A stretch of 64,000 bases of DNA, taken from positions 8,068-72,067 of the forward strand of contig CALEZI010000137.1 in assembly GCA_937928755.1 (NCBI GenBank). Direction: 5' to 3'. Source of the DNA: an uncultured Rhodanobacteraceae bacterium. GTDB lineage: Bacteria > Pseudomonadota > Gammaproteobacteria > Xanthomonadales > SZUA-5. Of the stretch, positions 1 to 64,000 are shown one piece after another (the first letter of the stretch is position 1; each line of letters opens with the position of its first letter). The notes under the pieces were generated by a model that worked only from the letters and a program-made list of their open reading frames with translations, was not told where the DNA came from and did not search any database. The translations under genes were made by a program, and so were the position numbers.

Positions 1-905
1 TCGTCGTTGCGCTCGATGACATCGGTCAGGTACTCGTGCAGGCCGCTGCCGAAGATGTGGTCGATGCGGCCGAAGCGCAGTTGTGCGTAAAGCGAGTGCG
101 CCAGGCGCTTGCCTTCGGCCGTGCGTTGCGCATCCTGGCCGCTGATCTTGTCCAGTTGCGTGGTGATCTGCTCGAAACAGAACACCAGCGAGCGTGGGAA
201 CTCGGGGCGCAGGATCATCAGTTCGGCGACGTTGATCGGTGTCACCTGGCCCTTGAACAGCACGCGGTAGGCGCGCCGCGCACCGACCACGCGCAGGATC
301 GCCAGCCATTGGTAATAGTCGACCAGGCCACCGACGTCTTCCGGGTTCGGCAGGCGCACGTGGTACTTGACGTCGAGCAGGCGCGCGCTGTTGTCGGCGC
401 GCTCCAGAAACTGCCCGAGGCGGGTGAAATGGAAACCGTCGGCGCGCAACATGGTGCTGGTGTAGGCGCCGTGGAACAGCCGCGATCGCACTTTGACCCA
501 GTCGAGGAACGCCGCAACACGGTCGTCGTCGAGCTGTCCCGGGTCGAATCCGCGCATCTCCAGCCAGGTGGTGTTGACCGTGTCCCACAAGTCCGCGGTC
601 AGCGCGGTGCGCACGGTGCGCGCGTTACGCCGGGCGGTTTCGATGCAACTGACGATCGATGACGGATTGCGCGTGTCGAAGGCCAGGTAATGGATCACTG
701 CGGCAGAGGAAACCTGCGCGTGTTCGGCGGCGAATGCCGGCTGACAGCCGGCGGCGATGATTGCCGACTCCCATTCGCTGCTGCGATCGGCATCCACGCG
801 CGCCGCGCTCATGTGCGCGGCGCCCTGCAGCAGGCGCGCCACGTAATCGGCTCGCTCCAGGTAGCGTGCCAGCCAGAACAGACTTTCGGCAGTGCGCGCG
901 AGCAT
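1..905 (-). CDS. alpha-E domain-containing protein (DUF403 family), 3' part cut by window edge
   Basis: Not in the ORF track because it runs off the edge. The reverse strand from ATG at 905 reads MLARTAESLFWLARYLERADYVARLLQ..., a typical alpha-E N-terminus. Its ATG overlaps the TGA of the upstream ATP-grasp gene (TGATG), the usual partner arrangement. Confidence 0.7.
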   Translation of the reverse strand, partial: MLARTAESLFWLARYLERADYVARLLQGAAHMSAARVDADRSSEWESAIIAAGCQPAFAAEHAQVSSAAVIHYLAFDTRNPSSIVSCIETARRNARTVRTALTADLWDTVNTTWLEMRGFDPGQLDDDRVAAFLDWVKVRSRLFHGAYTSTMLRADGFHFTRLGQFLERADNSARLLDVKYHVRLPNPEDVGGLVDYYQWLAILRVVGARRAYRVLFKGQVTPINVAELMILRPEFPRSLVFCFEQITTQLDKISGQDAQRTAEGKRLAHSLYAQLRFGRIDHIFGSGLHEYLTDVIERND

Positions 906-2326
906 CAGCCCTCCAACACCCAGGTGTCCTTGGTGCCCCCGCCCTGCGAGGAGTTCACCACCAGCGACCCCTCGCGCAGTGCCACGCGGGTCAGTCCACC
1001 GGGCACGATGCGGATGCGATCGCCACCGCTGAGCACGAATGGCCGCAGGTCGACATGGCGCGGTGCGATGCCGTTTTCGACGAAGGTCGGCACTGTCGAC
1101 AATGCCAGCGTCGGCTGCGCGATGTAGTCGTGCGGGCGCGCCCGTAACAGCGCGGCAAACTCGGCCAGCTGCGCTTGCGTCGCATGCGGCCCGACCAGCA
1201 TGCCGTAGCCGCCGGAGCCGTGCACCGCCTTGACCACCAGTTCATCGAGGTGCGCCAGCACGTACTTCAGGTCTTCCGGCAGGCGGCAGTCCCAGGTCGG
1301 CACATTCGACAGCAGCGGTTCTTCGCCAAGGTAGAAGCGAACCATCTCCGGCACGTGGATGTAGACCGCCTTGTCGTCGGCAATGCCGGCGCCGATCGCG
1401 TTGGTGAGGTTGACGTTGCCCGCGCGGTAGGCGAAATACAGACCCGGCACGCCGAGCATCGAGTTGGGGTTGAACACCAGGGGGTCGATGTAGTCGTCGT
1501 CGATGCGCCGGTAGATCACGTCCACGCGCGCCAGGCCGCGCGTGGTGCGCATGTAGCAGACATCGCCCTGCACCAGCAGATCCTCGCCCTCGACCAGTTC
1601 GATGCCCATTTCGTCGGCAAGGAAGGCATGTTCGTAATAGGCGCTGTTGTGGATGCCGGGGGTCAGCAGCACCACGGTCGGTTCGCCGCGGCAGTTCGGC
1701 GGCGGTACCGAGCGCAGTGTCTCCAGCAGTTCGTCCGGGTAATGCGCCACCGGTGCCACCGAAGCTCGCCGAAACAGGTCGGGAAACAGGCGCAGCATGA
1801 CCTCGCGGTTCTCGACCATGTAGGACACGCCGGACGGCGTTCGGCAATTGTCCTCGAGCACGTAATACTGGTCCGGACCGGTGCGCACCATGTCGATGCC
1901 GGCGATATGCGAGTAGATGTGGCCGGGCAGGTCGAAGCCCGCCATCTCTGGCCGGAACTGCGAATTGTTGATCACCAGCTGTTCCGGAACGCGGCCAGCG
2001 CGCAGGATCTCGCGGTCATGGTAGACGTCATGGATGAAGGCGTTCAGCGCCTTGACTCGCTGCTCCAGGCCGAGTTTGAGGCGCTGCCATTCGGCCTGCG
2101 CCAGCACCCGCGGAATCAGGTCGAACGGGATCAGGCGCTCGGGGTCGCCGCCTTCGCTGTAGACGGCGAAAGTGATGCCGATGCGGCGGAACAGACCTTC
2201 AGCTTCGCGCCGCTTGAGCGCCAGTTGCTCGTGCGGTACTGATTTCAGCCACGCATCGACCAGCGCGTAAGGTGCGCGCGTCTCGCCCGGCCAGCCCATC
2301 TCGTCGAAAACCGCCGTGTCGCTCAT
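905..2326 (-). CDS. circularly permuted type 2 ATP-grasp protein (DUF404/DUF407)
   Basis: Track ORF 905..2374. Full-length family-like sequence (MSDTAVFDEMGW...YALVDAWL...RIGITFAVYSEGG...LIPFDLIPRVL). Start placed at internal ATG 2326 (MSDTAVFDEM); 2374 is the alternative. Confidence 0.8.
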   Translation of the reverse strand: MSDTAVFDEMGWPGETRAPYALVDAWLKSVPHEQLALKRREAEGLFRRIGITFAVYSEGGDPERLIPFDLIPRVLAQAEWQRLKLGLEQRVKALNAFIHDVYHDREILRAGRVPEQLVINNSQFRPEMAGFDLPGHIYSHIAGIDMVRTGPDQYYVLEDNCRTPSGVSYMVENREVMLRLFPDLFRRASVAPVAHYPDELLETLRSVPPPNCRGEPTVVLLTPGIHNSAYYEHAFLADEMGIELVEGEDLLVQGDVCYMRTTRGLARVDVIYRRIDDDYIDPLVFNPNSMLGVPGLYFAYRAGNVNLTNAIGAGIADDKAVYIHVPEMVRFYLGEEPLLSNVPTWDCRLPEDLKYVLAHLDELVVKAVHGSGGYGMLVGPHATQAQLAEFAALLRARPHDYIAQPTLALSTVPTFVENGIAPRHVDLRPFVLSGGDRIRIVPGGLTRVALREGSLVVNSSQGGGTKDTWVLEG

Positions 2327-2558
2327 CGTGGATCCCGTGTTTGCGGCCTGAGCCTGCCGAGGGGCGCCGGGCACGTCAAGCGTTGGCAGAGAAATTCTCG
2401 CCCGGTGCCCCCCGGTGGTGCGCGCTGCAGGGTGCGGCCGGCGCCATGCACCAAACCGGGTCCACGGACTGTTGTGCGGTCCGGGGTGTCCTGGAGCAAT
2501 CGCACCACGCCCACGGCCCTACAAGATCGACGCCATCCAACCGTTTTGAGATGCCACC

Positions 2559-3779
2559 ATGTCCAATCCGAAACCGCGGCCGGTCGTCGGTGCGACCACG
2601 CGCCCCGCAGACGATCTGCGCGGCGCCTCGCGTCTGGCCATCGATGCGGTGACCGGCGTCACCGATCTGGTCGAGGCCATGCATCGAACCATCAGCGGCA
2701 TCGCGCCGCCGATCGGCAAGGCCGTGCCCGGACCAACGGGCGGGATTGCAGGGCTCGTCTATCGCAGCGTGCGCGGCGCCACGCGTCTGGTCGGGCAGGG
2801 TATAGACGCCGCTCTGGCGGCAGCATCGCCGCTGCTGCGCGAGGCACAGCCGATGCCGCTGCGCGATGCGGCGGTGGCGGCGCTCAATGGCGTTTACGGC
2901 GACCACCTCGAACGCAGCAGCAATCCGTTGGCGATTCCGATGACGCTGCGTCGCGGAGGCGTGCCGTTGGCGCTCGATGGCGAGTCGCTGCGGCAATCGC
3001 TGCCCGATCCAGGCCCGCATTTGCTGATCGCTCTGCACGGCCTGTGCATGAACGATCGCCAGTGGTGCCGGAACGGCCACGACCACGCCGCGGCTTTGGC
3101 AACCGAGTTCGGCTACACGCCGATCTACCTGCATTACAACAGCGGTCGCCATGTCGCCGACAACGGCCGCGATTTCTCGCACCTGCTGGAGCAGTTGCTG
3201 GCAACGTGGCCGTTCCCGGTCGAGTCGCTGACATTGCTCGGGCACAGCATGGGCGGCCTGCTCGCGCGGAGCGCTGCGCATTACGCCCAGGCCGAAGGGC
3301 TGTCGTGGACCGGAAAGTTGCGCAGCATGGCCTTTCTCGGCACACCGCATCATGGCGCGCCGCTGGAACGCGCCGGCAACTGGTTCGACACCCTGCTCAG
3401 CCAGAGCCCCTACAGCGCGCCGTTCCTGCGCCTCGGCGAAAGTCGCAGCGCCGGCATCAAGGACTTGCGCTTCGGCCACGTTACCGATGCCGTGCCGCGC
3501 GGACGCCATCGACACGACACGCGCGAGCCGGTGCCGTTGCCCGATGGGGTGCGCTGCTATGCCGTCGCCGCCACCCGCGGTCGTGCCGATCGACCGGTCG
3601 CAAGCCTGCCGAGCGATGGCCTGGTGCCGATCGCCAGCGCGCTCGGGCAGCACCACGATCCGACCCACAGCCTGGCGATCCCCGAGCAGCAGCAATGGAT
3701 CGCGCACCAGTGCAGCCATTTCGACCTGCTCAGCCGCGCCGATGTCTACGCACGCTTGCGCGATTGGCTAGCGTTGTAG
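2559..3779 (+). CDS. alpha/beta-fold hydrolase (serine esterase/lipase-like)
   Basis: 406-aa ORF with the nucleophile-elbow motif GHSMGG (LLGHSMGGLLARSA) and a long N-terminal extension (RLAIDAVTGVTDLVEAMH). Good coding-like composition in this frame only. Confidence 0.7.
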   Translation: MSNPKPRPVVGATTRPADDLRGASRLAIDAVTGVTDLVEAMHRTISGIAPPIGKAVPGPTGGIAGLVYRSVRGATRLVGQGIDAALAAASPLLREAQPMPLRDAAVAALNGVYGDHLERSSNPLAIPMTLRRGGVPLALDGESLRQSLPDPGPHLLIALHGLCMNDRQWCRNGHDHAAALATEFGYTPIYLHYNSGRHVADNGRDFSHLLEQLLATWPFPVESLTLLGHSMGGLLARSAAHYAQAEGLSWTGKLRSMAFLGTPHHGAPLERAGNWFDTLLSQSPYSAPFLRLGESRSAGIKDLRFGHVTDAVPRGRHRHDTREPVPLPDGVRCYAVAATRGRADRPVASLPSDGLVPIASALGQHHDPTHSLAIPEQQQWIAHQCSHFDLLSRADVYARLRDWLAL

Positions 3780-3781
3780 GA

Positions 3782-3870
3782 GTCACGGTCGCCCCCTGGC
3801 GGTGCGCTTGTTCGCGCATCGAACAGAGGCGTGGCAAGACTGCGGCCTGTATTTCAGGACGCAAAGGAAG
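3782..3870. repeat. about 89-bp dispersed repeat unit (gtcacggtcgcccc...tgtatttcaggacgcaaagg)
   Basis: Recurs in inverted orientation at 35912..35996 with only scattered mismatches. Both copies are intergenic and next to GCAAAGGAC repeats. Confidence 0.7.
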
Positions 3871-4034
3871 CTAGTTGGTTTGCCATTAATTCGTTGAATA
3901 ATTTCCGCGCCTTTTGACCCGAATGCGTCGTTGTTCGTCGTCGCCATAGCCCTGCTATGACTCCTCCTCTCGCCTAGCCTCGAGCCAAAATGCATCGGAA
4001 ATTTCTTCAGCCAATTAATGGCAAACCACACTAG
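3871..4034. mobile_element. MITE copy 1 (164 bp) with perfect 22-bp terminal inverted repeats CTAGTGTGGTTTGCCATTAATT
   Basis: Differs from the copy at 56335..56499 by one single-base indel and one substitution, read by eye. Terminal inverted repeats, CTAG at both ends, no coding capacity, lower GC than the flanks. Confidence 0.8.
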
Positions 4035-4042
4035 GGGACTGC

Positions 4043-4150
4043 TTTTTTGTCCGCAAAGGACGCAAAGGACGCAAAGAAGGCCAAGAGCCAAGGTGTTGAT
4101 GGTCTGCTGGCTTTGCGTTCTTTGCGTTCTTTGCGTCCTTTGCGGAAAAA
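4043..4150. repeat. GCAAAGGAC-type inverted-repeat element, copy A
   Basis: Left arm ttttttgtccGCAAAGGACGCAAAGGACGCAAAG. Right arm is its complement (ctttgcgttctttgcgttctttgcgtcctttgcggaaaaa). Central spacer about 34 nt. Confidence 0.85.
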
Positions 4151-4158
4151 GCTCTAGC

Positions 4159-4212
4159 TGTGGGAGCGGGTTCATCCCGCGAAAGCACTCGCGGAGTGAA
4201 TCCGCTCCCACA
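4159..4212. repeat. REP-like hairpin (TGTGGGAGCGG ... CCGCTCCCACA)
   Basis: 11-bp outer stem plus an inner imperfect stem (ttcatcccgcga/tcgcggagtgaa). A second copy lies at 36031..36086. Confidence 0.75.
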
Positions 4213-4378
4213 TGGAAATCAAAGCCTTACGGCGTGTTCGGTGCGAAAGCGCCGCGCACGCGTCGCCCCGGCGAAACCCGCATAGGCCACAAGTTTTTCG
4301 CCGACTAACGCGGTCTTTACGCACTCGCCGCACCCGCTTCGCCAATATCGCGCCCCATCGCCCTGCTCTGTCCTGCCC

Positions 4379-5404
4379 ATGCGTACCTGGATACTCGCCG
4401 CGTTCTGCCTGCTGAACGTCGCGCACGCCGCGGCTCAGACCAGCGCCACCCTCCCTGTCGAGGCATCCACGGTTGAGCAGTCCGATCCCGGAGTGCAGAT
4501 CTTCGATGCCATGGTCGTCAGTGGCGTGCAGCCCGGTCCCGGGCTGTGGCGGGTTTCGAAGGGCGACAACGTCATGTGGGTGCTCGGCACCTTGATGCCG
4601 CTGCCGAAGAAGATGCAGTGGGTGTCGCGCGAGGTCGAGCAGGTGATCGCCGAGTCGCAGGAAGTGTTGCTCGGACCTGGCGCCAAGCTGAAGAAAGAGA
4701 TTGGCATGTTCCAGGGGCTGCTGCTGTTGCCGGCGGCGCTGGGCTCGCGGAAGAATCCCGAGGGCGAAAAGCTGGTGGAGCGAGTGCCGCCCGAACTGTA
4801 TGCGCGCTGGACCCCGTTGAAGGCGAAGTACATCGGCCGCAGCCGCGGCATCGAAAAGCAGCGGCCGTTGTTCGCGGCCTTGAAGCTCTACGAAAAAGCC
4901 ATCAAGAAAAACCGCATGACGCAGGAGAGCGTGGTCCTGCCGCTGGTCAAGAAGATCGCGAAGAAGCACCAGGTACCGGTCAACCGCCCGGAAATCGAAA
5001 TCGACATCGGCAATCCGCGCGAGGCCCTCAACGACTTTGCCGACAGCCATCTGGAGGACCTGGATTGTTTTGCGAGAACGCTCGATCGCCTCGAAACCGA
5101 TCTCGACACCATGCGCGAACGCGCCAACGCCTGGGCGACCGGCGACATCGAGGCGCTGCGGTCGCTGCCGTTCACCGATCAGAACCAGATCTGTGCCGAC
5201 GCCATACTGCACGCCGGTTTCACTCGCGAGCGCGGCCTCGACGACATGCGCGAACGCCTGGGCACGGCTTGGCTGGCGGCAGCCGAGACGGCGTTGAAAC
5301 GCAACAAGTCGACCTTCGCGATCCTGCCGATGCGCGAGGTGGTCAGCGCCGGGGGATACCTCGAAACTTTGCGCGCGCGTGGGTACGAGGTCGAGGAACC
5401 TTGA
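4379..5404 (+). CDS. TraB/GumN family protein (secreted/periplasmic)
   Basis: Signal peptide MRTWILAAFCLLNVAHAAAQ. LWRVSKGDNVMWVLGT... and AWATGDIEALRSL segments resemble GumN-family proteins. Assigned from memory of the family, not by search. Confidence 0.55.
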   Translation: MRTWILAAFCLLNVAHAAAQTSATLPVEASTVEQSDPGVQIFDAMVVSGVQPGPGLWRVSKGDNVMWVLGTLMPLPKKMQWVSREVEQVIAESQEVLLGPGAKLKKEIGMFQGLLLLPAALGSRKNPEGEKLVERVPPELYARWTPLKAKYIGRSRGIEKQRPLFAALKLYEKAIKKNRMTQESVVLPLVKKIAKKHQVPVNRPEIEIDIGNPREALNDFADSHLEDLDCFARTLDRLETDLDTMRERANAWATGDIEALRSLPFTDQNQICADAILHAGFTRERGLDDMRERLGTAWLAAAETALKRNKSTFAILPMREVVSAGGYLETLRARGYEVEEP

Positions 5405-5489
5405 CGCGCCGGGGAACGCCCGATCTGGCACAATCGACGCGTTTGCGCGGACTGTGTCGTGCAAATCCGACGATCAGGATGCGCTGCCG

Positions 5490-6014
5490 ATGCTGACGCT
5501 TTCATCTTTGCTGCTGGCCGTGGCGCTGGCTGCGCCCGGCGATATCTATCGGTGCAAGGACGCTGCCGGTGCGGTCAGCTACCAGGACCACCCGTGCGCT
5601 GGCGCCAGCACGGCGCCGATGATCAAGGCGGGTGACGACTCCGCTGCGAGCCAACTCGCATTGCAGCAGTGGCTGGACGGTTATCGGCAACGCAGCGATG
5701 CGGGTCGTGGCCAACCAACTTCGCGCCCGCTGTCGCTGCCGCGCAGCGGCACAGGGGCTGCCGTCAGCGAAGCACAATTGGCGATGTGCTCGGAGCGGTT
5801 CCTGCACTGCGCGCATGGCGACGCAGCGACCATGGATCGCTGCGTCGACCGTTTGCCGCGCTGTGGCAGCGGCGGCGCGCCTTGCTGTCCGCAGGCGTGC
5901 ATCGCGCGGTATCAGGGACTGCGCCAGAGCGGACAACCCTTGGCGAGCGCCGTCCGTCTGGCGCTGCTCGATCCCGATGCGCCGGCGTGCGGCGGCGCCA
6001 GCGCACTGCGCTGA
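5490..6014 (+). CDS. DUF4124 domain-containing protein
   Basis: Internal ATG of track ORF 5379..6014. Signal peptide MLTLSSLLLAVALAAPG followed by DIYRCKDAAGAVSYQDHPC, the DUF4124 signature. Cys-rich C-terminus. Confidence 0.6.
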   Translation: MLTLSSLLLAVALAAPGDIYRCKDAAGAVSYQDHPCAGASTAPMIKAGDDSAASQLALQQWLDGYRQRSDAGRGQPTSRPLSLPRSGTGAAVSEAQLAMCSERFLHCAHGDAATMDRCVDRLPRCGSGGAPCCPQACIARYQGLRQSGQPLASAVRLALLDPDAPACGGASALR

Positions 6015-6047
6015 CGCACTCCCTGCCCGCCGGGCAGAGCGGGCGCC

Positions 6048-6203
6048 TCAGGGTGTGGTCGGCTTGTCTTGCGCGTTGCGCTGCGCGTCGTCGTCGGGCG
6101 ACGACGGTTTGGCGGCCTGCTTCTTCAGCCGCTTTTCTTCCTGCTGCTTGGCTTTCTTCAGCTCGCGCTGACGCTTGTCGAACGAATAATTGGGCTTGGC
6201 CAA
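6048..6203 (-). CDS. small basic protein (51 aa), hypothetical
   Basis: Not in the ORF track (too short). TTG start preceded by GGAGG at a 6-nt spacing. Translation: MAKPNYSFDKRQRELKKAKQQEEKRLKKQAAKPSSPDDDAQRNAQDKPTTP. Lies in an otherwise empty spacer. Confidence 0.45.
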   Translation of the reverse strand: MAKPNYSFDKRQRELKKAKQQEEKRLKKQAAKPSSPDDDAQRNAQDKPTTP

Positions 6204-6296
6204 TGCCGGCCTCCGTGTGGATGGACCTTTACTCTAGCCCGGATGTTTCATGAATTGCACGCGCACTCGCTTGCCTGTGCTTGTCCGTTGATCCGC

Positions 6297-6989
6297 TTAG
6301 ACCGCACCCGGTGGCCCGTACAGCGCAATCGCCCAGACCACAGCGCAACAGGCAAGGAACAGCGGCAGCGCCAGCCACGGCGAACGCCAAACCGCATCGG
6401 CGCCATCTTCACGCAGTTTGCGACCGGTCAGCATTGGCGTGACGAGATCCTCGCGTTTGACCAGGCGGTAGACCGACACCGCCAGCAGGTGGACGACGAT
6501 CAAGGCCAGCAGCAACTTCTGCCCGAGCTGGTGCCAGTCGGTCCAGTCCGCGCTCGCGTCCATCGAGATGCGCTCGGACAGCGGTCCGAACCATTCGATC
6601 TCGTCGTTGCTGAAAAGGCCGCTGACCGCCTGCGCGAAGATCAGCGCGAGCATCGCCAGCACGGCAACTGCGCCGAGCGGGTTGTGCCCGAGCGCCGGAC
6701 GATAACTGTGGGCGCCCCAACTGCCGAGGTAACTGGCTATCGCCCGTGGACCGCGCACGAAATCGGCAAAACGCGCGTGTTCGCTGCCGACCAGGCCCCA
6801 GAGTATGCGGAACAGCACCAGGGCCAGCGTTGCGTAGCCGAAGCGGAAATGCCATTGCATGCTCAGCCAGCCATATTCGCCGGTGGCGTACAGGCCAACG
6901 ATGCAGATCACCAGCGCCCAGTGCGTCAGTCGGACCGGCAGGTCCCAGACGCGCACGCTGCGCGCCCCGGTCGTGGTCGCCGCGCTCAC
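6297..6989 (-). CDS. cytochrome b561 / Ni-Fe-hydrogenase b-type cytochrome family membrane protein
   Basis: VRVWDLPVRLTHWALVICIVGLYATG and further His-containing helices (4 predicted TM segments). GTG start overlaps the stop of the upstream murD-type gene (GTGA). Confidence 0.8.
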   Translation of the reverse strand: MSAATTTGARSVRVWDLPVRLTHWALVICIVGLYATGEYGWLSMQWHFRFGYATLALVLFRILWGLVGSEHARFADFVRGPRAIASYLGSWGAHSYRPALGHNPLGAVAVLAMLALIFAQAVSGLFSNDEIEWFGPLSERISMDASADWTDWHQLGQKLLLALIVVHLLAVSVYRLVKREDLVTPMLTGRKLREDGADAVWRSPWLALPLFLACCAVVWAIALYGPPGAV

Positions 6990-8359
6990 AGGCCGATCCC
7001 CTCGATGCGTTCTTCGCCGACCTCGAATCCGGCCAGCCGCGCAAACGCGCGGCCGCGCTCGGCGTAGTCGCGGAACTGGTCGAAACTGGGGGCGCCGGGC
7101 GACAACAGGACGACGCCGCCGCTGGGCACCAGCGCGCGCGCGCCAGCGACCGCTTCGTCGAGCGTCGCGACCAGCTTCAGCGTCGGTCGCGGAGTCCGCG
7201 TGCTGGCCGCGTAAGTCGCTTCAATCTGAGCGTGGATGCGCGCGCCGTTCTGGCCCATGGCGATGACCGCGGTCGGCGGATCGGCGGCAATCTGGCGCGC
7301 AAAATCGCCCCAGTCGAGGCCGCGGTCGAAGCCACCGACCAGCACCACGGTCGGGCGCGGTGCGACGCTGCGCAGTGCCGCCAGCGTCGCCTCCGGCGTC
7401 GTCGAAATGCTGTCGTCCACATAGGCGATTGCGTCGCGGGTCCCGACATGCGCAAGTCGGTGCGGCAGCGGCTTGAAATCGCGCACGGCCTTGAGCAGCC
7501 CGCGCGGGTCGTGGCCAAAGGACTCGACCATGGTGAAGGCGGCCGCAACATTGCTGGCGTTATGGGCGCCGGCCAGATGGGTCTCGGCGAGATCGATGAC
7601 ATGTTCGTCGTCATGCCAGACCTCGGCGCCGCGCGCATGCCAGAAACCGCGATGATTGAACAAGGTGCGCCGCTCGATGCGCTCGGCGTGCGCCATCAGG
7701 CGCGCGTCGGCGGCATTCAGCACGGCGAGATCGGCGTTGCCGTCGATGCACACCTTGAGCTTGTCGCGGTAGTAGGTTTCCTCGTCGCCGTGCCAGTCGA
7801 GGTGCTCGGGCGACAGGTTGAGAACGGCGGCGATGGCCGGGTGCCCGACGAAATCCGCAGCCTGGTAACTGGACAGCTCGATGACCCAGTAATCCGGGTC
7901 GGGCTGCGGCTCCATGACGTCAAGCAGCGGCAGGCCGATGTTGCCGGCCAGCACCGTGCGCGCGCCGGTGGCGCGCAGCAGCGACGCGGTCAGCGCGCTG
8001 GTGGTGCTCTTGCCCTTGGTGCCGGTGATGACGATGGTCTTGTCGTGGCGATGCTGGGCAAACCACATCGACGTTCCAGAGATAAAGCGCGTGCCGCGAA
8101 AATGCGCCCACTCCATCGCCCGCGCGTGCTGGTAAGGGCTGATGCCCGGCGACTTGATGACGATCTGGTATGGCCCGAAGGTACCTGCCTGGACCTCTTC
8201 GGCGACCACCTCGATCAGCGGATCATCGCCGAAGTCCCAGGCTGCGGCCTCGGCCGGCGTCAGGATCACGCCGAACTTCTTTTCCGGAAAGATGCTGCGC
8301 AGGAAGCGCAAAGCTGCCTGGCCTTCCTGGCCATAGCCCCAGACGGCGACCTTGCGCAT
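6986..8359 (-). CDS. murD: UDP-N-acetylmuramoyl-L-alanine--glutamate ligase (MurD family; possibly the L-Glu-specific MurD2 type)
   Basis: Mur ligase motifs: ITGTKGKSTT P-loop, NIGLPLLD, ELSSYQ, LPHRL, DDSISTTPEAT, LLSPGAPSFDQFRDYAERG. Start placed at MRKVAVWGYGQEG (8359), alternative 8386. The track ORF extends to 8680 through non-coding-looking sequence. Confidence 0.85.
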   Translation of the reverse strand: MRKVAVWGYGQEGQAALRFLRSIFPEKKFGVILTPAEAAAWDFGDDPLIEVVAEEVQAGTFGPYQIVIKSPGISPYQHARAMEWAHFRGTRFISGTSMWFAQHRHDKTIVITGTKGKSTTSALTASLLRATGARTVLAGNIGLPLLDVMEPQPDPDYWVIELSSYQAADFVGHPAIAAVLNLSPEHLDWHGDEETYYRDKLKVCIDGNADLAVLNAADARLMAHAERIERRTLFNHRGFWHARGAEVWHDDEHVIDLAETHLAGAHNASNVAAAFTMVESFGHDPRGLLKAVRDFKPLPHRLAHVGTRDAIAYVDDSISTTPEATLAALRSVAPRPTVVLVGGFDRGLDWGDFARQIAADPPTAVIAMGQNGARIHAQIEATYAASTRTPRPTLKLVATLDEAVAGARALVPSGGVVLLSPGAPSFDQFRDYAERGRAFARLAGFEVGEERIEGIGL

Positions 8360-8491
8360 GACGAAGGCTTCGAGGCTGATATGCATGCTATGGCGTGTGG
8401 TCGGAGTTGCCGCGAATGATGCGTGGCGGCGCGTGAAGATGCACGGGGGTGGCGTGCTCAGGCTCCGAGCGGCGCAATGCCCCGGAAGAGC

Positions 8492-8659
8492 GGGGCAGGG
8501 GGCAGGGGGGCAGGGGCCGAGCCATGTGTCATTTCCGTACCGTGGCGATGATCGATGCAACCGCCTGTGCGATTGGTCGCGCGTCGAGCGTGAGACAGAG
8601 TCCCATCTTGCATCATGGTCTGAGCAAGCGCCGAGGTGGGTCCCCTGCCCCTTGCCCCC
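8492..8659. repeat. G-tract / C-tract long-range inverted repeat (potential G-quadruplex or long stem)
   Basis: 8492-8516 = GGGGcaGGGGGcaGGGGGGcaGGGG. 8642-8659 = CCCCtgCCCCttgCCCCC, its imperfect complement. The arms are about 125 nt apart, in the spacer between the DUF3299 gene and murD. Confidence 0.55.
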
Positions 8660-8681
8660 TCTGCATTGCCGCCCTCGCAAC

Positions 8682-9170
8682 TCACTCCCACAACGTCACC
8701 TTGTCCGTGGTCATCGTGTAGGCGGTTGCCGCGATCTCGTTTTCGGCCTTTTCGACATTCAGCGTGCCCTCGATCCAGTAGGCGTCGTAGATCTCGGTAA
8801 CCGGGATCGGTTTGGGCAAACGCGCCAGGATGATCTGGTTCGGTGGCGGTGGCGGAACGTGGATGCAGGCGCCGAAGTAGGGCACGATGAAGAATTCGCT
8901 CATCTGGCTGTCGCCGTCGACCTCGATTGGCACGATGTAACCGGCAATCTTGACCTTGAGCCCATCGAGTTCCTGGATGACGCGGAAGCTGCCGGTCTGC
9001 TGCTGCTTGAAGCTACCTTCGTGGAGCACGCTCGGCGCTTCCATCAGCGCGTCGATTTCGTCTTTCGGCATCAGTTCCAGCCAGTCGAGCTCGCGCGGGC
9101 CTTCTGCAGCAACCGACAATGGCGCCGACATCAGCAGCAACAAGCCCGCAATCAACGTCAGCAAGCGCAT
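8682..9170 (-). CDS. DUF3299 domain-containing protein (periplasmic)
   Basis: Signal peptide MRLLTLIAGLLLLMSAPLSVAA. Hallmark FFIVPYFGACIHVPPPPPNQ motif. Internal ATG of track ORF 8682..9377. Confidence 0.7.
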   Translation of the reverse strand: MRLLTLIAGLLLLMSAPLSVAAEGPRELDWLELMPKDEIDALMEAPSVLHEGSFKQQQTGSFRVIQELDGLKVKIAGYIVPIEVDGDSQMSEFFIVPYFGACIHVPPPPPNQIILARLPKPIPVTEIYDAYWIEGTLNVEKAENEIAATAYTMTTDKVTLWE

Positions 9171-9475
9171 GGAGTTCTCGATGGAGGGCCAGGAATCAAG
9201 ACAAGAAAAGCAGTCAGGCGGACCGGCAAGTCGGATGCGAATGCTCAGGCCGTCGGCCAGCGGTGCTAGACCACCTGCGATCTGCACGCCGGCCGGATCT
9301 GCCAACCGCAAGATTAGCTTGGATGTTCGGTGAATTACACGTCCGTGCTCGGCTCGTCGTTGGTTCCGCGATCGCACCCCGCGCGCGGCGATCTGTGGTT
9401 CTGCGCACTGCGGCTTGTGCCTTCTCGATGTTATACTGTTACACTACGCCCTTGTCGATGCAAGCACGGACCGTC

Positions 9476-9958
9476 ATGCGTCATCCCCATCGCGGATCAG
9501 TCAACTGGGACGGACTGGGCGCCGGCGTCTCGATCGCCTGCGCCGTGCACTGCGCGGCATTGCCGCTGCTGTTCGGGCTGTTGCCTAGCCTGCAACTGGC
9601 GTTGCGGACGTGGGATAGCCAATGGCATGGACTGGCGCAGTGGCTGCTCTGGTCGCATGAGGCGGAACGGGTGGTGGTGTCCACGGTCATCGTTTTCGCT
9701 GCGATCGTGTTGATCCGCGGTTTTTTGCGGCACCGCCAGCGCCTGCCGCTGGTTGTGGCGGCGCTGGCCGGCGCCTTGATGGCCAGTGGTGCGTTCGGCC
9801 ACTGGCACAGCGACGATCTGTTGCACGTGATCCTGCAAGTCATTGGTGGATTGGGCATGGCGGCCGCCCATGTGCTGAACTATCGCCGACTGCACTCCAG
9901 CGCCAGCGCGCCTGGCGACGCCAACCGCGAAGTCCTGCTGGCGACGTCGGCGCGCTAG
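9476..9958 (+). CDS. MerC domain-containing membrane protein
   Basis: GAGVSIACAVHCAALPLLFGLLP Cys motif and 4 hydrophobic helices. Start at ATG 9476 (alternative 9458) inside track ORF 9119..9958. Confidence 0.6.
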   Translation: MRHPHRGSVNWDGLGAGVSIACAVHCAALPLLFGLLPSLQLALRTWDSQWHGLAQWLLWSHEAERVVVSTVIVFAAIVLIRGFLRHRQRLPLVVAALAGALMASGAFGHWHSDDLLHVILQVIGGLGMAAAHVLNYRRLHSSASAPGDANREVLLATSAR

Positions 9959-9967
9959 CCGGGCGTT

Positions 9968-10009
9968 CGAGCCGGCGCGCAGCGTTCGCTGCGTGAGCTC
10001 GCCGGCTCG
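9968..10009. terminator. hairpin between convergent genes (putative bidirectional terminator)
   Basis: cgagccggcg ... cgccggctcg 10-bp stem with an inner gcgcagcg/cgctgcg stem. No clear U-tract. Confidence 0.3.
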
Positions 10010-10091
10010 CGTCCTTCGCGATCATCCGCGACCGATGTGAGAAATGCGGGCGTGCGCGGCAGATTGGCAACCCACGCTGGCCGTTGACGGC

Positions 10092-11957
10092 TCAACCCGC
10101 CTCGATCTTCTCCGCCAACTCCAACCATTCGATCTCGGCCTGCTCGCGGGCTGCGGCGGCGTCGCTGCGCACCTGCTCCAGGCGCACCAGTTCCAGTGCA
10201 TTGCTGCCCTGGTGTGTCGCCGCATCGACCATCGCGCGTTCGGCAGCGCGTTCGGCCTGGGTCAGCTTGTCGACCTGTTCTTCCAGGCGCTTCAGTCGGT
10301 TGTTCAGCGCGCGGCGCTCTTTGTGGTCGATGCCCGACGTTGCCTTGGCTGGCGCCGCTGCCGCGCCATCGGGACTGGCGCTCGGCGCCACTTCGTTGCG
10401 CAGCAGACGGGCGTAGGTGTCGAGGTCTTCGTCGAACGCCGACACGTTGCCCGCAAACACGCGCAGGTACCGCTCGCAACAACTCTCCAGCAACGCCCGG
10501 TCATGGCTGACCAGTACCACCGCACCGGGGAAATCCTGCAGCGCCTCGACCAACGCTGCGCGTGCGGCCATGTCGAGGTGATTGGTGGGTTCGTCGAGCA
10601 GAATCAGGTTGGGCTTGTCGACCAGCAGCAAGGCGAGGGCGAGGCGCGCCTTTTCACCGCCGGAGCGCGGACCCAGCGGCATGGTGGCCATCTCGCCGCC
10701 GTAGCCGAAGCCGCCCAGATAGTTGCGTGCCGCTTGATCGGACAGGCCGGGTGCGCGTGCCAGCATCAGCGTCAGCGGCGTTGCGTCCGCGGGCAATTCT
10801 TCGACCTGCGACTGGGCAAAATAACCAATGGCCAGGTCGCGCGCGGCTTTGCGTTCGCCCGCAGTGGGTTCGAGCACGCCGGCGAGCAGCTTCATCAAGG
10901 TCGACTTGCCGGCGCCATTGCGGCCCAGCAGTCCCACCCGATCGCCGGGTTCGAGGAACAGCGAGACGCCGTCGAGCACTCGCCGCGCGCCATAACCGGC
11001 CGCAGCGCGACTGATCTGCAACAACGGATCCGGAAGTTTGCTCGGAACGGGTACCACCCAATGGACTTCGGATTCTTCCGCAGGCACCGGTGCGGCGGTC
11101 AGCTTCTCCAGCGCCTTGACCCGGCTTTGCGCCTGTCTGGCCTTGGTCGCCTTGGCCTTGAAGCGGTCGACGAAACGCTGCAGGTGCGCGCGCCGTGCCG
11201 CCACCTGGGCCGCTTCACGTTTGGCCTGTTCGACATGCGCAGCGCGCTGGCGCGCAAACGCCGAGAACGCGCCGACATACAGCTCGGCGCTCTCGCCATC
11301 CAGGTACAGCGTGTGCGTGCATACAGAGTCGAGAAAATCACGGTCGTGGGAAATCACCAGCAGGGTGCCGCGATAGCGCTTGAGCCAACCCTCCAGCCAG
11401 AGCACCGTGTCCAGATCCAGGTGGTTGGTCGGCTCATCCAGCAGAAGCAGATCGGAGCGGCACATCAGGGTGCGCGCCAGCGCCAGGCGCATGCGCCAGC
11501 CGCCCGAGAACTCGTCGACCGCACGGCCAAGATCGGCATCGGCAAAGCCGAGGCCGCGCAGCAGTTGCGCGGCACGCGCGTCGGCATCCCAATGGCCGGC
11601 GTGATCGAGCGCCTCGGTCAAGTGTCCGAGTTCATGGGCATCGCCGTGGTGTTGGGCGCGCTCCCAGCGCTGGCGCAACACCGCCAGATCCTCGTCGCCG
11701 GCGAGCGCGTAGGCGACTGCCGTCGACTGGCTGCGCGGCATGTGCTGGGCAACGCTGGCTTGCACCCACTGCCCCGGCACCACGAGTTCGCCGGAATCGG
11801 CGGCCAGCCCCCCGGCGATGGCCGCGAACAAAGAGGATTTGCCGGTGCCGTTGCGGCCCACGATGCCGACGCGGGCGCCCGGTGGAATATCGAAGGTCGC
11901 TGCGTGGATCAGCGCGCGTCCGCCACGTGCGAGAGTCAGTGCCCGCGCGCGGATCAT
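10092..11957 (-). CDS. ABC-F family ATPase (YheS-like, two ABC domains, no TM domain)
   Basis: Two Walker A motifs (GRNGTGKSS, GRNGAGKST), two LSGG signatures (FSGGWRMR, RSGGEKAR) and a C-terminal coiled-coil tail. 621 aa. Confidence 0.85.
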   Translation of the reverse strand: MIRARALTLARGGRALIHAATFDIPPGARVGIVGRNGTGKSSLFAAIAGGLAADSGELVVPGQWVQASVAQHMPRSQSTAVAYALAGDEDLAVLRQRWERAQHHGDAHELGHLTEALDHAGHWDADARAAQLLRGLGFADADLGRAVDEFSGGWRMRLALARTLMCRSDLLLLDEPTNHLDLDTVLWLEGWLKRYRGTLLVISHDRDFLDSVCTHTLYLDGESAELYVGAFSAFARQRAAHVEQAKREAAQVAARRAHLQRFVDRFKAKATKARQAQSRVKALEKLTAAPVPAEESEVHWVVPVPSKLPDPLLQISRAAAGYGARRVLDGVSLFLEPGDRVGLLGRNGAGKSTLMKLLAGVLEPTAGERKAARDLAIGYFAQSQVEELPADATPLTLMLARAPGLSDQAARNYLGGFGYGGEMATMPLGPRSGGEKARLALALLLVDKPNLILLDEPTNHLDMAARAALVEALQDFPGAVVLVSHDRALLESCCERYLRVFAGNVSAFDEDLDTYARLLRNEVAPSASPDGAAAAPAKATSGIDHKERRALNNRLKRLEEQVDKLTQAERAAERAMVDAATHQGSNALELVRLEQVRSDAAAAREQAEIEWLELAEKIEAG

Positions 11958-12197
11958 CGCGGCGCTCCCGACTTCACTGGGCCGGGTCCATCCGGAAACA
12001 CGACGCTAACGAACATGGCGGAAACAAGGACTCGTCATTGAGTGTTTGCCGAAATTCAGTCATTCACCGCAGAATAGCCGGCTCGGGAACCAAGTGCTGC
12101 CGTTGTGGTCCAAGCCAGGCCGAAACCGGCGAACCCGCAACCTGGCTGTCGCCTCGACTTCTTTTCTCACGACTTTCACCTTCAAAGGATACCTTCG

Positions 12198-12905
12198 ATG
12201 AACTCTTTGCTCGCCAAGAGCGCCGTTGCGCTCGCCCTGGGCTCGGCCCTGATTGCCCTGCCGGCGCTTGCGATGGACCCGTCGCTCAAGACCGACAAGG
12301 ACAAACACAGCTACATGATCGGCATGACCTTCGGCATGCAGCTCAAGGATTTCAAGGACGACATCGACGTCGCCCTGGTGCAGAAGGCGATGGCAGACTC
12401 GATTGCCGGCGGCAAGACGATGATGACTGAAGCCGAAATGCAGCAAGTCAGCAACGAATTCCGCACCATTGTGCAGAACAAGCGTCAGGCTGCGCAGGCC
12501 AAGGCTGCCGGCGAGAACAAGGCCAAGGGCGACGAGTTCCTGGCCAAGAACAAGACCGCGCCGGGCGTGAAGACCACCGAGAGCGGATTGCAGTATTCGG
12601 TCATGAAGGAAGCTGCCGGCGCCAAGCCCAAGGCCACCGACCAGGTCAAGGTCCACTACGTCGGAACGCTGCTCAACGGTACCAAGTTCGACTCCAGCAT
12701 CGACCGTGGCCAGCCGGCCACCTTCCCGCTGAATGGCGTGATTCCGGGATGGACCGAAGCGCTCCAGTTGATGTCCGTGGGCAGCAAGTACAAGCTGTTC
12801 ATCCCGGGCAACCTGGCTTACGGCGAACAAGGCCAGCCGCAGGGCGGCATCGGCCCGAACGAAGTGCTGATCTTCGAAGTCGAATTGCTGGAGATCCTCA
12901 ACTGA
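12198..12905 (+). CDS. FKBP-type peptidyl-prolyl cis-trans isomerase (FkpA/Mip-like, periplasmic)
   Basis: Signal peptide, N-terminal dimerisation helix region, and FKBP domain VKVHYVGTLLNGTKFDSS...FPLNGVIPGWTEALQLM...LIFEVELL. AAAGGA Shine-Dalgarno upstream of ATG 12198. Confidence 0.85.
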   Translation: MNSLLAKSAVALALGSALIALPALAMDPSLKTDKDKHSYMIGMTFGMQLKDFKDDIDVALVQKAMADSIAGGKTMMTEAEMQQVSNEFRTIVQNKRQAAQAKAAGENKAKGDEFLAKNKTAPGVKTTESGLQYSVMKEAAGAKPKATDQVKVHYVGTLLNGTKFDSSIDRGQPATFPLNGVIPGWTEALQLMSVGSKYKLFIPGNLAYGEQGQPQGGIGPNEVLIFEVELLEILN

Positions 12906-12931
12906 TCGGATATCCGACCGGTTGATCCGAG

Positions 12932-12960
12932 GGCCGCCGCAAGGCGGCCTTCGTCGTTTT
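12932..12960 (+). terminator. rho-independent terminator
   Basis: ggccgcc-gcaa-ggcggcc stem-loop followed by ttcgtcgtttt, just after the fkpA-like stop. Confidence 0.7.
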
Positions 12961-13064
12961 GGGGGTGCCTGGTGCCGTGCGCATCGCTATAGTCGGCGCC
13001 CTTCGGGCTGCCGATGGTGCGCGGGAGGCGCGGCTCGGGCCCATTCAGCAGAGTGGATTGATCA

Positions 13065-14414
13065 ATGCGCGTAGCAATATTCGGAACGGGGTATGTGGGG
13101 CTGGTCACCGGCGCCTGCCTCGCAGAAGCCGGCAACGACGTGATCTGCGTCGATGTTGACGTCGGCAAGATCGAGCGCCTCAACCAGGGCGAGATCCCGA
13201 TTTACGAACCCGGCCTCGACGATCTGGTGGCGCGCAACCGGCAGTCGGGCAACCTGCGGTTCACCACCGATGCCACGCTGGCCATCGCCCACGGCGAGGT
13301 GATTTTCATTGCGGTCGGTACGCCGCCCGATGAAGACGGCAGCGCCGACCTTCGTTATGTGCTTGCGGTCGCGCGCACCATCGGTGCGCACCTGGCGCGT
13401 TATGCGACGGTGGTCAACAAGTCGACCGTGCCGGTGGGTACGGCCGATCGTGTGCGCGCCGCCATCGGTGCTGTGCTGGCTGAGCGTGGCGCGGAGGTGG
13501 CTTTCGATGTCGTCTCCAATCCTGAATTCCTCAAGGAGGGCGATGCGGTCAAGGACTGCATGAAACCCGATCGCATCGTCATCGGCAGCAGCAGCGTCCG
13601 GGCGATTGCAGCGTTGAAATCGTTGTATGCACCGTTCAACCGCAATCACGAGCGTCTGGTGCTGATGGACGAGCGTTCTGCGGAGCTGACCAAATACGCC
13701 GCCAACGCCATGCTGGCCACCAAGATCAGCTTCATGAACGAGGTCGCCAACATCGCCGAACGTGTAGGTGCGGACGTCGAGTCCGTGCGCCTGGGTATCG
13801 GCTCCGATCCGCGTATCGGTTATTCGTTCATTTATCCGGGCATCGGCTACGGCGGCTCCTGCTTTCCCAAGGATGTGCAGGCGCTCGGGCGCACCGCGCG
13901 CAGCGTGGGCTACTCGACGCGCATCCTGGATGCGGTGGAGGCGGTCAACTACGACCAGAAGTCGAAGTTGTTCGAATTGATGCTGCGACACTTCGGTGGC
14001 GACCTTGGTGGCCGCACGATCGCCTTCTGGGGCCTGTCGTTCAAGCCGAACACCGATGACATGCGCGAAGCGCCGAGCCGGCCGTTGATGCAGGCTTTGT
14101 GGGCTGCCGGCGCCAAGGTGCGTGCCTACGATCCGGAGGCGCGCCACGAGGCCGAGCGGGTATTCGGCCAGCGCGACGACCTGGTGCTCTGCGCCGACGC
14201 GCATCACGCGCTCGAAGGCGCCGATGCGCTGGCGATCATCACCGAGTGGAAGGCGTTCTGGAGTCCCGATTTCGCCATGATCGCGCAGGAGCTCAAGGCC
14301 AAAGTGCTGTTCGACGGCCGCAACATCTACGACCCGAAGGCGGTCGAGGCCGCCGGCATGGCCTATTACGGCATCGGCCGTGGTCGCAGTGTCGCCCGGC
14401 CGGAATTCGTCTGA
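13065..14414 (+). CDS. ugd: UDP-glucose 6-dehydrogenase
   Basis: [21 protein letters not shown] Rossmann N-terminus, catalytic [10 protein letters not shown] motif, 449 aa. Confidence 0.9.
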
Positions 14415-14415
14415 C

Positions 14416-15369
14416 TTGCGCGAGATCGACCGCAAACGCATCCTGGTCACCGGAGGTGCCGGCTTTCTGGGCTCTCACCTGTGCGCACGCCTGCTCGCCG
14501 AGGGCCACGACATCCTCTGCGTCGACAACTTTTTTACCGGCGCCAAAGGCAACATCGCGCACCTGATCGGCAATCCGCGCTTCGAGTTGATGCGCCACGA
14601 CGTGACTTTCCCGCTGTATGTGGAAGTCGACGAGATCTACAACCTGGCGTGTCCGGCGTCGCCGGTGCACTACCAGCACGATCCGGTGCAGACCACCAAG
14701 ACCAGCGTGCATGGCGCCATCAACATGCTCGGTCTGGCCAAACGGGTCAAGGCCAAGATCCTGCAGGCCTCGACCAGCGAGGTCTACGGCGATCCGCAGG
14801 TGCATCCGCAGCCGGAGAGTTACTGGGGCAACGTCAATCCGATCGGCATCCGCTCCTGCTACGACGAGGGCAAGCGCTGCGCCGAGACGCTGTTCTTCGA
14901 TTACCACCGGCAACACCGGTTGCGCATCAAGGTCGCCCGGATCTTCAATACCTACGGCCCGCACATGCATCCGCACGACGGCCGCGTGGTTTCGAACTTC
15001 ATCGTGCAGGCCTTGCTCGGTGAGCCGTTGACGGTCTACGGTGAGGGCGGCCAGACGCGCTCTTTCTGCTATGTCAGCGACCTGGTCGATGGCCTGATTC
15101 GCCTGATGAACACCGCGGACGACTTCAGCGGGCCGGTGAACCTCGGCAATCCCGGCGAGTTCACCATCCTCGAACTGGCGCGCAAGGTGATTGCGGTCAC
15201 GGGCTCGACCTCGACGATCGACTTTCGACCGCTTCCGGCCGATGACCCCACGCAGCGTCAGCCGGTGATCGACCTGGCGCGCCAGAAACTCGGGTGGGAA
15301 CCCGGCATCAGCCTGGATCAGGGCTTGCCGCCGACCGTGGACTACTTCCGCAATCTGCTCGCGGGCTAG
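14416..15369 (+). CDS. UDP-glucuronate decarboxylase (UDP-xylose synthase family SDR)
   Basis: [41 protein letters not shown] motifs. Start uncertain: TTG 14416, just after the ugd stop, or GTG 14380 overlapping ugd. Confidence 0.8.
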
Positions 15370-15375
15370 TGTGTT

Positions 15376-15417
15376 GCTCTGGTGGGTCCAGACTTGTCTG
15401 GACGCCGGACCCACAGG
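15376..15417. repeat. GGGTCCAGAC-TT-GTCTGGAC hairpin repeat, single unit
   Basis: gctctggtgggtccagacttgtctggacgc followed by cggacccacagg. Same unit as the 62205..62410 array and 32832..32907. Confidence 0.75.
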
Positions 15418-15663
15418 AGCAGCCGGGATTGCTAACTGAACGACGGATTCAGGTTGGCGCCCGCTGCACGTTCCTTGCCTCACGTCAAGAATTGTCGGAA
15501 GACTCGGCTTTCTTTAGAATCCTCGCCCTCCACGGCTCCCCCAGCGGGCCGGCTTCATCCAAATCGCTTGCGCGTGCAGACGAGATGTCTACGCGTCGAT
15601 GAGGGGTCGCCCGTTTTCGGACGGTGGTTCGCACTCGCCAGACTGCAGGAGAGGACCGCGATC

Positions 15664-16170
15664 GTGAAGTGGTACGTCGTCAACACCCGCCCCCGCGAAG
15701 AGACTCGGGCCGTGGAGCACCTCACGCGTGAGGGCTACCAGTGCCTGTATCCCCGTATCCGGCGCACGCTGCGCACGACCAAAGGCCTGGTCGACCGTGT
15801 CGAGTCGCTGTTTCCCAACTACCTGTTTCTGCATGCCAACCCGATGACCGACAATCTGGCGCGGGTGCGCTCGACACGCGGCGTGCGCAACCTGGTTCGT
15901 TTCGGCCTGGAACCGGCTGAAGTTCCGCCAGAAGTCATCGAAGAACTGCAGATCTGCGGCGACAAGCAAGGCGGCGTGATCAAGCTGACTGGCGCCGCCC
16001 GCCAGGCCGTCGCCGCCAAGTTTGCCGCCGGCACGCTGGTCGATTTCGGTGGCGTGTTTCTGACCGCTGATGGCTCTGAGCGTGTGATCCTGTTGATGCG
16101 CGTGCTTGGCGACTACAACAAGGTCAATCTGCCGGAAGATCAGCTGGAAGGCTCGCAGGTCGCCGCCTGA
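15664..16170 (+). CDS. rfaH: transcription antiterminator RfaH (NusG paralogue)
   Basis: GTG start with GGAGAGG upstream. KWYVVNTRPREE...LFPNYLFL...RGVRNLVRFG matches the RfaH/NusG NGN domain. 168 aa. Sits next to sugar-nucleotide genes. Confidence 0.8.
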   Translation: MKWYVVNTRPREETRAVEHLTREGYQCLYPRIRRTLRTTKGLVDRVESLFPNYLFLHANPMTDNLARVRSTRGVRNLVRFGLEPAEVPPEVIEELQICGDKQGGVIKLTGAARQAVAAKFAAGTLVDFGGVFLTADGSERVILLMRVLGDYNKVNLPEDQLEGSQVAA

Positions 16171-16288
16171 GGCGGCCCGTTTTGCGTCGAACCCGGCCGT
16201 TGCAGCAGCGGCGGCCCGGTCGACGATCTCCAAAGCCGCGCAGGTCCTTGACCGTGCGCCATGCGGGCAAGGAATTCGGGACGCCGAT

Positions 16289-16939
16289 ATGGGTCTATCG
16301 CTGCGCGATCAATTGCTCCAGGCCGGATTCACCCAGTCCAAGCCAGAGCCCAAGCCAGAGCGCAAGCCGGAACTGCGGCGCGAGCATTCGTCGGCGCAGC
16401 GACGCGGCGGGCAGCCGTCAACACAGCGCCGCGACGGAAAGCCGGTTCAGCCGCCAACGCGACCGATCGAACCTCGCCCGAAGGCGACTCGCCCTCCGGC
16501 GTCGGGAGAGCCTTCGCTGGCGCATGCCTACCAGATTCGCGCCGAAACCGAAAAACGTGAGCGCGAGGAGGCGCAGAAGCGCGCTCAGGAAGAGGCTGCG
16601 CGCAAGCGCGAGCAGCGCCTGAAACTCGCCGCTCTGGTGGCGGGCAAGGCGCTCAACGAGCGCGACGCCGAGCATGTGCGCAACTTCAGTTATGGCAAGA
16701 AGATCCGCAAGGTCAACGTGACCGCAGAACAGTTCCGCCAACTGAACGCGGGTGAGCTGGGCGTTGCTCAGGTCGATGGACGATTCTTGATCCTGACGCC
16801 GGAGCTCATTGCCGAAGTGCTTGCCGTCGCGCCGCAGCATGTCGCTTTGTTCGTGCCCGACGGCATCGGCGCATCGGCCAACCCCGATGAGGATTACAGC
16901 GACCCACGCTTCCAGGTACCCGACGACCTGGTGTGGTAG
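16289..16939 (+). CDS. DUF2058 domain-containing protein (YaiL-like)
   Basis: MGLSLRDQLLQAGF N-terminus, charged KPE/RE-rich middle, and C-terminal DPRFQVPDDLVW, which matches the YaiL C-terminus as I recall it. Confidence 0.8.
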   Translation: MGLSLRDQLLQAGFTQSKPEPKPERKPELRREHSSAQRRGGQPSTQRRDGKPVQPPTRPIEPRPKATRPPASGEPSLAHAYQIRAETEKREREEAQKRAQEEAARKREQRLKLAALVAGKALNERDAEHVRNFSYGKKIRKVNVTAEQFRQLNAGELGVAQVDGRFLILTPELIAEVLAVAPQHVALFVPDGIGASANPDEDYSDPRFQVPDDLVW

Positions 16940-17067
16940 GTGCACCGCGAGCGCCTCAAGGCCTTCGCTCTCGTTGTGTGCACTTCCGGCGATCCTGTAA
17001 ACTTGACGGGTTTCGGGGCCGCAGTAGACGGTCGCCGAAGGCACTTTCGTTCTGCATGGAGTCAAGC

Positions 17068-17664
17068 ATGGCAGCAGAGTCCGTGAATCACGGCCGGCGC
17101 CGCTTTCTGACGGCCTCGACCGTCGTGGTGGGTGGTGTCGGTGGTGTGTTTGCCGCGATACCGTTTCTTGCGGCGTGGAAGCCCAACGCCAAAGCGGTCG
17201 CAGCGGGGGCGCCGGTCACCGCCGACATCAGCAAGTTGGCGGTTGGCGAGCAGATGACCGTCGCCTGGCGCGGTCGCCCGATCTTCATCGTCCGTCGCAG
17301 CGCGGAAATGCTGGCTACCCTTCCGTCCGAAGACGGTCGACTCAAGGATCCGGCATCGGCGGTCGAAGAACAGCAGCCCGGTTTTGCCAAGAACCCACAT
17401 CGTTCGCTGAAACCGGATGTGCTCGTTCTGGTGGGTTCGTGCACGCATCTGGGCTGTTCGCCCAAGCTGCACACCGAGGTGCAGCCGGAACCCTGGGATG
17501 CGCAGTGGAAGGGCGGATATTACTGTCCATGCCACAATTCGCGCTTCGATCTTGCCGGTCGTGTCTACGAAGGCTCGCCCGCGCCGACCAACCTGGTGGT
17601 GCCGCCCTATCGCTTCGAGAGCGATACGCGATTGGTCATCGGCGAAACCGAAGGAGCGGCGTAA
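17068..17664 (+). CDS. petA: ubiquinol-cytochrome c reductase iron-sulfur (Rieske) subunit
   Basis: Tat signal GRRRFL. Rieske boxes CTHLGC and CPCHNSRF. GGAG Shine-Dalgarno before ATG 17068. Confidence 0.9.
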   Translation: MAAESVNHGRRRFLTASTVVVGGVGGVFAAIPFLAAWKPNAKAVAAGAPVTADISKLAVGEQMTVAWRGRPIFIVRRSAEMLATLPSEDGRLKDPASAVEEQQPGFAKNPHRSLKPDVLVLVGSCTHLGCSPKLHTEVQPEPWDAQWKGGYYCPCHNSRFDLAGRVYEGSPAPTNLVVPPYRFESDTRLVIGETEGAA

Positions 17665-18908
17665 TGGCAGGCGAGCGCACGACGACGGAGACCGGAATCC
17701 TCGGCTGGCTGGACCAGCGCATGCCGGTGGTCGATTTCTGGAACAAGCACCTGGCGCAGTATTACGCGCCGAAAAACTTCAATGTCTGGTACTACTTCGG
17801 TTCACTCGCCCTGGTGGTACTGGTCAATCAGATCGTCACTGGCATCTGGCTGGCGATGTACTACAAACCGAGCGCGCTCGAAGCCTTCGCTTCGGTCGAG
17901 CTCACCATCATGCGCGACGTCGAATGGGGCTGGTTGCTGCGCTACATGCACTCCACCGGAGCCTCGTTCTTCTTCATCATGGTCTACCTGCACATGTTCC
18001 GCGCATTGCTTTATGGGTCGTACCAGAAGCCGCGCGAACTGGTCTGGGTGCTCGGCGTCCTGATCTTCCTGGCGATGATGGCCGAGGCCTTCCTCGGTTA
18101 CGTGCTGCCGTGGGGCCAGATGTCGTTCTGGGGCGCGCAGGTGATCGTGTCGCTGTTCGGCGCCATCCCGGTGATCGGCGGTGGCCTGGTGGAGTGGATC
18201 CAGGGCGACTACCTGCCGTCCGATGCCACCATCAACCGATTCTTCGCGCTGCATGTGGTGGCGTTGCCGATCTCGCTCCTGGGTCTGGTGGTGCTGCATC
18301 TCGCGGCGCTGCATGAAGTTGGCTCGAACAATCCGGACGGCGTCGACATCAAGAAGAAAAAGGATGCCAATGGTGTTCCGCTCGACGGCATCCCGTTTCA
18401 TCCCTACTACACCGTCAAGGACCTGTTCGGCGTCGGTGTGTTCCTGATGCTGTTCGCATTCGTGATCTTCTTCGCGCCCACCTTCGGCGACCTGTTCCTG
18501 GAGTACGACAACTTCAATCCGGCCGACCCGATGGTCACCCCGGCGCACATCAAGCCGGTGTGGTACTTCACGCCGTACTACGCGATGTTGCGCGCGATCC
18601 CGGACAAACTGATGGGCGTGGTGGTGATGGGCGCGGCGGTGATGATCCTGTTCGTTCTGCCCTGGCTGGATCGCAGCCCGGTGCGTTCGATCCGTTACCG
18701 TGGGCCGATCACCAGGATCGCACTGGCGCTGTTCGCGGTGTCGTTCGTGACGCTCGGCTACCTCGGCCTGCAGGCGGGCAGCGAGCTGCAGAAGTTGGTG
18801 GCGCAGATCTGCACCGCGATCTACTTCCTGTTTTTCCTACTCATGCCGGTTTACACCAAGATGGATTCGGTGAAGCCGGTGCCTGATCGGGTGACCACGC
18901 ATGATTAA
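17664..18908 (+). CDS. petB: cytochrome b
   Basis: TAATG overlap with petA. NFNVWYYFGSL..., heme-ligand His pairs, PEWYF-like VWYFTPYYAMLRAIP. Confidence 0.92.
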   Translation: MAGERTTTETGILGWLDQRMPVVDFWNKHLAQYYAPKNFNVWYYFGSLALVVLVNQIVTGIWLAMYYKPSALEAFASVELTIMRDVEWGWLLRYMHSTGASFFFIMVYLHMFRALLYGSYQKPRELVWVLGVLIFLAMMAEAFLGYVLPWGQMSFWGAQVIVSLFGAIPVIGGGLVEWIQGDYLPSDATINRFFALHVVALPISLLGLVVLHLAALHEVGSNNPDGVDIKKKKDANGVPLDGIPFHPYYTVKDLFGVGVFLMLFAFVIFFAPTFGDLFLEYDNFNPADPMVTPAHIKPVWYFTPYYAMLRAIPDKLMGVVVMGAAVMILFVLPWLDRSPVRSIRYRGPITRIALALFAVSFVTLGYLGLQAGSELQKLVAQICTAIYFLFFLLMPVYTKMDSVKPVPDRVTTHD

Positions 18909-19665
18909 GCGCCTGCTTCCCTGGCTTCTTTTCCTCGTTGCCGGCCCGGCGCTTGCGGCGGGTGCGGGTCCGGTCCTGATGCAGTCCGGAGCCAACATCT
19001 CCGATCAGGCCTCGCTGCAGCGCGGCGCACAGTTGTACTTCAATTACTGCGGCAGCTGCCACTCGCTGCAATATGTGCGTTATTCGCGGATGGCCGCGGA
19101 TCTCGGCCTCACCGAAGAGCAGGTGATGAAGTACCTGAATTTCACCGGCGGCAAGTTCGGCGACACCATCCATGCGGCAATGCCGGCAGGTGCCGGCGAC
19201 GAGGCAATCGGCGCTGCCGACTGGTTCGGCGCGGCGCCACCCGACTTGTCGCTGATCGCGCGTGCGCGCCTCGGTGGCGCGGACTACACCTACACCTACC
19301 TGATGTCGTTCTACCCGGACCCCACGCGTCCGATCGGCTGGAACAACACCGTGTTCCCGAACGCCTCGATGCCGCATGTGCTCTGGGAGCGGCAGGGAAT
19401 CCAGACGCTGCGGGCGCCCGACGAACATGCCGAGGACGCCGGTGGTCATGCCACTGGACCGACCTTCGACCTGGTCAAGCCGGGAACCCGGACGCCGGAA
19501 GAGTATCGTCAGGATGCACGCGACATCACCGCATTCCTGCTTTACGTCGGTGAACCGGCTGCGCTCGATCGCGAGAAGTACGGCGTCTGGGTGTTGCTCT
19601 ATCTCTTGTTGTTCACCAGCGTTGCCTGGCTGCTCAAACACGAGTACTGGAAAGACGTGCACTGA
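18901..19665 (+). CDS. petC: cytochrome c1
   Basis: Signal peptide, CGSCHS heme motif, C-terminal TM anchor. Overlaps petB by 8 nt. Confidence 0.9.
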   Translation: MIKRLLPWLLFLVAGPALAAGAGPVLMQSGANISDQASLQRGAQLYFNYCGSCHSLQYVRYSRMAADLGLTEEQVMKYLNFTGGKFGDTIHAAMPAGAGDEAIGAADWFGAAPPDLSLIARARLGGADYTYTYLMSFYPDPTRPIGWNNTVFPNASMPHVLWERQGIQTLRAPDEHAEDAGGHATGPTFDLVKPGTRTPEEYRQDARDITAFLLYVGEPAALDREKYGVWVLLYLLLFTSVAWLLKHEYWKDVH

Positions 19666-19694
19666 GCGCCAACGCCGATCAGTTTTGCATCTTG

Positions 19695-19719
19695 AGCCCC
19701 GGGAAACCGGGGCTTTTTC
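19695..19719 (+). terminator. rho-independent terminator after petC
   Basis: agccccgg-gaaa-ccggggct stem-loop followed by a TTTTT run. Confidence 0.75.
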
Positions 19720-19837
19720 GTCCTGGCGCCGCGTGGATCCGGTGTATCCCGGTCAGCGTTCGCGCTTGTCGCGGATCAAAGGCGTTTTCAGCGCGATTGG
19801 GTAAGCTGCCAAGATCGCCTTGACGGGCCACCTTCGC

Positions 19838-21319
19838 ATGCCCGCACGATCGGAAAGTTCACCGCTCAGGTTGGCATGGAGCGCGCAACTGGCCACCGGG
19901 CGACCGGAATTGGATGCAGAGCATCAGCGGTTGATCGAGTTGATCAACCAGGTCGGCCGACTGCATCAGGGCGAGGCCAATGCGGAGCAACTGCGCGGCG
20001 CGCTTCGCGAACTGCGCGATTACACCGTTTACCACTTTCGCACCGAAGCGCAGTTGATGCTGCGCTACCCGATCGACGCCGGCTTTCGCCGCAGTCATCT
20101 GGCGGCGCACGCCGGATTCGTGCAGCGCCTCGACGAGTTCGATGAACTGGTGGCAACCGATTCCGGTGCCGTAGTCGAATGCCTGTTGGCCTTCATGGTC
20201 AAGTGGCTGGTGCACCACGTCACGCGCGTGGATGCGCGCCTGGCGCGCGACGTTGCCGCGTTCGAATCGGGAACCGCGCCGTCGCACGTCACCGATTCAC
20301 ACGGCGATCGTGTAGACAGCCTCATCGAAAGCGTCAGCGACCTTTACGAGGGCATGGCCGAGCGCACCATCGAGTTGTTGCGGGCGAATCGACAGTTGAA
20401 GTCGGAAATCGCCAGACGTCGGCAGGCAGAACATGATCTGCGCATTTCCGCGATCGTGTTCGACGCCATCGACGAGGCGGTCATGGTGACCAGCGCCGAC
20501 AACCAGATCATTCGCGTCAATTCGTCGTTTTCGCGCATTACGGGATTCGCCGCCGACGAGGCGATCGGCGCCAATCCGCGCATCATGTCGAGCGGTACGC
20601 ATCCCCCGGAGTTCTACCGGGAACTCTGGTCGGCCGTGGTGAACAACGGCAAATGGCAAGGCGAGATCCGCAACCGACGCAAGAACGGCGAGCTGTACGT
20701 GGAGTGGCTGTCGATCTACCGGGTGCGCGACGACAGCAACGGCGAACTCAGGCACGTGGCGGTTTTTTCGGACATCACCAAACAACGGGTCGAAGCCGAT
20801 CGCATTCAGTATCTGGCCAACTACGACCTGTTGACCGGGTTGCCAAACCGGGCGCTGCTGATCGACCGCTTGCGCCAGCAACTGGCGTCGGCCAGCCAGA
20901 ACCGCAGCAAGCTGGCGCTGATGTTCATCGATCTGGATTTGTTCAAGGCAGTCAACGATGGGCTCGGTCACGATGTCGGCGATCTGCTGCTGAAGCTGGC
21001 TGCGCAGCGCATGGCGGATTGCGTGGGAGCGGCGGACACCGTGGCACGCCATGGCGGCGATGAGTTCGTGGTGCTGCTGCCGCACATCGTGGACAGCATC
21101 GAAGCGGTCAACGTGGCCCATCGCCTGCGGATCGCCCTGTGCCAGCCGTTCGATCTGCGCGGCCACTTCGCCACGATCTCCTGCAGCATCGGCGTTGCCA
21201 TTCATCCCGAACATGGTGCCGACGAACTGCAATTGCTCAAGAGTGCCGACACTGCGATGTACCGTGCCAAGGTCAATGGACGCAACGGCGTCTGCTGCGA
21301 GGAATTGTCGGCCTTGTGA
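19838..21319 (+). CDS. hemerythrin-like domain / PAS / GGDEF diguanylate cyclase
   Basis: Hemerythrin ligand pattern (DAEHQRL, YHFRTEAQL, LAAHAGF, WLVHHVTRVD). PAS segment (VMVTSADNQIIRVNSSFSRITGF...). GGDEF domain (RHGGDEFVVLL). No RxxD I-site seen before GGDEF. Alternative TTG start at 19820. Confidence 0.85.
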   Translation: MPARSESSPLRLAWSAQLATGRPELDAEHQRLIELINQVGRLHQGEANAEQLRGALRELRDYTVYHFRTEAQLMLRYPIDAGFRRSHLAAHAGFVQRLDEFDELVATDSGAVVECLLAFMVKWLVHHVTRVDARLARDVAAFESGTAPSHVTDSHGDRVDSLIESVSDLYEGMAERTIELLRANRQLKSEIARRRQAEHDLRISAIVFDAIDEAVMVTSADNQIIRVNSSFSRITGFAADEAIGANPRIMSSGTHPPEFYRELWSAVVNNGKWQGEIRNRRKNGELYVEWLSIYRVRDDSNGELRHVAVFSDITKQRVEADRIQYLANYDLLTGLPNRALLIDRLRQQLASASQNRSKLALMFIDLDLFKAVNDGLGHDVGDLLLKLAAQRMADCVGAADTVARHGGDEFVVLLPHIVDSIEAVNVAHRLRIALCQPFDLRGHFATISCSIGVAIHPEHGADELQLLKSADTAMYRAKVNGRNGVCCEELSAL

Positions 21320-21465
21320 GCGCGCTTGTCGGCGCGCTCGTCCACGATCGGCTCAACTGGGTAGATTCGCCCATGGCGGTCCGCTAATCTGATCGACGCA
21401 GCGGTCGGCGACCCTCGGTGTCGCCCCACTGTTGCCGGCACTTTATCGAGGAGGACCGCTCAACC

Positions 21466-22104
21466 ATGTCGCCGCCAGGGCCGCGATCGCGCAGTGCGAT
21501 GACGCTTTTCTCGCATGTCAATTGTCCGCGATCCCACGCGATCCGTTTCGTGCTGGCATTGAAGGGCCTGCCGCACGATCTGGTTTATGTGGATCCGGCG
21601 CATCCTCCGGCCGACCTCAAGGCCGCGGTTCCCGACGTGGTGCTGCCGACGTTGATGGAACGGGATGTCGTGCTTTACGAGCCACGCATCATTGCCGAGT
21701 ACCTCGACGAGCGGTTTCCGCATCCACCGTTGCTGCCGAGCGATCCCCTCGGGCGGGCGCGCGCACGCTTGACGGTTTATCGCATCGAGCAGGAATGGCT
21801 GAGCCTGCTGGATCAGCTGGGCCGCGATGGCGCCAGTGCCGACCAGCGCATCTGCGCCGAATTGCGCGCGGCGCTGGCTGAATCGGAGCCGCTGTTCCGT
21901 GTCGCCAAATACTTCCTCAGTCCGGACATCGGGCTCGCCGACTGTATGCTGTTGCCGATCCTTTGGCGGCTGCCGGCACACGGTCTGCTGCTCAAGGACC
22001 TTGGGGCGGGAATCGATGCGTATTCCCGGCGCCTGTTTACCACCCCGTTGTTCCAGCGCACCCTCTCCGATGCCGAACGCACGTTGGCGGGAGACGCTGG
22101 CTGA
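21466..22104 (+). CDS. sspA: stringent starvation protein A
   Basis: GST-like fold. MTLFSHVNCPRSHAIRFVLALKG...PTLMERDVVLYEPRIIAEYLDERFPHPPLLP. GAGGAGGA Shine-Dalgarno before ATG 21466. Followed by sspB. Confidence 0.9.
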   Translation: MSPPGPRSRSAMTLFSHVNCPRSHAIRFVLALKGLPHDLVYVDPAHPPADLKAAVPDVVLPTLMERDVVLYEPRIIAEYLDERFPHPPLLPSDPLGRARARLTVYRIEQEWLSLLDQLGRDGASADQRICAELRAALAESEPLFRVAKYFLSPDIGLADCMLLPILWRLPAHGLLLKDLGAGIDAYSRRLFTTPLFQRTLSDAERTLAGDAG

Positions 22105-22201
22105 CGGCTCTGGGCGTGCGCCGCGCGCCGCCTGCAGTTACCCTGGAAGCTGCCGTCGACCTTGCAACCGGGGTCTTCAGGGTCAAGGAGCAATCAAGTA
22201 C

Positions 22202-22657
22202 ATGGACATGACTTCAACGCGACCCTATCTGATCCGAGCGATCTACGAGTGGATCGTCGACAACAACTGCAAGCCGTTCCTGCTCATCGATGCCCGTGTC
22301 CCCGGTGTGCGTGTTCCGCCCCAGGCGGTGAAAGATGGCCAGGTGCTGCTGAACATCGCGCCGCACTCGATCGACCGGCTCGATCTCGGACTCGAAGAGA
22401 TTCGCTTCAATGCGCGCTTTTCCGGCGTCAGCCAGTCGATCGTCGCGCCAGTTGCGGCGGTACTGGCAATCTATGCGCAGGAGAATGGCCAGGGCATGAT
22501 GTTTCCAGCCGAATCGCCCGCCGATGCCGGCGCGGATGAAGCGGTCGACGACAGCCGGCCGGGCATCGCCCTGGCGCCCAGCAGTGCGCCAACCGACGAT
22601 GAGCCGCCGCAACCGCCGCCGGAACGCATGCGGCCTTCACTGCGCATCGTCAAGTAG
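22202..22657 (+). CDS. sspB: ClpXP specificity-enhancing factor SspB
   Basis: TSTRPYLIRAIYEWIVDNNCKPFLLIDA..., acidic/Pro-rich linker, and C-terminal LRIVK ClpX-binding-like tail. Confidence 0.85.
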   Translation: MDMTSTRPYLIRAIYEWIVDNNCKPFLLIDARVPGVRVPPQAVKDGQVLLNIAPHSIDRLDLGLEEIRFNARFSGVSQSIVAPVAAVLAIYAQENGQGMMFPAESPADAGADEAVDDSRPGIALAPSSAPTDDEPPQPPPERMRPSLRIVK

Positions 22658-22673
22658 GCTGCTCAGCCCGCGG

Positions 22674-23024
22674 TCAGCGCTCCTTCGCGTCAGGCACCAC
22701 CCACAAGTCGCGGCCGCCATCGGCGCCCGGCACTTCGATCCACAACTGTGCGCCGCGATGAAAGCGGATGCGCCCGTGGCGTCGTTGCTGGCCATCGGCG
22801 CTGACATCGAAGCCATAGTCGAGTTGCCAGCCGAACTGCCCGTCGATGCGACTCAGACGGATCCTCTGCAGCGAGACTGTCGAGTCGAGCAACTGCAGCC
22901 CGGCATCGCGGCAACTGCGGATGGCGATCGCCAGCGCGCGTTCGTGCATCGATCTCAGCGCCTGCCAGGCGAGCACAGCGCAGGCGAGAACGAGCATGCC
23001 GATCAGGGCCGCAGTGCTGGACAT
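22674..23024 (-). CDS. DUF3301 domain-containing protein
   Basis: N-terminal TM helix, then AIAIRSCRDAGLQLLDSTVSLQRIRLSR...YGFDVSADGQQRRHGRI, the DUF3301 pattern. Internal ATG of track ORF 22674..23093. Confidence 0.7.
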   Translation of the reverse strand: MSSTAALIGMLVLACAVLAWQALRSMHERALAIAIRSCRDAGLQLLDSTVSLQRIRLSRIDGQFGWQLDYGFDVSADGQQRRHGRIRFHRGAQLWIEVPGADGGRDLWVVPDAKER

Positions 23025-23083
23025 CGATGCTCGCGAGGTGGTTCGGGGCCGGGAATGATCGCATCTGGGCGGAGCACCCGGGT

Positions 23084-25699
23084 ATGCCGCCAACCGCAGG
23101 CCGCATTTCCATCCGGGAACGGGCCCTGAGGCTCCCGTTTGGCTACAATGCGGCGTTCTTGATCAAACCGGACCGTGACCTCGGCGTGGCGCCAATTTCG
23201 ATACCAGGCTATGAGATCGAGCGCGAGCTCGGGGTCGGCGGCATGGCGCGCGTCTATCTCGCGATCCAGTCATCGCTCGAGCGTCGCGTCGCACTCAAGG
23301 TTATGGCGCCGGCGCTCGCCGCAGACGCCAGCTTCTCCAAGCGCTTTCTGCGCGAAGCGCGCACCATCGCCGCGCTGACCCACCCGCACATCGTCGCTGT
23401 CTACGAAGTCGGAGTCACCACCGACCACCTGCATTACTTCTCGATGCAGTTCCTGCCGGGCGGCGACTTCGCCCAACGCATGCGCAAGGGCGTCGAGCAG
23501 GGCGAGATCGTGCGCGTGCTTTCGGGCATCGGCAAGGCGCTCGGATTCGCTCACCAGCAAGGTGTGGTGCATCGGGACGTGACGCCGGGCAACATCATGT
23601 TCGATGCGGCCGATACGCCGTTGCTGACCGACTTCGGTATCGCCAGGGCGCTCAGCGGATCGACCCGGATCACCAGCACCGGCGTCAGCATCGGCACCAG
23701 CAACTACATGAGTCCGGAGCAGGCTCGCGGCGGCGATGTCGATGCCCGCTCCGATCTGTACAGCCTGGGAGCGCTGACGTTCGAGGCGCTCACCGGGCAT
23801 CCGCCGTACCAGGGACCGGACGGTTTTGCCGTCGCTTATGCCCACGTTTTCGAGCCGATACCACGTTTGCCGGCAGACCTCCGACACTGGCAGGCGTTCA
23901 TCGATCAGGCGCTCGCCAAGGATCCCAAGGACCGCTTTGCTTCGGCCGAAGACTTCATCGCCGGCCTGCAATCGGTGGATTTGTCGCCGGCGGTCGCCGC
24001 GCGGTTGCCGCTGCCAGCCAGCGATTCGCTGCCGGCACCGGTGCCCAGTACCACCAACGTGATCGAGAGTCTGGCGCGGCAGGTAGGTCCGGCAACGGGC
24101 GCCAAAGGGCCGGCTTTCCCCTGGGGTCGCTACGCGTTGATTCTGGTCCTGATCGGTGGCCTCGCGGCAGTCGGGTACGGACTGTGGCGGCGCCCGCCGC
24201 CGCCGGCCCCACCGTCGATGGCGAGCGCGCCGGTGGCGACGCCGGCCGTAACGCAAGGCAACCCTGCAGCGCTCGCCACGGTTGCGCCCAGCCAACCAGC
24301 GCCGGCGGTCGAAGCACCAACCGACGTGATCCTCGGCGAGCCCGAGTTGCCGTCGACGACGCCCTCCGAGTTGGATCCGGAGGGCGTGTCTGCCGACTAC
24401 GTGCATCCTCCAGCGGCGGACTTCGGACCGCCGACGCCGGCGCAGCGGATTGGCGTATTTCTCGAACTGGGTCAGGCCTTGCTGCGCATGCAACGATTGC
24501 AGTTGCCCGCCGAGGCCAATGCGACGCTGTTCTTTGCCCGGGTGCTGGAGCTCGAGCCCACCAACGAGCTTGCGCGCGCGGGCTTGTCGGCGGTCGTCGA
24601 TGCCTATCTGGCATTGGCGGATGCGGATCTCGACGCCGATCGTGTCAAGGAGGGCAAGGAGCGACTCGATCGTGCGCGGCAGGTCGCGGCGACGCCCGGA
24701 CTGGACACCAGGGCGCTGATCGCGCGCATCGACGAGCGTTGGGATCGGCGGGTCGGTGCCTTGCGCGAAAGTGCGCGGGTGGCGCTTGGCGAGTGGCGCG
24801 GCAGCGACGCGCAGGCGGCGATCGAGCGCGCATTGGCGCTGCTGCCCGGTGATGCCGAGTTGACCCGATGGTTGCGTGAGGCCAGGAGCGTCGGCAAGCC
24901 GGGTTATCGCTTTCGCGACGCTGCCGGTTTGCCGGAACTGGTGATCGTGGGTGGCGGCAGCACGATGCTGGTCGGCGCCCGTCGTGGTGGCGACGTCAAA
25001 GTCAACGTCGCTGCGCCGTTTGCCGTGGCGGTGCGTGAGATCAGCGTGGCCGAATTCAAGCGCTTCGTCGAGACCACCCGGCATGTGGTTACCCGTGAGA
25101 GCTGCCGCAATCGCGAGGGCTTCTTTTCGGCGTCGAAAGAGCGCACCTGGCGCGCGCCGGGGATCAGCCAGAGCGACGACCATCCAGTAGTCTGTGTCGG
25201 CTTCGACGACGCCAACGCCTACGCGAAGTGGCTGTCGCAAAGCAGCGGCAAGAGCTATCGCTTGCTGACCGAAGCGGAGTGGCAATACCTGGCCAGTCAG
25301 GTGAAGCCGCGACCTTGCGCGACCGGCAATCGCGCCGACCAGGCCTATCGCAAGGTCGAGGGCGGCAGCGGCGCGTTGAGCTGCGACGACGGCTTCGCCG
25401 CGACTTCGCCGGGTGGACGCTTTGAGGCTACTGCTGCCGGGCTCTATGATATGGAAGGCAACGTTCGCGAATGGGTCGCGGACTGCGACAACGATTCCCA
25501 TTTGGGCCGCAAGCCCGACCAATCGGCGCGGACCAGCGGCGACTGTTCCCAGCGCATGATCATGGGCAGTGCATGGCACAGCGACAATGGCGAGCCGGCG
25601 GTTGTTTCGAGGCGCGGCGAGCGGCGCAGTTGGCTCAGCAATACGGTCGGCTTTCGCGTGGCTCGCGATCTGGCCTCGCCGGGCGCGGCGCCGCGTTGA
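23084..25699 (+). CDS. Ser/Thr protein kinase with TM segment, helical-repeat region and C-terminal FGE-sulfatase (SUMF1-like) domain
   Basis: Hanks kinase motifs: GVGGMARVY, ALKV, HRDVTPGNIMF, DFGIAR, SPEQ. TM helix YALILVLIGGLAAVGYGLW. C-terminal FGE-like domain (VAVREISVAEFKRFV..., HPVVCVGFDDANAYAKWLS, YRLLTEAEWQY, GNVREWVAD, VGFRVARD). The paired catalytic cysteines of true FGE are not evident. Confidence 0.85.
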   Translation: MPPTAGRISIRERALRLPFGYNAAFLIKPDRDLGVAPISIPGYEIERELGVGGMARVYLAIQSSLERRVALKVMAPALAADASFSKRFLREARTIAALTHPHIVAVYEVGVTTDHLHYFSMQFLPGGDFAQRMRKGVEQGEIVRVLSGIGKALGFAHQQGVVHRDVTPGNIMFDAADTPLLTDFGIARALSGSTRITSTGVSIGTSNYMSPEQARGGDVDARSDLYSLGALTFEALTGHPPYQGPDGFAVAYAHVFEPIPRLPADLRHWQAFIDQALAKDPKDRFASAEDFIAGLQSVDLSPAVAARLPLPASDSLPAPVPSTTNVIESLARQVGPATGAKGPAFPWGRYALILVLIGGLAAVGYGLWRRPPPPAPPSMASAPVATPAVTQGNPAALATVAPSQPAPAVEAPTDVILGEPELPSTTPSELDPEGVSADYVHPPAADFGPPTPAQRIGVFLELGQALLRMQRLQLPAEANATLFFARVLELEPTNELARAGLSAVVDAYLALADADLDADRVKEGKERLDRARQVAATPGLDTRALIARIDERWDRRVGALRESARVALGEWRGSDAQAAIERALALLPGDAELTRWLREARSVGKPGYRFRDAAGLPELVIVGGGSTMLVGARRGGDVKVNVAAPFAVAVREISVAEFKRFVETTRHVVTRESCRNREGFFSASKERTWRAPGISQSDDHPVVCVGFDDANAYAKWLSQSSGKSYRLLTEAEWQYLASQVKPRPCATGNRADQAYRKVEGGSGALSCDDGFAATSPGGRFEATAAGLYDMEGNVREWVADCDNDSHLGRKPDQSARTSGDCSQRMIMGSAWHSDNGEPAVVSRRGERRSWLSNTVGFRVARDLASPGAAPR

Positions 25700-25739
25700 T
25701 CCGCAGTGATGGCCGAATCGGCCTTATTTTGGGGGATGA

Positions 25740-26555
25740 ATGAAGCTTCTATTTCCGAATGGTGAGCACGCGCCAGTCGAGCTCGACTCAGGTCGCGCCA
25801 TGGTGGGCAGCGCCACCGACGCCGGTATCGTGCTGATGGCGCCCGGGATTGCGCCCCACCATGCCGAGATCGAGTTTTTCGGCGTAACCGCCAAGCTTAC
25901 GCTTGCGCATCCGGACAACTCCGTCAGCGTCAACGGCAAAGCGGTCACCGCGCCGATCGAGCTCAAGCCGGGCGACCTGGTGACCTTCGCCGGCGTGCGC
26001 GCGCGCGCGGTGGCAGTGGAGAAGGCCAGCAGCGCGCCGCCGCCGCGCCCGCGAGAGGTCCAGCTCGACGATGACGGGCGCACCAAGGTCCGAGTAGCGC
26101 TTCCCAAGTACGTGCTGCGTGGGGTTTCCGGCGTCACTTTCGGCAAGATCTTCCCGCTGCAGTCGAGCGCGGTCATTGGTCGCCAGAGTGAATGCGAAAT
26201 CTCCATTCCTTCCGAGGAAGTCTCGCGTCGCCATGCCGAACTGCGGGTGACGCCGGATGGCATCATGGTCGAGGACCTGGGGTCGTCGAATGGCACCTAC
26301 ATCAACGATCGTCGCATTACGCGGCACTTGATGAAGGCTGGCGACGAGCTGCGCCTGGACACGATTCGCTTCTTGCTGCTGGCGCCGGGTCAGGAGATGA
26401 ACCAGGGTGCGCGTCAGGAATCTGCCGCAGCGACCGCTCCGGTGCTCCCGAATGCGGTTGCCGGCAAGAGTCGCACCGGTCTGATGTGGGCCATCGTGGT
26501 CGTCGCGCTGCTATCGCTGGGTGCGGTGGCTGCGCGTTTGATGGGTGTGATCTGA
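25740..26555 (+). CDS. tandem FHA domain protein with C-terminal TM anchor
   Basis: Two FHA-like segments (GRAMVGSATDAGIVL...HHAEIEF...VNGKAV and VIGRQSECEISIPSEEVSRRHAEL...SSNGTYINDRRI). C-terminal helix LMWAIVVVALLSLGAVAARLMGVI. Confidence 0.8.
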   Translation: MKLLFPNGEHAPVELDSGRAMVGSATDAGIVLMAPGIAPHHAEIEFFGVTAKLTLAHPDNSVSVNGKAVTAPIELKPGDLVTFAGVRARAVAVEKASSAPPPRPREVQLDDDGRTKVRVALPKYVLRGVSGVTFGKIFPLQSSAVIGRQSECEISIPSEEVSRRHAELRVTPDGIMVEDLGSSNGTYINDRRITRHLMKAGDELRLDTIRFLLLAPGQEMNQGARQESAAATAPVLPNAVAGKSRTGLMWAIVVVALLSLGAVAARLMGVI

Positions 26556-26646
26556 GCGGCAGGCAATTGCGCCCGCTCCGGCGTGCGCGTTGCGGCGCCC
26601 GTGCCCATGCGGGCCAGGCACTCGAGGCTTAGGGCGCAGCGCCGGT

Positions 26647-27543
26647 TCAGTCGTTGGTCGGTGACTGCCGCCAGCGCAGCGACAGATCGATGGCGCGTAC
26701 GTGTTTGGTCAGTGCGCCGATGGAAATGTAGTCGACGCCGAGGGTGCACAAGGCACTCAGCCGAGTCGCGTCGATGCCGCCCGAGACCTCAAGTTCGATC
26801 CCGGGCGGGCGTTCGGCGACCGCGGTCTCGATGTCCGCAAGGGACAATTCATCGAGCATGATGCGATCGGGACGCGCGGCCAGCGCTTGCCGATACTCGT
26901 CCAGGTTCTCGATTTCGATTTCGACCAGCAGCGTCGGCCATAACGCACGCGCGCGCGCGACTGCGGGGCCGATGCCGCCGGCCGCCACGATGTGGTTTTC
27001 CTTGATCAGAACCGCATCAAAGAGGCCCAGGCGGTGGTTCTGCGCGCCACCGACCTTGACCGCGTATTTCTGCGCATAACGCAATCCAGGCAAGGTCTTG
27101 CGTGTGTCCAGCAGCCGGGTTCGACTGCCCTGCGTCAGCGAGACATGGGCGGCGGTGGTCGTCGCCGTCGCCGACAGCGTCTGCAGAAAATTGAGCGCGC
27201 TGCGTTCGCCACTGAGCAGTGCCCGCGAGCGCGCGACGATGGAACACAGCAGTGACTGCGCATCCACGCGGTCGCCATCGCGATAGCACCAGTTGATCGC
27301 GCACTGCGGATCGAGCAGTCGCAAACAAGCGTCGAACCAGGCCTGTCCGGCAAGCACCAGCGGCTCGCGCGCAATCACATCTGCCGCACCCGACGCAGAG
27401 GCGTCGATCAGCTGCGCGCTGACATCGCCGCTGCCGATATCCTCGGCCAGCGCGCGGCGCGCATCGGCGAGCACCATCGCGGCGCAGGGGGCGCCAACCA
27501 CGATCGGCTCGCGCGGCAAGTCCGGGAAATCGATCAGCGGCAT
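26647..27543 (-). CDS. nadC: nicotinate-nucleotide diphosphorylase (carboxylating)
   Basis: TRKTLPGLRYAQKYAVKVGGAQNHRLGLFDAVLIKENH and C-terminal SIGALTKH motifs. Confidence 0.9.
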   Translation of the reverse strand: MPLIDFPDLPREPIVVGAPCAAMVLADARRALAEDIGSGDVSAQLIDASASGAADVIAREPLVLAGQAWFDACLRLLDPQCAINWCYRDGDRVDAQSLLCSIVARSRALLSGERSALNFLQTLSATATTTAAHVSLTQGSRTRLLDTRKTLPGLRYAQKYAVKVGGAQNHRLGLFDAVLIKENHIVAAGGIGPAVARARALWPTLLVEIEIENLDEYRQALAARPDRIMLDELSLADIETAVAERPPGIELEVSGGIDATRLSALCTLGVDYISIGALTKHVRAIDLSLRWRQSPTND

Positions 27544-27580
27544 GGCGATGTCCTCGGTCGAGCCTGGGCCGCTTGATTCC

Positions 27581-29971
27581 TCAAACCGCGGCTTTGTCGC
27601 CGGCAGGCGCCGTACTCCCGCCGGACTCCGGTCCGGACTGGCCGACTGAACTTTTCAGACGCTCGACAATGGCATCCAGGGCGCGGTCGAACAAGGGTAC
27701 GTCCTCCAGCAGCATCGCCCGAGCATGGCGCAATTCCGCAGCCAGCCCCAGCAGGGTCTTGTCCGCGACCTTGAGACCCTTGCGATTGACGAACAGATAC
27801 TTGCTGCTGATCGGGCTGATCCACGACAGCTTCGCGCGTTCGGCGCGGCCGTCCGCATGCTTGAACTCGACCCAGGTGCCGACTTTGATGGCGCGCGCGA
27901 TGTCGTAGTAGCTGTCCTGGATCTCCGCCTCGGGATCGGCCTCGACCTCGCTGCTTTCGGGATGTCGGGCCAGCTCATCGACGAAGTTCTCGTCTGCCGT
28001 CGGCGTCTCCCCGGAGGCCGACGGAATCTGATCGCTTTCGGCACTCGCGGAATCTGCGCTCGCGGAGACTTCCGCCGCCACCGGAGCCTTGATCAGCGGA
28101 TCCAGTTGCGTCTCGTAGAAGGAACCGAGATCGCTGAGCAACTGGCGCACGTCGTTGTCGTGATAGGCGACCATGGCCAGTCCCTGGCGCAGCGCCTTTT
28201 CCAGCTCCGGTATCAATGCGCGCAGCCGCGCACGCTCCGAATCGGTGGACTTCGGCTGCGCCGCCCAGACCAGTTCGTCGGCGACCCGCAGCGAGGTTTT
28301 CCACGGATGCGAGCCCTCGCCCTGGCGCAGGATCGTCAACACCAGCACGTTGGCCCAGGGGCGGGTCAGAATGTGGCGGATGACCTCAGGCAGCTTCTTG
28401 CCCTCGATGCGCGACAGGATCTCGCGGGCCGCCGTCTTGCGCGCGCCCTGCAAGCGTTCGCGCCCGCGCGCGGCTTCAGCCGCGCGCAGCTCCGCGACCT
28501 CGGCGCGCTTGCGCGACGACCCGACGAAATCGCGGAAGTCCTTGAGCAGACGATCGAAGATCTGCACATCGTCGCTGAAATCCTTGAGCAGGGCCTCGAC
28601 GACGCTCTTGACCTTTTCGTAGAAGCGCCCGTCCTTGTCGCTCTCTTCGCTCCAGGACAATCCAGCGTGGGCCAGTTCATCGAGCAACTGACGCGCTGCG
28701 TGCTCCTTCTGCGCGAACATCTCCTTTTCCAGAATCGCGCATTTCAGATAAGGGATCTGCAGGCGCGCCAGCAATGCCTGCATCTCGGCCGGAAGATTGC
28801 GATCCTGCAGGATGAACTCGAACAGCATGCCGACCAGGTCGATGGTGTCTTCATCGACCGCGGCCATCGCGTGTTTGCCTTCGCCGGTGCCCAGGCGATG
28901 CAACTGATGGGTCAGTTCTTCCTTGATCTGGCCGCTGGGAACCAACTGTATCATCGGGCCCAGATTGGCCTGCGCCGGTATGCTCATGGCCTGACTTTGC
29001 AGCACGCTCAGGGCGCTCACCAGATCGTTGGTGGCGAAGGCCTGCCCCTGAATCCCGGTCGGCGGCCCCGGCGTGATTCCGCGGCGCAAGGAGAGCAACG
29101 ACCGCACCGTGTTGTAGAGCTCGATCTGCAGTTCCGCTTCGGCAACCGCTGCCGGCGAATACACATTGCTGCCGGCGCGGGTGTCGTACTCCGCCGCTTC
29201 CGGGGTGTCCGCGCTGGCACCGGGCCTGCCCGCAGGCGCTGGCGGCCGACGCGCACTGGCTACCGGGTACTTGATCTGCGGCAGCACGCCGGCCTGCATC
29301 AAGTGGTGGTTGACTTCCTCGTAGAGCTGGTCGAGTCCGCCCATCACGTGCTTGTCGAACAACTTGAGGATCATCAGCTTGACGTTGAGTTCGATTTCGA
29401 GCTCAACCATGGTCGACTGGAAACTGTGGCACAGAGCGCGAGGACCCAGCGGATTGTTCTGGCTATCGACCTTGTTGCCGCCCGCCAGCACCGACATGCG
29501 CTGCTCGATGGCATAGAGGTGCTGGGCCAGTCGATTGGTGGCCTTGCCGACCATCGCCGATACCGCCAGCGATTCTTCCAGGTCCTTGTCTTCCACCAGC
29601 GCCAGACCGCTCGGTTGTGCCGAAGTCAACTCCTCGACCGGCCGCACCGCCGCCGGTCCGAACTGCGCAAACTCGCGCGTCAACTGCTCCTGGAACAGGC
29701 GTTCGACCAGTTGCCGCTTCTTGCGCACCTCGCGCATGCCGTCGAAATAGCGCGTTTGCACATTGTTGTTCTCGGCTTTTTCGGCGAGATCGAACAAGGC
29801 GTCGTCGACGCTGTCGAACAGCGTCCCCACCAGCAGAGCGAGTCGCTTCTGCGTCAGGCCACGGCATTGTTTGATCAGATCGCCGACACGATCGAACTGC
29901 TGCGACTGGTTGACCTGCCGTTGCTGCAGGTCGACAACCTTGTTGTTGTCGTTGCCGGTACTCACACGCAT
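27581..29971 (-). CDS. DUF1631 family protein (paralogue 1)
   Basis: 796 aa. Family blocks FDSVDDALFDLAEKA, MQALLARLQIPYLKCAILEKEMF..H.ARQLLDEL, and C-terminal GTWVEFKHADGRAERAKLSWISPISSKYLFVNRKG. Confidence 0.8.
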   Translation of the reverse strand: MRVSTGNDNNKVVDLQQRQVNQSQQFDRVGDLIKQCRGLTQKRLALLVGTLFDSVDDALFDLAEKAENNNVQTRYFDGMREVRKKRQLVERLFQEQLTREFAQFGPAAVRPVEELTSAQPSGLALVEDKDLEESLAVSAMVGKATNRLAQHLYAIEQRMSVLAGGNKVDSQNNPLGPRALCHSFQSTMVELEIELNVKLMILKLFDKHVMGGLDQLYEEVNHHLMQAGVLPQIKYPVASARRPPAPAGRPGASADTPEAAEYDTRAGSNVYSPAAVAEAELQIELYNTVRSLLSLRRGITPGPPTGIQGQAFATNDLVSALSVLQSQAMSIPAQANLGPMIQLVPSGQIKEELTHQLHRLGTGEGKHAMAAVDEDTIDLVGMLFEFILQDRNLPAEMQALLARLQIPYLKCAILEKEMFAQKEHAARQLLDELAHAGLSWSEESDKDGRFYEKVKSVVEALLKDFSDDVQIFDRLLKDFRDFVGSSRKRAEVAELRAAEAARGRERLQGARKTAAREILSRIEGKKLPEVIRHILTRPWANVLVLTILRQGEGSHPWKTSLRVADELVWAAQPKSTDSERARLRALIPELEKALRQGLAMVAYHDNDVRQLLSDLGSFYETQLDPLIKAPVAAEVSASADSASAESDQIPSASGETPTADENFVDELARHPESSEVEADPEAEIQDSYYDIARAIKVGTWVEFKHADGRAERAKLSWISPISSKYLFVNRKGLKVADKTLLGLAAELRHARAMLLEDVPLFDRALDAIVERLKSSVGQSGPESGGSTAPAGDKAAV

Positions 29972-30095
29972 TCCCCTGGATAAGCCAAAGACGGATCTTC
30001 GGCTATGTCGATAGGCGTACAGCGTACCTCATGCACGCCTGACTGTTTCTGCAAAGGGCCGAAAAGCGGACGGCGATCACACTTCTTCGCTGACC

Positions 30096-30374
30096 TCAGT
30101 GAGGAAAGTCCTGAAACTGGGTAGTGCCGATGCCTTCTTCCGGCAACAGCACCGGGATATCGTCTTCGATGCGGTAGATCACTCTGGCGTCATCGGTGAT
30201 CAAACCGCTGTCCAGGGTGATGGTCACCGCCCGGCCATCGACATCCACCACCGATCCGGCCGCGATGGCGTCGTTGAGCCATTGCTGTTGCGCCTTGCCG
30301 AGCATCCGCAAGGGCCGGTGGGATACCGGGCAGCACAGGATCTCGAGCAAGCGTCGGTCGATGGCCATGTTCAT
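30096..30374 (-). CDS. Trm112 family protein (UPF0434)
   Basis: LLEILCCPVSHRPL ... IYRIEDDIPVLLPEEG, the classic Trm112/YcaR pattern. 92 aa. Confidence 0.8.
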   Translation of the reverse strand: MNMAIDRRLLEILCCPVSHRPLRMLGKAQQQWLNDAIAAGSVVDVDGRAVTITLDSGLITDDARVIYRIEDDIPVLLPEEGIGTTQFQDFPH

Positions 30375-30438
30375 GGTTGGTCGGTTGCGGCTGGAGAGCT
30401 AACATAGCGCGCTCGTTCCCGCTACTCCAGAACCGACC

Positions 30439-30948
30439 TTGGAATTGATCATCCCGCAAGTGGCAGTGGTGATGGGCTCGCGCTCGGACTGGGAGACCAT
30501 GTCCGCTGCGGTCGAATTGCTCGAAGAGTTGCGTATCGCCCATGAGGTTCGGGTGATCTCGGCGCATCGCACGCCGGATCTGTTGTTCAATTACGCCGAA
30601 GAGGCGGTGGAGCGCGGTCTGCGCGTGATCATTGCCGGCGCCGGAGGGGCTGCGCACCTGCCGGGCATGCTGGCCGCGAAAACCTGGATTCCGGTGCTCG
30701 GCGTCCCGATCCAGTCCAGGGTGCTGAACGGCGTCGATTCGCTGTTGTCCATCGTGCAGATGCCGGCCGGCGTGCCGGTGCTGACATTGGCGATCGGACA
30801 GGCCGGCGCGAAAAACGCTGCGCTGGCCGCAGCGGCTATCCTGGCTCTGAGCAATCCGCCGTTGGCGCTGCGGCTGCAGGAACTGCGCCAGGCGCAGACC
30901 GAGCGCGTGCTGGCCGAGCCCGATCCGCGCAGGCCGGCATGCGAATAG
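30439..30948 (+). CDS. purE: 5-(carboxyamino)imidazole ribonucleotide mutase
   Basis: [32 protein letters not shown] motifs. TTG start from the track is uncertain. Confidence 0.9.
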
Positions 30949-32075
30949 GGGTCATCGGTGGCGGCCAGCTTGCACGCATGCTGGCGTTGGCGGCGTCACC
31001 GCTGGGGATTCGCGTGCATGCGCTGGATCCTGCAGTCGATGCCTGCGCCGGCGACGTCGCGCCACTCGAAGTAGCCGCGTTCGACGATCTGGTCGCGCTG
31101 CATCGTTTTGCCGATCTGTGCAACGCGATCACTTTCGACTTCGAGAACGTATCGGCGCCGGCGCTGGCGGAATTGGCGGCGGTGCGACCGGTGCGGCCCA
31201 ACCCGCTGTCGCTCGCCACGGCGCAGGATCGCGCTGCCGAGAAGGCTTTGTTCGCGCGCATCGATACCGCCGTGGCGCCGTTCGCCGTCATCGATGATGC
31301 GCAGCAGATGGCCGCCGCCGAGGCCAGCGTCGTCTTTCCTGCCATCCTCAAGACGCGCCGATTCGGCTACGACGGCAAGGGTCAGATCAGCGTCGCGGAT
31401 GCCGGATTGCTGGAAGATGCCTACACCAGGCTCGGCAACGCACCCTGCGTGCTGGAATCGAGGGTGCGCTTCCAGCGCGAGCTATCGCTGGTCGCCGTGC
31501 GCGCACTGAATGGCGATTTTCGCTGTTACCCACTGGTGGAGAACATCCACGTCAACGGCATCCTGTCGGTCACGCTGGCGCCCGCCGAAGTCGCGCCGAC
31601 GCTGGCCGCTGAGGCCGAGCGCTGCGCGCGCCGGGTCGCCGACGCCCTGGATTACGTCGGCGTGCTGGCGATCGAGTTCTTCGATGTCGATGGTCAGTTG
31701 GTGGCCAACGAAATGGCGCCACGGGTCCACAACAGCGGACACTGGAGCATCGAAGGTGCCGTGACCAGCCAGTTCGAGAACCACATTCGCGCGGTGGCCG
31801 GGCTGCCGCTGGGGGATACCGCTGCGCGCGGCGTCTCCTGCATGTTGAACTGGATCGGCGAGTTGCCGGATCGCAATCGCGCACTGCAGGTGCCGGGCCT
31901 GCACTGGCACGACTATGGCAAGTCGGCGCGCGCGGGGCGCAAGGTTGGACATGCCACGATCACCGCACCAGATCGGGTCATGCTGGCGAACCGGCTGCGT
32001 CAGGCGGCCGAGTATCTCGATCGCCAGATACAGATTGAACCGGCGATCGCCCGGTTATCCGCGCCGGTTTTGTAG
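30939..32075 (+). CDS. purK: 5-(carboxyamino)imidazole ribonucleotide synthase
   Basis: [18 protein letters not shown]-grasp body ([20 protein letters not shown]). Overlaps purE by 10 nt. Confidence 0.9.
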
Positions 32076-32122
32076 GTGGAACCCGCGCCAGCGGATTCCA
32101 CCGAAACCATCGCGTCGAGGTG

Positions 32123-32154
32123 ATGAATCCTTCGCCTTGCGGCGAAGGATTCAT
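32123..32154. terminator. hairpin between convergent purK and sodB
   Basis: atgaatccttcgcc-ttgc-ggcgaaggattcat perfect 14-bp stem. No strong U-tract. Confidence 0.5.
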
Positions 32155-32165
32155 GCTGCGCGCGA

Positions 32166-32744
32166 TCAGCGCATCTGCGCGGCGACGAAGTCCCAGTTGA
32201 CCAGGTTCCAGAAGGCCTCGACGTACTTCGGGCGCAGGTTGCGGTAGTCGATGTAATAGGCGTGTTCCCAAACATCGCAGGTCAGCAGGGGCTTGTCGTC
32301 GCCGGTCAACGGTGTGGCTGCATTGCTGGTGCTGGCGAGCGCCAGGCTGCCGTCGGCCTTCTGCACCAGCCAGGCCCAGCCGGAACCGAAGGTGCCGATC
32401 GCGGTCTTGGTGAAATCTTCCTTGAATTTGTCGAAACTGCCGAACGCGGCGTCAATGGCCGCAGCCAGCGCGCCGGTCGGGGCGCCGCCGCCATTGGGCT
32501 TCAGGCAGTTCCAGTAGAAGGTGTGATTCCAGACCTGCGCAGCGTTGTTGAACACGCCGCCACTGGACGAGCGCACGATCTCTTCCAGGCTCTGGTTCTC
32601 GTGAGCCGTGCCCTTGACCAGATTGTTGAGATTGGTGACGTAGGCCTGGTGGTGCTTGCTGTAATGGAAGTCGATGGTTTCCGGCGAAATGTGCGGAACC
32701 AGCGCGTCTCGCGCGTAGGGCAGGGCAGGCAGTTCGATGGCCAT
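32166..32744 (-). CDS. sodB: superoxide dismutase [Fe]
   Basis: [52 protein letters not shown]. 192 aa. Confidence 0.95.
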
Positions 32745-32831
32745 GGTTCGGGTCCTCTCAGGTTCGGGGAATCGTGAATGCTAACGCTTCGATCGGGGAA
32801 GCGGCGTGAGTGTCGCTTGCCGGCGTTCGGG

Positions 32832-32907
32832 CTTCTGGTGGGTCCAGACTTGGACGCTTCAGGTGTTCCGGTGGGAAGAGCGTCCAGACAAGTCTGGACC
32901 CACCAAC
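32832..32907. repeat. inverted pair of GGGTCCAGAC/GTCTGGAC units
   Basis: cttctggtgggtccagacttggacgc ... gcgtccagacaagtctggacccaccaac, between sodB and the HAAO gene. Confidence 0.75.
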
Positions 32908-32935
32908 AGCGTGCCGGCGCCTGCCAGCACCCGCT

Positions 32936-33463
32936 TCATCCGTACTTCGCCGGTGCCGGATTCAGATGTCCGCACGCCTTGCAGGTGCGATTCGCGTTCG
33001 ACCGGTAGAAGCGATCGAACACCGCCGGGAATTGCGTCTCGATGTTTTCGAGCACGAAGAACTCCTCGTACAGCTTGTGGTTGCAGGACTCGCAATACCA
33101 CTGCAACCCATCGCGCTCATGCGCCAGGCGCTTGCGCTCGATCACCAGGCCGATCGAATTGGCCAAACGTTGCGGCGAATGCGGCACGCCCGGGGGCAGG
33201 TAATAGATCTGACCGGCGCGGATCGGCACATTGCGTGGCTGCCCGTCGATCTGCAGGCGCAGCACCATCTCGCCTTCGACCTGATAAAAGAACTCGGGGC
33301 CTTCCTCGACGTGGTAATCGGTACGCTGATTCGGTCCGCCGACGATCATCACGATGAAATCGCCGTCGACGATGCACTTGTTGCCCACCGGCGGTTTCAG
33401 CAGATGGCGGTGCTCGTCGATCCAGCCCTGGAAGTCGATCGGTACGGTCCACATGGCGTTCAC
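32936..33463 (-). CDS. nbaC: 3-hydroxyanthranilate 3,4-dioxygenase
   Basis: [42 protein letters not shown], and C-terminal rubredoxin-like CESC...CKAC. Confidence 0.9.
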
Positions 33464-33513
33464 CCGGAGTGCGACATGACGCTTAGGCTAGCGGATAGAC
33501 GGCGTCAGGAGCA

Positions 33514-33646
33514 CTTGTCCGCAAAGGACGCAAAGGACGCAAAGAGAGCCAGGACGACAGCTGCCAAGCGGCAACACGATGGGCCGAGCATCATTGAACG
33601 GTTGATTCAGCTTTCCTTTGCGTCCTTTGCGTTCTTTGCGGACAAG
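33514..33646. repeat. GCAAAGGAC-type inverted-repeat element, copy B
   Basis: cttgtccGCAAAGGACGCAAAGGACGCAAAG ... ctttcctttgcgtcctttgcgttctttgcggacaag. Spacer about 65 nt. Confidence 0.85.
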
Positions 33647-33648
33647 AA

Positions 33649-34089
33649 TCACAGGCCCGGAAGCACCGCAGGCGCCGCCGCCACGCACTTTAGCTCGATC
33701 GCGATCGGTGTTGGCAGGGCATTGATGCCGAGTGTGGTGCGGCAGGGTGCGGTTTCAGGATCGGGGAAGTACTCGGCCCAGATGCGGTTGTAGATCTTGA
33801 AGTCGCGCGCCATGTCGGTGAGGTACACGGTAACGTCGACGAGGTCCTCCCAACCGGCGCCGCAGGCTTCGAGCACGGCGCGCACATTGGCGAACACCGA
33901 GTGGCACTGCGCGGCGATGTCGTAGCCGACCAGGTTGCCGGCCGCATCGTGGACGTTGCCGGGGATCGAGTTGTCCTGCGGCGAACGTGGGCCGATGCCG
34001 GACAGGAACAGCAGGTCGCCGACACGCCGCGCGTGGGGGTAATGGCCTACTGGCTTCGGCGCGGCCTGGGCTTGGATCGAATTGGTCAT
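33649..34089 (-). CDS. RidA family protein (possible 2-aminomuconate deaminase)
   Basis: YjgF/RidA pattern (VGDLLFLSGIGP..., VDVTVYLTDM, CRTTLGINALP). Internal ATG 34089 (MTNSIQ). Confidence 0.8.
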   Translation of the reverse strand: MTNSIQAQAAPKPVGHYPHARRVGDLLFLSGIGPRSPQDNSIPGNVHDAAGNLVGYDIAAQCHSVFANVRAVLEACGAGWEDLVDVTVYLTDMARDFKIYNRIWAEYFPDPETAPCRTTLGINALPTPIAIELKCVAAAPAVLPGL

Positions 34090-34127
34090 GCGCTTCGCTC
34101 TCCTCGGAGGAAAGTAAGTCGGGTAGA

Positions 34128-34200
34128 TCACGTTGGCCCGAAACGGCCTACGTGACAATGGCTCGTTGCGGTGTCACGTAGGCCCTGCGGGCCAACGTGA
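34128..34200. repeat. inverted pair of 27-bp hairpin units (TCACGTTGGCC...GGCCTACGTGA)
   Basis: tcacgttggcccgaaacggcctacgtga and tcacgtaggccctgcgggccaacgtga, in the spacer between the aldehyde dehydrogenase and RidA genes. Confidence 0.7.
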
Positions 34201-34211
34201 CCTACGCCGCT

Positions 34212-35666
34212 TCAATAGTGGATCGCCACATTCTTCGGCTCGGTGAAAAAGCGCATCGCTTCGACGCCTCCTTCGCGACCCAGGCCCGACTGTTTGACGC
34301 CGCCGAACGGTGTGCGCAGGTCGCGCGCCATCCAGCAGTTGATCCAGACGATGCCGGCTTCCACGGCTGCGGCGAAGCGATGCGCGCGCGCCAGGTCGCG
34401 GGTCCACAGCGAGCAGGCGAGTCCGTATGGCGTGCAGTTCGCAAACGCCAGCGCCTGCGCATCGTCGTCGAACGGTGTCAGTGTCGCCAGCGGGCCGAAC
34501 ACCTCTTCGGTGTTGACGCGACAGTGCGCATCGAGCTGATCGAACACCGTCGGCGCCAGGAAATAACCCTCTCGGCAGCGCCCGTCGAGCGTGATGCGCC
34601 GGCCGCCAGCGAGCAGGCGACCGCCCTCTTCGTGCGCCAGGTCGATGTAAGCCTGCACCTTGGCGAGGTGCGCCGCCGAAACCAGCGCTCCCATGTCGCT
34701 GGCGGGGTCGCGCGGATCGCCGACGACCAGTTCGGCGACCCGGGCCAGGAAGGCCTCGCGAAAGCGCGGCAGCAGCGAGCGCTCGACCAGGATGCGCGAG
34801 CCACACAGGCAGATCTGGCCCTGGTTGGAGAAGGCCGCGCGCACACTCTCGTTGACGCTGCGCTCGAAATCGCAGTCGGCGAACACCACCGTGGCGTTCT
34901 TGCCGCCCATCTCCAGCGACAGCTTCTTGAACTGCGTCGCCGTCGCCGCTGCAATGGCGGCGCCGGTAGCGGTGCTGCCGGTAAAGGAGACCGCCTTGAC
35001 CCTCGGGTGTACCACCAGAGCCTGACCACAGCGCGGACCGCCGCCGTGCACGATGTTGAGCACACCCGGCGGCAGGCCGGCGGCCTGGACGATCTCGCCC
35101 AGCAACCACGCGCTGACCGGCGTGATCTCGCTCGGCTTGGCAATCACGCAGTTGCCGGCCGCCAGCGCCGGCGCGATCTTCCAACTGAACAGGTACAGCG
35201 GCAGATTCCATGGGCTGATGCAGCCGACCACACCGAGCGGCTGGCGCAGCGTGTAGTTGAGCGTGCCGGCCTCGCCGTGATGGCTCTCGGATGCCTGACT
35301 CTCGGCCATCGCCGCGAAGAAGCGAAAATTGGCGACGGCCCGCGGAATGTCGACGCTGCACGCGACCTTGACCGGTTTGCCGCTGTCCCGCGACTCCTCC
35401 TCGGCCAATGAGTCGAGGCGCGCTTCGATCAGATCGGCAATGCGTCTGAGCAGGTTCGCGCGCTGGCTCGGCGGCGTTGTCGCCCAGCCGCGCTCGGCGC
35501 GCCGAGCGGCGGCGACCGCGGCGTCGATGTCGGTAGCCCCCGAGTCGGGCACCTCGGCGTAAACCTTGCCGGTCGCCGGCTCGACCACCGGCAGGTAGGC
35601 CCCCGTCGCCGGCGCCCGGTAGTCGCCATCGATGAAGTTGGTCAGTCGCAGCAGGGAATCGCGCAT
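34212..35666 (-). CDS. NAD-dependent aldehyde dehydrogenase (2-aminomuconate-6-semialdehyde dehydrogenase-like)
   Basis: ALDH motifs FTGSTATG, LEMGGKNA, QGQICLCGSR (catalytic Cys), EEVFGP. The specific product is inferred from the neighbouring HAAO and RidA genes. Confidence 0.8.
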   Translation of the reverse strand: MRDSLLRLTNFIDGDYRAPATGAYLPVVEPATGKVYAEVPDSGATDIDAAVAAARRAERGWATTPPSQRANLLRRIADLIEARLDSLAEEESRDSGKPVKVACSVDIPRAVANFRFFAAMAESQASESHHGEAGTLNYTLRQPLGVVGCISPWNLPLYLFSWKIAPALAAGNCVIAKPSEITPVSAWLLGEIVQAAGLPPGVLNIVHGGGPRCGQALVVHPRVKAVSFTGSTATGAAIAAATATQFKKLSLEMGGKNATVVFADCDFERSVNESVRAAFSNQGQICLCGSRILVERSLLPRFREAFLARVAELVVGDPRDPASDMGALVSAAHLAKVQAYIDLAHEEGGRLLAGGRRITLDGRCREGYFLAPTVFDQLDAHCRVNTEEVFGPLATLTPFDDDAQALAFANCTPYGLACSLWTRDLARAHRFAAAVEAGIVWINCWMARDLRTPFGGVKQSGLGREGGVEAMRFFTEPKNVAIHY

Positions 35667-35818
35667 GGCATCCGAAGTTTCGCGGGACGTGATCCGCTAC
35701 CGTTATACGACGTTTGATCGGGAGTCCAGCCAGAGCCTTTTGTCCGCAAGGGTGAGGCGGGCTTTCGAGCGGCATGCTGCGAGCCGTCGAACGGCCACCA
35801 GCTCGCTGGTGGACCGGG

Positions 35819-35922
35819 CCACGCAAAGGACGCAAAAACAGCAGATGCCAGCGGCCATTCATGAAAGTCCTGGCTGTTGATCTCCTTTGCGTCCTTTGCG
35901 TCCCTTAGCGTCCTTTGCGTCC
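35819..35922. repeat. GCAAAGGAC-type inverted-repeat element, copy C
   Basis: ccacGCAAAGGACGCAAAAAC ... cctttgcgtcctttgcgtcccttagcgtcctttgcgt. Confidence 0.75.
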
Positions 35923-35996
35923 AGAAATACAGTCCGCATTCTTGCGACACCCACGTTCGATGCGCGAATAAGCGCACCGCCAGGGGCGACCGTGAC
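35912..35996. repeat. about 85-bp dispersed repeat unit, inverted copy of 3782..3870
   Basis: cctttgcgtccagaaatacagtccgcattcttgcgacacccacgttcgatgcgcgaataagcgcaccgccaggggcgaccgtgac is the reverse complement of the 3782 unit, with a few mismatches. Confidence 0.7.
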
Positions 35997-36030
35997 TCTC
36001 ACCAAAATTGCCGTAAGTCATTGATTGTCA

Positions 36031-36086
36031 TGTGGGAGCGGATTTACTCCGCGAGAGCTTTCGCGGGATGAAGCCGCTCCCCCACA
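36031..36086. repeat. REP-like hairpin (TGTGGGAGCGG ... CCGCTCCCCCACA), second copy
   Basis: Same architecture as 4159..4212, with compensating arm differences in the inner stem. Confidence 0.75.
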
Positions 36087-36111
36087 GGTTCGATGCGCGA
36101 TGACCCGAACG

Positions 36112-36903
36112 TCACAACGCCAGCGTACGCCCGCCGTCCACTGCGATGCTGACGCCGGTGATGTAGGACGCCGCCGGCGAGGCCAGGAAGGCGATCGCGT
36201 TGGCAACTTCGCTGGCGTCGGCGAAACGGCCCATCGGCACCACGCTCATCATGCCTTTGGCGACCTCATCCTCGCCGAGGCCGCTGCTGCGCACCTTGCC
36301 GGCGATCAGGCCGTCCAGTCGCGCGGTACGCGTGAAACCCGGCAGCACGTTGTTGACGGTGATGCCCTCCGGCGCCAGTTCGGTGGCCAGCGTCTTCGCC
36401 CACGAGGCGACCGCGCCGCGCACCGTGTTCGACACGCCGAGACCCTTGATCGGTTCCTTCACCGAGGTCGAGATCACATTGACGATGCGACCGTAGCCGG
36501 CCGCACGCATGCCCGGCAGGACCAGGCGCGTCAGCAACTGGTTGCACAGCAGGTGCTGGCCGAAGGTGTCGAGGAAGGCCTGCTCCGAGGCGTGCTCGAT
36601 CGGGCCCGGCGGCGGGCCGCCGGTGTTGTTGATCAGGATCTGCGCCGGATGCGCCGCCAGCCACTCGCCGACGATGCGTTCCAGCCGCGCGCGATCGGCG
36701 TAGTCGGCATGCAGCGCATGCGGGCGCCCGCGGCCCGCGGCCTTCAATTCCACCAGCGCCGCCGCCAGCCGCAGCGGATCGCGTCCGATCACCGTGACAT
36801 CGGCGCCGAGGGTAGCCAGTTCCAGCGCGGCCGCGCGGCCGATGCCCTGGCTGCCGCCGCCGACCAGCGCGTGATGGCCTGTGAGGTCGAGATGCATGGG
36901 CAC
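36112..36903 (-). CDS. SDR family oxidoreductase
   Basis: GGGSQGIGRA cofactor motif, NNTGG, and YxxxK-equivalent region (SNTVRGAVASWAKTLA). 263 aa. Confidence 0.8.
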   Translation of the reverse strand: MPMHLDLTGHHALVGGGSQGIGRAAALELATLGADVTVIGRDPLRLAAALVELKAAGRGRPHALHADYADRARLERIVGEWLAAHPAQILINNTGGPPPGPIEHASEQAFLDTFGQHLLCNQLLTRLVLPGMRAAGYGRIVNVISTSVKEPIKGLGVSNTVRGAVASWAKTLATELAPEGITVNNVLPGFTRTARLDGLIAGKVRSSGLGEDEVAKGMMSVVPMGRFADASEVANAIAFLASPAASYITGVSIAVDGGRTLAL

Positions 36904-36968
36904 TGGCTCCAGGAGGGTCGTGTCAGTTTACGGGTGGCGATCGGATGTGTCGCTCAATTCGGCATTGC

Positions 36969-37088
36969 TTTTTGTCCGCAAAAAACGCAAAGGGCGCAAA
37001 GGAAAGCAGATCCTGGAAGTCGGCGCGCGGTCGGCCTTGCGCCACCTGCTCTCGCTCTCTTTGCGTTCTTTGCGACCTTTGGCGGACC
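36969..37088. repeat. GCAAAGGAC-type inverted-repeat element, copy D (degenerate)
   Basis: tttttgtccGCAAAAAACGCAAAGGGCGCAAAGGaaag ... ctctctttgcgttctttgcgacctttggcggacc. Confidence 0.7.
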
Positions 37089-37129
37089 CATGCTCCTCGC
37101 GCCAATGCCCTGCGCACTGCGCCATGACC

Positions 37130-39181
37130 TCAGCGCATCCCCTTGAGGCGCATGCGGAACTCGACACCGGCCATGTCCGGCAGGTTGCTGGCGCTCGCAT
37201 CGCCCTGGTGCAGTTCGGCGACCAGGCGCACGATGTAGAGGCCCAGGCCCAGGTGCGGGGATACCGTGGCGCGACCATCGCGCACCGAAATCAGTGAATC
37301 GAACAAACGGTCCTGCATCTTCTGCGGCAGCGGCGGGCCGTTGTTCGACAGCACCAGGTCGACACTGCCCAACTTCAGCTCCAGCGCCAGCTTGATCCAG
37401 CCGCCGGGCGGACAGAAGCCAAGCGCATTGTCGACCAGCTTGTCGAGCGCTTGATGGATCAGTTCGGGAGCGCCGTGGAAGGGCACCGGGAAATCCGGTA
37501 CCACCAGGCGGAAATCGCGGTCTTCGGCGAGGTCTCGATAGCCGGCCGCGGCGCCATTCAGAAATTCGCGCAAGTCGAAATCTTCGGCCTCAGCGGCAGC
37601 GATCGCGCTCTCGATGCGCGATGCCTGCGACAGCGTGCGCAGCAGCGCACCGAGGCGCTCGGCGCCGGAGCGTGCGCGCTCGGCATAGATGCGCGCCGAC
37701 TCGGTCATCGCCTCCTGCTCAAGGTTCTCCAGCGACGACTTGACCACCGCCAGCGGCGTCGCCAGTTCATGCGAAAGCTTGCCACCGAGGGTGCGCAGAT
37801 AGTCAGTGTAAGCGCTGACCTGGTCGAGCAGTCGGCCAAAGCTGCGCGACAGGTCGCCGATCTCGTCGACCGCGTTGGAGCGCGGAAAGTTGCCGACCAC
37901 GCGGCCTTCGATGGTGAGCGCATTTTCGGCCGCATTGCGCAGTTTGCGAATGCGCCAGGACAGATAACCGGCGTACCCGAACAGGATCGCCGCAGCAACC
38001 AGCATCGTCAGCAGTCCACCCAGCAACAGGCTGCCGAGCGCGCGGTTGGTCCACAACAGCAGCGCGTCGCTGGTCTGTTCGAGCATTACGACGCCGACCA
38101 CATCGCTGCCATGCAGCACCGGAATGGTCACGGTGAGGATCACGCTGGCCTGGCTGGCGGCGGGGCGCCAGTTGGCGCCAGGGGTGCCGGTCAAGGTCGC
38201 ATCCACCTGGGTATTGGTCAGGCGCAGCAGGTTGAAGGCATAGCCGTCGCCGCGCGACATCTCCGGCGCCAGCAGATGGCGGTACACCAGCGCGCGTAGC
38301 CAGCGCAGGAAGGACAAGTCGTTGTCGTCGTCCGACGTATCGCTGCCGGGCCGCAGGCTGCCGCTTCGCGCGAGCACATAGCCCATGCGATCGAGCACGC
38401 GCAGACGGGCATTGTCCGGCACCAGGTTGCGCAGCAGTGGACTTTCCTGCCACAACAGGGCCAATGGCCGATAGCGCAGTCCGCGGACTGCGGTGCTCGC
38501 CGTTGCGCGTGGCAGGTCGGCGCCGGAAACCGGGTAATCGCGCACTTCGATGGCGAGATCGAAGACTGGATCGGCGATCGGCAGCTTCAGCTCCAGGCGA
38601 TAGCCGCCGCTGCGTTCGATCCAGGCGGCCGGCAGTGCGAAGCTCGGCTCGCGGCCGTCCGCCCCGGCCAGCGGTTGCGCAGCGGTGACGCCCTGGACGC
38701 TGCGAGCCACGCGCCAGCGCCGTTCGCCAAAACGATCGCGCAGCGAGATCTCGACATGGTCGGCGCGCTCGCCGAAGGATCCATCGACCGCAGTGGTCAC
38801 CGAGGTGATGTCATCCACATCCAGCCACAGGTTGACCGCCCCCGGACCCTGGCCGACATAGAGTTTCGCGTTCAGGCCGGCGCCGGGGCTGTACAAGGCC
38901 TCAGGATCGATATGCCAGGAACCCCAGTCGTCGGCGTAGCCGTCGGCGTCGATGTCGATGCGCATCGGCCGCGCATGCAATACGGCGGGTGCGACCAGCG
39001 CGGCGCGCAAGGCGGGCTCGGCAACCGGCAAGGCGGTCGCCAGCGTGCGCGCCGACGCCATCAGCGCGCGCTCCTGGCTTTCGCGCAGCGCGGTTTCCAT
39101 CTGCACGATGAAGCGCCAGCCGGCGAGCGGAAACACCGCGGCGACCAGCGCAATCAGCAGCAGTTTCAGGCGTAGCGGCAT
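37130..39181 (-). CDS. sensor histidine kinase with large periplasmic domain, HAMP, HisKA and HATPase_c
   Basis: N-terminal TM, about 330-aa extracytoplasmic region, second TM (LLLGGLLTMLVAAAILFGYAGYL), H-box KLSHELATPLAVV, N/G boxes (DKLVDNALGF, GLGLYIVRLV). No response regulator gene adjacent. Confidence 0.85.
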   Translation of the reverse strand: MPLRLKLLLIALVAAVFPLAGWRFIVQMETALRESQERALMASARTLATALPVAEPALRAALVAPAVLHARPMRIDIDADGYADDWGSWHIDPEALYSPGAGLNAKLYVGQGPGAVNLWLDVDDITSVTTAVDGSFGERADHVEISLRDRFGERRWRVARSVQGVTAAQPLAGADGREPSFALPAAWIERSGGYRLELKLPIADPVFDLAIEVRDYPVSGADLPRATASTAVRGLRYRPLALLWQESPLLRNLVPDNARLRVLDRMGYVLARSGSLRPGSDTSDDDNDLSFLRWLRALVYRHLLAPEMSRGDGYAFNLLRLTNTQVDATLTGTPGANWRPAASQASVILTVTIPVLHGSDVVGVVMLEQTSDALLLWTNRALGSLLLGGLLTMLVAAAILFGYAGYLSWRIRKLRNAAENALTIEGRVVGNFPRSNAVDEIGDLSRSFGRLLDQVSAYTDYLRTLGGKLSHELATPLAVVKSSLENLEQEAMTESARIYAERARSGAERLGALLRTLSQASRIESAIAAAEAEDFDLREFLNGAAAGYRDLAEDRDFRLVVPDFPVPFHGAPELIHQALDKLVDNALGFCPPGGWIKLALELKLGSVDLVLSNNGPPLPQKMQDRLFDSLISVRDGRATVSPHLGLGLYIVRLVAELHQGDASASNLPDMAGVEFRMRLKGMR

Positions 39182-39265
39182 GCGCGGCTGGAGTTTCGAT
39201 CGAGGTCGCGGAGTTCAGCGCAACGGCGGCGGGATTGCAAAGGAATGGCGAGGGCAGTGAAGATT

Positions 39266-39407
39266 GCAGGAGCGACGTGTACGTCGCGACCTTATCGCAT
39301 GACGGTCGCGGCGCTAACTCCTGCGACGTGTCGATCCTTGTCGGCGCGCCTGCGCGCGCGACGCTGCCAGGGCGTATCGACGGTCGCGACGTACACGTCG
39401 CTCCTAC
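39266..39407. repeat. inverted pair of AGGAGCGACGTGTACGTCGCGACC units
   Basis: 24-bp arms at 39268-39291 and 39382-39405 are perfect reverse complements. A partial third copy (tcctgcgacgtgtcga) lies between them. The right arm ends a few nt from the dnaB stop. Confidence 0.8.
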
Positions 39408-39412
39408 GCTGG

Positions 39413-40783
39413 TCAGTAGCTCTCGAACACGCCTCCGCCCTCGCGAGCGATCGAGTCGAAGCGCGTGTACTGGCCGCGGAACCACAGGTCCATGGTGCCG
39501 GTCGGTCCGTTGCGGTGCTTGGCGATGATGATCTCGGCGATACCCTTCTTGGCCGAATCCGGGTTGTAGTACTCGTCCCGGTAGATGAAGCAGATCAGGT
39601 CGGCGTCCTGCTCGATGGCGCCGGATTCGCGCAGATCGGACATCATCGGACGCTTGTCCTGACGCTGCTCAAGAGAGCGGTTGAGCTGGCTCAGCGCGAC
39701 CACCGGGACGTTCATTTCCTTGGCGATTGCCTTCAAGTTGCGCGAAATCTCGGAGATCTCGTTGGTGCGGTTCTCGCGCGTGCCCGGGACCTGCATCAAT
39801 TGCAGATAGTCGACCACGATCAGCGCCAGCCCGTGCTCGCGCTTCAGTCGTCGCGTGCGGGCGCGCAACTCCGACGGCGACAGGCCACCGGTATCGTCGA
39901 TGAACAGCTTGGCGCCGGTCAGCAAGGTGATCGCGCTGGTCACCCGTGGCCAGTCCTCGTCGGCCAGATCGCCGTTGCGCAGGCGCTTCTGATCGACCCG
40001 ACCGAGCGAGGAGATCATGCGCAATGCCAATTGGGCGACCGGCATTTCCATGCTGAAGATCGCCACCGGCTGGCCGCTCTGGATTGCCGCATGTTCGGCG
40101 ATGTTCATCGCGAACGAGGTCTTGCCCATCGACGGCCGCGCCGCAACGATCACCAGGTCGCCCGGCTGCAAGCCATTGGTCAGATTGTTGAAATCGGCAA
40201 ATCCGGTGTCGAGTCCGTTGAGTACGCCCTTGTTCGAATAACGGAACTCGATGGCGCGATAGGCTTCCTTGAGCGCCTCGGCGACCGGCACGAAGCTGCC
40301 GCGCCCACGTTTGCCACGCTCGCCGATATCGAACACGAGCTTTTCGGCGCCCTGCAGCAGTTCCTCGCTGCTGCGCCCCTCCGGCACCAGGATGTCGTCG
40401 ACGATCTGGGTGCCGGCTTCCATCAACTGGCGCAGGATCGACTTCTCGCGCACGATCTCCGCGTAGGCCACGATGTTGGCCGCGCCCGGCGTGTTGTTGG
40501 CGATCTCGATGACGTAGCCGATGCCGCCGGCGGCTTCGGCCTGTTCCTTGCGCTCCAGCCATTCGCCGAGGGTCACCGCGTCGCACGGCTGGCCCTTCTC
40601 CTTCAGCGACGCGATCGCCTGGAAGATGATGCGATGGTCCTGACGATAGAAGTCGTCGGCGACCACCTTGTCGGAAATCTTGAAGTAGGCCTCGTCGGAC
40701 AACATCAATGCGCCCAGCACCGCCTGTTCGGCGTCGAGCGAATAGGGCGGCGTGCGCGTGTTGGCGTGGCGAGGATCGGTCAT
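39413..40783 (-). CDS. dnaB: replicative DNA helicase
   Basis: PYSLDAEQAVLGALM, Walker A ARPSMGKTSFA, IVVDYLQLM, SQLNRSLEQR. Confidence 0.95.
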   Translation of the reverse strand: MTDPRHANTRTPPYSLDAEQAVLGALMLSDEAYFKISDKVVADDFYRQDHRIIFQAIASLKEKGQPCDAVTLGEWLERKEQAEAAGGIGYVIEIANNTPGAANIVAYAEIVREKSILRQLMEAGTQIVDDILVPEGRSSEELLQGAEKLVFDIGERGKRGRGSFVPVAEALKEAYRAIEFRYSNKGVLNGLDTGFADFNNLTNGLQPGDLVIVAARPSMGKTSFAMNIAEHAAIQSGQPVAIFSMEMPVAQLALRMISSLGRVDQKRLRNGDLADEDWPRVTSAITLLTGAKLFIDDTGGLSPSELRARTRRLKREHGLALIVVDYLQLMQVPGTRENRTNEISEISRNLKAIAKEMNVPVVALSQLNRSLEQRQDKRPMMSDLRESGAIEQDADLICFIYRDEYYNPDSAKKGIAEIIIAKHRNGPTGTMDLWFRGQYTRFDSIAREGGGVFESY

Positions 40784-40859
40784 GGGGTTCCGATGGTGCT
40801 GATGAGGTGACTTCAGACGTTCACGGCGGGGTTGGCAGTTCGCTGTGGTCGGGAGCGGC

Positions 40860-41022
40860 TTTTTTGGTCCGCAAAGGACGCAAAGGACGCAAAGAGAAGC
40901 ATTGACACGAAGTGAGTGCGGATTTCCTTGTGATCACGCCAAGCGCTGCCGGGAGCTTTCGCGACCCCTTCAAAGTCTATCTTGCTTCTCTTTGCGTCCT
41001 TAGCGTCCTTTGCGGACAAAGG
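40860..41022. repeat. GCAAAGGAC-type inverted-repeat element, copy E
   Basis: ttttttggtccGCAAAGGACGCAAAGGACGCAAAGagaagc ... gcttctctttgcgtccttagcgtcctttgcggacaaagg. Spacer about 85 nt. Lies between dnaB and rplI. Confidence 0.85.
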
Positions 41023-41040
41023 CTCTTTCCCGGAAGCCAC

Positions 41041-41082
41041 AAAAGCGAAAGCCCGCGATACCTCTCGGCATCGCGGGCTTTC
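41041..41082 (-). terminator. rho-independent terminator after rplI
   Basis: On the minus strand: gaaagcccgcgat-loop-atcgcgggctttc followed by gcttttgt. Confidence 0.7.
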
Positions 41083-41099
41083 GGGTGCGGCGATGAAGC

Positions 41100-41549
41100 T
41101 CAGTTTTCCGGCTGGACCACGACCTTGACGGTCGTGTGCACGTCGGCGTGCAGGTGCACTTCGACGTCGCTCTCGCCGACGCGGCGGATCGGGCCTTCAC
41201 CCATCACCACTTCGGACTTCTCCAGCGGCAGGCCGGCGGCACTGAAAGCTTCGGCGATTTCGCGCGGGCCGACCGAACCGTAGAGCTTGCCCTCGGTGCT
41301 GGCATTGGCCTTGATCGTCACCGAGGCGCCTTCGAGACCCGCCTTGCGTGCCTGGGCGGCGGCCAGGATCTCGTTGGCCTTGCCTTCGAACTCGGCGCGG
41401 CGCTTTTCGAACTCGGCAACGTTGGTTGCCGTGGCCGGCACGGCTTTGCCGTAGGGGATCAGGAAGTTACGGCTGTAGCCGGCCTTGACCTTGACGCGGT
41501 CGCCGAGGCTGCCGAGATTCTTGACCTTCTGAAGCAGGATCACATCCAT
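41100..41549 (-). CDS. rplI: 50S ribosomal protein L9
   Basis: [37 protein letters not shown]. Confidence 0.95.
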
Positions 41550-41560
41550 GGATCAGCTCC

Positions 41561-41785
41561 TCAATGACTGTCGGTGTACGGGATCAGCGCCAGAAAACGG
41601 GCGCGCTTGATCGCGGTCGAGAGCTGGCGCTGGAAACGCGCGCGCGTGCCGGTGATGCGGCTCGGCACGATCTTGCCGGTCTCGGTGACGTACTGGCGCA
41701 GCGTGTTCAGATCCTTGTAATCGATATGAGTGACGCCGTCAGCGGTGAACTTGCAGAACTTCTTGCGACGAAAGAAACGCGACAT
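41561..41785 (-). CDS. rpsR: 30S ribosomal protein S18
   Basis: [42 protein letters not shown]. Confidence 0.95.
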
Positions 41786-41806
41786 GGTTTATCTCCTGGG
41801 AATCGG

Positions 41807-42223
41807 TCAGACGCTGGCTTCGGCGACAGGCTCATCCTCACCACCGGTACCGACGGCAGTTGGGGAATCGCCAGAGTCGTCGTCGCGGCGACGCGGCTTC
41901 TCGTCCTTGGTCTTCATGATCGCGCTCATTTCGGTGACCGCTTCCTTCATCACCACGATCAGGTGGCGCAGCACGGCATCGTTGAAGCGGAACGCATCCT
42001 GCAGTTCCTTCAGCGCAGCAGCCGAGCATTCGATGTTCATCATGATGTAGTGCGCCTTCAACAGGCGCTCGATCGGATACGCCAGCTGGCGTCGGCCCCA
42101 ATCTTCCAGACGGTGGATCTTGCCGCCGTCGGCTTCGATCATGCTGCGGTAGCGGTCGATCATCGCCGGCACCTGCTCGCTCTGGTCAGGGTGGACCAGA
42201 AACACAACTTCGTAATGACGCAT
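41807..42223 (-). CDS. rpsF: 30S ribosomal protein S6
   Basis: [18 protein letters not shown]...[14 protein letters not shown], acidic C-terminal tail. Confidence 0.95.
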
Positions 42224-42416
42224 GAGATTCCTCTCGGATATAGCTTCCCGGACAATCCAGTGAAGCGAGGAGCCGTCCAGGGAGCCTGGACGGGGGCGCG
42301 GAGTCTACTCGTCTGCGCGTGGAGCAGCAACTCGGGTCAGTCGTTGTTGCTCGTCGGCAGCGCCGGCCGCTGCAAAAATCCATGCACCCGTTTGCCAACG
42401 CTGCCGAGCGGGCATG

Positions 42417-42460
42417 CCCGGACTTGTCCGGACAAAAGGGTCCAGACTCGTCCGGACCCT
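42417..42460. repeat. degenerate GGGTCCAGAC-type hairpin units
   Basis: cccggacttgtccggac aaaa gggtccagactcgtccggaccc, just downstream of the bfr stop. Confidence 0.45.
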
Positions 42461-42482
42461 TTACCTGCGTGGCAGCCGGCTG

Positions 42483-42953
42483 CTAACCCGCGACCTTGCC
42501 CTGCAGATACAAGGCTTCGCCGAGGCTGTCGATCAGGCCGAGTTGCGTTTCCAGCCAATCCACATGCTCTTCCTCACTCTCGAGGATGTCTTCCAGCAGT
42601 TCGCGAGTGCCGAAGTCGCGTACGGTTTCACAGTAGGCGATGGCGTCGCGCAGATCGGGAATCGCCAGTTCCTCGAGCTTGAGATCGCAGGCGATGACCT
42701 CTTTCGGATTCTCGCCGATCAGCAGCTTGCCGAGCTTCTGCAGATTGGGCAGGCCTTCGAGGAACAGGATGCGTTCGATCAGGCGATCGGCATGCTTCAT
42801 TTCGTCGATCGATTCCTCGTATTCGTGCTTCGCCAGCGCCTGGTAGCCCCAGTTGCGGTACATGCGCGAGTGCAGGAAATACTGGTTGATCGCCGTCAGT
42901 TCGTTGGCGAGGATCTTGTTGAGGTGGCCAATGACCTTTGCGTCGCCTTTCAT
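42483..42953 (-). CDS. bfr: bacterioferritin
   Basis: MKGDAKVIGHLNKILANELTAINQYFLHSRM...EESIDEMKHADRLIERILFLEG. 156 aa from internal ATG 42953. Confidence 0.9.
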   Translation of the reverse strand: MKGDAKVIGHLNKILANELTAINQYFLHSRMYRNWGYQALAKHEYEESIDEMKHADRLIERILFLEGLPNLQKLGKLLIGENPKEVIACDLKLEELAIPDLRDAIAYCETVRDFGTRELLEDILESEEEHVDWLETQLGLIDSLGEALYLQGKVAG

Positions 42954-43171
42954 GGCTGTCCTTTGCGCGCGATCGGATACCGATCGGAGGACCAATCATA
43001 AGCCGCAAAGAGGTACGCGCGCGTGAAACGAACTCGGGAGCAAGCCAAAAAGCTGGCTGCGCGAGCTGATCGCCGCGTCGGGCGCCGTTCCCTGACTCAA
43101 CTCGCCATTTGATCTTCTTGCGTGACTACGCTCCTTGATGCTGGCATGACGGTGCCCGTCAGCGGCAGTGC

Positions 43172-43390
43172 TCAGGCGAGCGCCGGCATGCCGTCGCCGC
43201 GGGCCAGTCGCAGCGACGGCGAGTCGTTTCTCAGCGATTCGTGCAGGACCGCTTCCGCCATTTCGGAGCAGCAGCCGCAGCCAGCCGTGCAACCGGTGCT
43301 CATGGCCAGTTCGCCGAGGGTGCGAATACCCGATCGAGCCGCGCGCCGGATTGCAGCTTCGGTAACACCGTTGCACATGCAGACGTACAT
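43172..43390 (-). CDS. bfd: bacterioferritin-associated ferredoxin
   Basis: MYVCMCNGVTEAAIRRA...TGCTAGCGCC [2Fe-2S] Cys pattern. AGGAG Shine-Dalgarno 8 nt upstream of ATG 43390. Confidence 0.85.
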   Translation of the reverse strand: MYVCMCNGVTEAAIRRAARSGIRTLGELAMSTGCTAGCGCCSEMAEAVLHESLRNDSPSLRLARGDGMPALA

Positions 43391-43428
43391 GGTCGATGGC
43401 TCCTGGACGCTTGTTGCAGAGCGTATTG

Positions 43429-43458
43429 CCAATGCGAATGGTTGTCAATTCGCACTGG
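43429..43458. promoter_or_regulatory. palindromic operator candidate upstream of bfd (possible Fur site)
   Basis: ccaatgcgaat-N8-attcgcactgg: 11-bp arms with one mismatch, 39-68 nt upstream of the bfd start. Only about half the positions match the classical Fur 19-mer by eye. Confidence 0.3.
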
Positions 43459-43513
43459 AGTCGCAACGCGATGTCATTCAGCCACAGCTATCGATGACCT
43501 GCCTTGATCGAGA

Positions 43514-44065
43514 TCAGCGTGGCGCCGCCTGCGCCGGGGAATTCAACCGCCCGCTGGCCAAAGCGGCCATCGGTTCCTCAGGAATGTCGATCAAGCGCCG
43601 CGCCGCCGGCGCAAGATGCCGCAATGCGCGCTCGTAGACACCGCGCTTGAAGGTGACGACATGGTCCAGCGGGTACCAGAAGTCGACCCAGCGCCACAGG
43701 TCGAATTCCGGTCGGTCGGTCCCATCGAGGCGCACAAAACTATCGTCGGCGGTCAGTTTGAGCAGGAACCAGACCTGCTTTTGTCCGATGCACACCGGCC
43801 GCACGTTGGTGCGCACGCAGTGGCGCGGCAGGCGATAGCGCAACCAGCCCGGCGTTGCCGCCAGAATCTGGACGTGCTCGGCCGCCAGGCCGGTTTCTTC
43901 CGCCAGTTCGCGGTACATCGCTTCTTCAGGTGTCTCGTCGCTGTTCATCCCGCCCTGCGGGAACTGCCAGCCGTCACGACGGACGCGCCGCGCCCAGAAG
44001 ACGCGTCCTCCTTCCTGCATCAAGACGATTCCTACATTGGGTCTGTAGCCATCCGGATCGATCAT
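43514..44065 (-). CDS. rppH: RNA pyrophosphohydrolase
   Basis: [15 protein letters not shown]..., Nudix box [23 protein letters not shown], then [10 protein letters not shown]. Confidence 0.9.
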
Positions 44066-44227
44066 CCGGGCGCGCTCCACGCATGTGCTGGGTTGATTTT
44101 GCATTCCCCGCAGCGTACCGACAAGCGGTCATCGTCGATTGGCAGCCCGCAGACGCAAGTTCCGTGGTCGACAGGCTGCGCCAGAGCGGTTCAGTCCCAT
44201 AGAATCAGGTCGTCGTCGCGAGTGCGC

Positions 44228-46708
44228 GTGGTGGGCCCTGTGGCAAACAACGGGTTGGATCCGTATCCGTTCGTCAAGCTTGCACAGTCGGGCGTGGCGC
44301 CGCGTGTGCGCGGATTGCTCGAGGGCGTCTATCAGGCGGCGCAACCGATCATCGACGCGGCGCTCACGCGCGCGCTCGACGACCTGGATCGCGACCTGCA
44401 TGCGTTTGGAGAGCGCAGTTCGAGCCCCGGCGAGCAGAATCAGTGTCTGGCCAGTTTGCGCGAATTCAGGCGCTGCCGCGCCGACTTCGTGCTCGCTTGT
44501 CGTTTGGGCATACAGCGTTCCCTGCTGGCGCTGATCGATCCGTCGGCAAGCGATGAGACGCTGGCCATCGGCAGCGTCCGCAACGACCCTGCGCAAACGG
44601 GTGGTCGCGACGTCGCCGCGCGCGAGGAGAATCTGACCTTGTCGCAGATCGCCACTCGCGCCGAGATCAGGGTCGCCAACGAGCTGCAGGCTCTGGCCTA
44701 TCGTTTCGGTGTCATCGCCTGCAGCCCGCCGATCGAAATCGAATCGCTGGCACTCGGACCCCACAAGCTGTGCGCGGCGATCCGGGCCGCTGCCGAGCGC
44801 TTCGAGGTGATTCCGGCGCATCGCCTGGCGCTCTACCGGCGCATCGACAAGGCCTTGTTCGCCGACCCCCGCCCGCTCTACGACGCGATCCGGAGTTATC
44901 TGATCCAGCATCGAGTGCTCGCGCATCTGCAACTGTTGCCGTCGTCCGAGCCGACGTCGGGTGCAACAGCGCCGATCCCGCAGGCCGTCGCGGCGCAGGT
45001 CGCGGTCGCGGTGCCCAGGGTGGCGGCGGACGACGATTTGCCGCCGGCCGGCGGCAGGATTTCAATGCCAAAGGTGCCTCCTGTTGTGGCCGAGCGACCG
45101 AGCGTGGAAACTGAAATGTCGTCGCGCGCGAGTGCGGAGAAGTCGCGGGCGATCGAAGCGCCGATGCAGGAATTGGCGGTCGGGCGGCCGTCGGTGGCGG
45201 AACTGGCGCTGGACGACGATTATTTCCGGGGACTGCGCGAGCGCATGTCACTTCGAAGCGCCAGCCGGATCGCCAATGCGGAAGCTGGCAATGCAGGCAC
45301 GCCGGTCGGTCGGCAGCAACTGCATGCGGCACTTTGCGCGTTGCAGGCGCAAGCGCCGGGGCCGGTGATGCATGCCGGCAAGTGGATCAATCGCAGTGTT
45401 GCGCACATCAAGCAGGATCTGGTGAACCAGTTGCGCGGCCTTGGCGATGGCGGTACGCCGAGGCTGCGGGATGAAGACTCGCAGACCGTCGACATCATCG
45501 GCTTGCTGTTCGAGCAGTTGCTTGCGGCCTACAGTCCGAACAGTTTGAGCCACGCGGTTTTCAGCCGCCTGCAGATTCCGCTGCTGAAACAGGCGCTGAG
45601 CGATCCGGGTTTCTTCACCCGACCCAACCATCCGGCCCGGCGTTTGCTCAATGCCTTCGTCGAATGTCTGCGGGACTGGGTGGGCGACGAGGATACTGAT
45701 CGCCAGGTAATCGAGAAGCTGCAGATGGTGACCGATCGCCTGGCTCGCGAGTTCGCCGACGACAGCACCAGCTTCGAACGCTGCCTGGGCGACATCGACC
45801 AGTATGTCGCGGGAATGCGCAAGAAGGCCGAGGTCGCCGAGCGCCGCCAGGTGGAGGCGGCAAAAGGGCGCGAGAAACTGGATCTGGCGCGTGCGGCGGC
45901 GCAGGAGGTCGTACAGCAGCAGTTGAGCGGCTGTGCGGCGCCCGAAGCGATCCGCACCCTGCTGCAGAGCGCCTGGGCAGACGCCGTGGCACTTTCGCTG
46001 CTGCGGCAGGGCGTGGACCACCCGCGTACCAGCGAGCGCATCATGTTCGGCCAGCAACTGCTGGAGGTGTTCCTGCCCGGTCGATCGAATGAAATTCGCA
46101 TTGCCGAGCTCGGCCGCTTGCGCAGGGTGCTGGAAGAAGGCCTGGCTGCGGTCGGATTCCACGACGATGCCGTCGCCGCCGCATGGGACGACATCAGCGC
46201 GCTCGCGCAACTGCGACCGGATCATGAACAGCATGCGGCGGCGCATGCCATCGGCAATCTGCTGTGCCAGAGTTCACGGCTCGGCGGCGAAGGTACGTCG
46301 GGTCGCACGGAGCACCTGCCGATCGACCTCGGTGAGCAACGGCTCGATCCCGCGGAGCGGGCGATGATCGAGCGCATCGAGCAGCTTCCTGCAGGGACCT
46401 GGTTCGAATTCGGCAGCGGCCGAGGCGGCGGCAGTGGTCGCGCGCGCTTGAGCTGGTACAGTCGGGTCACTGGTCGCTGCATGTTCCTGAATGCGCGCGG
46501 CGGCAAATGCGAAGAGCGCACGATCGGACAACTGGCGCGCGAGCTGCTGCGCGGCAGCGTGCGCCTGGTGGTGGAAGATCGCGAGCCACCCGTCGACCGC
46601 GCGTGGCGAGCGATTGGCTCAGCGTTGCCTGCGCCGGAACAGCGCGCCCGATCGGCATCGACCGAACCACCGCCTGCGGAAGCGATCCATGCCAACCCGA
46701 CGATCTGA
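44228..46708 (+). CDS. DUF1631 family protein (paralogue 2)
   Basis: Blocks IDAALTRALDDLDRDL, FSRLQIPLLKQALSDPGFFTRPNHPARRLLNAF, and C-terminal GTWFEF...ARLSWYSRVTGRCMFLNARG. Start uncertain: GTG at 44222, 44228, 44231 or 44240. The track ORF start 43616 overlaps rppH and is rejected. Confidence 0.75.
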   Translation: MVGPVANNGLDPYPFVKLAQSGVAPRVRGLLEGVYQAAQPIIDAALTRALDDLDRDLHAFGERSSSPGEQNQCLASLREFRRCRADFVLACRLGIQRSLLALIDPSASDETLAIGSVRNDPAQTGGRDVAAREENLTLSQIATRAEIRVANELQALAYRFGVIACSPPIEIESLALGPHKLCAAIRAAAERFEVIPAHRLALYRRIDKALFADPRPLYDAIRSYLIQHRVLAHLQLLPSSEPTSGATAPIPQAVAAQVAVAVPRVAADDDLPPAGGRISMPKVPPVVAERPSVETEMSSRASAEKSRAIEAPMQELAVGRPSVAELALDDDYFRGLRERMSLRSASRIANAEAGNAGTPVGRQQLHAALCALQAQAPGPVMHAGKWINRSVAHIKQDLVNQLRGLGDGGTPRLRDEDSQTVDIIGLLFEQLLAAYSPNSLSHAVFSRLQIPLLKQALSDPGFFTRPNHPARRLLNAFVECLRDWVGDEDTDRQVIEKLQMVTDRLAREFADDSTSFERCLGDIDQYVAGMRKKAEVAERRQVEAAKGREKLDLARAAAQEVVQQQLSGCAAPEAIRTLLQSAWADAVALSLLRQGVDHPRTSERIMFGQQLLEVFLPGRSNEIRIAELGRLRRVLEEGLAAVGFHDDAVAAAWDDISALAQLRPDHEQHAAAHAIGNLLCQSSRLGGEGTSGRTEHLPIDLGEQRLDPAERAMIERIEQLPAGTWFEFGSGRGGGSGRARLSWYSRVTGRCMFLNARGGKCEERTIGQLARELLRGSVRLVVEDREPPVDRAWRAIGSALPAPEQRARSASTEPPPAEAIHANPTI

Positions 46709-47030
46709 ACGCAAGCGCGCCAAGGACTCGATCATGGTGACCAACGCCATGACCGGCGAAACGCTGGGGCGAATCGGCAACTTGTCGGCCGACGGCATGA
46801 TGCTGATCACCCAGCAGTTGCTTCCGGAAGGGCGTCTGTATCAGCTCCAGTTTCTGCTGGACGATGCCCAGCGCCAGCGACGGCGCATGGAAGTCGGCAT
46901 TCAGTGCATGTGGAGCGATGCCGCACGCACCGAGCGCACCTTCTGGACCGGCTGTCGAATCATCGACATTGCGCCAGCGGAGCAGGCGATCCTCAGCGAC
47001 TGGGTCGGGCGCGCCACCGAATCGGCGTAA
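46689..47030 (+). CDS. PilZ domain-containing protein
   Basis: RRSERKR (RxxxR) and NLSADG (D/NxSxxG) c-di-GMP-binding motifs. 113 aa. ATG 46689 lies 20 nt inside the end of the DUF1631 gene. Confidence 0.75.
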   Translation: MPTRRSERKRAKDSIMVTNAMTGETLGRIGNLSADGMMLITQQLLPEGRLYQLQFLLDDAQRQRRRMEVGIQCMWSDAARTERTFWTGCRIIDIAPAEQAILSDWVGRATESA

Positions 47031-47086
47031 GCGGAGCCGCGGAAATCGAGCGCATCTGCAGAGCTGCGCGGCTGCCGGATGCTGGA

Positions 47087-48454
47087 TTATTCGGTGGGAC
47101 CGCCTTCTTCGCCGTCGTCGTATTCGTCGACCTGTTCGGTCGAACCTTCTTCGGGTGGCGACGTTGCCCCCTCGTCCATGCGTTCGGTCTCGACGGTCGG
47201 CGTCGGCACCAGCGCTGCGTCGCGGATGACCTGGGCTTCGGACGCTTCCTCGCCGACATGAAACGCCGCGTATCCCGGCAACACGACCTGGTTGAGGGCC
47301 ATGCCGAGCACGCGCCCGCGCACCGGGGCGACCAGTTCCGACACTTCGTCGCTGAGCGGATTGACCACCCGCCCGAGGCGTTGCCCCTGGCGGACCCGGT
47401 CGCCGAGCTTGACGTCGCTGAACAGCATGCCCGGTCGCATCGCGCGCACCCAGCGCGATTCATAGTAGATCGGCTGCGGTTCGCGCCACTGGCGCACCCG
47501 CTGGGTCATGCCGAGATTGTTCATCAGCGTTTCAATGGCGGTGACGCCGTGCTCGATCTCGACTGGCTCCAGGCGCACCGGCGCACCGAGTTCAAAGGTG
47601 ACGGCAGGAATCCCGGCATCGGTGGCTGCGCGACGCAGCATGCCGGGTGCGCCTGGCGTGTGCAGTACCGAGGTTGCGCCGAATCCACGCGTGAGCTCGA
47701 GCACGGTCGACAAGCGCAAGTCGCCGCGCACCTGCGGCAGGTTCGAACGGTCGAACGAGCCAGTGTGGAAATCGACCAGCGCGTCACAACGACGCACGAT
47801 GTTGACGAAGAAATCATGGGCGATGCGCGACGCACTGCTGCCATTGGGATTGCCCGGGAAGAAGCGATTGAGATCACGGCGGTCCGGCAGGTAGCGCGAT
47901 CCGCGCGAGAATCCCGCCAGATTCACGATCGGCACGCCGATCACGGTGCCCACCAGGTCCGACGCATCGAGTGCGCCAAGCACTCGGCGGATGACCTCGA
48001 CGCCATTCAGCTCATCGCCGTGGATGGCCCCGGTCAGACACAGGATCGGTCCGGGTTTGGCGCCGTGCACCACCGAAATCGGCACCTCCATCGAATCGCC
48101 GATGAAGGATGCGCCCGAGCGCCAGGGAACGCGTGCTCGCGATCCCGGTTGCACGCGCTGGTCGAGCAGCAAAAAAGCGGGATCCGGCGCGATCGTGATG
48201 TCTGTTGCGGCTGCCCCCTCCAGCGTGGCTTGATCGTCTTCGATCGGTGCGCTTGTTGGCGCGTCGCCGGTGGCGGAGGGATCGTCTGCAGCAGCGGCCT
48301 CGTCAGTTTCCGCAGCAGCGGCCTCGTCAGTTTCCGTCGCAACCGCCTGCGTCGATGCGGGGTCGGCCTCCGTCGATTCCAGTGCCTGACCAGCCGATGC
48401 GCAAATTGCCAGGCCGAGGCCGGTGATCAGGCCGCGGAACGACACTTTGCGCAT
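47087..48454 (-). CDS. succinylglutamate desuccinylase/aspartoacylase (M14-like zinc hydrolase) family protein, secreted
   Basis: Signal peptide MRKVSFRGLITGLGLAICASAG, acidic repeat linker (ETDEAAAA x2), GAIHGDELNG zinc-ligand motif. Confidence 0.75.
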   Translation of the reverse strand: MRKVSFRGLITGLGLAICASAGQALESTEADPASTQAVATETDEAAAAETDEAAAADDPSATGDAPTSAPIEDDQATLEGAAATDITIAPDPAFLLLDQRVQPGSRARVPWRSGASFIGDSMEVPISVVHGAKPGPILCLTGAIHGDELNGVEVIRRVLGALDASDLVGTVIGVPIVNLAGFSRGSRYLPDRRDLNRFFPGNPNGSSASRIAHDFFVNIVRRCDALVDFHTGSFDRSNLPQVRGDLRLSTVLELTRGFGATSVLHTPGAPGMLRRAATDAGIPAVTFELGAPVRLEPVEIEHGVTAIETLMNNLGMTQRVRQWREPQPIYYESRWVRAMRPGMLFSDVKLGDRVRQGQRLGRVVNPLSDEVSELVAPVRGRVLGMALNQVVLPGYAAFHVGEEASEAQVIRDAALVPTPTVETERMDEGATSPPEEGSTEQVDEYDDGEEGGPTE

Positions 48455-48927
48455 AGTCCATAAACCTCAACGATATGGCGCTGCGGCTTGAAGCCCTGTT
48501 GCAGGGCTTGATCGCGCAGACGGTCGGCAATGTCGGCGCTGTCGAGCTCCATCGTCTCGTGGCACTGCTCGCAGATCAGGAACTGGCTGCCATGCGCTTC
48601 GACTTCCGGGTGCGGGCAGGGCACGTAGGCGTTCAGCGTCTCCAGTCGGTGCACGAAACCGTGGGTCATCAGGAAATCGAGTGCGCGGTAAACCGTTGGC
48701 GGGGCTGCCGGCCCAGAACCCTGCTTGCGCACTTTTTCGAGCAGGTCGTACGCCTTGACCGGGCGCGAACTGTCGGCCACCAGTTCGAATACCCGGCGTC
48801 GCAGCTCGGTCAGGCGCAAACCGCGCTCGGCGCAGGCGAACTCCAGTCGCCCGACCAGATCGCTGCTGGCATGACGGTGTTCCGGGTGGGAGCAATGCAT
48901 TGCGGACTTGCCGGTGGCCGCGATCAT
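48427..48927 (-). CDS. zur: Fur family transcriptional regulator (Zur-like)
   Basis: Winged-helix region (RVFELVADSSRPVKAYDLLEKV...PPTVYRALDFL), metal sites HGFVHRLE, CPHP...H, CEQCH...CAKC. Start at 48927 or 48900. The 3' end overlaps the next gene by 28 nt. Confidence 0.8.
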   Translation of the reverse strand: MIAATGKSAMHCSHPEHRHASSDLVGRLEFACAERGLRLTELRRRVFELVADSSRPVKAYDLLEKVRKQGSGPAAPPTVYRALDFLMTHGFVHRLETLNAYVPCPHPEVEAHGSQFLICEQCHETMELDSADIADRLRDQALQQGFKPQRHIVEVYGLCAKCRSAA

Positions 48928-49176
48928 GACGCGTCGGCACAGTCTAGCTTGCATCGGACAGCGGCTGTCATCGCGGCTGGGACTTTGGTCCCATGCGGCG
49001 TTCAACCAACCTGAACCCCGGTTAAGGATACAATGCGAAAAGCGCTGTGGTATCGTTCATCGGCGAATAACGAATCGTGGTAATAGCGCATACTTGGGTT
49101 TCCAGAATGTACCGCGTCCGATCGCGGAGTGGCATTGGAATGCTCTGGCTGGATTGACGACAATTGGAGAGTTGAC

Positions 49177-50154
49177 ATGAAAAAGACGCTTTTGTGCGCC
49201 GCCTTGGCGGTGACAGTAGCCCTGCCGCTGGCTGCCTCCGCAGCACCGCGTGAAGAGGGTCAGTGGTACATCTCGCCGAAGCTGGGTTACGGCTGGGCCG
49301 ATGCGGATCGCTTGTCCGACAATGGCGTGCACGCGGCCCTCGGATTCGGTTACGTGTTCAAGCAGAACTGGACCATCGAAGGCGAAGTCGGCTACAGCCA
49401 GTTCGATGAGGATGCTGGCGAAGGTGAGCCGTTGGAGTGGGACCAGTTGTCGTTCGCAGCGTCGGTGCGCTACTTGCACGACATGGGCAACGCGCATCCG
49501 TATTTCGGTATTGCGTTCGGTTGGGCCCAGAATGAAGTCGACAATGGGCCGGATGACGGCGGATACCACATCGGCCCGATCGTCGGTTTCGAGTGGGACA
49601 TGACCGATTCCGGCGCCTTCCGTTTCGAAGTCGGCCACAAGTATTCCGATTTCGACGACAGCGGTTTCGGCACCGGCTTCTGGGATACCACGGTGACGTT
49701 CGGCTTCTCGCATTACTTCGGCGCCAAGCCGGCACCGGCACCGGCACCGGCCCCCGTCGCGCCGCCGCCGCCGCCGCCGCCGGCTCCGCCGCCAGAGCCA
49801 GTGTCGCCGCCGCTGCCGGTGTCGATCACGCTGAACGGCGTCAACTTCGACTTCGACAAGTGCACGCTGCGTGCCGATGCGATCGCCATCCTCGACGAAG
49901 CCGTCCGCGTGCTGAACGGCAACGACATCCGCGTCGAAGTCGCTGGCCACACCGATGCGGTCGGTTCCGACGAGTACAATCAGAAGCTGTCCGAGTGCCG
50001 CGCCAAGGTGGTCGGTGATTACCTCACCGGCAACGGCGTTTCCGGTGCCAAGATTTCGGCAGTCAATGGTTACGGCGAGTCGCGTCCGATCGACACCAAC
50101 GACACGGCCGAAGGCCGCGCTCGCAATCGTCGCACCGATCTGAACGTGCAGTAA
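49177..50154 (+). CDS. OmpA family outer-membrane protein
   Basis: Signal peptide MKKTLLCAALAVTVALPLAASA, beta-barrel-like N-domain, APAPAP/PPPPPPP hinge, OmpA_C domain (NFDFDKCTLR...VAGHTDAVGSDEYNQKLSECRA...NRRTDL). Confidence 0.85.
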   Translation: MKKTLLCAALAVTVALPLAASAAPREEGQWYISPKLGYGWADADRLSDNGVHAALGFGYVFKQNWTIEGEVGYSQFDEDAGEGEPLEWDQLSFAASVRYLHDMGNAHPYFGIAFGWAQNEVDNGPDDGGYHIGPIVGFEWDMTDSGAFRFEVGHKYSDFDDSGFGTGFWDTTVTFGFSHYFGAKPAPAPAPAPVAPPPPPPPAPPPEPVSPPLPVSITLNGVNFDFDKCTLRADAIAILDEAVRVLNGNDIRVEVAGHTDAVGSDEYNQKLSECRAKVVGDYLTGNGVSGAKISAVNGYGESRPIDTNDTAEGRARNRRTDLNVQ

Positions 50155-50183
50155 TCGTTCCAGATAGCTGCACCGCGACAACG

Positions 50184-50208
50184 GAAGCCCGGCCCAGCGC
50201 CGGGCTTC
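50184..50208 (+). terminator. terminator hairpin after the ompA-family gene
   Basis: gaagcccggc-ccagc-gccgggcttc 10-bp stem, extended by outer cagatagc/gctatctg pairing. Weak U-tract. Confidence 0.55.
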
Positions 50209-50249
50209 TGCTATCTGCAGCGCGAAAAATTTTTGCAGTGCAAAAAGCG

Positions 50250-50609
50250 CTACGAATCGAGCGCCGGCCCCTGCCAATCCAGCGGCGTCAACGCTGGCAA
50301 GCCGTGGCGTGCGCGCGCCCGGTCGCACTGTGGGCTCGGCGTGCCGTCCTCCCATGCTGCCTGCAGCTCGCGACAGGGTGTCGGACGATTTGCGTAGATC
50401 CGGCAGCGGGTGTCGTCGCCAACGGTCCCTGCAAGGGCCACGCAGCGCAAGTTGACCGCATCATCCACGCGCATCGCCACGCGCATCGGATCCAGCCGGG
50501 TCACCAGCGCCGCGTCGATGCCGCGTCCGTCCGCTTCCGACCAGTACATGGCGACTCGGAACGCCGCGCAGCAGGCGCCACAACTGAGGCAGGGATGCAC
50601 GCTACTCAT
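50250..50609 (-). CDS. YkgJ family cysteine-cluster protein
   Basis: CLSCGACCAAFRV ... CVALAG...RCRIYANRPTPCREL. Internal ATG 50609. Confidence 0.75.
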   Translation of the reverse strand: MSSVHPCLSCGACCAAFRVAMYWSEADGRGIDAALVTRLDPMRVAMRVDDAVNLRCVALAGTVGDDTRCRIYANRPTPCRELQAAWEDGTPSPQCDRARARHGLPALTPLDWQGPALDS

Positions 50610-50734
50610 GCGATTGCGATCGTCCAGCGGCGAGCCCTGTACCAACGGCCAAGGGCGGAACCAAAGACGGCAAGCTTACACTCGCGTCAGCGCCGCGGGG
50701 CCCCCGCGGTCCGTTCCGCACCGGGGAGGGTGAC

Positions 50735-51433
50735 ATGAACGCAAGAGTTGCGGTGGCGATCGTGATGCTGGTGGGCGGCGCCGCAGGCGCGGTCGGCCAT
50801 GCAGCATGTGTCGACAATGTGGTGCTGGTGCATGGCAATGCCGGCAAGCCGGCGGATTTTGACAACACCTACAACGCGCTGCTGGCGCGCGGATACAGCG
50901 CCAGTCAGATCTTCCGGCCGAACTGGGGCAGCAAGACCTGCGCCGCGTGCAACGATCATTTCGGCAGCGAGGAGACCCCGGTAGCGAACGCGTTGACGTC
51001 GGCACGCGCGAGTTCGTGCACCGGCAAGATCGACGTGCTGGGGCATTCGATGGGGGCCACGCTGGCCGCGCGCCAGATCAGCAAACTCGGGCTGGCCGCA
51101 TCGGTGCACACCTTTGTCGGCATCGCCGGCGCCTTCCGCGGTCTTTGGAGCTGCGGTACCTACCCGTTCAATGTGATCACCAGCACTTGCGGCGCGTGGG
51201 GATTGTCGGTGAACAATCCTTTCGTCAACGGCCTGCAGGGCCAGGCCTTCGCGTCACGCAGCTATTCGATCAAGTCCTGGAGCGATCAGATTGTCTGTTC
51301 GACCGGCTTCTGCACCGTCGGTGGTGTGCACTCGTCCAGCGTGCCCAATGAAACCGGAACCTACACTTTTGCGCTCGGGCACTTCGGCCTGCTGACCAGC
51401 ACCGCAAGCACCCAGGTGAACCTGATCCAGTAG
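50735..51433 (+). CDS. secreted alpha/beta hydrolase (class 2 / Bacillus LipA-like lipase)
   Basis: Signal peptide, VVLVHGNAGKPADF oxyanion region, GHSMGA nucleophile elbow, small size (232 aa), several Cys pairs. Confidence 0.65.
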   Translation: MNARVAVAIVMLVGGAAGAVGHAACVDNVVLVHGNAGKPADFDNTYNALLARGYSASQIFRPNWGSKTCAACNDHFGSEETPVANALTSARASSCTGKIDVLGHSMGATLAARQISKLGLAASVHTFVGIAGAFRGLWSCGTYPFNVITSTCGAWGLSVNNPFVNGLQGQAFASRSYSIKSWSDQIVCSTGFCTVGGVHSSSVPNETGTYTFALGHFGLLTSTASTQVNLIQ

Positions 51434-51549
51434 GTCAGCGCCGGCTCAGGATCCGGTGAGATCGATGGCGGATTCCGCTGCGCGGGATCCGCCCTACCGG
51501 TCCTCGTAGCGCGAAACCTTCGCCACCGGCGAAGATTCCGCCGCCGAAT

Positions 51550-52014
51550 CTAGCCCGACTCGACCTTCTGCTCGTCGATCAGCGTGCGCAGCTTGACCCG
51601 ACCGTCCTCGATCCACTGGCCGACGCGCGAGCGATAGCGGCCGCAGTCGGAAATCTGGATGAGTTCGTACAGCCAGGCGTTTGGCGTGTCCTGTCGCGCC
51701 CAGTAAAGCATCAAGGTGCGCCGGTGCGGGTCCTCGTTGACCTCGACCGCCCAACCCGAGGTCGCAGCGTTGCCCCAAAACAGTCGCCCGTCGCGCCAGA
51801 TCGCGGGAAAGTCGCGAGTCTCGGCGCGCCCGTCGGCCCAGCAGTAAATGCTGGTCTGATGGTACGGGTAGGGGCCGTCGACGGGAAAACGACAGATCAG
51901 TCGCGAGGCGTGCTCATCGACCAACGCGCCGTCGCCATCGAAATAGCGGTAGTGGCCTTCCCAGACGCCCTCGTGGCGCGCCAGCAGCGGCATCGCCAGC
52001 TTCAGATCGATCAT
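51550..52014 (-). CDS. hypothetical protein (DUF3598/lipocalin-like?)
   Basis: AAGGAG Shine-Dalgarno 7 nt before ATG 52014. HEGVWEGHYRYFDGDGALVDEH... pattern. Family recall is weak. Confidence 0.45.
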   Translation of the reverse strand: MIDLKLAMPLLARHEGVWEGHYRYFDGDGALVDEHASRLICRFPVDGPYPYHQTSIYCWADGRAETRDFPAIWRDGRLFWGNAATSGWAVEVNEDPHRRTLMLYWARQDTPNAWLYELIQISDCGRYRSRVGQWIEDGRVKLRTLIDEQKVESG

Positions 52015-52229
52015 GCCAGTGCTCCTTTCGAGGCATCGAAACGCAGGAACTGCCCGAGAGCCTACTCCCGTCCCCGCCTCGGTGACATTGACCGGCATCA
52101 GGAACGACCGGCACGCGCGCCGGCCCTTGGATGACGGGTGCTTGCTGCCACGCAGGCTCGTTGGTTGAACACTTTCGCGCACTCAGGCAGGCTTGTTGCG
52201 CTGCAGCATATGCGGCGACATTTCACCTC

Positions 52230-53204
52230 ATGAACGAGCGCACCATGGACCACCCTGAGCACGACGCCTCGACGCGGCACGACAAGTACCTGCGTCTGAT
52301 CGCCCATTGCGCCAGGCTGCCGGACGTGGCGTGCGCGGTGGTGCATCCGTGCAATGCAAGTTCGCTGCTGGGTGCCGTTCGTTCCGGCGAGATCGGGTTG
52401 ATTCGGCCGATCCTGGTCGGGCCGCGGTCACGTATCGAGGCGGCCGCGCGCGAGGCCGCGGTGGATATCTCCGCGCTGGAACTGGTGGACACACCGCACA
52501 GCCAGGCATCCGCCGAGAGAGCCGTGAAGCTGGTGCACGAAGGCCGCGTCAAGATGCTGCTGAAGGGCAGTATCGAAACCAATGAACTGCTGAGCGTGGT
52601 GGTATCGCGCGAGTCCGGGCTGCGCACCGGGCGCCGCATCAGCCATTGTTTCGTCATGGATGTGCCGCTGCTGGACCGCGTGCTGATCATCTCCGACGCC
52701 GGCGTCAACATCTTTCCGACGCTGGAACACAAGGCCGACATCGTGCAGAACGCCATTGACCTGGCGCGCGCGCTCGGCAATGCGCAGCCCAAGGTGGCGA
52801 TCCTGTCGGCGACCGAGTCGGTCAATCCGAAGATGCAGTCGACGCTGGACGCCGCAGCGCTGTGCAAAATGGCGGACCGCGGCCAGATCGTCGGCGGCAT
52901 CCTCGATGGCCCGCTGGCGCTGGACAACGCGGTCGACCTCGCGGCGGCGCGGGTCAAGAACATCATTTCGCCGGTTGCCGGCTGCGCCGACATCCTGATC
53001 GCTCCCGACCTCGAGGCCGGCAACATGCTGGCCAAGAGCCTGAGTTTCCTGGCGCATGCCGACGCGGCGGGCATCGTGCTCGGTGCCCGCGTGCCGGTGG
53101 TGTTGACCAGTCGTGCCGATTCGATGGAGACGCGCCTGGCCTCGGCGGCGATCGCCGTGTTGCTGGTGCACGGTGCCAGGGTCGGCAACCGGCCTGGCCA
53201 CTGA
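52230..53204 (+). CDS. phosphate acetyl/butyryl transferase family protein
   Basis: PTA_PTB blocks LLKGSIETNELL, SDAGVNIFPT, ILDGPLALDNAV, APDLEAGNMLAKSL, TSRADS. Start at 52230 or 52245. Confidence 0.75.
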   Translation: MNERTMDHPEHDASTRHDKYLRLIAHCARLPDVACAVVHPCNASSLLGAVRSGEIGLIRPILVGPRSRIEAAAREAAVDISALELVDTPHSQASAERAVKLVHEGRVKMLLKGSIETNELLSVVVSRESGLRTGRRISHCFVMDVPLLDRVLIISDAGVNIFPTLEHKADIVQNAIDLARALGNAQPKVAILSATESVNPKMQSTLDAAALCKMADRGQIVGGILDGPLALDNAVDLAAARVKNIISPVAGCADILIAPDLEAGNMLAKSLSFLAHADAAGIVLGARVPVVLTSRADSMETRLASAAIAVLLVHGARVGNRPGH

Positions 53205-53286
53205 ACGCCCGGACCTCCGACACTGTACCTGGGCGTCGACGACGGGCAAGATGACGCGTGGCCCGCTTTTCCCGGTGCAGACCCAG

Positions 53287-54390
53287 ATGAGAAGAGTCCT
53301 GATTGTCGCCACGGCGATCGTGCTCGCCGCACTCGCCGCCATCGCGCTCTGGCAGGCGCAAACGCCACTTCCGGTTGCCGGCAGCAACCCCGTGGAGGTG
53401 TCGGATGCCGTCGCCGTGGTGAACACGGGCGCTGCAGACGCTGAACCAGGGCCGGACGCTGTCTCGCGGCCGGCGGTCGTTGTCGAGCGTCCCCGAAGCA
53501 ACGCCAGTCGTGCGTCCGGCATGGCCACCCAGGTTGTCGATTTGCCGTCGGATGACTTGCCGCTGCGCGAAACCGCCGCAGCGCTGCTCGAAGCGCACCG
53601 CGTCGGTCACCTGCCGGCGACCCGGCGTTTGCTCAGGGAACTGACCGACTGCCAGCGTTTCCGCTGGGCCAGTCTGCGCATGGACATGATCATCGCCTTC
53701 GAAGACTCTCCGCGTGGCGGCCGCGGCGGCACGCGCATGCAGGAGGCAATGACGTCGGCGGCGGAACTGGTATCCAGGCTGGGCGAGCACTGCGCCGAGC
53801 TGCCGGATGACTTCGACGAAGCCCTGCTGTTCGAGGTGCAGCGTCGCGCCGCCGACGCCGGGGACCTTGCCGGCCAGCTCGGTTTTGCGCTGGTGCCGGC
53901 GCTGTCGTTGAACAAGTCCTTGCTGCAAATGGATCGGCTGGAGGTCTACAAGGAACAGGCGCCGCAGTACCTGCAACGTGCGCTGGAGCAGGGCAGTGGT
54001 CAGGCCGTGGCCGGTTTCATGGATGCCTACGAGCACTATTTCGAGGGTTGGCGCGGTCACGCCGGACGCGGCACCGAGATGCAGAACCAGGCCATTCGCA
54101 AGATGATGGATGCGGTACGGCCGTTGAACCCGCTGCAGCAGGTGCTCGGCGAGGATCTGGTCAAGGCCTGGACCTACGCGACCTTGTGCAAGAGCGTCTG
54201 CAACGGCACCGATCAGGCGCGTGCGGAGGCCGCGCTGGCGCGGCTGCAGGTGGCACTGGATCCGAAGCAGCGAAGCCTGGCCGAAGACGCTGCTGCCGCC
54301 TTGTACGACGCGCACTTTGGCCCGCGCCCGCGCCCCGAAGATATCGATCTCGAAGCATTGCGCGATGCGGTCCTGGGGTTCCGGCGCTGA
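53287..54390 (+). CDS. hypothetical membrane-anchored protein
   Basis: N-terminal TM (RRVLIVATAIVLAALAAIALW) followed by a helical soluble region. Coding-like composition. No family recognised. Confidence 0.4.
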   Translation: MRRVLIVATAIVLAALAAIALWQAQTPLPVAGSNPVEVSDAVAVVNTGAADAEPGPDAVSRPAVVVERPRSNASRASGMATQVVDLPSDDLPLRETAAALLEAHRVGHLPATRRLLRELTDCQRFRWASLRMDMIIAFEDSPRGGRGGTRMQEAMTSAAELVSRLGEHCAELPDDFDEALLFEVQRRAADAGDLAGQLGFALVPALSLNKSLLQMDRLEVYKEQAPQYLQRALEQGSGQAVAGFMDAYEHYFEGWRGHAGRGTEMQNQAIRKMMDAVRPLNPLQQVLGEDLVKAWTYATLCKSVCNGTDQARAEAALARLQVALDPKQRSLAEDAAAALYDAHFGPRPRPEDIDLEALRDAVLGFRR

Positions 54391-54399
54391 TCTGCTGGC

Positions 54400-54472
54400 G
54401 TGGGAGCGACCTTGCGTCGCGAGCGGGTTCTGCCGTGGCGCATCCGGGAAAGGCTCGCGACGCAGAGTCGTT
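54400..54472. repeat. inverted pair of GGGAGCGACC..GCGTCGCGAGC REP-like units
   Basis: gggagcgaccttgcgtcgcgagc ... gctcgcgacgcagagtcg, between convergent genes. Confidence 0.5.
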
Positions 54473-54527
54473 CAGCGCAACTGCGTTGGCGTCGACCACA
54501 CAGCCACCGGCCGCGGCCAGTCGCGCT

Positions 54528-55508
54528 TCACGCCTCCACTGCGACCATTGCCGCAGCGGCCAGCGCGCCGCCGCAACTGGAGCCTTGCCCGGCGGTACAG
54601 CCGAAACAATGGCCGGCCACTGCGATCTTGCGCGGCAGCGGTGCATCCAGCAACTCGCGCAGATGCACCTCGCGAGCGCCGTCGCCGGGCGGCAGCTTCA
54701 GCATCTGATTGAAGTCGCAGTCGTAGAGGTAACCGCGGTAGTCGACGCTGATCAGACTGCGGCACATCACGTTGGCCAGGTTCTCGTCGCGATGGGCGGC
54801 CACCAGTGTGTCCAGATAGCTGTCGAACTTGCCTTTCGAGATCAGCCACGAACCAAAACGCTGGATCGGCATGTTGGCCAGCGCATACAACTGGTTGAAA
54901 ACGATGCCGAAATTGTCGTGCAGCAGACGCTTGTAATCGGCCTGGAGCTGGCTCTGCGAGGGTGGCAGAAAGGCACCGTTCGGGTTGTACACGAGGTTCA
55001 GCGGCAGATCGTCCCGGTGCCCGTAGCCGAGCGCATTGAGCTTGCGCAGGGCGACGATGGAGGCCTCGAACACGCCGTTGCCACGCTGCTCGTCGACATT
55101 AGCCTGGCTGTAGCAGGGCAATGAAGCGATCAGTTCGACGCGGTTGGCGGCGAGGAACTCCGCCACCCATTCGTAGCCGGGCTCCTCGACGATGGTCGGG
55201 TTGAGCCGGTCCATCACCTGGATGCCCTGGGCGACGGCGCTCTCGACCAGCCAGCGGAAGTGCGGGTTCATCTCCGGCGAGCCGCCGGTCAGGTCGAGCT
55301 TGCGCACGCCGAGTTTGGCGGCAACCGCCAGCGCCAGGGCCATGACCTGGCGGTCCATCAGTTCGGTGCGCCTTGGGCCGGCATTGACGTGGCAGTGAAT
55401 GCAGCTGATGTTGCACAGATAACCGAGGTTCAACTGCAAGGTGTCGATGCGATCGCGTTCGATCGCCGGGAATCGGTGTGCCTGCAGGCGCGGCCAGGTG
55501 TCGTGCAT
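54528..55508 (-). CDS. arsS: radical SAM / Cys-rich domain protein (ArsS-type)
   Basis: CNISCIHC radical-SAM cluster motif, LDLTGGSPEMNP, and C-terminal GHCFGCTAGQGSSCGG Cys-rich tail typical of this family. Confidence 0.75.
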   Translation of the reverse strand: MHDTWPRLQAHRFPAIERDRIDTLQLNLGYLCNISCIHCHVNAGPRRTELMDRQVMALALAVAAKLGVRKLDLTGGSPEMNPHFRWLVESAVAQGIQVMDRLNPTIVEEPGYEWVAEFLAANRVELIASLPCYSQANVDEQRGNGVFEASIVALRKLNALGYGHRDDLPLNLVYNPNGAFLPPSQSQLQADYKRLLHDNFGIVFNQLYALANMPIQRFGSWLISKGKFDSYLDTLVAAHRDENLANVMCRSLISVDYRGYLYDCDFNQMLKLPPGDGAREVHLRELLDAPLPRKIAVAGHCFGCTAGQGSSCGGALAAAAMVAVEA

Positions 55509-55779
55509 GGGTGACCTCGGTCAGCAGCGGTTGTGGGTGGGAACCATGATCGCCACGACTGGCGCGCAGTCGAACCGGCGGAATTGCACCGATCTGTCGC
55601 CAGGCGGAAGTGCGGCGGGTGATGGTCGCTGCTCGATCGCCGCGTCCAGCGTTCGCGGCGCTCGTCGATCGGCGTTCAGCCGACTTGATCCAGCGCAAAC
55701 TGCGCCCATGATAACTTTGACGGACCTGATGCGGCGCGTCGGGTGTGGTTTTTAGCGGTTGAGGTCAGGAGCAGCGAGC

Positions 55780-56295
55780 ATGTCGACACGAAGCACTCTT
55801 GCAGCAATGTTCGCGACGCTGGCGTTGTCGCTCGCGGCCGCAGCCGCGACACCCGCTGGCGGTCCGGTAACTGTCGAATACGTTGATCCGCAAGGGTTCA
55901 CCGACATCCGCGAAGGTTTTCGGCGCCCTCGCGTCGACGGCAATCCGCACCTCAATGCGCTGCGCAAGCACTTCGAGAAGCGCGTGCCGCGCTATCTCGC
56001 TGCGGGCCAGACGCTGCACATCCGGGTCACCGATGTCGATCTGGCCGGCGATCATCGGGCGCAAACCAACCCGTGGTTGCTCGACGTGCGTTTGGTCACC
56101 AACGTTTACCCGCCGGGGATCAGCCTCAATTACACGCTGAAGGACCCAGCCGGTGCCGTGCTCAGGACCGGGGATGCCAGACTGCGCGATCTGGGTTTCG
56201 ATATCGGCAGTGGTGGACCGGTTGCCGATCCGTACCGCTACGAAAAACGCATGCTCGACAAGTGGCTTTACCGTGAGTTCGGCGGCAAGCGTTGA
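55780..56295 (+). CDS. DUF3016 domain-containing protein
   Basis: Signal peptide, then VEYVDPQGFTDIRE..., RVTDVDLAGD. AGGAG Shine-Dalgarno 8 nt upstream of ATG 55780. Confidence 0.7.
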   Translation: MSTRSTLAAMFATLALSLAAAAATPAGGPVTVEYVDPQGFTDIREGFRRPRVDGNPHLNALRKHFEKRVPRYLAAGQTLHIRVTDVDLAGDHRAQTNPWLLDVRLVTNVYPPGISLNYTLKDPAGAVLRTGDARLRDLGFDIGSGGPVADPYRYEKRMLDKWLYREFGGKR

Positions 56296-56334
56296 CCGGC
56301 GCCGTCGGCGGGTTTTGGCCGCCGGAGATCTCGA

Positions 56335-56499
56335 CTAGTGTGGTTTGCCATTAATTCGTTGAATCATTTCCGCGCCTTTTGACCCGAATGCGTCGTTGTT
56401 CGTCGTCGCCATAGCCCTGCTATGACTCCTCCTCTCGCCTAGCCTCGAGCCAAAATGCATCGGAAATTTCTTCAGCCAATTAATGGCAAACCACACTAG
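56335..56499. mobile_element. MITE copy 2 (165 bp), CTAG-flanked, 22-bp perfect terminal inverted repeats
   Basis: ctagtgtggtttgccattaatt...aattaatggcaaaccacactag. Near-identical to 3871..4034. Its right-hand CTAG contains the TAG stop of the deacetylase gene. Confidence 0.85.
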
Positions 56500-57410
56500 A
56501 GCAGCGCCGTCACATGAGCGACACTCGATTCGCGCAGCGCGGTCAGCGAGTAGCCGCCCTCGAGGGTCGATACCAGACGGCCCTGCGCATGGCGCTCGGC
56601 CAGCGCCACCAGTTCCCGCGTGATCCATCCGTAGTCGTCGGCGCCGAGGTTCAGATCGGCCAGCGGATCGAGGCGGTGCGCATCGAAGCCCGCCGACACC
56701 AGCATGAGGTCCGGCGCGTAGCGATCGATGGCCGGAAGCAGCCGGTCGCTCCACAGGGCGCGAAATTCCGCTGAGCCGTCGCCTGGCGCCAGCAGACCGT
56801 TGACCAGGTTGCCGATGCCGGTTTCGCACTCGAGGCCGCTGCCCGGATAAAGCGGAATCTGCTGACTGGAGACGAACAATATCGATGCATCGGCGGCAAA
56901 GATGGCTTGCGTGCCGTTACCGTGATGCACGTCGAAATCGACGATGGCGATGCGCTGCACGCCGTGGGCGGCGCGCGCATGACGGGCGCCCACCGCGATC
57001 GGGTTGAACAGGCAGAAGCCAGCGGCCTGGTCCGCACTGCTGTGGTGTCCCGGCGGCCGCACGGCGCAGAAAGCGCGGCGAGAGCTGCCGGCGACGACCG
57101 CGTCGATCGCCGCACACACCGCGCCGGCCGCGCGCAGCCCGGCTTCCAGCGAGCCCGCCGACATCACGGTGTCGGCATCCAGGTTGCGCGGTGTTTCGCC
57201 GTTAGTACCCCTGCGCAGGTCGGCAACCATGCGCGCACCATGGGCACGCAACAACTGAGCGTTGCTGGCCCGCGGTGCCCGCTGCCAACTCACGCGCTCC
57301 CCAAGCGCAGCGCGCAGTGCGTCGATGACCGTCTGCAGGCGCTGCGGATGTTCCGGATGCGCGGGTCCCGGGTTGTGCAGCAGGCAGGCAGGGTGGCTGT
57401 AGATATGCAT
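56496..57410 (-). CDS. histone deacetylase family protein (acetylpolyamine/acetoin-type deacetylase)
   Basis: RPPGHH, DFDVHHGNGTQ, SAGFDAH, EGGY motifs. Internal ATG 57410 (MHIYSHPACLLH). Confidence 0.85.
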   Translation of the reverse strand: MHIYSHPACLLHNPGPAHPEHPQRLQTVIDALRAALGERVSWQRAPRASNAQLLRAHGARMVADLRRGTNGETPRNLDADTVMSAGSLEAGLRAAGAVCAAIDAVVAGSSRRAFCAVRPPGHHSSADQAAGFCLFNPIAVGARHARAAHGVQRIAIVDFDVHHGNGTQAIFAADASILFVSSQQIPLYPGSGLECETGIGNLVNGLLAPGDGSAEFRALWSDRLLPAIDRYAPDLMLVSAGFDAHRLDPLADLNLGADDYGWITRELVALAERHAQGRLVSTLEGGYSLTALRESSVAHVTALL

Positions 57411-57558
57411 GGGCCTCAGACTCGACTGGCCCAGCGGCTGCGGGCTGCCAAACTGTGGGCGGGCTCTGCCCGCGAAAAGGCGCACGAGGGACGCAGAGAA
57501 GCGCAAAGTCTGCAAGTGATGTGCCGTGGCGCCCGCCTGATCCGCTGGCGATTTCGCC

Positions 57559-58113
57559 TCACCCGCGTTTGTTGCGATCCCACAGCACCTCGCCGGCAGC
57601 ATTCTCGCGCGCCAGCACGCGAGAGACGACGAACAGCAAGTCGGACAGACGATTCAGGTAGCGGATCGCCTGCGGACGTACGTCTTCAACTCGGCTCAGC
57701 GCAATCACCTCGCGTTCGGCGCGGCGGGTCACGGTACGTGCAACATGGCAGTGGGCCGCGCCAGGCCCGCCGCCGGGCAGGATGAAATCCTTGAGCGGCG
57801 GCAGATCTTCGTTGAACCCATCGAGGTCGCGCTCGAGCGCGTCGATGTCGCCGTCCTGGATCAGCGCCATCCCGGGAATGCAAAGCTCGCCGCCGAGGTC
57901 GAACAATTGATGCTGCACCCGCGTCAGGCACGCGGCAATGGCGTCGCCGACGCCGGCTTGCGCCAGCACCACGCCTATGCAACTGTTGGCTTCGTCGACA
58001 GTGCCGTAGGCGGCCACGCGCAAACTGTCCTTGGCGACGCGGCTGCCGTCGCCGAGTCCGGTGCTGCCGTCGTCGCCCGTGCGCGTGTAGATCTTCGAAA
58101 GGCGGTTACCCAT
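57559..58113 (-). CDS. ATP:cob(I)alamin adenosyltransferase, PduO type
   Basis: KIYTRTGDDGSTGL..., GTVDEANS, FILPGG, ARTVTRRAER. Confidence 0.9.
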   Translation of the reverse strand: MGNRLSKIYTRTGDDGSTGLGDGSRVAKDSLRVAAYGTVDEANSCIGVVLAQAGVGDAIAACLTRVQHQLFDLGGELCIPGMALIQDGDIDALERDLDGFNEDLPPLKDFILPGGGPGAAHCHVARTVTRRAEREVIALSRVEDVRPQAIRYLNRLSDLLFVVSRVLARENAAGEVLWDRNKRG

Positions 58114-58176
58114 GGATTCCTCGATCCCGCTGCAAGAGGTCCCGGATAATGCCGGCAGCAGGTGTCACGATACGGT

Positions 58177-58716
58177 TCACGCCTGCGCGAGCGCACCCTG
58201 CTGGCGTCGAACCAGTGCCATGCCGCCGAACAGCAGGGTCGAATAGACCGCCATGCCGAGCAACGAGTAGCCGAAAAACGGCAGCGCCAGCGTATAGCAG
58301 GCGATCAGCCCCGCCAGGTCGTGGCTGTAAAAGTGGCCGGCGCCCATCGCCCACACGGAGAAGTTGCTGACCACGAAAAACACGCTCGCCGCGGCCAGGC
58401 CAAAGCCGGCCACACGCCCCGCTCCGGGATTCGGCCCGAGGCGCAAACCGAGCCAGACGTTGAAGGCGATCAGCGCATAGATGACCGGCATGCCGCTGTG
58501 CAGACCGAGGACCAGATCGGCCAGAGCCATTGCCACCAACGGAATCACGAATGCCAGTCGCCGATCGGCCAGGTAGGCGCCCGCGAACAGACCGATCGCT
58601 TCGACCGGCGTGAAGTTCGGCGGATGCGGCAGCAATCGGGACAGGGCGGCCAGAAGGATCAGCGCGGCCACCAGCGTCGTGCGCGGATACCAGCGCGCAG
58701 CGGCGTCATTCGACAT
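58177..58716 (-). CDS. integral membrane protein, about 6 TM (DUF6580 / solitary ECF S-component-like, possible corrinoid transporter)
   Basis: GGAGAG Shine-Dalgarno 6 nt before ATG 58716. Hydrophobic throughout (LLPHPPNFTPVEAIGLFAG...). Sits directly upstream of, and co-oriented with, the adenosyltransferase gene. Function is inferred from context only. Confidence 0.5.
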   Translation of the reverse strand: MSNDAAARWYPRTTLVAALILLAALSRLLPHPPNFTPVEAIGLFAGAYLADRRLAFVIPLVAMALADLVLGLHSGMPVIYALIAFNVWLGLRLGPNPGAGRVAGFGLAAASVFFVVSNFSVWAMGAGHFYSHDLAGLIACYTLALPFFGYSLLGMAVYSTLLFGGMALVRRQQGALAQA

Positions 58717-58793
58717 CAGGACTCTCCGGATCAGGTTCGCAAACAGGCTGCAAGCATACTGCAAGCGCCGGAACTTGATGGGCCGACCTCACA

Positions 58794-59103
58794 CGAGTGT
58801 GGTGTCCCAAAATTACCTTGAATGATTTCCGCGTCTTTCGACCCGAATGCTGCGTTGCCTTGAGCCCGTCGGCATAGCCGCCGGGCGTTCAACCGATCGC
58901 GCGGCATGCCGCACAAGCTTGATCGGTCTCACTGTCGCCATAGCCCTGCTATGACCTTCGGTCCCGGCCCGCAACAAGTTGCGTGCGTTCAAGCCGGCGC
59001 GCGGCATGCCGCGCAAACAGCCGGCTTTCACCCTTCTCGCGCCTTGCCTCGGGCCGAAATCCATCGGAAATTTCTTCAAGTTGCTTTTGGGACACCACAC
59101 TAG
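58794..59103. mobile_element. MITE-related element, long variant (about 310 bp)
   Basis: Terminal inverted repeats AGTGTGGTGTCCCAAAA. Internal blocks shared with the 165-bp MITE (gaatgatttccgcg, gacccgaatgc, gtcgccatagccctgctatgac, catcggaaatttcttca), plus an internal duplication (gcgcggcatgccgc x2). Its right CTAG holds the TAG stop of the methyltransferase gene. Confidence 0.65.
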
Positions 59104-59612
59104 GCGCGCTTCTTCAGAGTGGCGTGCAGGTCCTGCGCGACATTGGCGTAGTGGCGCAGGCCAAAGGACTTCTCGTTCTGCGCCTTGTTGATCCAGTCAG
59201 GGCCCAGCCAGAACGCATAGCTCAGGTCGAAGTCGCAGCCGATCGGGTAGTGCGCCACGCCGGCCTTCTCGCGCCATTCGCGATTGAAGTAGAAGTACGA
59301 TGCCTCGCAGATCGGTGGCCATTGGTGGGTGGGATCCTGCACTGCGCCATAGCTCTGCCAATAGGGCGTGATGATCAGCGCGCTGCCGCCGGGCTTGAGG
59401 ATGCGCCAGAGTTCATCCATGAAAGTCATGCGCTCGGCGCCGGTGAGGTGCTCGAGGAAGTGCGAGCAGCGCACTTCGTCGATGCTGGCGTCGGCAAATG
59501 GCCACGGTGTCTGCCGCAGATCGTGGACGATATCGGCGCCACACTGCGCGGAGATGTCCACGCCGAGAAACCCCTCGGCTTTCTGGCTGCCGCAGCCGAG
59601 ATCCAGTTTCAT
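59100..59612 (-). CDS. class I SAM-dependent methyltransferase
   Basis: LDLGCGSQKAEGFLGVD motif I, then ASIDEVRCSHFLEH, LKPGG. 170 aa. Confidence 0.75.
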   Translation of the reverse strand: MKLDLGCGSQKAEGFLGVDISAQCGADIVHDLRQTPWPFADASIDEVRCSHFLEHLTGAERMTFMDELWRILKPGGSALIITPYWQSYGAVQDPTHQWPPICEASYFYFNREWREKAGVAHYPIGCDFDLSYAFWLGPDWINKAQNEKSFGLRHYANVAQDLHATLKKRA

Positions 59613-59758
59613 GTTCGTACTCCGCGGCGAAGGGCGCGCATTGTAGGGCCGGCCGGCGATCAGGCAAAGTCGGCAAAGCGCGACGACGCGTGTCTGGAGT
59701 CTCTACGCGGTGGCTCCGGACGTATGCTCGGCGGTCAGTTCTGGCAAACGAATGAGCG

Positions 59759-60979
59759 ATGACCGCAATCGAATGTGATGTGCTGATCGCCGGCGGTGGT
59801 CTGGTCGGGCTGAGTCTCGCGCTGGCGCTGAGCGGATCCGGGCAGCGCGTGATCCTGGTCGATCCGGCGCCGCTCGACAGTGGGCAACGACCCGCCGATG
59901 AACGCCATCTGGCGCTTTCCGAAGTGACTTGTCGCATCCTCGATCGTTTCGGCGTACTCGCCATGCTCGGATCGGATGCCGCCCCGATCAGAGCGATTCA
60001 TGTGTCCAGTGCCGGCGAATTCGGCGTTGCGCGCTGGTCGGCTGCAGATGCTGGCCGCGTGCGCTTCGGTGCCGTCGCGCCCGCGCGCAGACTGCTGTGG
60101 GCGATGCAGCAGAAGGTGCAAGCGTGCGCGGATCTTCGCGTGCTCGCCCCGGCGCACGTCGTCAGCGCCGAAACCGGCAGCGACAGCGTGTTGCTCAAGC
60201 TGAGCGGCGACGCGGTCCAATCCGCGACGCTGCATGCGCGCCTGCTGGTGATTGCCGATGGCGCCGACTCCGCTTTGCGCAGCGCCGCCGGCATTGCCTG
60301 CGTGCGTCACGACTACCAACGCCACGCGATCTGCTGCGTGGTGACGCCGGAGCGCGATCACGGCGGAACCGCTTTTGAACGATTCACCCGCAATGGTCCA
60401 GTGGCGCTACTGCCGCAGGCGCACGGCCGCTGCGGCGCGATCCTGGTGGTCGACAGTGCCGATGTGGCGCGCCTGACCGAACTCCCCGAGCGTGAGTTCC
60501 TGAGCGAACTGCAATCGGCTTTCGGCTATCGCCTGGGTCGGTTGCTGCGCGCCGGTGAGCGCATCAGCTACCCGTTGCGACGGATATTGGCCGAGCGGCT
60601 GACAGCGCCGCGCCAGGTGTTGATCGGCAATGCGGCGCAGGCGATCCATCCGGTCGGCGCCCAGGGATTCAATCTCGGCCTGAGAGACGCGGCGGTGCTC
60701 GCCGGGCTGCTCGCCGACGCTGCGGCCGGTGGTCGCGATCCCGGCGCGGAATCGCTGCTTCAGGCTTACGCGCTGGCGCGCCAGGACGATCGCAAGGCGA
60801 CCACCGGGCTCAGCCACGCACTGGCTGAGGTCAGTGGCGTGCGTGCGCTACCGGCGCGCTGGCTGCGTTCGCTTGCGCTGTTGGCCGCCGACCGGGTCGA
60901 ACCGCTGCGCGAGCATCTGTTGCTCGGCGGCATGGGTTATCGGGGAACCACACCAGCGTTGGCGCGGGGAGAAATGTGA
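59759..60979 (+). CDS. ubiH: 2-octaprenyl-6-methoxyphenol hydroxylase (UbiH family FAD monooxygenase)
   Basis: DVLIAGGGLVGLSLALAL, GNAAQAIHPVGAQGFNLGLRD. Confidence 0.8.
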   Translation: MTAIECDVLIAGGGLVGLSLALALSGSGQRVILVDPAPLDSGQRPADERHLALSEVTCRILDRFGVLAMLGSDAAPIRAIHVSSAGEFGVARWSAADAGRVRFGAVAPARRLLWAMQQKVQACADLRVLAPAHVVSAETGSDSVLLKLSGDAVQSATLHARLLVIADGADSALRSAAGIACVRHDYQRHAICCVVTPERDHGGTAFERFTRNGPVALLPQAHGRCGAILVVDSADVARLTELPEREFLSELQSAFGYRLGRLLRAGERISYPLRRILAERLTAPRQVLIGNAAQAIHPVGAQGFNLGLRDAAVLAGLLADAAAGGRDPGAESLLQAYALARQDDRKATTGLSHALAEVSGVRALPARWLRSLALLAADRVEPLREHLLLGGMGYRGTTPALARGEM

Positions 60980-62190
60980 TGCGCAGTCCTGCACGCGAAA
61001 AACTCGATGTGATCATCGTCGGCGCTGGCATGGTCGGTGCTGCGACAGCCCTGGGGTTGGCGCGCGCGGGGCTGAAGGTGGCGCTGGTCGAGAGCCATCC
61101 GGTGTTCCCGCCACAGGCTGGCGAGGCGATGGACCTGCGCGTCGTTGCGATTGCGCCGCACGCGCAGCGGCTGCTGGCGAAGCTCGGCGTATGGGCCGAC
61201 ATCAGTGCGCTGCGCGTGGCGCCCTACGAGCGAATGCAGGTGCACGATGCGGCCGGGGCCAGTTCGCTTCGCTTCGACGCGAGCGATTATGGATGGCCGT
61301 GCCTCGGCCATATCGTCGAAAATCGACTGGTCGCCGGCATGCTGTGGCGCGCGCTCGAACGCGAGCCTGGGGTGCAACTGCTGCTCGGTGAAGAACTCGA
61401 GCGCTTCGATGCCGATGCGCAACGCGTTGAGGCGCGCCTGACCAGCGGCGATCGCCTGGCAACGCGCCTGCTGATCGGCGCCGACGGCGTCAACTCCAAG
61501 GTTCGCAATGACCTGCTGATCGGCGTCGATGGCGCAGCTTATGGCCAGAGCGGTCTGGTCGCGCAAATCGAACTGGAGCGTCCCCAGCCGCGCCTGGCCT
61601 GGCAGCGTTTTCTGCCGTCAGGCCCGCTCGCTTTCCTGCCGTTGGCCAACGGCCACGCATCGATCGTGTGGACACTGCCGACCGAGCGCGCCGACGCGCT
61701 GGTTGCGCAGTCCCCCGAAGTTTTCGAGTCGCAGTTGCAGCGCGCCAGCGCCGAGACCTTCGGGCGCGTGCGGCTGGCGTCCGAGCGCAAGGCATTCCCG
61801 CTGCGCCTGCAGATCGCCCAGCGCTTCGCCGACTCGCGCGTGATCCTGATCGGCGATGCCGCGCACGTGGTGCATCCGTTGGCCGGGCAGGGCGTGAATC
61901 TGGGTTTCGAGGATGTGGCCGCCCTGCTGGCGAGTGTCGAACACGCCCGCGCGGCACAACGGCAGCCGTTCGGCGACAGCGACCTCAAGCGCTGGGCGCG
62001 CGAGCGGCGCAGCGAGGCAACCCTGGCGGCGCGCGCCTTCGACGGGCTCAATCGACTCTACGCCGTGGCCGAAGGCCCGCTGGTGGTCGCCCGTGCGCTC
62101 GGCTTGCGCCTGGTCGATGGTTTGTCGCCGATCAAACGCAAGCTCGCCGAGCGCGCCGCCGGCATCCGCGCCGGGGCAGCGCTCGGGTAG
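60979..62190 (+). CDS. UbiH/UbiF/VisC/COQ6 family ubiquinone biosynthesis hydroxylase
   Basis: DVIIVGAGMVGAATALGL, GDAAHVVHPLAGQGVNLGFED. Start overlaps the ubiH stop (ATGTGATG); GTG 60976 is the alternative. Confidence 0.8.
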   Translation: MRSPAREKLDVIIVGAGMVGAATALGLARAGLKVALVESHPVFPPQAGEAMDLRVVAIAPHAQRLLAKLGVWADISALRVAPYERMQVHDAAGASSLRFDASDYGWPCLGHIVENRLVAGMLWRALEREPGVQLLLGEELERFDADAQRVEARLTSGDRLATRLLIGADGVNSKVRNDLLIGVDGAAYGQSGLVAQIELERPQPRLAWQRFLPSGPLAFLPLANGHASIVWTLPTERADALVAQSPEVFESQLQRASAETFGRVRLASERKAFPLRLQIAQRFADSRVILIGDAAHVVHPLAGQGVNLGFEDVAALLASVEHARAAQRQPFGDSDLKRWARERRSEATLAARAFDGLNRLYAVAEGPLVVARALGLRLVDGLSPIKRKLAERAAGIRAGAALG

Positions 62191-62204
62191 CCGCATCGCT
62201 CGAT

Positions 62205-62410
62205 GCTCTGGCGGGTCCAGACTTGTCCGGACGCCCTTCTTCCTTCGCTCTGGTGGGTCCAGACTTGTCTGGACGCTCATATTCCATCGCTCTGGTGGGT
62301 CCAGACTTGTCTGGACGCTTTTCTTCCATCGCTCTGGTGGGTCCAGACTTGTCTGGACGCTCTTCTTCCTTCGCTCTGGTGAGTCCAGACAAGTCTGGAC
62401 CCACCCAAGC
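62205..62410. repeat. tandem array: 5 units of 42 bp built on the GGGTCCAGAC-TT-GTCTGGAC hairpin
   Basis: Unit starts at 62205, 62247, 62289, 62331 and 62373. The 30-bp core gctctggtgggtccagacttgtctggacgc is separated by 12-bp T/C-rich linkers. The last unit is the inverted form (gagtccagacaagtctggacccaccc). Confidence 0.9.
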
Positions 62411-62441
62411 CCGGCCTGCGCGAGCCTTTCCGGCGCCCGTC

Positions 62442-64000
62442 CTACGGGAACAAGCGGATCACGAACCCATCGTGGTCGGAAATCCGCACCGGGCTCCATT
62501 CGTTGGGCGACTCGAACCCGCTTTTCAGTCCGTCGTCGCCATAGGTCAGCACATTGGCCAGGGTGCGGGTGAAGATCAGCGGCGCGTCGACGTTGCCGCG
62601 GCCATAACTGATGCCGACAAACGCCGACTGCGCCGCCGTCGTCAGCAGCGCGTGATCCAGCACTTGCAGCGCGTTGCCGAAGAAATAGCTGTAACGCTCC
62701 TGCGCCGGCAGCGATTCCACGGCGTTGCTCATGTTGGGTTCGACGATGTCCGCCAGCGGCGCCAGCAGACTGTCGGGGTTCGCATCGCCGGCCAGCTTGG
62801 CGCTCCCACGAATGGTGCCGATGGTATCGACATGGCCATCGGTGAACTGGAAGGCGTTGTGGTCGCCGACGACCACCAGCGGCACGGTTGGATTGGCGCT
62901 CTGGAAGGTCTGCACGAAGCGGGCGATCGATTCGGACTGTTCCAGGCGCTTGCGGCACAAACGCTCACCGGCGCCGCGGCAGTCGTTGATGCCGACGAAT
63001 GAGCGGGTGTGATTCACGATCACCGAAAACGGCCGGTTGCCGCTGGTGAACACAGCTTCCAATTGATACGGCGGTCGATCGTGCAGGCAGGAATCCGGGT
63101 TGTCGAAAGTGAACACCTCGTCCTTGCCGAGTTGGGTCAGCGTGAAGCCAGGATTGACCCGTCCGCTGCGCACCAGGAAGCCCGAATCGATGCCGCCGAC
63201 ATCGCTGCCCTCGGCCAGATGTGCCGTGTAGATCAGCGTCGGGTCATCCAGCGCGATCTTCGCTGCGAGGGTTTCGAGCACGCCGACGTTTTCGACTTCC
63301 TGCACCGCGACCACATCCGGCGCGCGCAACACATTGCGAATGTACGACGAGAATTTGGCCATGCGCCGGCTGTACTCGCCGTCCTCGGACACTTCGTTGC
63401 AGTCGCTGAGGTTGGTGCAGGTCTGGAGACCGAAACAATTGGTCGATGCCTGGTTGTTGGCCGTTGTCGTATCGAAGAAGCGCAGCATGTTCAATGAACC
63501 GATGGTCAGGTTGCCCGGCGCGGCAGCGGCCACCGGACGCGGCATCGGTGCGTCCTGCAGGATGGTCAGGCTGGTCGGCCACAGTTCGTAGTCGCCGAAG
63601 TCGTAACCGATCACGCCCTCGGCGGCGAAACGGGTGCCACCATTCATGACGCGGTTGGGCATGCCGAGCTTGTCCGGATCGATCTCGAAGGTCTCCGGGT
63701 TCAGGTCCCAGATCGGGATCGAGGCCGGGATGCCGGCGTAACCCGGTGTTTCCAGGCCGACTTCACGAAAGCCGCGCGCGGAGCCGGCCGCGATCACCGG
63801 TTCGGCGATCGGGTCGGTGGCGAAGCGCTGGTTCGGCGCGGTGACCACGCCATCCGCAATCGCCACGCGCATCCCCTCGATGCACTCGAAATTGGCGAAC
63901 TCGACATTCGCATTGCTGAAGCACGACGGCGTGGTCAGCAGCGGCGACGGGAAATTCGCGTCCAGCGCCACCGGCGCCGGCAGCGCGCCGCTGCCGACCA
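62442..64000 (-). CDS. endonuclease/exonuclease/phosphatase family protein (ExeM/NucH-like extracellular nuclease), 5' end outside window
   Basis: Open frame from the stop at 62442 to the window edge. EEP-like blocks (GSLNMLRFFD, VVAVQEVEN, VIVNHTRS, VVGDHNAF, RISDHD). Confidence 0.65.
   Translation of the reverse strand, partial: VGSGALPAPVALDANFPSPLLTTPSCFSNANVEFANFECIEGMRVAIADGVVTAPNQRFATDPIAEPVIAAGSARGFREVGLETPGYAGIPASIPIWDLNPETFEIDPDKLGMPNRVMNGGTRFAAEGVIGYDFGDYELWPTSLTILQDAPMPRPVAAAAPGNLTIGSLNMLRFFDTTTANNQASTNCFGLQTCTNLSDCNEVSEDGEYSRRMAKFSSYIRNVLRAPDVVAVQEVENVGVLETLAAKIALDDPTLIYTAHLAEGSDVGGIDSGFLVRSGRVNPGFTLTQLGKDEVFTFDNPDSCLHDRPPYQLEAVFTSGNRPFSVIVNHTRSFVGINDCRGAGERLCRKRLEQSESIARFVQTFQSANPTVPLVVVGDHNAFQFTDGHVDTIGTIRGSAKLAGDANPDSLLAPLADIVEPNMSNAVESLPAQERYSYFFGNALQVLDHALLTTAAQSAFVGISYGRGNVDAPLIFTRTLANVLTYGDDGLKSGFESPNEWSPVRISDHDGFVIRLFP

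What the first reader, a model, noticed from the sequence alone, without database searches (positions are those of the whole stretch)
4043..4150. Inverted-repeat element family whose arms are tandem 9-mers (GCAAAGGAC): five copies in 64 kb
Copies lie at 4043-4150, 33514-33646, 35819-35922, 36969-37088 and 40860-41022. Each has a left arm TTGTCC(GCAAAGGAC)2-3 and a complementary right arm ending GGACAA, with 9-mer variants GCAAAGAAC, GCAAAGGGC and GCTAAGGAC. The central spacers are about 34 to 85 nt and poorly conserved. All copies are intergenic, including inside the rplI-dnaB spacer and an apparent operon. Conserved arms with variable centres and a strict 9-bp periodicity are not the usual REP/BIME pattern. 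I cannot place this family in any described repeat class from memory. It could be a protein-binding array, a structured RNA or terminator module, or a non-autonomous mobile element.
Basis: seen in the sequence. Interest (0 to 1): 0.7.

Follow-up and report, generated by a model that had tools for sequence, protein, structure and literature searches.

The report
Nonamer-array hairpin repeats shared across phyla
The five loci are real copies of a non-coding hairpin repeat whose arms are three tandem CGCAAAGGA units, and the same polar array turns up, apparently undescribed, in intergenic DNA of bacteria from more than ten phyla, which no mechanism tested here explains.

Summary
Five inverted-repeat elements with 9-nt periodic arms lie at the stated coordinates (17 motif hits against 0.03 expected). 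All five are intergenic.

The building block is a polar module: T-rich lead, (G)GTC, about three CGCAAAGGA units, then a purine-rich tail. Here two modules face each other 25-95 nt apart and fold into 30-38 bp hairpins on either strand.

The elements are not intrinsic terminators. They match no Rfam family. They are not classical MITEs: their centres are unrelated, whereas a true MITE in the same window is about 99% identical over its full length.

The host is a Lysobacterales bacterium from sludge metagenomes. Strains differ by whole 9-nt units. Related species carry elements in different spacers, so the family turns over.

The same array, with the same polarity and a mode of three units, occurs in at least 109 loci. 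These include Nostocales, Planctomycetota, Verrucomicrobiota, Chloroflexota and Burkholderiales. It was not found in 5,426 E. coli genomes.

The closest described relatives are the heptamer SSR arrays (STRR-like) of Xanthomonas and Nostoc, whose function is also unknown.

The best reading is a self-propagating or recurrently generated intergenic repeat whose main effect is a stable RNA stem-loop. The cross-phylum sequence identity remains unexplained.

The parts
4043..4152 (.). Element E1. Left module 4043-4085 (TTTTTTGTC + CGCAAAGGA x2 + CGCAAAGAAG...). Right module 4111-4152 (four units, tip GCGGAAAAAGC). 25-34 nt centre. Lies between a PGAP1-like hydrolase gene (2559-3779 +) and a TraB/GumN gene (4379-5404 +). 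Directly flanked by a MITE (3870-4034) and a REP-like hairpin (4159-4212).
   Evidence: RNA fold -71.4 / -62.9 kcal/mol, z about -10 to -11
33514..33646 (.). Element E2. Arms 33514-33544 and 33616-33646 (three units each, tips CTTGTCC / GGACAAG). 71-nt centre. Starts 2-5 nt after the stop of the RidA-like gene (33649-34158 -) and ends 51 nt before the start of the 3-HAO gene (32936-33463 -).
   Evidence: A related Lysobacterales species has an element in the same spacer.
35819..35922 (.). Element E3, degenerate. Left array 35822-35837 (two units, no tip). Right array 35883-35922 (about four units with one 10-nt unit). A possible orphan tip CTTTTGTCCGCAAGGG lies at 35737-35752. Lies between the SDR gene (36112-36903 -) and the aldehyde dehydrogenase gene (34212-35666 -).
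   Evidence: z -5.3 / -2.9
36970..37087 (.). Element E4, degenerate. Left module 36970-37004 (TTTTGTC CGCAAAAAA CGCAAAGGG CGCAAAGGA). Right module 37057-37087 (...CTTTGCGTTCTTTGCGACCTTTGGCGGAC). Lies between the histidine kinase gene (37130-39181 -) and the SDR gene.
   Evidence: z -3.1 / -3.8
40864..41020 (.). Element E5. Arms 40864-40901 and 40983-41020 (38 nt, 95% complementary). 81-nt centre. Lies between the rplI terminator (41083-41046, minus strand) and the dnaB start (40783).
   Evidence: (-86.2 kcal/mol, z -8.9). A 98%-identical strain lacks exactly one 9-nt unit at 41003-41011.

Best explanation
The five loci are copies of a dispersed, non-coding repeat. Its building block is a polar module of about 27-40 nt: a T- or A-rich lead, a short tip ending in C (GTC here, AAC in Nostocales, CAC in others), usually three CGCAAAGGA nonamers, and a purine-rich tail.

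In this Lysobacterales genome two modules sit face to face, tails inward, 25-95 nt apart around unrelated DNA. Either strand therefore folds into a 30-38 bp hairpin as RNA or single-stranded DNA.

The family behaves like the intergenic short-tandem-repeat arrays (STRR-like heptamer arrays) already described in Xanthomonas and Nostoc:
- It is confined to spacers.
- It is depleted between divergent genes.
- It gains and loses whole units by slippage between strains.
- It is gained and lost between related species.

Most likely (inferred) it is self-propagating or recurrently generated DNA that is tolerated downstream of genes and terminators. It is probably not a host-designed signal. Its main physiological consequence (inferred, not shown) is a very stable stem-loop in read-through transcripts. 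Such a stem could be cut by RNase III or could block 3' exonucleases, as REP elements do. It does not act as an intrinsic terminator.

What keeps the nonamer sequence nearly identical across phyla is not explained by this reading.
For: Shown:
- Non-random, intergenic, period-9 inverted arms.
- Very stable folds on both strands.
- Arms conserved but centres unrelated. A real MITE in the same window is about 99% identical over its whole 165 nt.
- Whole-unit polymorphism: one unit fewer in a 98%-identical strain, and a two-unit difference between L215 and L216.
- Turnover between syntenic Lysobacterales relatives. There is an element in the RidA/3-HAO spacer of L215 and L216. The rplI-dnaB and SDR-ALDH spacers of L215 have none; rplI-dnaB holds a heptamer array instead. 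L214 has an element in its sodB-purK spacer, where the window has none.
- None in about 80 loci of more distant DnaB relatives and none in E. coli. The distribution is therefore patchy.
- In 109 other genome loci about 95% of arrays are intergenic. Inverted pairs lie in 23 tandem, 9 convergent and 3 divergent spacers. Single arrays show no strand bias relative to transcription (22 sense, 21 antisense).
- No protein family is recurrently linked.
- The same architecture (convergent inverted pairs of intergenic SSR arrays, transcribed, function unknown) is described for the heptamers of Xanthomonas and Nostoc (PMC4692102).
- Array-bearing repeats are present in metatranscriptome contigs.
Against: - No clean empty site, target-site duplication or mobilising gene was found, so propagation is inferred from patchiness and turnover only.
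- A purely selfish or neutral repeat should drift. Yet the 27-nt core is nearly identical in more than 10 phyla, and each arm stays close to consensus without compensation in the partner arm (186 one-arm changes against 36 shared changes). This points to a sequence-specific constraint that the explanation does not supply.
- No RNA data exist for the source organism, so the RNA stem-loop effect is untested.
Confidence: 0.45

Rival explanations
1. The nonamer array is a sequence-specific binding platform, in DNA or RNA, for a trans-acting factor that is itself patchily distributed or horizontally mobile. The hairpin is secondary. The inverted pair simply presents the polar site in both directions.
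For: - Each arm keeps the consensus sequence more than the pair keeps complementarity.
- Three units is the mode in 115 of 192 arrays across phyla, although the search required only two.
- Polarity is conserved: the tip ends in C in about 81% of arrays and the tail is purine-rich.
- In Nostocales the array sits unpaired in the loop of hairpins built from other inverted repeats.
Against: - No recurrently linked gene in 109 loci.
- No strand bias relative to transcription.
- Absent from E. coli and from most relatives, so no universal host factor can be the partner.
- A 9-bp spacing does not put sites on one face of B-DNA.
- No known motif matched. CsrA and boxA resemblances were considered from memory only, and their taxonomic distribution does not fit.
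Confidence: 0.2
2. Host-selected cis-acting RNA hairpins placed between cistrons to set differential mRNA stability or processing (RNase III sites or 3'-exonuclease barriers), as shown for some REP elements.
For: - Stems of 30-38 bp with z-scores down to -11 on both strands.
- All five copies lie between co-directional genes. E2 lies inside an operon-like string 2-5 nt after a stop codon.
- Cognate arms share the same non-consensus change more often than shuffled partners do (36 against 18 +/- 4).
- An element occupies the same RidA/3-HAO spacer in a species with about 82% protein identity.
Against: - Most arm substitutions are uncompensated (186 one-arm changes).
- E3 and E4 are decaying.
- Three of four orthologous spacers differ in occupancy between relatives.
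- Single unpaired arrays dominate in Nostocales.
- No RNA data for this organism.
Confidence: 0.17
3. Classical MITE: terminal inverted repeats recognised by a transposase encoded elsewhere in the genome, with whole-element cut-or-copy transposition.
For: - Terminal inverted arms of 31-40 nt.
- Many copies (5 in 64 kb).
- Presence/absence differences between species.
- In some genomes copies share longer genome-specific flanks (Planctomycetota L047 and L055).
Against: - Centres are unrelated in sequence and length, unlike the genuine MITE in the same window.
- No target-site duplication is visible at any of the five copies.
- The flanking T-run and A-run are inverted, not direct.
- Single arms and tips-inward pairs exist elsewhere.
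- No transposase is recurrently nearby.
Confidence: 0.1
4. Rho-independent (possibly bidirectional) transcription terminators.
For: Strong hairpins in intergenic DNA, some downstream of genes.
Against: - On both strands the T-run lies 5' and the A-run 3' of the hairpin. This is the reverse of a terminator.
- Loops are 25-95 nt.
- rplI has its own canonical terminator (17-bp stem plus CTTTTGTGG) just before E5.
- E2 lies inside an operon-like string.
Confidence: 0.03

Closest known systems
GGGAATC / GGGGA(C/T)T heptamer repeat arrays of Xanthomonas and Nostoc (Rehm et al. 2015, PLoS One, PMC4692102), and the cyanobacterial STRR heptamers they cite (Calothrix PCC 7601)
   Same: - Short tandem units in intergenic DNA, with a preferred small unit number.
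- Frequent convergent inverted pairs able to form stem-loops (70-75 pairs per Xanthomonas genome).
- Depletion between divergent genes.
- Length variation between close relatives.
- Transcribed, with no known function.
- The same two host groups (Xanthomonadales/Lysobacterales and Nostocales).
- Heptamer arrays adjoin or replace the nonamer elements in related loci. The window itself has a G-rich heptamer inverted pair at 8492-8662.
   Different: - The unit is 9 nt and has no G-runs, so no quadruplex can form.
- The module is polar, with a defined tip and a purine-rich tail.
- The modal number is three units rather than four.
- The unit sequence is essentially identical across many phyla, whereas the heptamers differ between Xanthomonas and Nostoc.
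REP / BIME / REPIN elements (for example Bertels and Rainey 2011, PMC3116915)
   Same: - High-copy intergenic palindromic DNA.
- Occurs as inverted doublets.
- Clusters with other repeats in the same spacers.
- Likely forms stem-loops in mRNA.
- Patchy, lineage-specific expansion.
   Different: - The single arm is not itself a palindrome.
- No GTAG-type head.
- The spacing between the two arms is not fixed.
- No RAYT gene was seen (only 64 kb was available).
- REP sequences are species-specific, whereas this core is shared across phyla.
MITEs (the 165-nt element in this same window, 3870-4034 and 56334-56499, serves as an internal example)
   Same: Terminal inverted repeats, small size, intergenic location, multiple copies.
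   Different: - Centres are not homologous between copies.
- No target-site duplication.
- Arms consist of tandem 9-mers.
- Single arms occur on their own in other genomes.
Small dispersed repeats (SDR, 21-27 nt) of Nostoc punctiforme (Elhai et al. 2008, Genome Res 18:1484). This is a lead from memory and from citation 43 in PMC3116915. The paper could not be read here.
   Same: - A very small (about 25-27 nt) module.
- Found nested inside other repeats and next to heptamer arrays in Nostocales.
- Proposed to be mobile without an obvious enzyme.
   Different: Whether any SDR family has the sequence (CGCAAAGGA)3 could not be checked. SDRs were described only in cyanobacteria.

Membership tests
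Intergenic SSR arrays in inverted pairs (STRR-like; Rehm 2015) | Head-to-tail short units (up to 9 nt) with whole-unit length variation between close relatives | tested here: met
   TRF finds period 9. One unit is missing in a 98%-identical strain. L215 and L216 differ by two units.
Intergenic SSR arrays in inverted pairs (STRR-like; Rehm 2015) | Strong intergenic bias, depletion between divergent genes, frequent convergent inverted pairs | tested here: met
   All five window copies are intergenic. Across 109 loci, pairs lie in 23 tandem, 9 convergent and 3 divergent spacers. There are 35 tails-inward pairs against 10 tips-inward pairs.
Intergenic SSR arrays in inverted pairs (STRR-like; Rehm 2015) | G-rich heptamer unit able to form a G-quadruplex | tested here: not met
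   The unit is the 9-mer CGCAAAGGA with no G-runs.
REP / REPIN | Each unit is an imperfect palindrome of 20-40 nt with a conserved GTAG-like head | tested here: not met
   The arm is a direct-repeat array. Only a 4-bp GTCC/GGAC mini-palindrome exists at the tip in Lysobacterales, and none in Nostocales.
REP / REPIN | Doublets with family-specific fixed spacing | tested here: not met
   Spacers are 25-95 nt in the window and 13-198 nt elsewhere.
REP / REPIN | A cognate RAYT (IS200-like) gene in the genome, flanked by the repeats | not testable with these tools
   Only 64 kb of the genome is available. No recurrent neighbouring protein family was found in 109 8-kb loci.
MITE | Terminal inverted repeats | tested here: met
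   Arms of 31-40 nt at 90-97% complementarity.
MITE | Copies homologous over their whole length, including the centre | tested here: not met
   Only the arms align (alignment A1). The control MITE in the window is about 99% identical over 165 nt.
MITE | Target-site duplication flanking each copy | tested here: not met
   No direct repeats flank E1-E5. The T-run and A-run flanks are inverted.
Intrinsic terminator | GC-rich stem with a short loop, followed by a 3' U-tract | tested here: not met
   The U-tract is 5' of the stem on both strands and loops are 25-95 nt. The scan flags the rplI terminator next to E5 but none of the elements. Its rule allows loops of only 3-8 nt, so it could not have flagged them; the negative rests on the flank sequences.
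Any Rfam 15 RNA family | Covariance-model match at the gathering score | tested here: not met
   No hit in the window at gathering or at E<=5 over the elements. No hit in 18 other array-bearing loci.
Small dispersed repeats (SDR) of Nostoc | Sequence identity to one of the eight published SDR consensus sequences | not tested
   The paper is not held in the library.

The most novel reading that the evidence does not exclude
The triple nonamer C-CGCAAAGGA-CGCAAAGGA-CGCAAAG is a trans-phylum, sequence-specific module. It would be a very small mobile or enzymatically written element shared by Lysobacterales, Burkholderiales, Nostocales, Planctomycetota, Verrucomicrobiota, Chloroflexota, Acidobacteriota and others, possibly one archaeal MAG. 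Under this reading it is copied or recognised by an unidentified, horizontally spreading activity, for example a templated repeat-adding or integrating enzyme. That would make it a new class of genomic repeat, not a local REP-like curiosity.
Probability: 0.25. Interest if true: 0.85.

Novelty: new variant of a known kind. Interest (0 to 1): 0.62.

Why it matters
- Short intergenic repeat arrays in Xanthomonas and Nostoc have stood unexplained for decades. This family adds an unusually sharp handle: a defined, polar 27-nt sequence that is nearly invariant across phyla yet patchy within them.
- That combination makes phylogenetic profiling for a cognate enzyme or binding factor feasible. The same approach exposed RAYTs for REPs.
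- If such a partner exists, it would define a new kind of very small mobile or written DNA.
- Practically, these hairpins break metagenome assemblies; several contigs end at E5.
- They insert very stable stems into operons such as rplI-dnaB, which may affect mRNA processing in uncultured Lysobacterales.

Tried and rejected
1. Rfam at gathering and permissive thresholds, on the window and on 18 other loci: nothing at the elements.
2. Full-text searches for the 13- to 18-mers and for nonamer-repeat terms: no relevant paper.
3. Elhai 2008 SDR paper: not held.
4. Search for a linked gene, by all-against-all BLASTP of ORFs from 109 loci: no recurrent family.
5. DnaB relatives from metagenomes as empty-site comparators: the best hit (87%) has different synteny and the rest are 66% or less, with no arrays.
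6. RNA-seq for the source organism: none listed.
7. Metatranscriptome contigs for a Sphaerospermopsis locus: they show only that array-bearing repeats occur in RNA-derived contigs. They give no strand or end information and are confounded by repeat collapse.
8. Viral contigs: 13 of 14 hits are coding DAKDAK peptide repeats and only one (L212) has the non-coding architecture.
9. Plasmids: five weak hits, four of them cyanobacterial.
10. Cognate versus non-cognate flank similarity: a small excess, confounded by lineage, so not used.
11. Resemblances considered from memory and rejected or left untested:
   - CsrA GGA motifs: the taxonomic range does not fit cyanobacteria or Betaproteobacteria.
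   - NusB/E boxA: weak similarity.
   - The elemental pause consensus: out of register.
   - Rho YC spacing: cyanobacteria lack Rho.
   - IS6 and ISL3 terminal repeats: no tandem structure.
   - Small ORFs: no start codons or conserved frame.

Full report
**Observation**

The sequence at 4043-4150 reads TTTTTTGTC-CGCAAAGGA-CGCAAAGGA-CGCAAAGAAG, then a short centre, then the reverse complement of a four-unit array ending GCGGAAAAAGC. The other four loci have the same plan.

- GCAAAGGACGCAAAGGAC with up to 3 mismatches occurs 17 times, only inside the five elements. Dinucleotide shuffles give 0.03.
- TRF calls period-9 arrays in both arms.
- The inverted-repeat finder gives arms of 31-40 nt at 90-97% complementarity for E1, E2 and E5.
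- E3 and E4 are degenerate. E3 lacks the tips and has one 10-nt unit.
- Aligning the ten arms gives the consensus TTTTTGTCCGCAAAGGACGCAAAGGACGCAAAGAAAGCCAA. Similarity stops there and the centres (25-95 nt) are unrelated.

**Context**

GC3-selected ORFs and Pfam place every copy in a spacer.

- E1 lies between a PGAP1-like hydrolase gene and a TraB/GumN gene.
- E2 lies between a RidA-like gene and the 3-hydroxyanthranilate dioxygenase gene.
- E3 lies between an SDR gene and an aldehyde dehydrogenase gene.
- E4 lies between a histidine kinase gene and the SDR gene.
- E5 lies between rplI and dnaB.

All five spacers lie between co-directional genes. Both strands fold into long hairpins (-47 to -86 kcal/mol, z from -3 to -11).

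The flanks are 5'-T-run...A-run-3' on both strands, the reverse of a terminator. rplI has its own canonical terminator at 41083-41046, just before E5. The terminator reading is therefore rejected.

No Rfam family matches.

**Whose genome**

Identical or 98-100% identical contigs come from sludge-bioreactor metagenomes. The closest named homologues of the 3-HAO protein are from Lysobacterales, Rhodanobacteraceae and Dokdonella MAGs.

**Evolution within the lineage**

- Strains at 99.8-100% identity carry unchanged elements.
- A 98% strain lacks exactly one 9-nt unit in the right arm of E5.
- Several metagenome contigs end at E5.

Two syntenic relatives could be fetched.

- L215 and L216 are the same species, with 3-HAO 82% identical to the window's. 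Their RidA/3-HAO spacer also holds a tails-inward nonamer element. Its centre is unrelated to E2, and its left arm has six units in L215 and four in L216 (CGCAAAG, then CGCGAAG repeats, then CACAAAG). The variant CGCGAAG is matched by CTTCGCG in the right arm.
- The rplI-dnaB spacer of L215 has no nonamer element. It has a (GGCACGG)12 heptamer array and a GGTCCAGACTTGTCTGGAC palindrome instead. Its SDR-ALDH spacer has no array. Its HK-SDR spacer is 2.2 kb and full of heptamer arrays.
- L214 (3-HAO 88% identical) has a nonamer element between sodB and purK, where the window and L215 have none. Upstream of its 3-HAO gene it has CCCCAGN heptamers, not the nonamer.
- About 80 loci around more distant DnaB homologues carry no array.

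The family is thus lineage-restricted. It turns over between species and changes by whole units between strains.

**Not a classical MITE**

The window contains a genuine MITE: 165 nt, 29-nt terminal repeats, at 3870-4034 and 56334-56499. Its two copies are about 99% identical across the whole length. The nonamer elements share only their arms. No target-site duplication is visible at any copy.

**The wider family**

Chance expectation for an 18-mer in 596 Gb, both strands, is about 17; that figure is my own arithmetic, not a tool result. Features the search did not require show that most loci are related.

- 93 of 109 loci have a third unit.
- Three units is the mode: 115 of 192 arrays.
- The three bases before the first unit are AAC, CAC, GTC or TAC in 105 of 132 arrays.
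- The array is followed by a purine-rich tail.
- About 95% of arrays are intergenic.

Hosts include many Nostocales (isolates and complete genomes), Lysobacterales/Rhodanobacteraceae, Burkholderiales, Planctomycetota, Verrucomicrobiota, Lentisphaeria, Chloroflexota, Acidobacteriota, Gemmatimonadota, Deltaproteobacteria, Fibrobacterota, Elusimicrobiota, Bacteroidia, Treponema, Parachlamydiaceae, Methylomirabilota and one archaeal MAG. GC content and flanks are lineage-typical, so cross-contamination is unlikely.

- Arrays occur as tails-inward pairs (35), tips-inward pairs (10) or singly (about 100, mostly Nostocales).
- In Nostocales the array sits unpaired in the loop of hairpins formed by other inverted repeats.
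- Pairs lie in 23 tandem, 9 convergent and 3 divergent spacers. Single arrays have no strand bias relative to transcription.
- No protein family recurs nearby.
- The motif is absent from 5,426 E. coli genomes. It is rare on sequenced plasmids. In viral contigs it is almost always a coding DAKDAK repeat.
- RNA-derived contigs from four freshwater metatranscriptomes cover an array-bearing repeat of Sphaerospermopsis. This shows transcription at least by read-through. DNA carry-over cannot be excluded.

**Pairing or sequence?**

Across 38 tails-inward pairs, cognate arms share the same non-consensus base at 36 positions, against 18 +/- 4 with shuffled partners. Yet 186 changes are in one arm only. 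Each arm is held near the consensus more than the pair is held complementary. Together with the unpaired Nostoc arrays, this points to a constraint on the sequence itself, or to repeated regeneration from a template.

**Comparison with what is known**

The nearest described class is the intergenic heptamer arrays of Xanthomonas (GGGAATC) and Nostoc (GGGGA(C/T)T). These arrays:

- are mostly intergenic;
- are depleted between divergent genes;
- have a preferred unit number;
- occur 70-75 times per Xanthomonas genome as convergent inverted pairs;
- are transcribed;
- vary in length between relatives;
- have no known function (PMC4692102).

The nonamer family shares all of this, and even the host groups. 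It differs in unit length, in lacking G-runs, in having a defined polar tip and tail, and in near-identity of the unit across phyla. REP/REPIN and MITE membership fail on defining features (see the membership table). Whether the Nostoc array equals one of Elhai's SDR families could not be checked.

**Verdict**

The finding is real and is a true family. It is best filed as a new variant of the STRR-like intergenic repeat arrays that form inverted pairs.

My best mechanistic reading (confidence about 0.45) is a self-propagating or recurrently generated DNA repeat tolerated in spacers. Its main effect would be a very stable stem-loop in read-through RNA. The propagation step and the RNA effect are inferred, not shown.

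The unexplained residue is an almost invariant, polar 27-nt non-coding sequence that is patchily distributed across more than ten phyla. That residue is what makes the finding worth following up.

Noticed in passing
window 3870-4034 and 56334-56499: A 165-nt MITE-like element with 29-nt terminal inverted repeats (CTAGTGTGGTTTGCCATTAATT...). The two copies are about 99% identical over their full length. The first copy abuts nonamer element E1.
   Followed up: partly
window 8492-8516 and 8640-8662: An inverted pair of G-rich heptamer arrays, (GGGGCAG)n and (CCCCTGC)n, about 125 nt apart. This is the same architecture as the Xanthomonas GGGAATC pairs described in PMC4692102.
   Followed up: partly
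window 62205-62400 (also 32831-32910; L215 about 650-680): A 42-bp tandem repeat (4.7 copies) built around the palindrome GGTCCAGACTTGTCTGGACC. A single inverted copy lies at 32831-32910. The same palindrome sits in the rplI-dnaB spacer of the relative L215.
   Followed up: no
window 4159-4212 (and GTGGGAGCG at 21023, 36032, 54400; CGCTCCCAC at 62801): A REP-like hairpin, TGTGGGAGCGGGTTCATCCCGCGA / TCGCGGAGTGAATCCGCTCCCACA, lies immediately right of E1. Related heads are scattered through the window.
   Followed up: no
window 39268-39405: A perfect 24-nt inverted repeat, AGGAGCGACGTGTACGTCGCGACC, with a 90-nt spacer in the dnaB / histidine kinase spacer. This is another Xanthomonadales-style palindromic repeat.
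   Followed up: no
L215 549-630, 4480-4978; L020, L027, L029, L108: Long heptamer arrays fill the spacers of related Lysobacterales: (GGCACGG)12, (GTCCCGA)20, (CGGGGCA)4.6 and (CGGGACT)n. They often directly adjoin nonamer modules.
   Followed up: partly
window about 41014-41049 (ends of L116, L117, L118): Several independent metagenome contigs of the same strain end at or next to element E5. The hairpin repeat breaks short-read assemblies.
   Followed up: no
window 31977-32157: A sub-threshold Rfam match to Burkholderia sRNA ncS011 (27.5 bits against a gathering score of 48, E = 0.004) in the purK-sodB spacer. It is probably just the terminator hairpin there.
   Followed up: no
L120 9986-11764: The closest DnaB homologue in metagenomes (87%) is 592 aa, against 456 aa here, and lies in a different gene neighbourhood. 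It may carry an insertion such as an intein.
   Followed up: no
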